Virus record (IMG/VR): IMGVR_UViG_3300033067_000050
Span: 1-29,857 of that record
Direction: 5' to 3' (one strand)
From: a virus
Taxonomy: Duplodnaviria; Caudoviricetes
Length of the DNA stretch: 29,857 nt
Under the pieces are notes generated by a model. That model had not been told where the DNA came from. It did no database searches and saw only the letters and a list, made by a program, of their open reading frames with translations. Below are positions 1 to 29,857 of this stretch, piece after piece. Within the stretch, counting starts at the first letter, position 1. Each line of letters starts with the position of its first letter. The position numbers and the translations under genes are program-made.

Positions 1-164
1 ACACTTGGACTAATTTCCTCTGTCAATTCTTTTATAATCTCATCAACTGCTATTAATGCACATTGTTTAGCATCTTCTATAGCTTCTTTATCATCCATTA
101 AATTAGATTTTAAATAACTATAGTATTTATTAAATAGTTCTTTTGCTTTTTCTTTTGGTGTCAT
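1..164 (-). CDS. 5' part of an origin-spanning 73-aa hypothetical protein (MTPKEKAKELFNKY...), continuing at 29857..29800
   Basis: ATG at 164 overlaps the TGA of the upstream gene; the frame continues across the junction; paralog of 3904..4107. Confidence 0.85.
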   Translation of the reverse strand, partial: MTPKEKAKELFNKYYSYLKSNLMDDKEAIEDAKQCALIAVDEIIKELTEEISPS

Positions 165-343
165 AACTTTTCTTTTTTATCAACTTTATTTGTAATTTCC
201 CAATACATATTACAATTAACAGCATCTTCTTCTCTGTTTGTATTTAAGTAAGCTTGTCTATATTCGTTAGGTGTTGCTTTAAACCTGTAACAAGTTTCTT
301 TTGACTTACATAGTGTATCTTTACACATAGCTATATCTGGCAT
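161..343 (-). CDS. Small Cys-rich phage hypothetical protein
   Basis: 60-aa ORF, MPDIAMC-x4-C-x5-CYR pattern, tightly packed with neighbours. Confidence 0.75.
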   Translation of the reverse strand: MPDIAMCKDTLCKSKETCYRFKATPNEYRQAYLNTNREEDAVNCNMYWEITNKVDKKEKL

Positions 344-344
344 A

Positions 345-437
345 TTAAATAGTATTATATATTATTAAACCTATTATTGATATTATAATTAACCAGGAGC
401 TAATCTCTACTAGTATTCTTTCTTTTTTTCTATTCAT
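345..437 (-). CDS. Small single-TM peptide, 30 aa (MNRKKERILVEISSWLIIISIIGLIIYNTI)
   Basis: Translated by hand; fills the gap between neighbours; basic N-terminus then a hydrophobic helix. Confidence 0.6.
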   Translation of the reverse strand: MNRKKERILVEISSWLIIISIIGLIIYNTI

Positions 438-440
438 ATC

Positions 441-749
441 TTAAACTATTTTATGTCCGTTAATATTATATCCTTTTTTTACTGCTATTGATATTACAGG
501 TAGTTTTACTTTTAAAAAGGTAGCTGCTTCTTTATAGGTAGTAAAGGTATAGAACTCTTTTTCAGGTGATAGTATTGTAATTGTTTTTCTTTTCTTAGTT
601 TTTATCTTACCATCGTAAGTATTATCTACTATAGTTTGTAAACATTTAAAATCATCTTCTTCCCATTGGTTATACTGTTTATCCCAAAGATAGCATTTAG
701 GTTGTTTGTATAGTATATCTATTACTTCATAAATATTGTAGTTATTCAT
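441..749 (-). CDS. Hypothetical protein with a C-terminal NUMOD1-like DNA-binding motif
   Basis: C-terminal FTTYKEAATFLKV...ISIAVKKG resembles the NUMOD1 HTH. Confidence 0.55.
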   Translation of the reverse strand: MNNYNIYEVIDILYKQPKCYLWDKQYNQWEEDDFKCLQTIVDNTYDGKIKTKKRKTITILSPEKEFYTFTTYKEAATFLKVKLPVISIAVKKGYNINGHKIV

Positions 750-752
750 ATC

Positions 753-1724
753 TTAGTTTTTTATAAATGAAAATATATGTTCTATTATTGGTAAAGTCCA
801 TCCATCACCTAGTAAACTACCTGCTTTTTTTGTACTTAATATATCGCAATAGTTATCAGGAAAACCTTGTAATCTACACATTTCTATTTTGTTTACTGTT
901 CTAACAATTTTATCTTCTGTTTGGTATTTTATTTTATGTGCCATACACTCAGTTAAAGAAATAGATTTTCCTTTTACATCATATATTCTATTTTGCATAA
1001 ATGGTTGTTGGTTATTACTTTCTTTGCTTGGGTTTACTTGATAAACAATATTTATAAATTGCCTTTTAGCTCTTTTCTTAATACTTTCTTGGCTTGTACA
1101 AACTCTACTTTCGCTTTCTAATAATGCTAATGCTTTATCTCTTTCAACCTTTCCACCTGTAATAATATCTTTAAACATTATACCCCTATCTTTTGGCTGT
1201 GGTATATCAGTAATTAAATCTCCAAACATACCATCTTCTTTAGTTCTTATATTACTCCAGTAGTATCTATCTCTTAACTGAGCAGTAACTAAACTACTAT
1301 TAATTCTAACAGGATAAACTCCTAATTCTCTACTCATAATACCTACATCTAACTTAGAAGCACTTCCAACATTTTCCTGCAAAAATAATACTTTAGGGTT
1401 TAATTCTTTAATGTGGTTTAATATATCTACAAAGGTAAAGAATAAACTTGACTTCTTTCCGTTAATTCCTGCTCTTTTACCTGCAGCACTTAAATCTTGA
1501 CAAGGCGATCCTGATAAAACTAAATCTATATTACTCCAATCTATATTCCAATCTTTCCATTTAGTTACATCACCTAATTGAATAGTATCAGGGAAATGAT
1601 ATTGAGTTAATTCTATTGCGTAAGGTTTTATCTCACTTGAATAGTATTTATTTACTTTAATACCGACATTCTCTAAAGCTTGTCTGCCTGTATTCATTCC
1701 ATTAAATAAGCTTAGTACATTCAT
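753..1724 (-). CDS. DNA cytosine-C5 methyltransferase
   Basis: Motif I VLSLFNG, catalytic GSPCQDLS, QENV, QxRxR, RLQGFP. Confidence 0.93.
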   Translation of the reverse strand: MNVLSLFNGMNTGRQALENVGIKVNKYYSSEIKPYAIELTQYHFPDTIQLGDVTKWKDWNIDWSNIDLVLSGSPCQDLSAAGKRAGINGKKSSLFFTFVDILNHIKELNPKVLFLQENVGSASKLDVGIMSRELGVYPVRINSSLVTAQLRDRYYWSNIRTKEDGMFGDLITDIPQPKDRGIMFKDIITGGKVERDKALALLESESRVCTSQESIKKRAKRQFINIVYQVNPSKESNNQQPFMQNRIYDVKGKSISLTECMAHKIKYQTEDKIVRTVNKIEMCRLQGFPDNYCDILSTKKAGSLLGDGWTLPIIEHIFSFIKN

Positions 1725-2133
1725 AACCTACTTCTTTTTTAAATTGGGTTAGTAAATCTTGTATATCAATAATATAGTTTTCTTGTTCTTTTAATAACCA
1801 GTGTGCAAACTCTACAGCATATTCATCTGCAGTTACATACTTACTTATCTTTTCTCCTGCTAGTAATTGTATTGCTGCACTATACTTTTCCATTAAATCT
1901 TTATCGTAATCTTTAATATCGTTAAATACATTTATTCCGTGCAATACTGTAGCGTGGTTTTTATCCAAAGTATCTCCTATTTCTTGTAATGAATAACCCC
2001 TATCTCTTAATAGTTTATAATATATCATTCTAGCTTCTATAAACTCATACTTTCTTGTTTTAGTTGTTATATCTACTCCTGTTACTTTTTTTATTGTATT
2101 TAATATCTTAGTTTTTATTTCTTCTTTAATCAT
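1702..2133 (-). CDS. DnaA C-terminal (domain IV)-like HTH protein fused to a small phage domain
   Basis: R..EFIEARMIYY..LR...SLQEIG...KNHATVLHG matches the DnaA domain IV signature. Confidence 0.8.
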   Translation of the reverse strand: MIKEEIKTKILNTIKKVTGVDITTKTRKYEFIEARMIYYKLLRDRGYSLQEIGDTLDKNHATVLHGINVFNDIKDYDKDLMEKYSAAIQLLAGEKISKYVTADEYAVEFAHWLLKEQENYIIDIQDLLTQFKKEVGYECTKLI

Positions 2134-2363
2134 AGTCCTTTTTCTTTTTTAAATGTTTCTAATAATTCTTCAATTGAATATTTATAATCTGTTTTATATA
2201 ATATAGATAGTACATAAGCTTCAACTAAATTATTTTTAATACACCAATCTGTAAACTCAATAGCAAATTCATCTGCTATTTTTTCGCATTCCATTGCAAA
2301 TCTTCCTGCTTCTCCATCAGTATTTATAGATACATTTGTTTTTAATTTTTCTTTTAGTGTCAT
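2130..2363 (-). CDS. Hypothetical protein (ADEFAIEF..W family)
   Basis: 77-aa ORF with ATGA overlaps; similar to the C-terminus of 1702..2133. Confidence 0.75.
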   Translation of the reverse strand: MTLKEKLKTNVSINTDGEAGRFAMECEKIADEFAIEFTDWCIKNNLVEAYVLSILYKTDYKYSIEELLETFKKEKGL

Positions 2364-2560
2364 ACTATTTCTATTCTTAGTTTTATATTTAGTTTATTGC
2401 AGAACTTTACCAACTGATCTAGTGATAAATCTTTATCTCCGTTTAACCATTGTGATATATTAGAGTAGCTTGTTTTATATCCTAATCTCTTACAAAATTC
2501 TGTTCTACTGCAATCTTGTTCTTGGTATATTTGCCAAAGTAATTCGTTTGCTATTTTCAT
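2360..2560 (-). CDS. XRE/Cro-family HTH regulator
   Basis: SRTEFCKRLG...NISQWLNG...SLDQLVKFC pattern. Confidence 0.8.
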   Translation of the reverse strand: MKIANELLWQIYQEQDCSRTEFCKRLGYKTSYSNISQWLNGDKDLSLDQLVKFCNKLNIKLRIEIV

Positions 2561-2781
2561 TTCTTAAATCTTAATCTTATTTTACTACCTAGTTCTTTTG
2601 CAAATACAGTTAAAGTTATAAAAGATACCATTTCAACAGCTCTGTAAATACCAGCACAAACTTCATAATCTTCTACAGCTTCATACTCTGTAATAATTTC
2701 TCTTAGTTCATCTATTGTAGATCCGTTTTCAAGTTCATACAAAGCTATCTTAAAGTGTTCTTCTATTCTTTCTTTATCCAT
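2557..2781 (-). CDS. Hypothetical protein
   Basis: 74-aa ORF; YEAVEDYEVCA resembles a UVR-like motif. Confidence 0.65.
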   Translation of the reverse strand: MDKERIEEHFKIALYELENGSTIDELREIITEYEAVEDYEVCAGIYRAVEMVSFITLTVFAKELGSKIRLRFKK

Positions 2782-2782
2782 C

Positions 2783-3547
2783 TTATAGTATTCCTCTTAA
2801 TACATATTGATCCAAATCTACTCCTTCAGTTTGAAAGAAGTGTTTATAGTTGCTAATACCTTGTTTAAACTTTTCTTCTCCTTTAGCGTAAAATTCTTCG
2901 CTACATTCAAATATAGCTATATCTAAACTACCTTTATCTATTGCAATAAATACAAAGTTATCTACACCAAACATTTCTCTATAAAGCCAAGCTTGTAAAT
3001 CATAACTATATTTATCTGCTGAGTATCTAAAATCTTTTATACCTGTAGTAGTTTTTAAATCTATAATAGTTTTACCTTGTAAGATATCTGCTTTTGCTCT
3101 TACAGGTATTCCATCTATCATAGCTATTTGTGGTACTTCAAATTCTGCTTTTAATAAGTATTCTTTTACTGCTTCGTTTCTTAGTAAAGCATCTGCTAAT
3201 CTTTCAGCAGCTTTTAACTCTGTATTAGTGTAAACTTCTTTACCAGTTTCTTTAGCTAACTTATATTCTTTTGAAGCTTTTGTTGCAGCTTCTACAAATA
3301 TCATATCATCTAATTTGTTTGGCTCTAATATCATTGTATGGAATAGTTTACCATCTCTTAAAGCTTGTGTTTCTCCTGATCCGTATTTAGTTGTAAAGTA
3401 ATAAGTTTTAGGAGAAGATAATAAAGTTTTAATACTTGAACTACTTAAAGCATTTTGCCCTAAGTAATCATAGTAAAAACTATCATCGTACATATTATCT
3501 AATATTTCTTCTTTATCCCAATGCTTACCATCAAATGTAGTTATCAT
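2783..3547 (-). CDS. RecE/exonuclease VIII-like PD-(D/E)XK nuclease (DUF3799-like)
   Basis: LSSSSIK, G..FH..ILEP, RAKAD, IIDLKTT, YDLQAWLY. Confidence 0.87.
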   Translation of the reverse strand: MITTFDGKHWDKEEILDNMYDDSFYYDYLGQNALSSSSIKTLLSSPKTYYFTTKYGSGETQALRDGKLFHTMILEPNKLDDMIFVEAATKASKEYKLAKETGKEVYTNTELKAAERLADALLRNEAVKEYLLKAEFEVPQIAMIDGIPVRAKADILQGKTIIDLKTTTGIKDFRYSADKYSYDLQAWLYREMFGVDNFVFIAIDKGSLDIAIFECSEEFYAKGEEKFKQGISNYKHFFQTEGVDLDQYVLRGIL

Positions 3548-3548
3548 A

Positions 3549-3678
3549 TTATCTTATTTTAATATTTTTTAATAATTTTTGCGTTTCTTCCATTTGCAAA
3601 GCGTTTCTAATTTCTTGTGCGTACATATCACTCAAATTAAATTCTTTGCTTAAAACAGCTATAACATCTGTTAAATTA
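3549..3678. repeat. 130-bp direct repeat, copy A
   Basis: 119/130 identical to 4264..4393 by hand alignment. Confidence 0.93.
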
Positions 3679-3890
3679 ATAAGCAAACCTTTTTTTAAAT
3701 CTTTTTCTTCATTTTCTTTTTTACAGGCTTCATCAACATAAAAAGAAACTTCTTTAGTGTTGTGTTTTTCTACACCTTCTTTACCTCCAAAATCTATGCT
3801 ATAATCATATTTTTTGTGATTTGCAACCACTTTAACTTCTGCTTCCATATTGTAGTCAAGAAGTTCCTTAATTAATTTTTTTACTTTCAT
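3549..3890 (-). CDS. Hypothetical, apparently chimeric protein
   Basis: 113 aa; the last 42 aa are nearly identical to the C-terminus of 4264..4473. Confidence 0.7.
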   Translation of the reverse strand: MKVKKLIKELLDYNMEAEVKVVANHKKYDYSIDFGGKEGVEKHNTKEVSFYVDEACKKENEEKDLKKGLLINLTDVIAVLSKEFNLSDMYAQEIRNALQMEETQKLLKNIKIR

Positions 3891-3903
3891 ATTTTATTTG
3901 TTT

Positions 3904-4107
3904 TTAAAGTTTCTCTATTTCTTGTTTAACTTCTTGCCAATATTTATGTCTAAATCCGTGTACACTTGGACTAATTTCCTCTGTCAATTCTTTTATAATT
4001 TCATCAACTGCTATTAATGCACATTGTTTGGCATCTAACATTAAATAATGTTTATCTTCATAGTTAAATTTATTAACTAATTCTTCTGCTTTTTCTTTAT
4101 GTGACAT
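3904..4107 (-). CDS. Hypothetical protein (MSHKEKAEEL), paralog of the origin-spanning ORF
   Basis: Shares DAKQCALIAVDEIIKELTEEISPSVHGFRHKY. Confidence 0.85.
   Translation of the reverse strand: MSHKEKAEELVNKFNYEDKHYLMLDAKQCALIAVDEIIKELTEEISPSVHGFRHKYWQEVKQEIEKL
3925..4036. repeat. 112-bp direct repeat; second copy spans the junction (29821..29857 + 1..75)
   Basis: 107/112 identical by hand alignment. Confidence 0.93.
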
Positions 4108-4118
4108 TTTATTTTTTT

Positions 4119-4259
4119 TTAAATTAAACTAATCACTTCTGTTGTGTAATTAACACCTAATCTATCCATACCTTCACAAATACTTTTAAAGTCTTGTTTA
4201 GTAAACTTTACAGAGGATAATATTCCTTTTACATAAATTCTATATTCTCTTAGTGGCAT
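4119..4259 (-). CDS. Small hypothetical protein, 46 aa (MPLREYRIYVKG...)
   Basis: Translated by hand; fills the gap; A-rich leader TAAAATTATG. Confidence 0.6.
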   Translation of the reverse strand: MPLREYRIYVKGILSSVKFTKQDFKSICEGMDRLGVNYTTEVISLI

Positions 4260-4263
4260 AATT

Positions 4264-4393
4264 TTATCTTATTTTAATGTTTTTTAATAATTGTTCTGTT
4301 TCATCCATTTGCAAAGCGTTTCTAATTTCTTGAGCATACATATCACTCAAATCAAATTCTTTGCTTAAAGCAGCTATAATGTCTGTTAAATTA
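4264..4393. repeat. 130-bp direct repeat, copy B
   Basis: 119/130 identical to 3549..3678. Confidence 0.93.
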
Positions 4394-4473
4394 GCTACTA
4401 AGTAAACATCTTCTCTAGCTTGTGATAAAGCTAATAGTTTTTCTAGTTTTAAAATAATTTCTTGTTTGTTCAT
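4264..4473 (-). CDS. Hypothetical protein, first gene after an early-type promoter
   Basis: 69-aa ORF with leader AAAAACAAATAACTATG. Confidence 0.8.
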   Translation of the reverse strand: MNKQEIILKLEKLLALSQAREDVYLVANLTDIIAALSKEFDLSDMYAQEIRNALQMDETEQLLKNIKIR

Positions 4474-4481
4474 AGTTATTT

Positions 4482-4549
4482 GTTTTTAATTATAGAACAA
4501 ATATAAAACTTACGTTTGAATAAAAAAACTTTTTAACAAATATTTAACA
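4482..4549 (-). promoter_or_regulatory. Host-sigma (Bacteroidota -7 box) promoter with phased TGTTAA boxes
   Basis: TATATTTG at 4505..4498, then 4 nt, then ATAATTAAAAAC; ttaaca at 4533 and 4544. Confidence 0.8.
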
Positions 4550-4574
4550 AAAAAAAGGTAAGCTATTGCCTACC
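4549..4574 (-). terminator. Intrinsic terminator
   Basis: GGTAGGC-AATA-GCTTACC followed by T8. Confidence 0.85.
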
Positions 4575-4812
4575 TGTTATTTTCAATCCATTCAGTTTGT
4601 AACTTTTCGTAATGTTCTATTTCTCTTTGCAAGTAATCTAAAGCTTTTCTTAGATCCTGTAATTCGTTATCTTTCTTACCTGCTCTTGCTAAATATTTAA
4701 TTACGTTACCTCTATTGAAGTTTAAGCCATAATCTTTAATAAAATCTATTACATCATAACCTTTGTTATTTTCGTAATGTAGTTGGGTTGCTCTCATATC
4801 TACTTGTGCCAT
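4570..4812 (-). CDS. DUF3310 (SaV / T7 gp1.7-like) protein
   Basis: HY...VIDFI...FNRGNVIKYLARAGKK...DLRKALDYL. Confidence 0.88.
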   Translation of the reverse strand: MAQVDMRATQLHYENNKGYDVIDFIKDYGLNFNRGNVIKYLARAGKKDNELQDLRKALDYLQREIEHYEKLQTEWIENNR

Positions 4813-5162
4813 TAGTCAATTCTTAAAAAGTCAGCTTCTGTATATTCTAAAAACCATTCTTTGTTAGTTTCGTACTTTTCTATAATAGCTTCTAACATTA
4901 CTAATTCGTCTATAGTTTTAGTTGCTAGTTTGTGTACTAAACTTTCTATCTTTCTTTCAATGTTTAAAAGCATTTCAGGTTCTGATTTATGCATCTTAAC
5001 ATATTCTTCACTAACAATATGCTCCAAATCTTTGTTTAAGCTGTTAATTCTATTCTTTAAACTTTGTCTGTATTGTGTAGTTGTTTTTAAATTATCGTTA
5101 GCTTCTAAAAGTAGTTGACCTAAGATAATTGATTTTAAATATTCTAGTTGTATTATATTCAT
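4812..5162 (-). CDS. Hypothetical helical protein
   Basis: 116-aa ORF, TAATG coupling to the next gene. Confidence 0.7.
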   Translation of the reverse strand: MNIIQLEYLKSIILGQLLLEANDNLKTTTQYRQSLKNRINSLNKDLEHIVSEEYVKMHKSEPEMLLNIERKIESLVHKLATKTIDELVMLEAIIEKYETNKEWFLEYTEADFLRID

Positions 5163-5164
5163 AA

Positions 5165-5449
5165 TTATTTGTTATTGTATACGTTCAGTAATTGTTCATA
5201 TGTCACTCTAATACCTAACTCGCCAACAATTTGTAAGTCATTAATTAAGTCTATTGCGTCTTGAGATATAAACCAATTTAAAAAATCAATGGTAAACTTA
5301 TCTTGTTGTTTGTTTATTAACTTAATCATATCAGGTATGTTTATTGTAACTTCACCTGATAACAAATGTTCTTTAAACTCTTTTTTAGTTTTATAAAACT
5401 TTCCTAAGTGCTTAAACTCTTTCATAAAATCTTTTACTGTATATTTCAT
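5165..5449 (-). CDS. Hypothetical protein
   Basis: 94-aa ORF; DKFTIDFLNW resembles the ADEFAIEF..W motif. Confidence 0.7.
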   Translation of the reverse strand: MKYTVKDFMKEFKHLGKFYKTKKEFKEHLLSGEVTINIPDMIKLINKQQDKFTIDFLNWFISQDAIDLINDLQIVGELGIRVTYEQLLNVYNNK

Positions 5450-5459
5450 ATTTTTTTAT

Positions 5460-5861
5460 TTATAGTTCTTTTAAAATGTTTTCTTGGTTAATTTTTAAGT
5501 AAGTTACTTCTTTAGATACTTTGTAACGTAAACTAAAGTGGGTAGATGCAGGGTTTCTATAGTTAGTTTCCCAATCAGGGTTTATCTTTAATAAATTCCA
5601 AAAATAAATTCCTCTTGGAGTAGAATTAATATAAATAGGTATATCTAAATGCTTTTCACATTCTTCTATCATAGCATCGTACTTCTTTTTTTCTAAAAGC
5701 ATATTATCATAGTGGGCAGTTCTACACTTCAATTCTATTCTATGTTTAAATTGTGGGCTGTAGCAATCCCATCTGCTCATTTGGTTTTTAGATTTAACCA
5801 AATCTTTATATATATTCTCTTTTAAAAAAAGAAATAGATCTTGTTCTTTCCAGTTATGCAT
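5460..5861 (-). CDS. Putative PD-(D/E)XK nuclease-like protein
   Basis: E...WDCYS...IELKCR catalytic-type pattern. Confidence 0.6.
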   Translation of the reverse strand: MHNWKEQDLFLFLKENIYKDLVKSKNQMSRWDCYSPQFKHRIELKCRTAHYDNMLLEKKKYDAMIEECEKHLDIPIYINSTPRGIYFWNLLKINPDWETNYRNPASTHFSLRYKVSKEVTYLKINQENILKEL

Positions 5862-6237
5862 CTCGCTGAGTTTGATAAACTTTTCTAAGTTCGTTTAGTG
5901 TATCTCTCCAGCAGCTATCACAATTACTATCTTGCAAGTTTTCGTTAAATACTGCTTTATAAATATCTTTAATTCTCCATTGTTCTTTAGGTGTTAAAGT
6001 TGACTTCTTAAACTCAAAGAAAGGTAGTAAAAAATCTATATCTTCTTGTATTAAACAGTTTGGTTTTCTGTAGCTCCATAATTCGTTTAATTTTTTGTGT
6101 CTACCAGAGTTTTCATCCCCACAACCACAATCTATTCCTGTAATTTCAGATATAGTTTCTACTACTGCTTTAATTCCTGTAGCTTCTGTAATTTTAGCTA
6201 CAGTATCACCTAAACCTTTTGATCTTCTTTTAGCCAT
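5854..6237 (-). CDS. Cys-containing phage hypothetical protein
   Basis: SKGLGDTVAKIT..TGIK, DCGC and CxxC motifs. Confidence 0.7.
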   Translation of the reverse strand: MAKRRSKGLGDTVAKITEATGIKAVVETISEITGIDCGCGDENSGRHKKLNELWSYRKPNCLIQEDIDFLLPFFEFKKSTLTPKEQWRIKDIYKAVFNENLQDSNCDSCWRDTLNELRKVYQTQRDA

Positions 6238-6442
6238 TTTTTATAATTTTTGAGTTAATTTCTTTTAATGTTTTATAAAGTGATGATGTTGCTATTCCTG
6301 ATTCTTTTGCTAATTTTTGAATAGATACTTTTTGAATATAAAATAATTTAAAAATATTTTTATCAAACCAATCAAATTGCTTAACAATATCTAATATTTC
6401 ATCAGTTATTTCTAATTTATTAGAAGTTCTTTTTCTTTTCAT
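6230..6442 (-). CDS. Stand-alone sigma region 4-like HTH protein
   Basis: FDWFDKNIF...SIQKLAKESGI aligns with WDWYDKKLF...SIRGLAKETGI of the adjacent gene. Confidence 0.7.
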   Translation of the reverse strand: MKRKRTSNKLEITDEILDIVKQFDWFDKNIFKLFYIQKVSIQKLAKESGIATSSLYKTLKEINSKIIKNG

Positions 6443-6951
6443 AGTTTTAAGTTATCGTAATCTTCTTTTAATAGTTCTTTTAATTTTTCTTTATGCTTTT
6501 TTAGTGAGTGGAATATACTTACAAAACTTATTCCTGTTTCTTTTGCTAGTCCTCTAATACTTATATTAGAATCTCTATAAATAGAAAACAGCTTTTTATC
6601 GTACCAATCCCAGTTATTGACTTCTAGTTCTGCTTTAGTTCTAAAGTTATTCCATTCTAACTCTTTTTCTAAATCATAATCATCTACCATATTATAAATT
6701 TCTTCGTTTATTTCGCATTTAATAATTCGTTTCTTAACGTTGTAAATTTGAAAATAAATATTCCTTATAATTATAAAGCAGTAACCTCTATTTAATTTGC
6801 CTTTAGTAAACATTTGCTCTTCTGTTACCTGGTATTTATGCAGTAACAAATAAAATTCTTGGACTATATCTTCAGCAAAGTCACCAGCAAAAACTGCTGC
6901 TAACTCTACTAAATAATCGTGGTGTTTTGCTACTTTTTCTAAGATTCCCAT
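6439..6951 (-). CDS. ECF-like RNA polymerase sigma factor
   Basis: Region 2-like AEDIVQEFYL and region 4 HTH SIRGLAKETGISFVSIFHSLKK; 170 aa. Confidence 0.8.
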   Translation of the reverse strand: MGILEKVAKHHDYLVELAAVFAGDFAEDIVQEFYLLLHKYQVTEEQMFTKGKLNRGYCFIIIRNIYFQIYNVKKRIIKCEINEEIYNMVDDYDLEKELEWNNFRTKAELEVNNWDWYDKKLFSIYRDSNISIRGLAKETGISFVSIFHSLKKHKEKLKELLKEDYDNLKL

Positions 6952-7136
6952 AAAATATTAATACTTAATATACCTAGTAAAACCTGTACTGTATGGTAGC
7001 TTCCATCTTCTTGTTTATCAATATCGTATAAAGCACCAATCATAAAGCCATTTATTATAGCAAATTGTAATTCTTTACCTGTATATACTGACCAGGTTAA
7101 AAGCGTAAATATAAAAAAACTAGTAAGCAATATCAT
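6939..7136 (-). CDS. Small hydrophobic/membrane protein
   Basis: 65 aa with hydrophobic segments. Confidence 0.65.
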   Translation of the reverse strand: MILLTSFFIFTLLTWSVYTGKELQFAIINGFMIGALYDIDKQEDGSYHTVQVLLGILSINILWES

Positions 7137-7437
7137 AATTAAAAAGTTTAGCTTTTATTTTACCTATTTTTGTTTCTATTAATGCAGGTTTAACCTGTAT
7201 ATTTATTTCTACATTAGTTAGTTCATTATCTTGCTTTAAAATCGTTTTAAAAGCTTGTTCAATAACTCCAAAATCTAACTGATCTTCAATATCAATTAAC
7301 TGCTCTATCATTTCTAACTTGAAAGTAATATCATTAAAATAAGCTAGTAGCTCTGAATTATCAGAATTATAAACTAGCATCTTTGCAGTAGTGGTTTTTA
7401 AATCAGAAATATGGTTTTTTATTGTTATTTTTTCCAT
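7120..7437 (-). CDS. Hypothetical protein, predicted leaderless
   Basis: 105-aa ORF; ATG lies 4 nt after TACATTTG. Confidence 0.75.
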   Translation of the reverse strand: MEKITIKNHISDLKTTTAKMLVYNSDNSELLAYFNDITFKLEMIEQLIDIEDQLDFGVIEQAFKTILKQDNELTNVEINIQVKPALIETKIGKIKAKLFNYDIAY

Positions 7438-7478
7438 TGTTCAAATGTATTAATAAATTTTTAATAACTAGATAACTA
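7437..7478 (-). promoter_or_regulatory. Host-sigma promoter with upstream TAGTTATCTAGTT element
   Basis: TACATTTG at 7449..7442; 13-mer at 7478..7466 also found at 10088..10100. Confidence 0.7.
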
Positions 7479-8384
7479 AAAGTCCAATCCTTTAATATTT
7501 TTTGCTTGTAGTAGGTTTACACCTGCATAAGTAAACCCAATATTGTTAGGCATCATTCTTAATTTAATAGGTGCGTCTATTGAGGTTGGTCTACCACCAG
7601 TTTCTACTTCTTTAACTTTTCTAACGTGTACTTCACTAACCATCCAATCAGTTGGGTGCTGAGTATACCTGTGAATAGTAAATACATCATCTGCTCTATT
7701 ACCCCACTTACCACCACCCTCTACATCTGCCATATTTGGTGGAACTGGTAAACCATTATATTCGTGTTCTTTTTGGTGTACTCTTCTTAAAGCTTCTGTT
7801 ACTGCGTGGGTGTTTAACCAAATAGATATACTATTTTCTTTACAGAATAAACGCATTTCACTAGATACCTGATAATCGTATTCGTGGCTACCTACATTTT
7901 TCATTAATTCCTTATCTTTAGCTAGTGAATTATAAGGATCAATTAACAAACCATCATACTTCCATTCGTTATGTATTTCTTTAGCTTCTTTAAGCAAATC
8001 TTTGTAAGTATATAGTTTATCTACATCAATTATTTTAAAGTGCTGTAATACCCAGCTTAAACCATATTCTATTTCATCATCAGTCATTTGCTGTATAGCT
8101 TTATTTCTAGCAAATTCTAGTATTTTTCTAGCTACTGAAGTTGAAGTATTTTCAGATGAAAAGATTAACCACTTAATATTATGTTTTATTGTATACATAG
8201 CCATTAAGTAAAGTATAACAGTTGTTTTACCTACGTTTGCGTGACCAATAATAACATTAAAGTTAGCAGGTTTAAATCTTATATGTTCGTCAAATTCTGG
8301 TATGTTTATTTTAAGCCCTTCTTTTACTCTTCCGTATTTAACGTCAAGTATGTTTTTTTGTATGTCTATTAAATTTGCTAACAT
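7476..8384 (-). CDS. SF4 (DnaB/T7 gp4-like) replicative helicase, helicase domain only
   Basis: Walker A GHANVGKT, FSSEN, LLIDPYN, RADDVFTIHR. Confidence 0.88.
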   Translation of the reverse strand: MLANLIDIQKNILDVKYGRVKEGLKINIPEFDEHIRFKPANFNVIIGHANVGKTTVILYLMAMYTIKHNIKWLIFSSENTSTSVARKILEFARNKAIQQMTDDEIEYGLSWVLQHFKIIDVDKLYTYKDLLKEAKEIHNEWKYDGLLIDPYNSLAKDKELMKNVGSHEYDYQVSSEMRLFCKENSISIWLNTHAVTEALRRVHQKEHEYNGLPVPPNMADVEGGGKWGNRADDVFTIHRYTQHPTDWMVSEVHVRKVKEVETGGRPTSIDAPIKLRMMPNNIGFTYAGVNLLQAKNIKGLDF

Positions 8385-8399
8385 AGTTTTTGTTTGTTT

Positions 8400-8428
8400 A
8401 AAAAAAGGGTAGCTTTTACACTACCCTT
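8400..8428 (-). terminator. Intrinsic terminator
   Basis: AAGGGTAG-8nt-CTACCCTT followed by a T-run. Confidence 0.8.
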
Positions 8429-8434
8429 GATAAA

Positions 8435-8728
8435 TTAAAATGGTAAATCAGCAACTACTTCTGCAGCATTTACTTTAATATTTCTAACGCTGTTATGATC
8501 TGTATTAGTAACTACTTTATCAGCTACTTTTACATTCCCATCAGTCCAAACTACTTTTCCGTTACCTACAAAGTTTCTTTGTTCTTTTGCAGCTTGTTGC
8601 TCTTTAGTTTGACTTTCCCAAACAGAAACGTTTTGACCGTATCCGTTAGTTTCATCGTTTAAAGATAGTGTATAGTTTTTATAACTCCCATCTTGTTGTT
8701 TAATTCCAATGTTTAATAATGTACTCAT
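8435..8728 (-). CDS. Putative single-stranded DNA-binding protein
   Basis: Beta-rich, C-terminal ADLPF tip, lies between ERF and helicase. Confidence 0.6.
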   Translation of the reverse strand: MSTLLNIGIKQQDGSYKNYTLSLNDETNGYGQNVSVWESQTKEQQAAKEQRNFVGNGKVVWTDGNVKVADKVVTNTDHNSVRNIKVNAAEVVADLPF

Positions 8729-8758
8729 AATTTTTAATTTTAATTGTTATTTAATTCT

Positions 8759-9337
8759 TTATTTAATTTTTAATAATTCGTCTTTTACTGATTTTGATAA
8801 TTTGTATTTAGATTCTATAGTATTTAACTTACCACCTTTCTTTAAATACTCAATAGCTTGTGTAAATTGTGGTGTGTTTTTATTCAGCCAAGATAACTCT
8901 TTTTCTTTAACTTCTGCAAATGTTTTAATATTTTCTTTTCCGTGTGTATTAGTAGCATCTGCGTCTTGTGTATCATCAATAAGTAATAAGTTACCTAAAG
9001 CGTATTTTTTACCATAACTAGAAGCTGATCCAAAAGCTTGTGGAATCTGCATTCCTTTTTGAGCTAAATCTACTCCTACTATTGCAGTAGCTTCAATTTC
9101 TTGTACTCCATCTATATCGTGTATAGTAGCTATAGTTTTAATAATAGGCAAATCTCCAATGTTACTTAGTGATTCTACAACAGTAAAATAAACACCATAC
9201 TTTTCGTTAAATGGTTTAAGTGCTTCTAATATGTCTTCTGCACTTCTAAAATTGTATTTACCAAATGAATTAAATTTACTCTTATTTGATTTAAACTCTA
9301 CTTGGATTTTGCTTAGTTTTTCGTGTAATAATTTCAT
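8759..9337 (-). CDS. ERF-family single-strand annealing protein
   Basis: YNFRSAEDILEALKP, QAFGSASSYGKKYALGNLLLIDDTQDAD. Confidence 0.92.
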   Translation of the reverse strand: MKLLHEKLSKIQVEFKSNKSKFNSFGKYNFRSAEDILEALKPFNEKYGVYFTVVESLSNIGDLPIIKTIATIHDIDGVQEIEATAIVGVDLAQKGMQIPQAFGSASSYGKKYALGNLLLIDDTQDADATNTHGKENIKTFAEVKEKELSWLNKNTPQFTQAIEYLKKGGKLNTIESKYKLSKSVKDELLKIK

Positions 9338-9513
9338 TACTTTTCTAAATTGTAAATTTGTTGTTTAATAATAGTTTTGTATTCTAAAGGGCAATCATCT
9401 TCACAAAGTTCGAATACATATGTTTTTACTTCGTTAAGGTTTTTTTCTAATTCACAGATTCGCTTTTGTAAAGCTTCTACCTGGAATCTTTGGTAATCGA
9501 TTAAATCTTTCAT
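9337..9513 (-). CDS. Small coiled-coil hypothetical protein, 58 aa (MKDLIDYQRFQVEALQKRICELE...)
   Basis: Translated by hand; follows a promoter leader; TAATG-coupled to ERF. Confidence 0.8.
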   Translation of the reverse strand: MKDLIDYQRFQVEALQKRICELEKNLNEVKTYVFELCEDDCPLEYKTIIKQQIYNLEK

Positions 9514-9523
9514 AGTGTTATTT

Positions 9524-9601
9524 GTTTTTAATTATGAAGCAAATATATAACTATTTTTCTAATACAACACTAACTATTAATACTTTAACATAATTTTAAC
9601 A
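9524..9601 (-). promoter_or_regulatory. Host-sigma promoter with phased TGTTAA boxes
   Basis: TATATTTG at 9547..9540, 4 nt, ATAATTAAAAAC; ttaaca at 9585 and 9596. Confidence 0.8.
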
Positions 9602-9607
9602 TATTGC

Positions 9608-9636
9608 AAAAAAAAAGGGCAGCTGTTACGCTACCC
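9608..9636 (-). terminator. Intrinsic terminator
   Basis: GGGTAGC-GTAACA-GCTGCCC followed by T9. Confidence 0.87.
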
Positions 9637-9663
9637 AATTTCAAACAAAAATTACTATGAAAA

Positions 9664-10041
9664 CTAAGAAATATCTTTTAATTTGTCTTTATAATGTTCT
9701 ATCATATCTTTTATTTCATCTAAACTCCATTTTTTAGTTTGTTTAGTTAGTAAGTATAATTCTTCTGATAGTTCTTTTCCTATTTTTAAGCTAAACTCAA
9801 ATTGTTTTCCCTGCTGCATTACGTTACATCCATAACATTGTGGTGCTACATTTCTTTCATCCCACCTGGTACTCATATACTGCCTACTCATAAAATGCCC
9901 ACAGTGTATCTTTTTAACTTCATAATCACGATCACAAGTAATACATTTGCAATATCCATTAACTGCTTTAGAGTATCTAATATACTTGCTAAATACTGCA
10001 TCTAATTCTTTTACTAGTTGTGATTTTGTTTTAGCTTTCAT
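9664..10041 (-). CDS. ninG: NinG/Rap-like recombination endonuclease
   Basis: LDAVFSKYIR, CITC, HCGHFMSR, TRWDERN..QC..CN. Confidence 0.88.
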   Translation of the reverse strand: MKAKTKSQLVKELDAVFSKYIRYSKAVNGYCKCITCDRDYEVKKIHCGHFMSRQYMSTRWDERNVAPQCYGCNVMQQGKQFEFSLKIGKELSEELYLLTKQTKKWSLDEIKDMIEHYKDKLKDIS

Positions 10042-10053
10042 AGTACAAATGTA
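10041..10053 (-). promoter_or_regulatory. Host-sigma promoter giving a predicted leaderless ninG mRNA
   Basis: TACATTTG-TACT-ATG. Confidence 0.7.
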
Positions 10054-10087
10054 AGCAAATTTGTTTATATTGAAAAAAATATTAAAA

Positions 10088-10139
10088 TAGTTATCTAGTT
10101 TTTGTAACTTTTTTATATATTTGTCGTATAATTAAAAAC
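10088..10139 (+). promoter_or_regulatory. Divergent plus-strand host-sigma promoter
   Basis: TAGTTATCTAGTT, TATATTTG at 10116..10123, 4 nt, then the same ATAATTAAAAAC seen at three minus-strand promoters. Confidence 0.75.
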
Positions 10140-10284
10140 GGATGCGTCCAAGACTTGCAAAACCTAATAAAAATGGAAGTTGCTTGGATCAGGTAAAATT
10201 AGAATTGTTCTTTTTTCTATAGGGGGTTTTTTCTTTCTTTTCTTTTTCTTTTTTACACTTTTTTCTTTTTCTTTTCTTTCTTTT
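10128..10284 (+). ncRNA. Candidate small RNA or primer RNA (alternatively a 26-aa ORF at 10142..10222)
   Basis: Promoter, imperfect hairpin 10147..10188, G5, then a U-rich tract; inference only. Confidence 0.4.
10229..10284. repeat. Perfect homopyrimidine mirror repeat (H-DNA motif)
   Basis: T4CT3CT4CT5CT6-ACAC-T6CT5CT4CT3CT4; 26-nt arms. Confidence 0.95.
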
Positions 10285-10295
10285 ATTATAACAAC

Positions 10296-10748
10296 TTACA
10301 ATAAACTAAAATACTTTCTAAAGCGATACACTAAATAAACTAAAATAATAACTAGTAGTAATAATAGATATTTAAAATAACTTTCTTTTCTTGTAACTTC
10401 TTTAGTTTTAGTTACAGTAATAGTTTTAGTTATATACTTAATTACTTGCTTATATTTAACATTATTTTGTTTAGTATATAAAGTGTTATCTTTTTTCTTT
10501 TCGTGTCTTAAAACAGCATTAAAATAGGTATTACCATTATAAGTAAATGGTTTTAAAGTATCTTTAGCAAATACAGTTAGTAAATCTGTAGTTACATCGT
10601 ATTTAATAGTAACATTACTACTATCAGTTAAAGTAGTAGTAGTTTCTTTTGAAGTTTCTTGTTTAATTTCTGCTTTATTTACAATAGCTTTTCTGCTACC
10701 ACAACTAAATAAAAATAAACTAATAATTAATATATAAAGTTTTACCAT
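10296..10748 (-). CDS. Putative unimolecular spanin (lipoprotein)
   Basis: Signal peptide with lipobox LFSC, Thr-rich middle, C-terminal TM helix; follows the endolysin. Confidence 0.78.
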   Translation of the reverse strand: MVKLYILIISLFLFSCGSRKAIVNKAEIKQETSKETTTTLTDSSNVTIKYDVTTDLLTVFAKDTLKPFTYNGNTYFNAVLRHEKKKDNTLYTKQNNVKYKQVIKYITKTITVTKTKEVTRKESYFKYLLLLLVIILVYLVYRFRKYFSLL

Positions 10749-11172
10749 CTTTTTTTATTGCTTTTAGTATTTGCTTTCTGTTTTTACCTTTATTATAAGA
10801 AACGTGTACCCAGTCAGGGTTTTTATCAGTACCAAACTCCCATATCATTTGGTCAAACTCTAAATGCTTTTTAATATAATCGAATATATCTTTATTAGTA
10901 AAGCCAGGAGTAGCAACTAAATCTAAAGCTTGACCTTTATTGTGCTGTGATGTTTTAGATCCACCTACAGCTTTATTTAGCTTTTCACTTCTATAACCAC
11001 TTGAAATTCTAATTGGTTTACCTATACCATCTCTTAAAGGTTGGAATATATTATTAGCTATTTCAATTAAGTATTTTAAATGCTCATTTGTAGGGCTATT
11101 ATCAATACCTTTAGCTTTTGCAGTATCAGAGTGTATTAATTCTTCTAAAGTTAAATTTTTAGTTATTATCAT
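10720..11172 (-). CDS. Endolysin, peptidase M15A family
   Basis: ISSGYRS..LN..VGG...SQH..GQALD, WVHVS. Confidence 0.93.
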   Translation of the reverse strand: MIITKNLTLEELIHSDTAKAKGIDNSPTNEHLKYLIEIANNIFQPLRDGIGKPIRISSGYRSEKLNKAVGGSKTSQHNKGQALDLVATPGFTNKDIFDYIKKHLEFDQMIWEFGTDKNPDWVHVSYNKGKNRKQILKAIKKDGKTLYINY

Positions 11173-11603
11173 TTTAAACTATCTATATCTGTTTTAACTT
11201 CTTTAGCTCTTGTTATAACTTTTTTAAGTAGTTTCCAAATATCTACATTTAAAGCTTCTTCTATATTTTCTTTAATACTAACCAATTCAATAAACACTAA
11301 AATAATAGCTACTAGTTTAGTAAATAAAAACTGAGTGCTAAAGTGTAAGTTTACTAATTCATTTAAAAGAAATTTGTCTATTATATATAAGCTAATAATA
11401 GATACTTGGTATAATAGCATTTTAGAGATAACATTAGATAAAGTTCTGCTTCGGATAGACTGCAATCCGTTTAACTTTATACTCTTAAAGATACCAGTAA
11501 ATGTATCTAACATTATACCAAACGCTACAGCAATAAGTAACCCCTGTATAGGAGCAAAAAATAATACTAAACCTGTTAATATGTAATTAAGATAGGTTTT
11601 CAA
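11169..11603 (-). CDS. Holin (phage holin family 4-like)
   Basis: Several TM segments, LDTFTGI, IELVSIKENI; directly upstream of the endolysin. Confidence 0.85.
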   Translation of the reverse strand: MKTYLNYILTGLVLFFAPIQGLLIAVAFGIMLDTFTGIFKSIKLNGLQSIRSRTLSNVISKMLLYQVSIISLYIIDKFLLNELVNLHFSTQFLFTKLVAIILVFIELVSIKENIEEALNVDIWKLLKKVITRAKEVKTDIDSLK

Positions 11604-11820
11604 TTCCTAAAGCTTTTATAAATTCATTAATGCTTTCAAAAAACTTATCGTTAATTGAACAACTTAAATCTAAAAATATTAAACCCTCATTAGTACCTGC
11701 TAACATTTGACTATCAGATACTACTTCATAAGCGTTTAAAACACCATCTACTTCAAATGATTCAAAAGTATAATCTACTGAGTTTAGATTAAAACCGTTT
11801 TTTATTGTTTTTATATTCAT
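11587..11820 (-). CDS. Hypothetical protein following the fibre gene
   Basis: 77-aa ORF; position suggests a fibre accessory protein. Confidence 0.6.
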   Translation of the reverse strand: MNIKTIKNGFNLNSVDYTFESFEVDGVLNAYEVVSDSQMLAGTNEGLIFLDLSCSINDKFFESINEFIKALGIENLS

Positions 11821-11822
11821 AA

Positions 11823-12410
<588 letters not shown>

Positions 12411-12415
12411 TTATA

Positions 12416-12631
12416 TTAAATTAATGTTTGATCTGCTGTATATAAATCTGTATCTGCTGTATATAAAGTTGTATCAGCTGTAAAAGCAGAAGCTTCGTTA
12501 GTTTCTAATAAAGTTTCTCCACTTTCGGAAACCTCATAAACAGATCCCCAATCATTATCATTATTAGTAGATCCTTGTCCCCAACCTATAGAGTTATCTA
12601 CACCATCACCCCAATTTATTTCATTTGCCAT
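12416..12631 (-). CDS. Small virion protein with WG repeats and C-terminal TAD heptads
   Basis: WGDG/WGQG/WGSV; FTADTTL-YTADTDL-YTADQTL. Confidence 0.7.
   Translation of the reverse strand: MANEINWGDGVDNSIGWGQGSTNNDNDWGSVYEVSESGETLLETNEASAFTADTTLYTADTDLYTADQTLI
12431..12483. repeat. 21-bp in-frame tandem repeat, about 2.5 copies
   Basis: atctgctgtatataaa at 12431 and 12452; atcagctgta at 12473. Confidence 0.85.
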
Positions 12632-12719
12632 ATTCTATCTTTTTTAAAAATAATTCAAGCTTTTGCTTATTTTCTTCTTTAGGTTTGTAATTACCTACTT
12701 TCTTTCTTTTTTTTTCCAT
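12621..12719 (-). CDS. Small basic peptide, 32 aa (MEKKRKKVGNYKPKEENKQKLELFLKKIEYGK)
   Basis: Translated by hand; TAATG-coupled to the upstream gene and overlaps the next start. Confidence 0.6.
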   Translation of the reverse strand: MEKKRKKVGNYKPKEENKQKLELFLKKIEYGK

Positions 12720-13231
12720 TAAAGTACCCACGATCCATAAAAATTATTAGTATCCGGATTCATATCATCGTTTGAGTTTGAAGTATACTCAGGAAACGCT
12801 GATTGCTGAAAACACATATAATCTATAAATCTTTGAGTATAGTGTTCTGCTATATCCCTCTCTTTTTCTACTAAGAAATCTATTTCGTTTTTCTCTACAT
12901 TAGTAGCATTTTCTGAAGTATGTTTATAAACACCTTTATTAGCTATTGTATAAGCTGCAAAAGGTAAATAATGTACCATACTCCAATGTATTAACATAGG
13001 TTTAATATAAGAGTTTAAAAGCGTTTTATAACTTACAAACTCTGCATCGTTAATATCACCACTAATAATTAAATTTTGAAACTTATTATATAAGTCAGTT
13101 CCTAAATAATTTTGTATAGTAATATCCTGTGCTATCTTTATATATTGTATAAAATCATCTACATCTAAATTACCATTTAGTATAGTAAACTTTTTTACAT
13201 CTTCTGTACTTATTAATAGTGCGTAAGCCAT
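12719..13231 (-). CDS. Putative head-tail adaptor protein
   Basis: Helical 170-aa protein directly after the portal. Confidence 0.6.
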   Translation of the reverse strand: MAYALLISTEDVKKFTILNGNLDVDDFIQYIKIAQDITIQNYLGTDLYNKFQNLIISGDINDAEFVSYKTLLNSYIKPMLIHWSMVHYLPFAAYTIANKGVYKHTSENATNVEKNEIDFLVEKERDIAEHYTQRFIDYMCFQQSAFPEYTSNSNDDMNPDTNNFYGSWVL

Positions 13232-13233
13232 AT

Positions 13234-15024
13234 CTATTTATTATAATTTGGGTGGTGTCCGTGATTTGGCATATCGTAAGGTTTCATCGAAACTTCTGGC
13301 TCGTTTCTTACTCTATATCCGTATTTTTCAGCTTTATTAGTTGAAATAGTTGTAGCATTTGGATTAGTTACATCTATCTTAACATTTTCAAAAGATACAT
13401 AAGTTTGTCTAAGCCATTTGTGTTTACAATTAACTCCACCTTTATAAAGGAATAAATCGTAATTTTCTCCATTATGCCCTTGACCTGGATTAACTTCATT
13501 TGAAGTAGTTTGCTTAATATCTTCTTTTCTGTAAAGTTTATCAGCTGCTAACATTCTTTTGCAAAATGCTCTTTCTCCTGTTAAATCACCACTATATTTA
13601 TAGCGTGTAATAAATCTAATTCCATCAATATTTTCATCTTGGTTAGATTTTGAGTTTGGTCTTGCAGTAATTGTAGAAGCTAAATCTAATATTTTTGAAA
13701 GTAAACTTTTATCTTTTTTACCTTTTTGGTTTAAGAAATCTATTTCAGCATCTAATTCATCTTCTAAATCTTGATCTACTTCGCTTTCGTCAATTAATAT
13801 CCATTCAGCACCTAAGCTTTCACCTTTACTAATTAAACTATCTGCTATATCCACAGAAGTATCTTTATCACTTGAACAACATACTGCAGCCATTTTAACT
13901 CCAGTTTCTTCTTCATTAGTTGTAGCATTATTTGTGTTAACATCGATAAAATCTAGTGGCTGTATTGTTTTAAAATATAAGTTTAAAGATATATCATTTA
14001 CAGCTAAAATAATATCTAACGCATCTATAATTTCTAATTGGTATGGTCTAATAACAATATTATCAAATAACCTAGTAGCAGTTTCTATTTCGTCTGCATT
14101 GTTACCTAAACCACCACCAGTATCTCTAATTCCTAACAGCATAGGTGAAGTAACTCTGTGGCCTACAATTAATTTTTCAAAACATTCAGTAGAAAGATAC
14201 TCATAATGTGCAGGAGCATCGTTTAAAGGAATATCATCTACAGTAGTTTTATTTTCTAATGAAGCGTTAAAAGATACAATTACTTTATCTCCTTTAGCAC
14301 CTGTTAATTTACGTTTAACATCATTAGCAATTTCTTGCCTTTTTTCTTCAGGTGGTATATTGTTATTAAAGTTAATTACTTTAGTACCACTAAATCCATT
14401 CATTACATCGTTAATCAAGTAATCCGACACCTCTTGCTCAAGCAAAGCATATGGTAAAGCCCCCGAATAATCTATTGGCGTATAATAGTGAAAACCTGAT
14501 ACATAAGGTTTAACTACATAAATTTCTACTTCATTACCATTACCAAAACCAAAAGCAGGAATACGTTTTAATACATCTCCATTTCTATATTTGCTCCAAT
14601 CGTGGTGATAGTACCAAGCTTCAATTTCTCCTTTATCGTTACATTTTTCAGCTCTTAAAGTTTGCATAGGAAAATGATCTATTCTAGTAACTTTACCTTT
14701 TCCGTAAACTACCTGCATAGCTGCCATCCCTAATAACTTTCTTTCTAAAGCTACTTTCTTTAAGCAATCTCCTTTTATAATAGACATCATTTGAGCATAC
14801 TGATCTGGCTTTCTATTAGAATCAGTTGCAGCAATACCTTTACCATATATCATATTAACTACACCAGTAATAATAGCGTGGTTAGTATTAGAATACAAAT
14901 ATCTATCAATTAAATACTGAAAGTAATTATTATCAGATCCGTATTGTACGAAATCTTTATTTTTACTTTCCTCTATTATAGGAGAAGTATAAGCACTTAA
15001 ATTTAAAATGTGTATGTTATTCAT
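13234..15024 (-). CDS. Portal protein with a C-terminal MuF-like extension
   Basis: Portal-like core (YG.DN.Y, HRVTSPMLLG, IRPYQ..I); C-terminal R.FC...KGGVNCKHKW. Confidence 0.82.
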   Translation of the reverse strand: MNNIHILNLSAYTSPIIEESKNKDFVQYGSDNNYFQYLIDRYLYSNTNHAIITGVVNMIYGKGIAATDSNRKPDQYAQMMSIIKGDCLKKVALERKLLGMAAMQVVYGKGKVTRIDHFPMQTLRAEKCNDKGEIEAWYYHHDWSKYRNGDVLKRIPAFGFGNGNEVEIYVVKPYVSGFHYYTPIDYSGALPYALLEQEVSDYLINDVMNGFSGTKVINFNNNIPPEEKRQEIANDVKRKLTGAKGDKVIVSFNASLENKTTVDDIPLNDAPAHYEYLSTECFEKLIVGHRVTSPMLLGIRDTGGGLGNNADEIETATRLFDNIVIRPYQLEIIDALDIILAVNDISLNLYFKTIQPLDFIDVNTNNATTNEEETGVKMAAVCCSSDKDTSVDIADSLISKGESLGAEWILIDESEVDQDLEDELDAEIDFLNQKGKKDKSLLSKILDLASTITARPNSKSNQDENIDGIRFITRYKYSGDLTGERAFCKRMLAADKLYRKEDIKQTTSNEVNPGQGHNGENYDLFLYKGGVNCKHKWLRQTYVSFENVKIDVTNPNATTISTNKAEKYGYRVRNEPEVSMKPYDMPNHGHHPNYNK

Positions 15025-15346
15025 AAATTATAAATTCGTTATCTGTAGTATGCTCTACATAAGCATCCTTGTTTATAGTATAATCTGCTATAGTTTGGTT
15101 AGTGCAAAAAGCTAAACCTGTATAAACTACATCATCATTATTTTTAACCTTAATAGTATAGTATTTATTTTGTAAAACATCTAAAGCTACGCTAGTTTGA
15201 ATATAGTATTTAGAAGCAGTAAACGTGCAATCTACTTCAGTTTCTACACTAGTTTCTTCATCAATTAAAACTATAGAAGTAGCAGTAGTACCATTTACAA
15301 TAAATTGTAATGTTTGTACACCTACCTGTTCTTTTAGTATTATCAT
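15017..15346 (-). CDS. Virion structural protein (beta-rich, unassigned)
   Basis: 109-aa ORF between major tail and portal, after a late-type promoter. Confidence 0.6.
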   Translation of the reverse strand: MIILKEQVGVQTLQFIVNGTTATSIVLIDEETSVETEVDCTFTASKYYIQTSVALDVLQNKYYTIKVKNNDDVVYTGLAFCTNQTIADYTINKDAYVEHTTDNEFIIYE

Positions 15347-15348
15347 TG

Positions 15349-15386
15349 TTTTATTTTAAAAATTAAAAAAGTACAAATTTGTTATA
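15349..15386 (-). promoter_or_regulatory. Putative late promoter
   Basis: TAACAAAT-N14-TTTTTAAAATAAAA. Confidence 0.7.
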
Positions 15387-15389
15387 ACT

Positions 15390-15417
15390 AAAAAAGGGCA
15401 GCAAATAGCCACCCTTT
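15390..15417 (-). terminator. Intrinsic terminator
   Basis: GGGTGGC-TATTT-GCTGCCC followed by T6. Confidence 0.8.
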
Positions 15418-15437
15418 AAAAGTAATATAATTAAATA

Positions 15438-15965
15438 TTAAGATCCTGTCACAACTGTAAACCCTGCAGCAGTTAAAGTATCTCCTAAGAAGTTAGCAGG
15501 TACTGGCTCCATTCCTGTAAGCGTTAAAGTATATCCACTTAAATCTCCCATAGCACCACCTGTAACGATAGTACCACCTGTTACATCCATTCCGTGTTTT
15601 AATCCTGCATAAAATAAATTACCATTGTTATCTTCAACAATTACTTGTGGACGACCGTAAGCCATTAATTTTAATTGTTTGTTATCTACAACAGATAATT
15701 TTTTAAATGTTAATTCTAATACTTGCTCATAGAATGTAGTACCATTCTCTCTTGAGCTGTTTACATTTTGTGTAAATGTAGAAGCACCTTTTAAATCGTA
15801 TTTATAAGCTGTTGGTGTACCTGCAACTGAATCAATTACATCGGTATTAGTACCATCGTAAGTATACCCTGTAGCATCACCATAATTTACGAAATAAACA
15901 GCTTTCAATCCACCTACTGAATCTTTACAAGGCTCTATTCTGCCTAATGAAATATCACAAGCCAT
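15438..15965 (-). CDS. Major tail tube protein
   Basis: MACDI..GR..PCKDSVGG...GYTLTLTG.E; highly biased codons; follows the capsid gene. Confidence 0.7.
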   Translation of the reverse strand: MACDISLGRIEPCKDSVGGLKAVYFVNYGDATGYTYDGTNTDVIDSVAGTPTAYKYDLKGASTFTQNVNSSRENGTTFYEQVLELTFKKLSVVDNKQLKLMAYGRPQVIVEDNNGNLFYAGLKHGMDVTGGTIVTGGAMGDLSGYTLTLTGMEPVPANFLGDTLTAAGFTVVTGS

Positions 15966-15994
15966 AATTTATATATTTTTTTAAAGTTATTAAT

Positions 15995-16028
15995 AAAAAA
16001 AAGGTGGTGTTTATTCCACCACCCTTTT
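15995..16028 (-). terminator. Intrinsic terminator after the capsid gene
   Basis: GGGTGGTG-GAATAAA-CACCACCT followed by a T-run. Confidence 0.87.
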
Positions 16029-16048
16029 AAGTTTATATAAGCTAATTA

Positions 16049-17002
16049 TTAGTTAGCAGAGTTTGTGATTCCGTAAGTTACGATATCTTCAACGATTGCA
16101 TATTGTACTCCAGCAGTAAATCTTACTACTACTCTTACATTTTGAGATCCATCTAAATCTGCCATATCAATTAATTTAACTTCGTTCAAGTCGTTTAATA
16201 AACCTGTACCAAAGAATAAGTTTGATTTTTGTGCAGCGATAGCAGTGTTAGCAGCCATTCCGTTAGCAACAAAGATTTTAACTCCATCAAAAGATAAAGA
16301 TCCGTTATTCCACCATTGAGTACCCATATTGTTAGTACCATTAGCACCAAGCCCACTGCTTCCAAAGCCACCTAAAGCTCTCACGTAGGCGCGTGCAATA
16401 TTCTGAGATACATAAATGTATAAATCTTCTTTTCCATAGAGACTGCTCGGTATGGCATCCACTATTTTCCCTAATTCTGTGATTACGTTAGCAGCAGTAA
16501 CTGTAGTTCCAGCAACTTCTTGAGCAGCAGGTAAAGCAGCATCAGCAGCAACTAAAGTAGCAATTCCGTTAAATTCACCTGCATTAGCAGTTACACCTTT
16601 CCAGATGTTTTGTTCTGTTTTCTCAGCAACTTTAGCAGCTACGTGAGATAAGATATAATCAGCAAATGATGGAGGTAAAGAATCAAAAGCAGAGTAACCC
16701 ATTTGTACAGCTTCCCAATCTGAGTGGAAATCTTTTTTACAAAGTTGTAAGTTTACTTGGAATTCTTCAGGTTGTAAAATTTTCTCAGTTAAAGTTACAG
16801 TAGAAGTAGCAGAAAAGTCACAAGTTGCATCTTTAACGATAGCATCAGTAGCGATTTTTTTAATTACTTCTTTGTATTTTACGTTTGGTTTTACTTCGAT
16901 ACCACCGTTTTCGATAGTAGCAGCTGATAATAAAGCAGCAGAGATATATTTTCCTGCAAATTCACCAGCGTAAGTAGTTGTAATACTAGTTGTAGTAGCC
17001 AT
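16049..17002 (-). CDS. Major capsid protein
   Basis: 317 aa, strongest codon bias, follows the scaffold gene, has its own terminator. Confidence 0.85.
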   Translation of the reverse strand: MATTTSITTTYAGEFAGKYISAALLSAATIENGGIEVKPNVKYKEVIKKIATDAIVKDATCDFSATSTVTLTEKILQPEEFQVNLQLCKKDFHSDWEAVQMGYSAFDSLPPSFADYILSHVAAKVAEKTEQNIWKGVTANAGEFNGIATLVAADAALPAAQEVAGTTVTAANVITELGKIVDAIPSSLYGKEDLYIYVSQNIARAYVRALGGFGSSGLGANGTNNMGTQWWNNGSLSFDGVKIFVANGMAANTAIAAQKSNLFFGTGLLNDLNEVKLIDMADLDGSQNVRVVVRFTAGVQYAIVEDIVTYGITNSAN

Positions 17003-17025
17003 TTTTTAGTGTTTAATTTTAGTTA

Positions 17026-17598
17026 TTATTTAATGTTTGCAATTTTACCTAACACAGTATCGAAAGTTGTTTTAGTTCTTGACTGTGCAAATAAGTTTAA
17101 TTTAACCTCAGCAGTAGCTTCTGGGTTGTGAGTTAAAGGTTGTGCAGATAATTCTACTACCTCTTCTTCTTTTACTTCTTTTAAAGAAGCTAATTCAGTT
17201 TTTAAAGCTTCAATTTCTGCTTTTAAAGCATCTACATCTTCTTTAGAAAAGTGAGATTCTTTAATTGTAGATTCGATAACTTTTTTAGGAGTAGCAGATT
17301 CTGACATTTCTTGTTCAACTTCTACTTCTACCTCAGGAGTTTCAACTTCAGCTTCAGGCATTTCTGCTTCTTTTACTTCAGCGATAATACCCTCTTCTGC
17401 TACGATTAACATCATACCATCTTCTAACTTGTACTCTCCTACAGGTAAAGCGATACGATCTTCTTCGTTAACAATAAAAACAGGCATACCAGCTTCAAAA
17501 GCTTCAGCTTCTAAAACCGTTCCGTTATCTAACTTCATTTGAGCAAGTTTTACTTCCATACCCAAAATGGTTTTGATTTGATTAATTACATTTGACAT
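17026..17598 (-). CDS. Capsid scaffolding protein
   Basis: Very acidic with a coiled coil; directly upstream of the capsid gene. Confidence 0.72.
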   Translation of the reverse strand: MSNVINQIKTILGMEVKLAQMKLDNGTVLEAEAFEAGMPVFIVNEEDRIALPVGEYKLEDGMMLIVAEEGIIAEVKEAEMPEAEVETPEVEVEVEQEMSESATPKKVIESTIKESHFSKEDVDALKAEIEALKTELASLKEVKEEEVVELSAQPLTHNPEATAEVKLNLFAQSRTKTTFDTVLGKIANIK

Positions 17599-17623
17599 AT
17601 TTATATTTAATTTAGTTAAATAC

Positions 17624-17658
17624 TTTATTTTAAAATAAACAATTTTTAATTTGTTATA
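17624..17658 (-). promoter_or_regulatory. Putative late promoter (shorter spacer)
   Basis: TATAACAAATT...TATTTTAAAATAAA. Confidence 0.6.
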
Positions 17659-17661
17659 TTT

Positions 17662-17853
17662 TTAACCTCTTGAGTTACTTATTACTCTAGCTTCGTTAGT
17701 GTTTGTTACTTCACTTACACCTTGACTTACTAATGTGCCTACACCTTGATTCTGTAAATCTCCATTACAGCACTCTGCTTTGTAAGTTCCATCGTCACAT
17801 AGACAACCTCTTTTTCCACCCTCTGGGCTTGTTTTACTTTTTGTTTTTTTCAT
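17662..17853 (-). CDS. Small Cys-rich protein in the head module
   Basis: RGCLCDDGTYKAECCNG. Confidence 0.7.
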   Translation of the reverse strand: MKKTKSKTSPEGGKRGCLCDDGTYKAECCNGDLQNQGVGTLVSQGVSEVTNTNEARVISNSRG

Positions 17854-17856
17854 TGT

Positions 17857-18477
17857 TTAATATTTATGGTTTTGAGTTCTTTGAATAAAATAAATTACAT
17901 CGTATATAGTACCTGAAGTACTAGGTAACATTTTAACACTTAAGCCATTTGTTACTACATCTTCATCAGCGTAATATTGAAAAGTTTTAGCAAAAGTATG
18001 TTCTATATCATTTCCCTTAGGAAAAGTAACAGCATCTCTTACTCTATCGTAAGGTGTACCATTACCACCCTCTAAATACAAATCTATATATCCGTTAGCT
18101 GTACTTATTTTAGCTTTAAATGCTATTGTAACTATATATACATCATTTTCAAATTCTGCTTTTAGTTTATTACTAGCATAGTAATCTATATCAGAGTGTA
18201 TATGTGTATCTATTACATTACCTTTATTATTTGGTACAGTAAAAGCACTAGCTGTAAATGAATAAGGAGAAGCAGAAGTATATTGTGTATCATCGTATCT
18301 AGCCCAACCTAAACCCATTTTATCAGATTGTGGTGGGTAAACTCTTACTTGCTCGCCATTAAAACCCATAAATAAAGATTCATCAGTAACTAACATAGCA
18401 CCCTGTTCTATATTTACATTATCTACTTCAGTTTGAGTTACCTCTTCTACGTGAACTTTATAAGCTGTGTTTTTCAT
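17857..18477 (-). CDS. Hypothetical beta-rich protein, possible head decoration
   Basis: 206-aa ORF in the head module; function not recognised. Confidence 0.55.
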   Translation of the reverse strand: MKNTAYKVHVEEVTQTEVDNVNIEQGAMLVTDESLFMGFNGEQVRVYPPQSDKMGLGWARYDDTQYTSASPYSFTASAFTVPNNKGNVIDTHIHSDIDYYASNKLKAEFENDVYIVTIAFKAKISTANGYIDLYLEGGNGTPYDRVRDAVTFPKGNDIEHTFAKTFQYYADEDVVTNGLSVKMLPSTSGTIYDVIYFIQRTQNHKY

Positions 18478-18770
18478 TAGTTTGTAAATAGTTTACCTTT
18501 TGATCCTAACTCTTTTATTACATCACTATTGTTATCGTAATGTATATCTATATTTAATTCTTTAACTTTAGCTATTTTGTTTTCGTTACTGCCTGTAGCA
18601 TAAACTCTACTTACAGGAATACCAATACTTTTAGCTCTATCTATCATACCTACTTTTAAATTTCTAGCAGATATTATATAAACTTCATTACCCTCAGCAA
18701 TTAATTGCCTTGCTAAATCTCCACCTTTTTTAGTAGAAATAGTTTCATCGTAATCAAAACTAATTTTCAT
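18477..18770 (-). CDS. Minimal HAD-superfamily phosphatase-like protein
   Basis: ISFDYDETI (motif I), IISAR (II), K (III), HYDNN (IV). Confidence 0.75.
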   Translation of the reverse strand: MKISFDYDETISTKKGGDLARQLIAEGNEVYIISARNLKVGMIDRAKSIGIPVSRVYATGSNENKIAKVKELNIDIHYDNNSDVIKELGSKGKLFTN

Positions 18771-19359
18771 AGTTTTTTAAAACTTCTTTAATAGCTTCTA
18801 TTAACTTTTCTTCTTCTGTAAGTTCTTTGCTTAATTCTTTTTTAGATTCTAATTTATCAGCAAAATAACCCTCAAGTGAAAACCCTTTAACTTTACCTGT
18901 TTTAACAAAGTCATTCCATATTTCGTCATTATCTACTTTTATAGAAGCCATCCAAGTACCTACTGGTACACTTAAATTATATAAAGCAGATTTGTCTTTA
19001 GTTAAATCTTCTACTATCCAACTTTCAACAACTGTTAAACCCTCAATAGCTTTTTGGTGTTCTAAAGTACTATTAGATTGGTTACCTTTTTTTAAGAATA
19101 ATTGTGAAGCTTTTACTACAGTATCTTTTGAAAAGTAAATGTAATACTCAGTATCTCCACTTCTTCTGTAAATAGGTTTTTCAGGTATTAATACAGCACC
19201 CATTAAGATGCGTTTTTCTTTAGATACTTCAGCAAGTTTAACTTCTTCTGCTTTTAAAGCTACAAAGTCCGATTCTATTGCAGGTGATTCCACTACACTA
19301 ATAGCTTCTACACCTTGCAACTCTTCGTTATCATCTATAATTAATTCGATTAAGTTCAT
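18760..19359 (-). CDS. Prohead protease, XkdF-like
   Basis: MGAVLIP, TLEH, VESW, GTW, GKVKGFSLEG. Confidence 0.85.
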   Translation of the reverse strand: MNLIELIIDDNEELQGVEAISVVESPAIESDFVALKAEEVKLAEVSKEKRILMGAVLIPEKPIYRRSGDTEYYIYFSKDTVVKASQLFLKKGNQSNSTLEHQKAIEGLTVVESWIVEDLTKDKSALYNLSVPVGTWMASIKVDNDEIWNDFVKTGKVKGFSLEGYFADKLESKKELSKELTEEEKLIEAIKEVLKNYEN

Positions 19360-19363
19360 TTAG

Positions 19364-19400
19364 TTTTTATTTAAAAATTAATATTATATTAAATTGTTAT
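19364..19400 (-). promoter_or_regulatory. Putative late promoter
   Basis: TAACAATT-N14-TTTTTAAATAAAAA. Confidence 0.7.
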
Positions 19401-19401
19401 T

Positions 19402-21177
19402 TTATCCTAAAGTAGCGTTACTAACTATATTTCTATTCAAACTTTGTGCAGTAGTTACATTACTTGCAACTACATAAGCTTGAACTGGTGGCATACCTTT
19501 ATTACTCATAACTTGGGCCAATTGATTTGTACCACTATTACCTACTACATTAAAACTTGGAGCAGCAGGTGCAGCAATACCACCCATACTTGGAGCAGAT
19601 CCACCACCTGATCCACCACCATCTGGTACTTTTACTTCTAATATCTTTTTAACTTGTAGTAACCCTGTAGCACCTGTAACAATAGCTTGTGCAATAGCAT
19701 AACCTGGAATAGGCACTTTAGAAAACGCTTGTAATTGTCCTGCAATAGCAGTATAAGTAGATATAGTTGCAGCAGCAACAGCAGCAGCTTTACCCTCAGC
19801 AGTAGCAGCACCTAATTCACCAGCAGCTAAAGATAAACCATTAGCAACAGCATCTAATAATTTTAATCTAGCTGTTTTTTCTTTTTCAGCTATTTCTATT
19901 CTAGCTTCTGCATTTTGTCTTTCTTTTTCTGTTCTAGCAGTGTCTATAGCGTCTTGCTCTTCTGCTATAGCATTTAAAGAATCTAACTGATTTTGTTCTC
20001 TAGTTAATCTTTCTCCTACTTTTAAAGCACCATCTTCAGCTTCTGCATCTCTAAGTATTTTTTGAAAATCTTTAAACTCCTGTAATTCTTTTTCTCTTCT
20101 TGCTTTTTCTTCTGCTATTTGTTTTTCTCTATCAGCTTTATTTTTACTTGCAATAGCATCAGCATTTTTTTGATTTTCTTGTCTAGTTTTTTCTGCAGCT
20201 GAAGAATTTAATTCAGCTACTAATAAATTACCCTCTCTTTGTAAATTTATATTTTCTGCTCTTAACTCCTGTAACCTTTTATTTTGTTCTTTAGTTAAAT
20301 TGTATTCTTTATCTTGTGAGCTTTTTATTTTTTCGTATTCAGCAGCATTAGCTTTACCTTTTTTCTCTAAAGCATCTAATTGTATTCTTAATAATTCTTT
20401 TTCAGAAGCTCCTCTTTGTTTTGCTGCAGCTATAGCTATTTTGGTGTTATAGTCAATAGTTTTAGCATTATCTTCTGATAATTGTTTAGTATATTCTAAC
20501 TCTTCATTTAATAATTTTTGTTTATCTGTTAATTCTTTAGTGGCTTCACTACTAGCCATTAATTTAGATATTAAGAAACCTAAACCAACAACTAACGCAC
20601 CAATACCTGTAGATACAATAGCTGCTTTTAAAGCATTAAAAGATACTGCAGTAGTATTTACTGCTCCTGTAAATAATCTTTGAACCGTAGCCGCTACTGT
20701 AGTTGCTGCTGAATTTAATTTTTGAAATACTGTAGCACTTTTAATAACTGCTCCTAATTGTTTAAAGCTATCTATACTTTCACCAACAGCTTGTATTCCT
20801 TGAGAAATAGCCATAGCAGATTGAACTTTAAGTATCATTTGCTCTACTTCTTCAGATTCGCTACCTAATAACCCCATAGCACCAGTAACAGCAGAAAAAC
20901 CACCTGCAACTCCTGATAAACTATTTGTTAAAGCAGCAAATTTAGCGTCAGGATTAAAGGAATCTGTTAAAGTTTTAGCATCACCTATTCTATCTTTTAA
21001 TTCAGCAGCTCTTTTAGCAGCTTCTACTGCTTCTTTAGAAGTAGCACCAAACTTTTCAGATAATGCAGCAACCTCAGCTTGTGCTTCTCTTAATTGTGCT
21101 TTTAAACTACCTACTGACTTTGTAGATTCGTCTAAATTACTTTGTACATCAAGATTTACTGTTTTTGTAATTGCCAT
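19402..21177 (-). CDS. Tail tape measure protein
   Basis: 591 aa, Ala-rich helical/coiled-coil with hydrophobic stretches. Confidence 0.85.
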   Translation of the reverse strand: MAITKTVNLDVQSNLDESTKSVGSLKAQLREAQAEVAALSEKFGATSKEAVEAAKRAAELKDRIGDAKTLTDSFNPDAKFAALTNSLSGVAGGFSAVTGAMGLLGSESEEVEQMILKVQSAMAISQGIQAVGESIDSFKQLGAVIKSATVFQKLNSAATTVAATVQRLFTGAVNTTAVSFNALKAAIVSTGIGALVVGLGFLISKLMASSEATKELTDKQKLLNEELEYTKQLSEDNAKTIDYNTKIAIAAAKQRGASEKELLRIQLDALEKKGKANAAEYEKIKSSQDKEYNLTKEQNKRLQELRAENINLQREGNLLVAELNSSAAEKTRQENQKNADAIASKNKADREKQIAEEKARREKELQEFKDFQKILRDAEAEDGALKVGERLTREQNQLDSLNAIAEEQDAIDTARTEKERQNAEARIEIAEKEKTARLKLLDAVANGLSLAAGELGAATAEGKAAAVAAATISTYTAIAGQLQAFSKVPIPGYAIAQAIVTGATGLLQVKKILEVKVPDGGGSGGGSAPSMGGIAAPAAPSFNVVGNSGTNQLAQVMSNKGMPPVQAYVVASNVTTAQSLNRNIVSNATLG

Positions 21178-21314
21178 TTTATAAGTCTTTTAAGTTGTGG
21201 TAAAGTTTTTTTAAATGATTTAGGTAATTCATTTTTACCTTTAGCTATTTCTATATTTTCGCTAACTCCGTAATGGTCGTGTAGCTGTAGTAATTGTATT
21301 ATATTTTTAAGCAT
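21156..21314 (-). CDS. Small protein, 52 aa (MLKNIIQLLQLHDHYGVSENIEIAKGK...)
   Basis: Translated by hand; overlaps both neighbours in the usual way. Confidence 0.7.
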   Translation of the reverse strand: MLKNIIQLLQLHDHYGVSENIEIAKGKNELPKSFKKTLPQLKRLIKWQLQKQ

Positions 21315-23625
21315 TTTGTATAATGTTTATATATTGTGTTACATTTGGATTGTAATAAGTTATTTCTATTTGTTTAAAAGCTGTGCTTCCTGTAACATTA
21401 CTATCTATTGGTACTATAAAAGTATCATCTATTATATTATCTCTAGCAGAAAATGCAGTAGGATCATATTGTACATCGTACTTTTCGCTGTTTAGTTTTA
21501 AAATAGTAACTTCTAAATCTTGTGCTGTGTTATCTATATTAAAAGTTTGTTTTAATGCAAATCTATCACTGCTACTTGTAGAGTTAGTTACTGCTCTAAA
21601 ATCACTTACTAATTCAAAATCAACTTCTCCTGTAGTTAAATCAGTTGTAAATTGGTTTATAATGTACTTTTTATCCTTGTAAACTATCTTATCGTTTAAT
21701 TTAATAGTAGATAATTTTGGTATAGGCATAATAGCTTTTAGTTTAACTATTCTACATCTAATATCGTATAAACCACTAATATAATTTTTATACCATAAGT
21801 TAAATAAACTATCACTTCCTGGACTTAAAACCCAACTAGAAATCTCTGTATTAAAATTTAAACTAGCAATATTATTATTTATAAATAATTCATTTGAAAA
21901 TCTAACGTACTCAGAAAGGTTATTATAGTTTGTACCATCAAATAATTTAACAGCAGTACCTAAACTAGTAGTATCACCTGCTAAGTTATTTTTGTACATT
22001 AATACAGGTTTAGTTTTGTAAGGTTTTAAATCTTTATCAATTAAAGAAGTAGTTAAAAAATTACCTGTACTTGATCTTTCCCACATTACATCTTCAAAAG
22101 GTGTTTTAATTTCGTATGTAGTACTTTCATTACTTAAATCATCTTCATAAATTAAATCTCCATAGTCAAACCCTCTTTGAAACGTATTTCTAAAGTAGTT
22201 GTTTAGTATGTTTTCGCTTTTTTCGTGCATAAAAGCTAGTTTCTTAAACAATTTAGTACGTTCTAAATCTACACTATCATTAATTACATAACTATTAATA
22301 TCTATATAGTTACCATAAGCGTAATAAAACTCTAGTGGCTCTAAATTAAATTCAGTTTCTGTAGTTGCAGTAATAGTTAAATTAAACATTTTAATTATTC
22401 CTGTAAAGAAATCTGCTATTTTAATATCAGGTACTACAGAAGATATATTAATATTCGATAAAGTTGTAACTGGTATAGTTTCGGTATAAGTAGTTTGTGT
22501 AGTATAATCGTTTGAAGTTTCTACTTTAGTTAAAAATACACTTACATTCATACCACCCTCAGTTTCTATATATACATTTATAGCACCATTAAAGTTATCT
22601 AAACCATTAAAAATAGTTAAAGTTTGTACTCCTAATAAGTTATTAAATACATTTATAGTTACTCCTAATTCGTTTTTAACTATTACTCTATATTTTATAA
22701 GTAAATTGGATGGTGTACAATCAATATCATTTAAAATATAATTATAACTACTTGTAAATTCTGTAGTAAATAAAAATACAGGTGGTGAATATACACCTTG
22801 TGGTATTTCTGTGTTTTTGCAATACAAATATAAATCAGTCCAGTAAGAAGTAGAAAACAAAGTACTTGTAAAAGTAATTCCGTATTTAGTTTCTATAAAA
22901 TCAAAAACTTTACTTACAGGTATTGCAGGAAATAAATCAGTATATATAATAGCTTTTGCAGTTGTACCACCTACAGTAACATCGTTATCTCCACCTGTTA
23001 AATATTCGTATTTATTTCTATTACCTACTAAAGGATAACTAACATCATCTACTGTAGTACCATTTATTCTATCTCTTACTTCAGCATAAGTATAAGCGTG
23101 ATTTAAACTACTATAATCTAAAACATTTAATTTATCTTCTTTAAATAAATCTTTTATCTGTTTTACTTTACCATAAAAAGTAACTGAGTAGCTTTCAATT
23201 CTATTATTTTTTTCATTAGCTTTTTCAATTTGTATTTGTCCTTTTTTAAATGGTATTGTATTTATCTCTATAATAGCATCGTATCTTATACGCTGATCGA
23301 AACCATCGTTAACTCCTGATTCATTCCAATAGTTAAATATTTGGTTATTAGCTTTTGAAGCAGGTATAGTAAAACTTTGTGAGTAATCAGTAAACACCTT
23401 ACTCAAATCATTTATATTTTGTATAGAAGAAGTTAAACTTATTTTCTCATCTTTAAATAAATCTAACCTTTTATAAGTATAATTTTCAGTAGTTACACTT
23501 ACTGAAGTTGCATCTGCAGTTATAGAAGTATCATCTACAGAGTATGAAGTCATATCTGAAGTTAATGGCTCTAATGCAGTTGTATCAGCTGCAGGAATCT
23601 TAATATATATTTCTACATTTACCAT
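21307..23625 (-). CDS. Large tail tip/baseplate hub protein
   Basis: 772 aa, beta-rich; DYSQSFTIPAS..NN.IF; next to the tape measure gene. Confidence 0.7.
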   Translation of the reverse strand: MVNVEIYIKIPAADTTALEPLTSDMTSYSVDDTSITADATSVSVTTENYTYKRLDLFKDEKISLTSSIQNINDLSKVFTDYSQSFTIPASKANNQIFNYWNESGVNDGFDQRIRYDAIIEINTIPFKKGQIQIEKANEKNNRIESYSVTFYGKVKQIKDLFKEDKLNVLDYSSLNHAYTYAEVRDRINGTTVDDVSYPLVGNRNKYEYLTGGDNDVTVGGTTAKAIIYTDLFPAIPVSKVFDFIETKYGITFTSTLFSTSYWTDLYLYCKNTEIPQGVYSPPVFLFTTEFTSSYNYILNDIDCTPSNLLIKYRVIVKNELGVTINVFNNLLGVQTLTIFNGLDNFNGAINVYIETEGGMNVSVFLTKVETSNDYTTQTTYTETIPVTTLSNINISSVVPDIKIADFFTGIIKMFNLTITATTETEFNLEPLEFYYAYGNYIDINSYVINDSVDLERTKLFKKLAFMHEKSENILNNYFRNTFQRGFDYGDLIYEDDLSNESTTYEIKTPFEDVMWERSSTGNFLTTSLIDKDLKPYKTKPVLMYKNNLAGDTTSLGTAVKLFDGTNYNNLSEYVRFSNELFINNNIASLNFNTEISSWVLSPGSDSLFNLWYKNYISGLYDIRCRIVKLKAIMPIPKLSTIKLNDKIVYKDKKYIINQFTTDLTTGEVDFELVSDFRAVTNSTSSSDRFALKQTFNIDNTAQDLEVTILKLNSEKYDVQYDPTAFSARDNIIDDTFIVPIDSNVTGSTAFKQIEITYYNPNVTQYINIIQNA

Positions 23626-24734
23626 TATACTACATTATTAATTAATGAACTTGCTACTTCAAACTCTAATTCGTAATTAATCACTTTGTCGTTTAAATGC
23701 GTTTTAAATTGCTGTGAAGTACTTTTTAAAGTAACTGCTGCATCTATTGTACCATCTGCTGATTTTAAGTAAAGCATTTCTGATAAAAATACATCTTGTA
23801 TATTTACATTATCAGCTTCTTTAAACCAACCAGTATTACATTTAATAGTTTTAGTACCATTCTTATTAAATATTCTTTTTTGTCCTAAGTATTCATCGTA
23901 CATAGGATAACCATAAGTAAATGTATTAGTGTTGTAATCTGAAGCTTTAACTTCTATACTTTGTGTACTATTTTTAAATAAAGTCATAGTTTGTTTACCA
24001 CCTAATCTATTTACAAACTCTAAAGCAAATGGATTGTATTTTTGTTCACATTCAGGAGTTAACAAACATTCATATAATAATGTATCTGCTAAAGCAGCGT
24101 TTTCAAATATTTTAAATTCAGTACTAACTATTACACCATCTTCAGGAGCTATAACCATAGGTTGCCTATCCTGTGAAATTAAACCATCGTTAGTATAATA
24201 AACATAACTATTATAAATTTCGTAATGATCCGTAACAAAAGCTGTAGTAGTGTACTCTATTGAATAATTACTAGCAGTAGTTGAGAAGTCAATAATTAAA
24301 TCAATATAAGGTATAGTATTAGTATTGTAATAATAACTTACTGCACTACCATAGTTGCCTAATATAGCTATAGAAGTAGTATAATCATAGTTAGGATTAT
24401 CGTAAGCATTATAACCGTTTGTAGCTACTAAATATTCATCGCTTATACCATCATATCCTGCACCAGTATCAGAATATCTTTTAATATAAACATTCCAAGC
24501 AAAGTTTAACTCTACATTATTAAATGTATTAATATAATCGTAAACAAATGGACTAATATTATAATAGTTTATATATTGAGTAGGGCTGTATTTAGTTTTT
24601 TCAATAAATTTAGTTACAGCAGTAGTTTCTAAATCTCCTACTCTCCATAACTTAATCTCTAGCTTAGTTGCTATTTGTGTACTTCCGTTATCTATACTAA
24701 CTATATACGGACTTCTGCAGTTAAATACTTTCAT
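23625..24734 (-). CDS. Tail structural protein (distal tail-like)
   Basis: 369 aa, beta-rich; FVNRLGG...NTGW; TAATG-coupled. Confidence 0.6.
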   Translation of the reverse strand: MKVFNCRSPYIVSIDNGSTQIATKLEIKLWRVGDLETTAVTKFIEKTKYSPTQYINYYNISPFVYDYINTFNNVELNFAWNVYIKRYSDTGAGYDGISDEYLVATNGYNAYDNPNYDYTTSIAILGNYGSAVSYYYNTNTIPYIDLIIDFSTTASNYSIEYTTTAFVTDHYEIYNSYVYYTNDGLISQDRQPMVIAPEDGVIVSTEFKIFENAALADTLLYECLLTPECEQKYNPFALEFVNRLGGKQTMTLFKNSTQSIEVKASDYNTNTFTYGYPMYDEYLGQKRIFNKNGTKTIKCNTGWFKEADNVNIQDVFLSEMLYLKSADGTIDAAVTLKSTSQQFKTHLNDKVINYELEFEVASSLINNVV

Positions 24735-25246
24735 TATTTTATATCTTTTAAACTATATTTTATTAAATTTTCTACATCTAAACCAAAAGCTTCTACTAAT
24801 TCATCAGGTAAGTTTTTAAATGCTGCTTCAAATGGTTTAGTAAAAAATAAACTTGGCTTTATTCCTTTCTTAAAAATACTACTTCTAATTAAGTAACTTG
24901 TTTGCTGATAACTCATAAACTTTCCGTTATCTTTCCTAAATTGAAACCTCTTTTTAGTTACCCAATCAGTAATAGGTTTAGCAGGTGGCATTTTAGATTT
25001 ATAACTAAAAGGTGTATCGTATTTTCTTTGTGTACCACTAACACCCTGATCCTGGAATAAACCGTACTGCTCCATTAAGAAGTCCAACCTAAAACTATTA
25101 GCACCAACTTCTACTTCTGCATCTAAGCTATTATAAAGCTTCTTATCTACATTCTTACCTTGCTTAGTTAAGTTACTTCTTGATTGCTGAATAACATACT
25201 TAGCAAACTTATTTAAATAGTTATAAGTTTCTTTTTGGTTTAGCAT
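24734..25246 (-). CDS. Putative tail completion/neck protein (HK97 gp10-like)
   Basis: Basic; LYNSL, YGLFQDQG, GIKPSLFFTKPF. Confidence 0.6.
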   Translation of the reverse strand: MLNQKETYNYLNKFAKYVIQQSRSNLTKQGKNVDKKLYNSLDAEVEVGANSFRLDFLMEQYGLFQDQGVSGTQRKYDTPFSYKSKMPPAKPITDWVTKKRFQFRKDNGKFMSYQQTSYLIRSSIFKKGIKPSLFFTKPFEAAFKNLPDELVEAFGLDVENLIKYSLKDIK

Positions 25247-25662
25247 ATAGTCATATCGTTTTTAACTACTATATCAAATGTAACTGCCCAACCTGCTAAA
25301 TCATTTTCAAATCTTTCAGTAAATGGCTCATAAGTAGGGTTACCTGTTAACTCATAAGTACCATCTCTTAAATCACCTCTATTAAGTAAATCTAAAACTC
25401 TTGTAGCTAATAAGTGTTGAGTGTTCCAAATATCTACTTTATTATCCTGCTCCTTTTGATTGATAACATCCATACAAAGCAAAGTAACGTTAAAAGAAAT
25501 AACATTACCTTGATGTGTAGATGAATTAATCATAATATGCGTTAAAGGGAATATAGTCCGTTTATTTAAATCTACCTGGAATATATCACCCTCTGTAACT
25601 GTATTGCAAAAAGGTTCTGCTAATAAAGCATCCTTAATTGTTTGTATTAAATTATATACCAT
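25240..25662 (-). CDS. Putative tail terminator protein
   Basis: 140 aa; FPLTHI, EPFTERFENDLAGW. Confidence 0.55.
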   Translation of the reverse strand: MVYNLIQTIKDALLAEPFCNTVTEGDIFQVDLNKRTIFPLTHIMINSSTHQGNVISFNVTLLCMDVINQKEQDNKVDIWNTQHLLATRVLDLLNRGDLRDGTYELTGNPTYEPFTERFENDLAGWAVTFDIVVKNDMTIC

Positions 25663-25909
25663 TTCTTTTTAGCATTTGTGTTTCTATATCTTGTTTTTCT
25701 TTTTCAAAAGTTAGGAATGTAAGGGCAGCGTATAAGCGTAATTTGGAAACTTCATCAAATCTTCTAACATCTCCTTTAGATAAAGCATAGAAAGATGAAT
25801 ACCATCCCCATTTTGCTCCGAATTGTGCTTGTCTATCATAGCTTGTACCTGAGGATTCTGCTCCAAATAATTCAGGGAACTGATCATTAACTCGCTGCTT
25901 AAATTGTAA
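25652..25909 (-). CDS. -1 frameshift extension of the tail assembly chaperone (85 aa, ...FGAKWGWYSSFYALSKGD...)
   Basis: Stop-free -1 frame starting at the T9 run and ending in a normal overlap with the next gene. Confidence 0.8.
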   Translation of the reverse strand, partial: LQFKQRVNDQFPELFGAESSGTSYDRQAQFGAKWGWYSSFYALSKGDVRRFDEVSKLRLYAALTFLTFEKEKQDIETQMLKRNGI

Positions 25910-26397
25910 AAAAAAACCATAGCACCCATTACTACATCCATAGGCATATGTTTCATTACATCACAATAGGTAACGCTACCATTATAATCTTCTATATTGT
26001 ATTTGTCTTTATACTTTTCTGTTACTGGTCTGTATAGTACAGCCATAGCATTGTGCATTTTATCCCACTTGCCAAAGTAGTTATCTAAGTCACTAAATTC
26101 ACCTAAGCTTATTTCATCCAGGTTAGGAATAAAACCAAAGTTAGTATTACCAAGTTTAAAAATAGGTTTAAGCTTATATTCAGCATTAAACATTTCATTA
26201 AGTAAAGCTATAATTTCGTTAACTTCTTTTAAAGGAATTGTAGGTACTAATTTTAAAGGTACATTACAAAATATCTCTATCATCTTTTGCTGTACAAAAT
26301 CACTCTCTGGGTTATTCTCCATAATAGATACAAACCTTTGATACTGATCTAAAGTAATTTCATTTAAAGAAGTAGGTATAGTTATTTGTAGTTGCAT
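25711..26397 (-). CDS. Tail assembly chaperone (G-like, 0 frame)
   Basis: 228-aa ORF with slippery GTT TTT TTT TAC at 25917..25906. Confidence 0.72.
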   Translation of the reverse strand: MQLQITIPTSLNEITLDQYQRFVSIMENNPESDFVQQKMIEIFCNVPLKLVPTIPLKEVNEIIALLNEMFNAEYKLKPIFKLGNTNFGFIPNLDEISLGEFSDLDNYFGKWDKMHNAMAVLYRPVTEKYKDKYNIEDYNGSVTYCDVMKHMPMDVVMGAMVFFYNLSSELMISSLNYLEQNPQVQAMIDKHNSEQNGDGIHLSMLYLKEMLEDLMKFPNYAYTLPLHS

Positions 26398-26398
26398 A

Positions 26399-26435
26399 TT
26401 TTATTTTAAAAATAATTATTTAAGCTAATTGTATA
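26399..26435 (-). promoter_or_regulatory. Putative late promoter
   Basis: ATACAATT-N14-TTTTTAAAATAAAA. Confidence 0.7.
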
Positions 26436-26440
26436 AAATG

Positions 26441-26466
26441 AAAAAGGTAGCCATTTCTGACTACCC
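26441..26466 (-). terminator. Intrinsic terminator
   Basis: GGGTAGTCA-GAAA-TGGCTACCT followed by a T-run. Confidence 0.8.
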
Positions 26467-26490
26467 TCTCAACCAATTTAACCTAACTAA

Positions 26491-26709
26491 TTATGAAGCT
26501 CTTTCTCTATAGTATAAATATAGTTCGCTTATTTTATCGTTTAATTCCTGATCCTGTTTATATACTTGTTTACCTTGTATCTTAGATCCGTTTATGTTTA
26601 TTTCTAATCTTACTTTATTTATTTTTCTTTTACCCTCCATATAAAACTCATTTAAGCAAACAGGATAGATTGTTATTCCATTTTCTACACACCATTTAAA
26701 AGCTTCCAT
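26491..26709 (-). CDS. Hypothetical protein (start reassigned to MEAFKW...)
   Basis: ATG at 26709 follows the upstream stop with leader TAAAACAATG; the ORF-track start at 26748 overlaps the upstream gene. Confidence 0.7.
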   Translation of the reverse strand: MEAFKWCVENGITIYPVCLNEFYMEGKRKINKVRLEININGSKIQGKQVYKQDQELNDKISELYLYYRERAS

Positions 26710-26713
26710 TGTT

Positions 26714-26956
26714 TTAGCGTAATCCTTTAAGTATTGCTTCAAGCTCATTTGTTAAAAGTATTTGATTTGTGGTTTTAAAATAATCTCTAAGCTTAGTTAG
26801 TTCTTTTCTAGTGTTAGTTACTTTAGCTTCTAATTCTTTAACGTAATATTTAGCAGCATCACTTTCATTATCTTGGTTATCCCAAAATCTGTCTTCATTA
26901 CTTGGATCGTAATCCATTTCTAAATCGTCTGTAGGATCTTTATAAAATAAAATCAT
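26714..26956 (-). CDS. Hypothetical acidic/coiled-coil protein
   Basis: 80-aa ORF, ATGA-coupled. Confidence 0.7.
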   Translation of the reverse strand: MILFYKDPTDDLEMDYDPSNEDRFWDNQDNESDAAKYYVKELEAKVTNTRKELTKLRDYFKTTNQILLTNELEAILKGLR

Positions 26957-27054
26957 ATTCTAGCTATTTGAGTTATGATATAAATTAAAACTAAATAAGC
27001 AAATGTAAGCTGTGGTCTTTTGTTCTGTAAAAAGAATTTAATAAATGTTTTCAT
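26953..27054 (-). CDS. Small membrane peptide, 33 aa (MKTFIKFFLQNKRPQLTFAYLVLIYIITQIARI)
   Basis: Translated by hand; leader AAAAACAAAAACTATG directly after a promoter. Confidence 0.72.
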   Translation of the reverse strand: MKTFIKFFLQNKRPQLTFAYLVLIYIITQIARI

Positions 27055-27061
27055 AGTTTTT

Positions 27062-27140
27062 GTTTTTAATTATTGTGTAAAGATATAAACCTTTTTTAAA
27101 CTAAAAAATACTTTAACATTTTTTTAAGAAAACTTTAACA
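27062..27140 (-). promoter_or_regulatory. Early-type promoter with three phased boxes
   Basis: TATCTTTA (variant -7 box) at 27085..27078, ATAATTAAAAAC; ttaaca 27113, ttaaga 27124, ttaaca 27135. Confidence 0.75.
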
Positions 27141-27276
27141 TTTGAATAGCTACTTCATACATAGCCTTCATCTTCTTAATCTCACCTATATTTCTAGGTA
27201 AGTTAATCTGTACTTGCTGCCCTGTACTATGATGTATGTAGCATTGTATAACTGCTATTATTTCTCCGTAAGTCAT
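27124..27276 (-). CDS. Small hypothetical protein, 50 aa (MTYGEIIAVIQCYIHH...)
   Basis: Translated by hand; follows the terminase gene. Confidence 0.65.
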   Translation of the reverse strand: MTYGEIIAVIQCYIHHSTGQQVQINLPRNIGEIKKMKAMYEVAIQMLKFS

Positions 27277-27297
27277 ATTAGTAAAATGGCTAATCCG

Positions 27298-28506
27298 TTA
27301 GTATACGTAATAGTTACCTTTGTGTTTATTCTCTAATTGATAACTAACAGCGTATCTTAAAGCATCTAGTAAGTGGTTATGATTATCTATAGGAGTATTA
27401 GATTTCTTTTCTAACCAAACATAGTTATTTAGTTCTTTAATTAAGTTAACTGATTCAGGTGTTACTATTAAATCGTAATCTTGTAATAAAGATATTCCAT
27501 AAGTTACAGATCCTGGTCCTTTAATTGCAGGTGTAATGTTTAAACCTGATTGTGATAACTCAGTTATTAATCTTGGCTCTGCACTATCTGCTATTATAAG
27601 TCCATCGTTAACGTATTGCTTATTTAAATTGAATATCTGCGATGTTGTAAGGTTAGGTAAGTAAAAGCATTCATTAATATAAATTCGTTTGTTAGAAACG
27701 TCTATATTACATTCTACTAAAGTTGTTGGATCATTACTGAAACCAAAATCCTGTCCGTATATAGTTGTACCTACGTGTTCGTACTTACCGATACTCCAAT
27801 TATTAAAGATAACACCCTCTGCTTTTTGTAACCATCCTCCCTCAATTTGATGTTTAAACTTTTCTGGTCTACGTTTCTTTATATCTTCTATTTGAGTTAT
27901 AAAAGATTCTGAAAGGTTATCTAAGTTATCTAAGTAAGTTGTATGAATATAAGTAGTATCTAATTTAGTTGTATTACTACCCTCTTGCACTCCTTTACTT
28001 TCAAAGAAGCGTTTATATATCCAATGCTCTTTTGTAGTTGGGTTAAGTATTAAGATAACTCTATTTTGTTTATCTTTACTTCTAATAGATAAATCTATCT
28101 TATCGAAAGTATCTTCATCTACTAGCTCTTCTGCTTCATCTAATATCCAGGTAGTAACACCTTGTAAAGATTTAAGGTTTGCTGTTTGATCACCTGAACT
28201 TGTTTTAATTCCTTTAAATAATATCTTGCTGCCTGTTCTTAGATTTACTATTTCTTCTTTCGTTATGTGAAAATCATTGTTTAAACCTAAAGTATCTATC
28301 TTATCTATAAACTCAGGTATAATAGAAATATAAGCTGATGTTAAAGTGTATCTTGTAAATAGTATTGTGTGTCCTGCTTCATAAGTAAGCATAGTAAGCA
28401 GTAGATTCACTGAGTAAGATTTACCAGATCCTCTACCACCTGTTACTACAAAGTATCTACTATCAGCTTCACCTATTACTCGATACTTATTATTTATTTG
28501 AATCAT
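27298..28506 (-). CDS. terL: Terminase large subunit (PBSX/SPP1-like); likely start MIQINNKY
   Basis: Walker A GGRGSGKS, Walker B ILDEAEE, LNP, DFGFSNDP, NHLLDALRYA. Confidence 0.95.
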   Translation of the reverse strand: MIQINNKYRVIGEADSRYFVVTGGRGSGKSYSVNLLLTMLTYEAGHTILFTRYTLTSAYISIIPEFIDKIDTLGLNNDFHITKEEIVNLRTGSKILFKGIKTSSGDQTANLKSLQGVTTWILDEAEELVDEDTFDKIDLSIRSKDKQNRVILILNPTTKEHWIYKRFFESKGVQEGSNTTKLDTTYIHTTYLDNLDNLSESFITQIEDIKKRRPEKFKHQIEGGWLQKAEGVIFNNWSIGKYEHVGTTIYGQDFGFSNDPTTLVECNIDVSNKRIYINECFYLPNLTTSQIFNLNKQYVNDGLIIADSAEPRLITELSQSGLNITPAIKGPGSVTYGISLLQDYDLIVTPESVNLIKELNNYVWLEKKSNTPIDNHNHLLDALRYAVSYQLENKHKGNYYVY

Positions 28507-28786
28507 TAAATGTAAATAGATTTCTAAAGTCAATATTAAAACCCTCACTAGAGTTAATATCTATACTTTGATTTGGTTTTCCTAAATAGTACTCCAGGAA
28601 TAACTGAGCTGCTTTTATATCTTGTTTACTTACTGCTTTAGTATGTACCATTTTAATAACTTGTATAACATCCTCTACAGTTGCAGCTTGTTCTAATGCA
28701 CTTCTATATTCGTTCTTTCTTTTGTCTATTCCACTCTTGCTTTTTGTTGAGTGTCCTTTATTTCCGTTTTGACTTCTTTTATCCAT
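28490..28786 (-). CDS. Putative terminase small subunit
   Basis: Directly upstream of terL; AAQLFLEYYLGKP motif. Confidence 0.7.
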   Translation of the reverse strand: MDKRSQNGNKGHSTKSKSGIDKRKNEYRSALEQAATVEDVIQVIKMVHTKAVSKQDIKAAQLFLEYYLGKPNQSIDINSSEGFNIDFRNLFTFNDSNK

Positions 28787-28806
28787 AATAGAATCTATAT
28801 ATTAGA

Positions 28807-28842
28807 TTTTTATTTAAAAATAATATAAATAACTAATTGTTA
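28807..28842 (-). promoter_or_regulatory. Putative late promoter
   Basis: TAACAATT-N14-TTTTTAAATAAAAA. Confidence 0.7.
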
Positions 28843-29685
28843 AATTCCACAGAATCCAGAATCACATTCATTAAAATCATCATCAAAGAAAGTAGCTTGT
28901 GTACCGAACTTTAATATTTGACTAAAGCTAACATCTGAAAGAAATCTATTACCTGTTTTTATTTCTTGCTTTTCAAACCATTTAACTTTATCTATGTCTT
29001 TACTAGCCATATGCGAAATCATTAATGGCTGTCTATTAACGCAACCTACACAGTTATTTCTGTATGCAAATCTTACAGGTTTATCATTCCAATAGTTATA
29101 AATTATATCTTTAGCTATATTGTTTTCAATTAAAGGAAATTTACATATTCTATAAGGTACTTTACCCCATTTATTTCTTGTACCTGCTTTACCTATTATA
29201 GTTTCAAAGTGTTCTATTCCGTTTTGTTCTGCTCTTGCTAAAACACCCTCTGCTCTTTTTATTTCATTTGGCCTAAAACCTATTCGCATTTCTACAGGTA
29301 GTTCTGTATTTTCTTTTAAGTAATTAAAGATAGGTTTAAGCTTCATTTCAACTGTGCAGTATCTAGTCATCTTATTGGGTAAATAGTTATAGTTTCTTTT
29401 TATTACTTTTTCAAAAGTATCACCTGTTATTATTTTTATTTCAGATCCTACAAATTGTTCTAAATCTAAAATAGTATAAATGATATCATCCATTTCAGCA
29501 GTACCTATAAACTCCTGTCCTATTCTATCAGATATAAGTTGTCTTGTTTTTTCGTCTTTACCTTTCATCCAAAGGTTATCAGTATCTTCTATTCTTACCA
29601 AAGAAAAAATATTTATATCTGCTGGATAGTGTTTAGCAATATAAGCTGATGTTTTACCGCCTGAAATGCTATTTACTGTTTTCAT
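28840..29685 (-). CDS. PAPS reductase-like (PP-loop) protein with Cys clusters
   Basis: SISGGKTSAY, RYCT..MKLKP, RIGFR..E..R, NNCVGC, CDSGFCG. Confidence 0.8.
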   Translation of the reverse strand: MKTVNSISGGKTSAYIAKHYPADINIFSLVRIEDTDNLWMKGKDEKTRQLISDRIGQEFIGTAEMDDIIYTILDLEQFVGSEIKIITGDTFEKVIKRNYNYLPNKMTRYCTVEMKLKPIFNYLKENTELPVEMRIGFRPNEIKRAEGVLARAEQNGIEHFETIIGKAGTRNKWGKVPYRICKFPLIENNIAKDIIYNYWNDKPVRFAYRNNCVGCVNRQPLMISHMASKDIDKVKWFEKQEIKTGNRFLSDVSFSQILKFGTQATFFDDDFNECDSGFCGI

Positions 29686-29803
29686 ATTTTTGTTTTAGTA
29701 TCTTTCTATAAATAGTATTTACTGATTCTTTATTACATCCTCTTTTATAGTAAAAGTTTATTACTCTTAATATTCTTTGTAGTTCTGATTGTTTTGGCTT
29801 CAT
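29669..29803 (-). CDS. Small basic protein, 44 aa (MKPKQSELQRILRVINFYYKRGCNKESV...)
   Basis: Translated by hand; ATGA-coupled to the origin-spanning ORF. Confidence 0.7.
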   Translation of the reverse strand: MKPKQSELQRILRVINFYYKRGCNKESVNTIYRKILKQKYENSK

Positions 29804-29857
29804 AATTTATATATTTCTCTTTTAACTTCTTGATAATATTTATGTCTAAATCCGTGA
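29800..29857 (-). CDS. 3' part of the origin-spanning 73-aa ORF (...HGFRHKYYQEVKREIYKL)
   Basis: 164+58 = 222 nt, in frame across the junction. Confidence 0.85.
   Translation of the reverse strand, partial: HGFRHKYYQEVKREIYKL

Follow-up and report, generated by a model that had tools for sequence, protein, structure and literature searches.

The window analysed here spans an entire viral record (29,857 bases), which CheckV rates as 93% complete, and all of its assigned genes are encoded on the minus strand. The last gene of the structural and lysis block is ninG, which encodes a NinG/Rap junction endonuclease. Behind it stand, in order, a terminator-like hairpin (9636-9617), the box of an early promoter (9547-9540), a gene for 58 aa, ERF, a gene for 97 aa, another terminator, and the gene of a DnaB-like helicase (8384-7476). 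The features around the two ends of ninG are:

10046-10053, minus strand: TAnnTTTG -7 box TACATTTG, 4 nt ahead of the ninG ATG (from sequence)
9664-10041, minus strand: ninG, NinG/Rap junction endonuclease, 125 aa (PF05766, E 7e-14; phrog_5034); its 3' end bears the tract
9641-9666, minus strand: anti-start tract, made up of the ninG stop codon and a U/G-rich 3' UTR, with complementarity to the start regions of early genes and the helicase (from sequence, duplex energies, and conservation)
9608-9636, minus strand: intrinsic terminator-like hairpin (9636-9617) and U9 tail (predicted; stem changes in relatives)
9657-9737, plus strand: antisense ORF of 26 aa that begins at the CAT of the tract, regarded as a by-product (its length varies; no PHROG match)
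9540-9547, minus strand: -7 box TATATTTG belonging to the early promoter that serves gene 9513-9337 (from sequence)

An earlier note on this DNA had drawn attention to the interval between the ninG stop codon and the terminator, and its reading of that interval is correct: the minus strand runs TAG (9666-9664)-TTTTCATAG-TAA-TTTTTGTTTGA (ending at 9641)-AATT, followed by the hairpin and nine T, with 24-26 nt between stop and terminator. Across 17 distinct close relatives, 2 of the 26 tract columns vary versus 14 of 59 in the adjoining non-coding stretch. In relatives the terminator stem changes from GTAGC/GCTGC to GTAAC/GTTAC, so that pairing is kept. Rfam covariance models, including C4 and Flavo-1, gave no match in the whole window at E<=1, and a tRNA scan found nothing.

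The TAnnTTTG boxes, for which the -7 consensus was taken from PMC7366714, and the A-rich starts without a Shine-Dalgarno sequence would point to a Bacteroidota host (PMC7366714, PMC6847099). Adenines at -3, -6, and -11 to -15 are reported in PMC7366714 to favour initiation. Two further early genes have -7 boxes on the minus strand, at 27085-27078 for gene 27054-26953 and at 4505-4498 for gene 4473-4264. Cultured phages show 37% identity or less to the NinG of the window, a genome collection search for ninG returned one distant locus in an Acidobacteriota record, and no Flavobacteriaceae replicon is among the matches listed in plasmid searches. Relatives at 85-99% likeness are present in four metatranscriptomes from 2 studies; these contigs are unstranded and are no evidence of a transcript or of habitat. 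Contigs from one study end at 9658 and 9674, before the terminator, and one from the other study covers 9473-9780.

From the box 4 nt before the ATG and the spacing at the window's early promoters we infer a start site for ninG that predicts a leaderless mRNA of 434 nt ending in the tract. This box is also the nearest one to the tract; no promoter box was found in or just ahead of the ninG UTR of this phage. The same TACATTTG stands exactly 4 nt ahead of the ATG at two genes of the window, 7437 and ninG (7437-7449 and 10041-10053, minus strand), and leaderless mRNAs are predicted for both; the spacing in two other phage records, G005 and G007, is similar.

Pairing of the tract with start regions

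Duplex energies of the 26-mer tract were computed against the 58 called starts of the window, with 200 mononucleotide and 200 dinucleotide shuffles as controls. The strongest values, in kcal/mol, were those of ninG's own start (-19.6), 27054 (-18.7), 8384 (-16.8), 9513 (-15.2), 29685 (-14.9), 18770 (-14.3), 2133 (-13.5), and 4473 (-13.3). That pairing should exceed shuffled controls, as the earlier note's proposal supposed, holds for the top-5 mean (p 0.005 against either kind of shuffle) and for the best value (p 0.020 mononucleotide, 0.015 dinucleotide), and is weaker for the median over all starts (p 0.045 and 0.20). Genome-wide, 4 of the 10 best sites for the tract cover a start, compared with 59 of 860 overall. 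The partners considered below are:

27047-27065, minus strand: predicted target, start of the 33-aa early gene 27054-26953; 10+9 bp, -18.7 kcal/mol
8382-8396, minus strand: predicted target, start of the DnaB-like helicase gene 8384-7476 (DnaB_C, E 4e-9), CAAACAAAAA-CTATG; 10+5 bp, -16.8 kcal/mol; covariation
9507-9529, minus strand: predicted target, start of the next gene, which encodes 58 aa and is the first of the ERF / 8728 / helicase block; -15.2 to -15.5 kcal/mol; cognate covariation
4466-4487, minus strand: predicted weaker target, start of early gene 4473-4264; -13.3 kcal/mol with the 26-mer, -15.5 with a longer tract
10031-10045, minus strand: ninG's own start, TACT-ATGAAAGCTAA, a lineage-specific extra partner; 15 bp with the tract (11 bp if leaderless); no covariation elsewhere

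The leader at 27054, AAACAAAAA-CTATGAAAAC, pairs with the tract over 10+9 bp around a 3-nt bulge exactly as the earlier note had described, and the leaders at 9513, 4473, and 8384, which it had named as partial partners, are plausible targets, that at 4473 ranking eighth. It had overlooked ninG's own start, the best partner in the genome. The tract and every predicted target lie on the same (minus) strand at separate loci, unlike a cis-encoded antisense RNA of the OOP or DonS type, which is transcribed from the strand opposite its target. Opening costs are sizeable, at 7.6-8.6 kcal/mol for the tract and 0.8-4.5 kcal/mol for the targets.

Several other features of the early genes may be noted. 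The 33-aa product of 26953-27054 (minus strand) has a hydrophobic C-terminal half, falls under the usual ORF cut-off, and has no Pfam match. Paired TGTTAAA repeats at 9584-9601, 27112-27140, and 4532-4549 (minus strand; spacings of 11, 22, and 11 bases) stand ahead of exactly those three early promoters whose leaders pair with the tract. Such pairs are also found in relatives L023 and L026, and from their sequence they are a likely binding site for a transcription regulator.

The pairing with ninG's own start suggests a 5'-3' fold-back similar to that of icaR, by which the finished mRNA would hide its own AUG and limit nuclease output. In predicted folds a 73-nt 3' fragment leaves the tract open, and in the complete ninG mRNA the tract pairs with the 5' end, with pair probabilities of 0.74-0.95 over 10 bp. 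The MFE and centroid folds of the whole mRNA both close the two ends, ninG's start ranks 1 of 58 as a partner in the window, and a variant in close relatives L019-L021 retains the pairing through G.U. Against this, a leaderless mRNA leaves 11 bp at -11.4 kcal/mol, one pair is broken in L015, ninG tracts outside the window's clade rank their own gene 8-51, and across lineages the tract and ninG's own start do not covary (p 0.61 in 13 clusters; z +0.18 in 11). We therefore regard fold-back as decidedly unlikely to be what the tract is for, and self-pairing as at most an extra, lineage-specific role.

The earlier note had also allowed for host mRNAs as targets. In a Prevotella replicon, a control distant from the likely host, 6 of 559 starts reach -15 kcal/mol versus 4 of 58 phage starts. 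Targeting of the host is unsupported because each phage's tract specifically fits the leaders of that phage, while the other half of that proposal, a terminator-anchored element aimed at early phage starts, gains from the lineage-specific covariation described below.

Covariation of tract and predicted targets across lineages

Two sets of relatives were compared. The first (two scans) holds 15 ninG clusters at 80% linkage among the matches listed; a terminator was detected behind ninG in 12 of them, 2 with weaker hairpins placed by hand were added, and a terminator-less cluster of 33 loci was left out. The held-out set (three further scans, rules fixed beforehand) holds 183 loci in 34 new clusters among the matches listed, of which the 27 with a detected terminator were used and 7 left out. 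The 33-locus cluster, the L047-L080 group, has no terminator behind ninG, and many of its members carry a conserved GC-rich hairpin-like stretch, GGGGGTCGCGCATCCGTAACGCGA, in the early leader.

Between clusters the UTR sequence is unalignable, yet it is U/G-rich throughout. Survey of related phages for CAT-containing U-rich tracts before terminators, as the earlier note had envisaged, bore out the U-rich part, with a T-rich UTR behind ninG in 27 of 27 held-out clusters and TTGTT in 23 of 27 (10.1 expected). CAT was enriched in T-rich UTRs of the first set (14/25 versus 5.8 expected; control intergenic sequence 42/177 versus 50) and was at chance in the held-out ninG set (9/27 versus 8.6 expected). 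CAT, or CAU in the RNA, which the earlier note took as the defining motif, was dropped for this reason. As far as the sequences indicate, the constant part is a U/G-rich anti-leader, and CAU is not. In the distant control, 800 kb of Prevotella replicon, 9 of 50 pre-terminator UTRs are T-rich compared with 25 of 38 in phages; CAT is not enriched there (20/50 versus 22 expected), and TTCAT is (8/50 versus 2.8).

A same-strand box, TATATTT[G/A] or TATATTGC, lies near the stop codon or in the UTR in 5 of 12 clusters of the first set (0.37 expected), and a promoter box is near the tract in 16 of 27 held-out clusters. Judged by sequence, this is the layout of a putative short RNA gene in the relatives.

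Covariation was assessed by pairing each cluster's tract with every cluster's target start and comparing the diagonal with permutations. The tract fits its own next-gene start with z -4.2 to -5.2 under 9 rule sets (14 clusters), while shuffled tracts give z -0.04 +/- 0.99. The signal is found at offsets 0 and +14, which cover the start codon and first codons, and less strongly at +28; 13 other offsets show none. It was replicated in the held-out set for the next gene (z -5.35, n=27) and for the helicase (z -5.44, n=16). Off-start windows there were null save for +100 at the next gene (z -2.4), where the signal may reach second genes because first genes are short. The homologue of 8728 was null in the held-out set (z +1.6, n=12), and ERF starts were callable in 4 clusters only.

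The next gene shows the strongest covariation, as would be expected from cis insulation, in which late read-through RNA folds the tract onto the following start and only the short promoter-proximal mRNA is translated, a mechanism with precedent in T4 e, soc, and I-TevI (PMC3014915). Consistent with this, the unpaired probability of the 9513 AUG is about 0 in the read-through fold of the window versus 0.63-0.69 in the short mRNA. Shuffled tracts often hide the start too, and did so as well as the real tract in 6 of 15 shuffles in the window; the clusters in which the real tract was clearly better, with at most 2 of 15 shuffles reaching so low a value, number only 5 of 14. The helicase is 0.8-2.2 kb distant, in this phage behind a second terminator, and far leaders fit as well. 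Dedicated promoter boxes ahead of the tract would be superfluous under such a model. For these reasons, cis insulation is unlikely as the general explanation.

Far targets were assessed with 21 orthologous starts, each present in at least six lineages. The helicase was the sole clear case (z -4.64, p 0.0004, about 0.008 corrected; 9 lineages), the next best reaching z -1.8. Promoter-proximal starts lying over 2.5 kb away likewise match the tract of their own genome (z -3.66, 10 genomes), which excludes a local fold for far starts, and other starts show no such fit (z -0.9). Leaders within one genome are alike, so a tract that fits the adjacent leader could fit the far ones as a consequence. 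When all 41 clusters were drawn on for disjoint nearest-relative pairs, the cognate combination was better in 14 of 20 for the next gene and 11 of 15 for the helicase (Wilcoxon p 0.0026 each; control 2/7), with borderline sign tests (p 0.058 and 0.059).

The start tags themselves differ by lineage, ACTATG in this phage and GTATTATG in the L029 group, and individual compensatory cases can be recognised: L036 matches its helicase leader over 19 nt, G015 pairs over 14 bp, and L265 over ~16 nt by eye. The helicase start is paired at -11 kcal/mol or better in 17 of 30 lineages and more weakly in the remaining 13, and the target set therefore varies.

These matches could arise in DNA, with the tract serving as an auxiliary site for a regulator that binds early leaders, or as a recurrent inverted duplicate of a leader with no role as RNA. 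The complementary strand carries a cognate signal too (z -4.1 versus -5.0), and the wobble test did not discriminate between RNA and DNA (G.U to C.A counts of 27:9 cognate and 367:152 non-cognate). The match falls on the start codon and first codons and spares the promoter, offsets -14 to -84 being null, and the orientation is always antisense (direct-repeat control z +0.5). The tract is moreover tied to the terminator, and often to a promoter box of its own, and is more conserved than the adjoining non-coding DNA, all of which makes a DNA-level copy quite unlikely.

An ordinary U-rich 3' UTR could be expected to show some of the pairing as an accident of composition, as any U-rich stretch pairs with A-rich starts. 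When best partners are sought among all starts of a genome, cognate pairs have a weak advantage (20 of 31 tracts, mean z -0.49), and CAT is at chance in the held-out set. Composition is controlled in the cognate permutation tests, however, and T-rich UTRs precede 9 of 50 Prevotella terminators versus 25 of 38 in phages and 27 of 27 behind ninG. A compositional accident is disfavoured, and we give it hardly any weight. Comparison among relatives indicates that the pairing is not by chance. Lineage-specific covariation is much stronger evidence than pairing alone and singles out the helicase start at 8384, and by these sequence comparisons the tract is a real, selected element with evolutionarily predicted targets.

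The plus strand offers a different account, also raised in the earlier note, in which the tract is the true start region of a gene for a 26-aa membrane peptide. The ORF exists, and its ATG at 9657 is the best of 178 plus-strand ATGs when scored with a start-region matrix derived from the 988 called starts of 24 phage records. Its length is 26 aa in 20 of 24 close relatives, but it is shortened to 18 aa in the other 4, ranges from 3 to 26 aa across the 8 clusters having the ATG, and loses its start (ATG to ATA) in L023. A plus-strand promoter box is absent in 14 of 24 relatives and none is shared in the others, the peptide has no PHROG match, and the covariation with the helicase leader is left unexplained. 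We consider this account extremely improbable.

Also on the plus strand, a TATATTTG box at 10116, divergent from the ninG promoter, is followed by a leader of early type, a stem-loop with imperfect pairing, and, at 10173, an ORF of 7 codons with the second-best plus-strand start score (window positions 10116-10205). This unit is found in 9 of the 16 distinct close variants listed, with other sequence in its place in the remainder, and is recognisable in L026, whose NinG is 64% identical. It is a candidate optional non-coding RNA by its sequence, with no Rfam match.

Proposed function and related elements

As the tract covaries with the helicase and early starts, it probably works as RNA that pairs in trans with these starts and lowers their translation. 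More tentatively, there may be a family-wide phage riboregulator in which the tail of the resolvase transcript, or a 55-100 nt RNA made there, silences the helicase and early genes in trans by way of a lineage-specific start tag.

In this phage two kinds of transcript would carry the tract at their 3' end, the leaderless ninG mRNA and late transcripts reading through ninG. No strong terminator was found on the minus strand between 15393 and ninG, so late transcripts would also end in the tract and its level should rise late. In many relatives a promoter box of its own would yield it as an RNA of 55-100 nt. Pairing across roughly -16 to +8 would mask both the AUG and the A-rich determinants, the adenines named above among them, that Bacteroidota ribosomes use in place of a Shine-Dalgarno sequence. 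We infer repression, and with it a timing role: the likely purpose is a timer, in which terminator-protected RNA accumulates and the helicase and early proteins fall while the junction resolvase NinG is made, which would shift the infection from replication to packaging. In this lineage the 5' end of the ninG mRNA can, by prediction, capture the tract, which could limit NinG or gate release of the tract; this is not a family trait.

With respect to trans-acting start-occluding sRNAs, the tract has a seed complementary to the starts of genes elsewhere, found in the sequence, and a predicted 3' intrinsic terminator. The closest systems are GibS and FopS, Bacteroides thetaiotaomicron sRNAs that occlude start codons (PMC7366714, PMC11697453). 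According to the same sources, FopS has canonical sigma-A promoters and one FopS sequence was noted in a phage. Shared with these sRNAs are a probable Bacteroidota setting without Shine-Dalgarno sequences, an AT-rich extended seed, predicted pairing around the start codon, and a predicted intrinsic terminator; their seed is single-stranded, as the tract is in the predicted fold of the 3' fragment but not in that of the full mRNA. GibS and FopS are described, however, as host intergenic sRNAs with a 5'-end seed, conserved sequence, and metabolic targets (PMC7366714, PMC11697453), whereas the tract is a phage 3'-end element with its seed beside the terminator and a sequence that turns over with the phage targets between lineages. 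The likeness concerns a predicted mode of action and does not imply family membership.

Among RNAs derived from 3' UTRs, the known cases include Hfq- and RNase E-dependent host RNAs in Proteobacteria. Like them, the tract shares the terminator of its parent mRNA and could come either from an internal promoter, as in relatives, or from part of the mRNA. The icaR mRNA of Staphylococcus aureus (PMC3868564) similarly has a 3' UTR motif complementary to a translation-initiation region, and the tract is predicted to be able to pair with the start of its own mRNA; icaR as described there acts by an anti-SD motif on its own SD, while the conserved partners of the tract are other genes and its self-pairing belongs to one lineage only. 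In T4 e, soc, 49, and I-TevI, as reported in PMC3014915, the start region is likewise hidden by upstream sequence in long transcripts and open in promoter-proximal ones. The T4 helices are intramolecular, whereas here a terminator lies between the tract and the next gene and partners are kilobases away.

Lambda OOP and LPR1 (bioRxiv 10.1101/2024.10.31.621285) and P1/P7 c4 (PMC8201110) are, like the proposed RNA, phage-encoded base-pairing regulators, and c4 controls a phage gene. They differ in that OOP is antisense to cII-O mRNA, which decays as a result, LPR1, identified on Hfq, activates host dnaN (both bioRxiv 10.1101/2024.10.31.621285), and c4 regulates an antirepressor (PMC8201110). In the accounts cited, none of the three is reported to target a set of start regions that includes a helicase. 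Phage regulatory RNAs described to date are very few according to bioRxiv 10.1101/2024.10.31.621285. In the open-licence PMC and bioRxiv literature, supplements aside, we found no description of phage elements such as this one, and in the open-licence literature of the same two sources none of regulatory RNAs of Bacteroidota phages.

Since seed and targets change together in 41 lineages, targets are predicted from evolution, beyond pairing energy. If the proposal is correct, a tail of 25 nt would let small phages time their genes post-transcriptionally, and the Bacteroidota start region, A-rich and lacking an SD, would serve as an address. It would amount to an RNA-only switch from replication to packaging in a phylum without Shine-Dalgarno use, in which, during co-infection, lineage tags could also confine control to the phage lineage concerned. 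It would further supply a rule for designing synthetic repressor RNAs in Bacteroidota.

Tails of a similar kind occur elsewhere. Behind gene 15965 and before gene 26397 of the window are U-rich terminator tails for which no covarying target survives 21 tests each. A TTTTCATT motif, absent from the window, recurs ahead of the terminator behind the homologue of gene 15965-15438 in G012, G013, G015, G018, and G019. The window has a second anti-start tail at 26443-26522 (minus strand), where CAT overlaps the stop codon of ORF 26748-26491 and is followed by a U/G-rich tract and a terminator (26468-26443). Transcription from a TATATTTA box at 26522-26515 would produce an RNA some 75 nt long; pairing of this tail is only marginally above shuffles, and no covarying target emerged for it among 21 orthologues. 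A host UTR resembling the phage element is found in L240 (Prevotella replicon NC_022111.1), near 7727 on the minus strand of the turned locus, where a stop codon is followed by TTTTTCATAAT, a U-rich tract, and a terminator.

What the first reader, a model, noticed from the sequence alone, without database searches (positions are those of the whole stretch)
10229..10284. Perfect laddered homopyrimidine mirror repeat: a candidate functional triplex (H-DNA) element
Seen: T4-C-T3-C-T4-C-T5-C-T6 [ACAC] T6-C-T5-C-T4-C-T3-C-T4, with 26-nt arms, no mismatch and a 4-nt loop. It is a mirror repeat, not an inverted or simple tandem one. The 3-4-5-6 ladder fixes one register and is hard to explain by slippage. 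It lies in the largest non-coding gap, between lysis and replication modules, where I saw no hairpin terminator. Established: such H-palindromes form intramolecular triplexes under negative supercoiling, expose a single strand and can stall polymerases. Inference: a selected structure acting as a helicase-loading site, transcription barrier or packaging signal. I know of no described phage system like it, but could not search.
Basis: partly seen in the sequence, partly recalled or inferred. Interest (0 to 1): 0.88.

Follow-up and report, generated by a model that had tools for sequence, protein, structure and literature searches.

The report
Triplex-tailed small RNA of aquatic phages
The mirror repeat is real and is the tail of a short non-coding element shared by many lake and sea phages, whose pyrimidine arms change together in mirror register as a triple helix would require, so it is likely a naturally selected triplex that ends a small phage RNA.

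Summary
In detail: 26-nt arms and a 4-nt loop, against chance maxima of 9-15 nt. The mirror is the 3' part of a ~170-bp element: Bacteroidota -7 promoter box, a structured head with a fully covarying stem, then three pyrimidine arms (Y0-G linker-Y1-loop-Y2), mirrored twice. In relatives found by the head alone, 112 of 139 distinct elements carry the mirror; arm run lengths take 23 forms, with at least 18 changes shared by both arms on a NinG tree. A second head class in another phage group repeats this (71 of 92). The element occurs in both orientations, other 3' modules can replace the mirror, and near-complete phages 87% identical to this one carry a GIY-YIG gene instead, so it is not an essential origin or packaging signal. 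Best reading (0.4): a small RNA gene whose tail forms a triplex on its own purine strand and halts polymerase; main rival: a triplex-anchored primer RNA. No Rfam, isolate-phage or literature match was found. The scan had not noted this sequence; its earlier triplex notes concern other DNA. Triplex formation and transcription are untested.

The parts
10116..10123 (+). Bacteroidota -7 promoter box (TAHHTTTG type); predicted start of the RNA at about 10128
   Evidence: Sequence; consensus and 4-5 nt spacing from PMC6847099 passages; a box in 111 of 132 distinct class-I upstream regions (79 strict) against 17.2 expected
10140..10149 (+). Optional 5' mini-hairpin (3-bp stem, 4-nt loop), whose stem differs in step between relatives of the window's clade
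   Evidence: Read by eye; not tested statistically
10152..10196 (+). Conserved structured head: ACTT, 4-bp stem (10157-10160 with 10180-10183), A-rich loop, then a TTGGAWC-type motif; single copy in the genome
   Evidence: 228 of 228 cells paired, 46 double changes, covariation 0.568 vs 0.106 shuffled; 16 G.T and 0 A.C pairs on this strand among 130 distinct heads; one match in G000
10208..10216 (+). Arm Y0: short pyrimidine tract that mirrors the start of arm Y1 (second mirror, 'A')
   Evidence: First T run equal on both sides in 50 of 57 distinct cases (shuffle mean 28.6, max 43), first two runs in 42 of 57 (mean 13.1, max 26)
10217..10226 (+). Linker with a G cluster
   Evidence: GG within 45 nt behind the head in 108 of 111 mirror-class elements, GGG in 27
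10227..10254 (+).
10255..10258 (+). 4-nt loop of the long mirror ('B'); sequence free, length kept
   Evidence: 23 different loop sequences; 4 nt in 96 of 111
10259..10284 (+). Arm Y2 (right arm), ending 11 nt from the stop codon of the convergent lipoprotein-like gene
10046..10053 (-). Divergent -7 box, 4 nt before the NinG start codon; kept in relatives that lack the element
   Evidence: Sequence; role inferred from the consensus
9664..10041 (-). NinG/Rap endonuclease gene (flank)
   Evidence: PF05766 E 7e-14; phrog_5034
10296..10748 (-). Lipoprotein-like gene with C-terminal hydrophobic stretch behind the endolysin (flank; spanin-like by inference)
   Evidence: Translation; phrog_5885 unknown function

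Best explanation
The mirror repeat is the 3' module of a small, dispensable, likely transcribed non-coding RNA gene, and it likely folds into a triple helix on the gene's own purine strand that would halt RNA polymerase just past the structured head. Shown: promoter-like box, covarying single-strand stem, three pyrimidine arms in double mirror symmetry, paired run-length changes, either orientation to the neighbouring genes, replacement by other 3' modules or by a GIY-YIG gene. Inferred: host sigma-A polymerase starts near 10128; unwinding and negative supercoiling let a flanking arm (Y0 first, Y2 later) fold back parallel onto the purine strand of the central arm as T.A-T and C+.G-C triads; the stall over a U-rich hybrid ends the transcript without a strong hairpin and, in this phage, also insulates the unit from the converging late transcript. 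The head would be the working part of the RNA, probably a protein-binding site; its partner is not identified.
For: Mirror register is kept through at least 18 shared changes on a NinG tree (left 19, right 21, joint 22; 84 of 88 tips symmetric); 15 of 18 distinct left registers match the right (shuffle mean 0.89, max 8); re-centred chimeras reach 16 nt in 15.8% of 506 against 19 of 23 native types; only 2 of 40 arm pairs are also direct repeats. Parallel-triplex hallmarks: C:C at 86 of 151 non-T:T positions, no CC step in 40 arm pairs, 4-nt loop in 96 of 111. The partner must vary with the arms: no purine copy longer than 10 nt lies on the same strand of the window and the head loop does not follow the arm registers, which leaves the complementary strand. 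RNA-gene traits: -7 box in 111 of 132, G.U-tolerant stem with strand bias, a second -7 box behind the mirror in 26 of 102 against 6.2 expected, sense in 56 and antisense in 9 of 68 mirror-class loci, head next to tRNA genes in some phages, one relative (L284) with a plain hairpin plus U tract in the mirror's place (read by eye). H-DNA blocks RNA polymerase in vitro (PMC4538819 abstract; PMC11667243 passages).
Against: No triplex, transcript or RNA end was observed. The review passages say blockage is seen with the purine-rich strand as non-template, the opposite of the head transcript's orientation; it fits only the converging late transcript of the window's clade, 9 of 68 loci. Substitutions do not fix one isomer: in mirror B class I has C:G 27, G:C 3, G:G 9, A:A 7 (clade-biased) and class II has G:C 6, C:G 5; G:G and A:A pairs are poor triads. 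A terminator alone does not need two mirrors or 20-29-nt arms. Class II elements show no -7 box directly upstream (read by eye). 22 of 28 non-mirror modules carry G clusters on the sense strand (16 on the antisense strand), which suits an R-loop as well.
Confidence: 0.4

Rival explanations
1. Triplex-anchored primer: the U-rich transcript would stay hybridised to the purine template, clamped by a folded-back third arm (or bound to the strand freed by H-DNA), giving a persistent R-loop that primes an auxiliary replication origin, as CSB II does in mitochondria with a G-quadruplex.
For: Promoter, short folded RNA, G cluster, then a non-B block is the layout of RNA-primed origins (CSB II: starts of abstracts PMC3488243 and PMC6317783; ColE1 and T4 origins recalled). 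Alternative modules include G6-7-TAA-G6-7 (L171, L178, L183, L396). No primase, polymerase or O-like initiator among 37 window ORFs against PHROGs and 30 against Pfam, nor among 54 chosen proteins of five relatives. A second mirror whose G substitutions fall in Y0 and never in Y1 alone suits a co-transcriptional clamp. Erf, NinG and a PD-(D/E)XK nuclease could make such an origin dispensable.
Against: G001 (100% complete) and G002 (94%) share the replication genes at about 87% identity and lack the element everywhere. In the window's clade priming would run head-on to all genes. In class II phages it lies inside an operon between sigma-like and packaging-region genes, near tRNAs in some. A DnaA-type HTH protein (1702-2133) is a candidate conventional initiator.
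Confidence: 0.22
2. DNA-only H-DNA or nodule DNA: the three arms would form a triplex (or two, with the central segment giving one strand to each side) that exposes single strand for recombination or helicase loading at the module junction, the promoter only supplying supercoils.
For: The sequence meets the H-motif definition; H-yr (nodule) DNA is described in PMC11667243 passages and three segments in double mirror are its geometry; NinG, Erf and a helicase lie next door; the slot is highly variable among relatives.
Against: It does not explain a conserved, strand-specific folded head that also occurs with RNA-like 3' modules; nodule geometry wants uninterrupted outer arms, but G substitutions fall mostly in the outer arms; class II sits beside other genes.
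Confidence: 0.13
3. RNA-only triple helix (ENE-like): the U-rich arms of the released RNA would clamp an A-rich tail such as added poly(A) and protect the 3' end.
For: U runs facing U runs with occasional C-G or G-C cross pairs, and in L552, L554 and L606 a small hairpin in place of the loop, resemble ENE internal loops (recalled); other 3' modules are RNA-like folds.
Against: C:C dominates the separators (86 in class I, 36 in class II), which asks for G in the partner; no encoded A/G tract on the same strand; no closing stems in most elements.
Confidence: 0.1
4. No triplex: the symmetry would serve protein binding or DNA bending, or arise from slippage in a (T4-5C)n microsatellite.
For: Pure (T5C)n arrays are trivially mirror-symmetric and common in viral contigs; long human mirror repeats derive from STRs (PMC12214015 abstract); A:A and G:G separators are tolerated.
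Against: Irregular ladders in 23 types, matched far beyond chimeras; dimeric proteins read inverted and iteron proteins direct repeats (established), and only 2 of 40 pairs are direct repeats; the loop varies in sequence but not in length.
Confidence: 0.08

Closest known systems
H-DNA / H-palindromes (H-y3, H-y5, H-yr nodule, H-loop; PMC11667243, passages read)
   Same: Homopyrimidine mirror with short loop; predicted T.A-T and C+.G-C triads; next to a promoter
   Different: Not an STR; three arms in double mirror; kept by paired changes across phage lineages; tail of a conserved structured unit. The review's main text has no occurrence of 'bacteriophage' or 'prokaryot'
Bacterial intrastrand triplex repeats (BoxC / PIT / TM(ECO); PMC4666352, passages read)
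   Same: Prokaryotic, intergenic, three arms
   Different: Those carry purine and pyrimidine arms on one strand and are multi-copy; here all three arms are pyrimidine, the purine partner is the other strand and the head is single copy
RNA-primed origins: mitochondrial CSB II (abstract starts), ColE1 RNA II and T4 ori(uvsY) (recalled)
   Same: Promoter, short RNA, G cluster, non-canonical block; one variant has two G tracts
   Different: U-rich mirror instead of G-quadruplex; dispensable; origin activity untested
ENE / MALAT1 3' triple helices (recalled)
   Same: Facing U runs with C interruptions near a predicted RNA 3' end
   Different: No flanking stems in most elements and no A-rich partner in the RNA; phage of bacteria
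HK022 put RNA and other promoter-proximal phage RNAs (recalled)
   Same: Folded RNA right behind a promoter, followed by U-rich sequence, upstream of nin-type genes in one clade
   Different: Antisense to all genes in the window's clade; downstream genes often have their own -7 box; no Rfam match

Membership tests
H-DNA motif | Homopurine/homopyrimidine mirror repeat with short spacer | tested here: met
   relatives
H-DNA motif | Symmetry, not sequence, is what is kept | tested here: met
H-DNA motif | Supercoil- and pH-dependent triplex with single-strand half | not testable with these tools
   Needs probing and 2D gels
Nodule (H-yr) DNA | Central segment donates one strand to each flanking uninterrupted duplex | tested here: inconclusive
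   Double mirror present, but G substitutions lie mostly in the flanks
Intrastrand triplex repeats (BoxC/PIT/TM) | Purine arm and complementary pyrimidine arm on the same strand | tested here: not met
   Longest purine complement of either arm on the + strand of the window is 10 nt, far away
Intrastrand triplex repeats (BoxC/PIT/TM) | Dispersed in many copies | tested here: not met
   One head in G000; one long mirror
ENE / MALAT1 triple helix | U-rich internal loop between helices plus A-rich 3' tract | tested here: not met
   No A-rich partner on the strand; predicted fold leaves most of the long mirror unpaired; family features recalled
RNA-primed origin (CSB II / ColE1 type) | Promoter upstream of a G-rich block | tested here: met
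RNA-primed origin (CSB II / ColE1 type) | Required for replication of the replicon | tested here: not met
   Absent from complete close relatives
RNA-primed origin (CSB II / ColE1 type) | Persistent hybrid extended by DNA polymerase | not testable with these tools
   Needs in vitro transcription and priming assays
Described structured RNA families (Rfam 15) | Match to a covariance model | tested here: not met
   only neighbouring tRNAs reach the gathering score
Intrinsic terminator | G+C-rich hairpin followed by a U tract | tested here: not met
   None at the element on either strand; only a weak G.U-rich hairpin before Y1 in the predicted fold

The most novel reading that the evidence does not exclude
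A phage small RNA is tethered to its own gene by a natural RNA-DNA triple helix: the three mirrored arms clamp the purine template during transcription, leaving a persistent R-loop whose 3' end primes an auxiliary replication origin and whose head recruits the replication machinery. It would be a triplex counterpart of the mitochondrial G-quadruplex primer, and a physiological role for an H-motif in a prokaryotic virus.
Probability: 0.2. Interest if true: 0.95.

Novelty: categorically new. Interest (0 to 1): 0.8.

Why it matters
[quoted passage not shown] Here a non-STR mirror is kept by paired insertions and deletions over many lineages, which is comparative evidence of selection for Hoogsteen register, like covariation for RNA helices. 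The element is short, comes with natural variants, natural replacements (hairpin, pseudoknot-like, G-tract) and a natural knock-out allele, so the question of whether a triplex does useful work in a prokaryotic system becomes directly testable. It also adds an unlisted phage structured-RNA candidate found in two phage groups. The rating 'categorically new' refers to the whole unit; the mirror alone is an H-motif by definition.

Tried and rejected
Isolate phages: no match of the element; the closest terminase hit is Nonlabens phage P12024L/S, 56%, which has its own primase gene and no head. GTDB genomes: no match of the head pattern or of the helicase, so the host (Bacteroidota) is inferred from promoter boxes and protein hits. 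RNA-library contigs of four runs cover NinG and the head up to about 10213-10225, but contigs cannot show strand or ends and may be DNA: no evidence either way. No reads were laid across the mirror, so run lengths rest on agreement between assemblies. The 17 loci and the 122 were found with the mirror in the pattern and are not used for the symmetry counts; one search served only to find other heads (40 of its 122 loci lie in open frames, many others are plain (T5C)n). A reading of the head as pistol, HDV-like or hairpin ribozyme (recalled consensus, by eye) was dropped: pairings do not hold in variants and Rfam gives no hit. The head's A-rich loop as purine strand for Y0/Y1 was dropped: it does not follow the arm registers. 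A coding reading (ORF 10180-10338 +, or a Lys/Glu-rich linker) was dropped: run lengths change by 1-2 nt. GC skew is uninformative, all genes being on one strand. Two-sequence consensus folding of the pseudoknot-like module is too thin to rely on. Supplements: six files of PMC10690425 were searched for five head words without a hit, three files were not searched; the supplement of PMC5737381 could not be read. The head could be listed in either.

Full report
Observation. Window 10229-10284 is a perfect mirror repeat, 26-nt arms around a 4-nt loop; the next-best mirror in the 29.9-kb window has 13-nt arms. The longest arm in 200 order-3 Markov simulations was 9-15 nt. The window is a phage record rated 93% complete with its genes on the minus strand: terminase, portal, tape measure, holin, endolysin, a lipoprotein-like gene, NinG, Erf, a DnaB-type helicase domain, a sigma-like gene and a PD-(D/E)XK nuclease. 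The best terminase and helicase hits are phages of Flavobacteriia. The mirror lies in the longest intergenic gap, 11 nt from the stop of the lipoprotein-like gene; the only terminator-like site in 9500-10500 is behind NinG.

The mirror is the tail of a larger unit. Exact 18-mers from the gap found relatives that share about 100 nt upstream of the mirror. With the window that makes 238 loci; 7 were dropped as too short, leaving 231 and 139 distinct downstream sequences. The unit reads, on the plus strand: a -7 box (10116-10123), an optional mini-hairpin, the head (10152-10196), a short pyrimidine arm Y0, a G-containing linker, arm Y1, loop, arm Y2. A TAHHTTT(G/A) box lies within 50 nt upstream in 111 of 132 distinct cases (79 strict) against 17.2 expected; the consensus and its 4-5-nt spacing to the start are from PMC6847099 (passages). 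The head has a 4-bp stem with all cells paired and 46 double changes in 38 diverse rows (covariation 0.568 against 0.106; the two C-G pairs and one U were fixed by the search pattern). Among 130 distinct heads the stem shows 16 G.T and no A.C pair on this strand, so the folded strand is the pyrimidine-arm strand, RNA or single-stranded DNA.

The symmetry is selected. 112 of the 139 distinct elements have a mirror score of 14 or more and 81 have perfect arms of 16 nt or more. In the T-rich class (111 of 139, defined without symmetry) there are 40 distinct arm pairs in 23 run-length types; 31 of 40 have identical register and only 2 of 40 are also direct repeats; 15 of 18 distinct left registers match their right arm, against a shuffle mean of 0.89 and maximum of 8. 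Because arms were defined by a mirror search, I repeated the control with re-centring: 15.8% of 506 chimeras reach 16 nt, against 19 of 23 native types. On a NinG tree (130 loci examined, 88 distinct tips with NinG) the left arm needs 19 changes, the right 21 and both together 22, so at least 18 are shared; 84 of 88 tips are symmetric. Transfer of whole elements between phages could inflate that count, but each of the 23 types still had to arise by paired change. No arm holds a CC step and the loop is 4 nt in 96 of 111 while its sequence varies: both fit a parallel pyrimidine triplex (established knowledge).

A third arm. Y0 mirrors the start of Y1: of 111 elements 108 could be parsed, giving 57 distinct cases, with the first run equal in 50 (shuffle mean 28.6, max 43) and the first two runs in 42 (13.1, max 26). 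The window has 6|6 where its closest relatives have 5|5. Some variants keep only this short mirror (L138, L188, L284, L372). G replaces C in Y0 opposite C in Y1 (3 class I and 29 class II distinct cases) and never the reverse (few independent events). In the long mirror the class I separators are C:C 86, C:G 27, G:G 9, A:A 7, G:C 3 and others 19, class II C:C 36, G:C 6, C:G 5. This leans towards the central purine tract as target and the flanks as third strands, but does not settle the isomer. The purine partner is not on the same strand, so this is not a BoxC/PIT-type intrastrand triplex (PMC4666352 passages).

A second class. A scan for a common mirror core showed further heads with the same ACTT-stem-TTGG core and a short loop. 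A pattern for that head alone gave 120 loci, 114 usable, 92 distinct; 71 carry a mirror and 56 a perfect one of 16 nt or more, in new ladders up to 29 nt. These phages are another group: the element lies behind resolvase-like and sigma-like genes and before ParB-like and, by eye, small-terminase-like genes, near tRNAs in 2 of 8 loci scanned, with a pseudoknot-like 5' part and no -7 box directly upstream (by eye).

Context and dispensability. Class I sits between lysis and NinG-type genes, sense to both neighbours in 56 and antisense in 9 of 68 mirror-class loci, the window among the latter. Behind the mirror a second -7 box occurs in 26 of 102 cases against 6.2 expected, so the unit looks self-contained. 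28 of 139 distinct elements are outside the T-rich class: pseudoknot-like folds (L160, L180, L226), paired G tracts (L171, L178, L183, L396), hairpins, longer structured RNAs, one behind a tRNA. Only 11 of 80 NinG-anchored loci hit the class I head model. Among the 22 with NinG at least 90% identical, 11 carry the element and 11 a 162-aa GIY-YIG gene in its place, none both. G001 (100% complete) and G002 (94%) align to 23.4 and 24.0 kb of the window at about 87% identity, replication genes included, and hold no head and no pyrimidine mirror anywhere. This is the strongest result against an essential origin, helicase-loading or packaging signal.

Mechanism. I read the unit as a small RNA gene whose 3' module forms a triplex on its own purine strand during transcription and stops polymerase (0.4). 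H-DNA blocks T7 polymerase in vitro (PMC4538819 abstract), but the review passages report blockage with the purine strand as non-template (PMC11667243), which is the orientation of the converging late transcript in this phage and not of the head transcript; this weakens the reading. The main rival (0.22) keeps the RNA clamped on the template as a primer: no primase, polymerase or O-like initiator was found among the window ORFs scanned (37 against PHROGs, 30 against Pfam) or 54 chosen proteins of five relatives, G clusters follow the head in most modules, and CSB II works this way with a quadruplex (abstract starts); the missing element in G001 and a DnaA-type HTH gene count against it. DNA-only H-DNA or nodule DNA (0.13), an ENE-like RNA clamp (0.1) and non-triplex explanations (0.08) are less likely. 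That a triplex of some kind is the selected structure I put at about 0.75-0.8; nothing here shows it physically, and RNA-library contigs were uninformative.

Novelty. No Rfam family, isolate phage or GTDB genome holds the element. Eight full-text searches returned no paper on a conserved H-motif or such an RNA in phages, judged from listings and abstract starts; subscription papers are not covered, and large ncRNA catalogues were only partly searchable. Mirror repeats are reported as normally represented in most prokaryotic phyla (PMC4060949 passages), and triplex function in bacteria as unresolved (PMC13463272 passages). Names of ColE1, T4 origins, ENE, put RNA and triad rules are recalled, not from calls. 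Verdict: real, selected, part of an undescribed element; interest 0.8.

Noticed in passing
L056:1989-2477 (+); also L057, L058, L063-L066, L072-L075: A 162-aa GIY-YIG gene under its own -7 box replaces the element in half of the closest relatives, with the last 50 bp of the lipoprotein-like gene also changed; looks like free-standing homing.
   Followed up: partly
L160, L180 (= L062), L226, L352, behind the head: Alternative 3' module with three interlocked pairings (GATTG/CAATC, a 12-13-bp AT-rich stem, CACCC/GGGTG), a possible knotted pseudoknot; no Rfam hit.
   Followed up: partly
L319 and L360, about 100 nt upstream of the head: A second structured RNA-like unit with two stems whose arms differ in step between the two loci, ending in a U8 tract; behind the head a 130-nt structured stretch ending in GGT repeats.
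   Followed up: no
L537, L535, L548, L534, 40 nt upstream of the class II head: H-type pseudoknot-like 5' part with covarying stems (CTGAG/CTCAG, TTCG/CGAA, CTGCG/CGCAG; GTC/GAC).
   Followed up: no
L093, L096, L104, L112, upstream of the gene before NinG: A different short conserved element with a TTTGGTGGGT-type core occupies the same junction in phages without the head.
   Followed up: no
L082, L106, L087, L080, L081, lysis-to-early junction: AT-rich direct repeats, iteron-like, at the same junction in more distant relatives.
   Followed up: no
L134-L213, upstream neighbour in many sense-orientation loci: A 41-44-aa very basic peptide ending in GQGK or GQGR often lies just before the element, and also in phages without it.
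   Followed up: no
L520, L507, L463, L498, L422/L516, L441, L510/L511: Non-coding pyrimidine mirrors (16-28-nt arms) with odd loops and no recognisable head in other viral contigs; L520 has a purine mirror just before it.
   Followed up: no
window 1702-2133 (-): 143-aa protein with a DnaA C-terminal HTH domain (PF08299, E 1e-9), a candidate initiator or regulator; two copies in G001.
   Followed up: partly
window 7476-8384 (-): DnaB-type helicase ATPase domain with no primase domain and no primase gene recognised in the window.
   Followed up: partly
L143 and L350: In a larger phage the head starts about 15 nt behind a tRNA (CAT anticodon) and is followed by a 150-nt structured stretch.
   Followed up: no
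L654:851-4353 (G006): Cluster of 7-deazaguanine genes (tgt-like, queC, queD, queE, folE) in an element-bearing phage.
   Followed up: no
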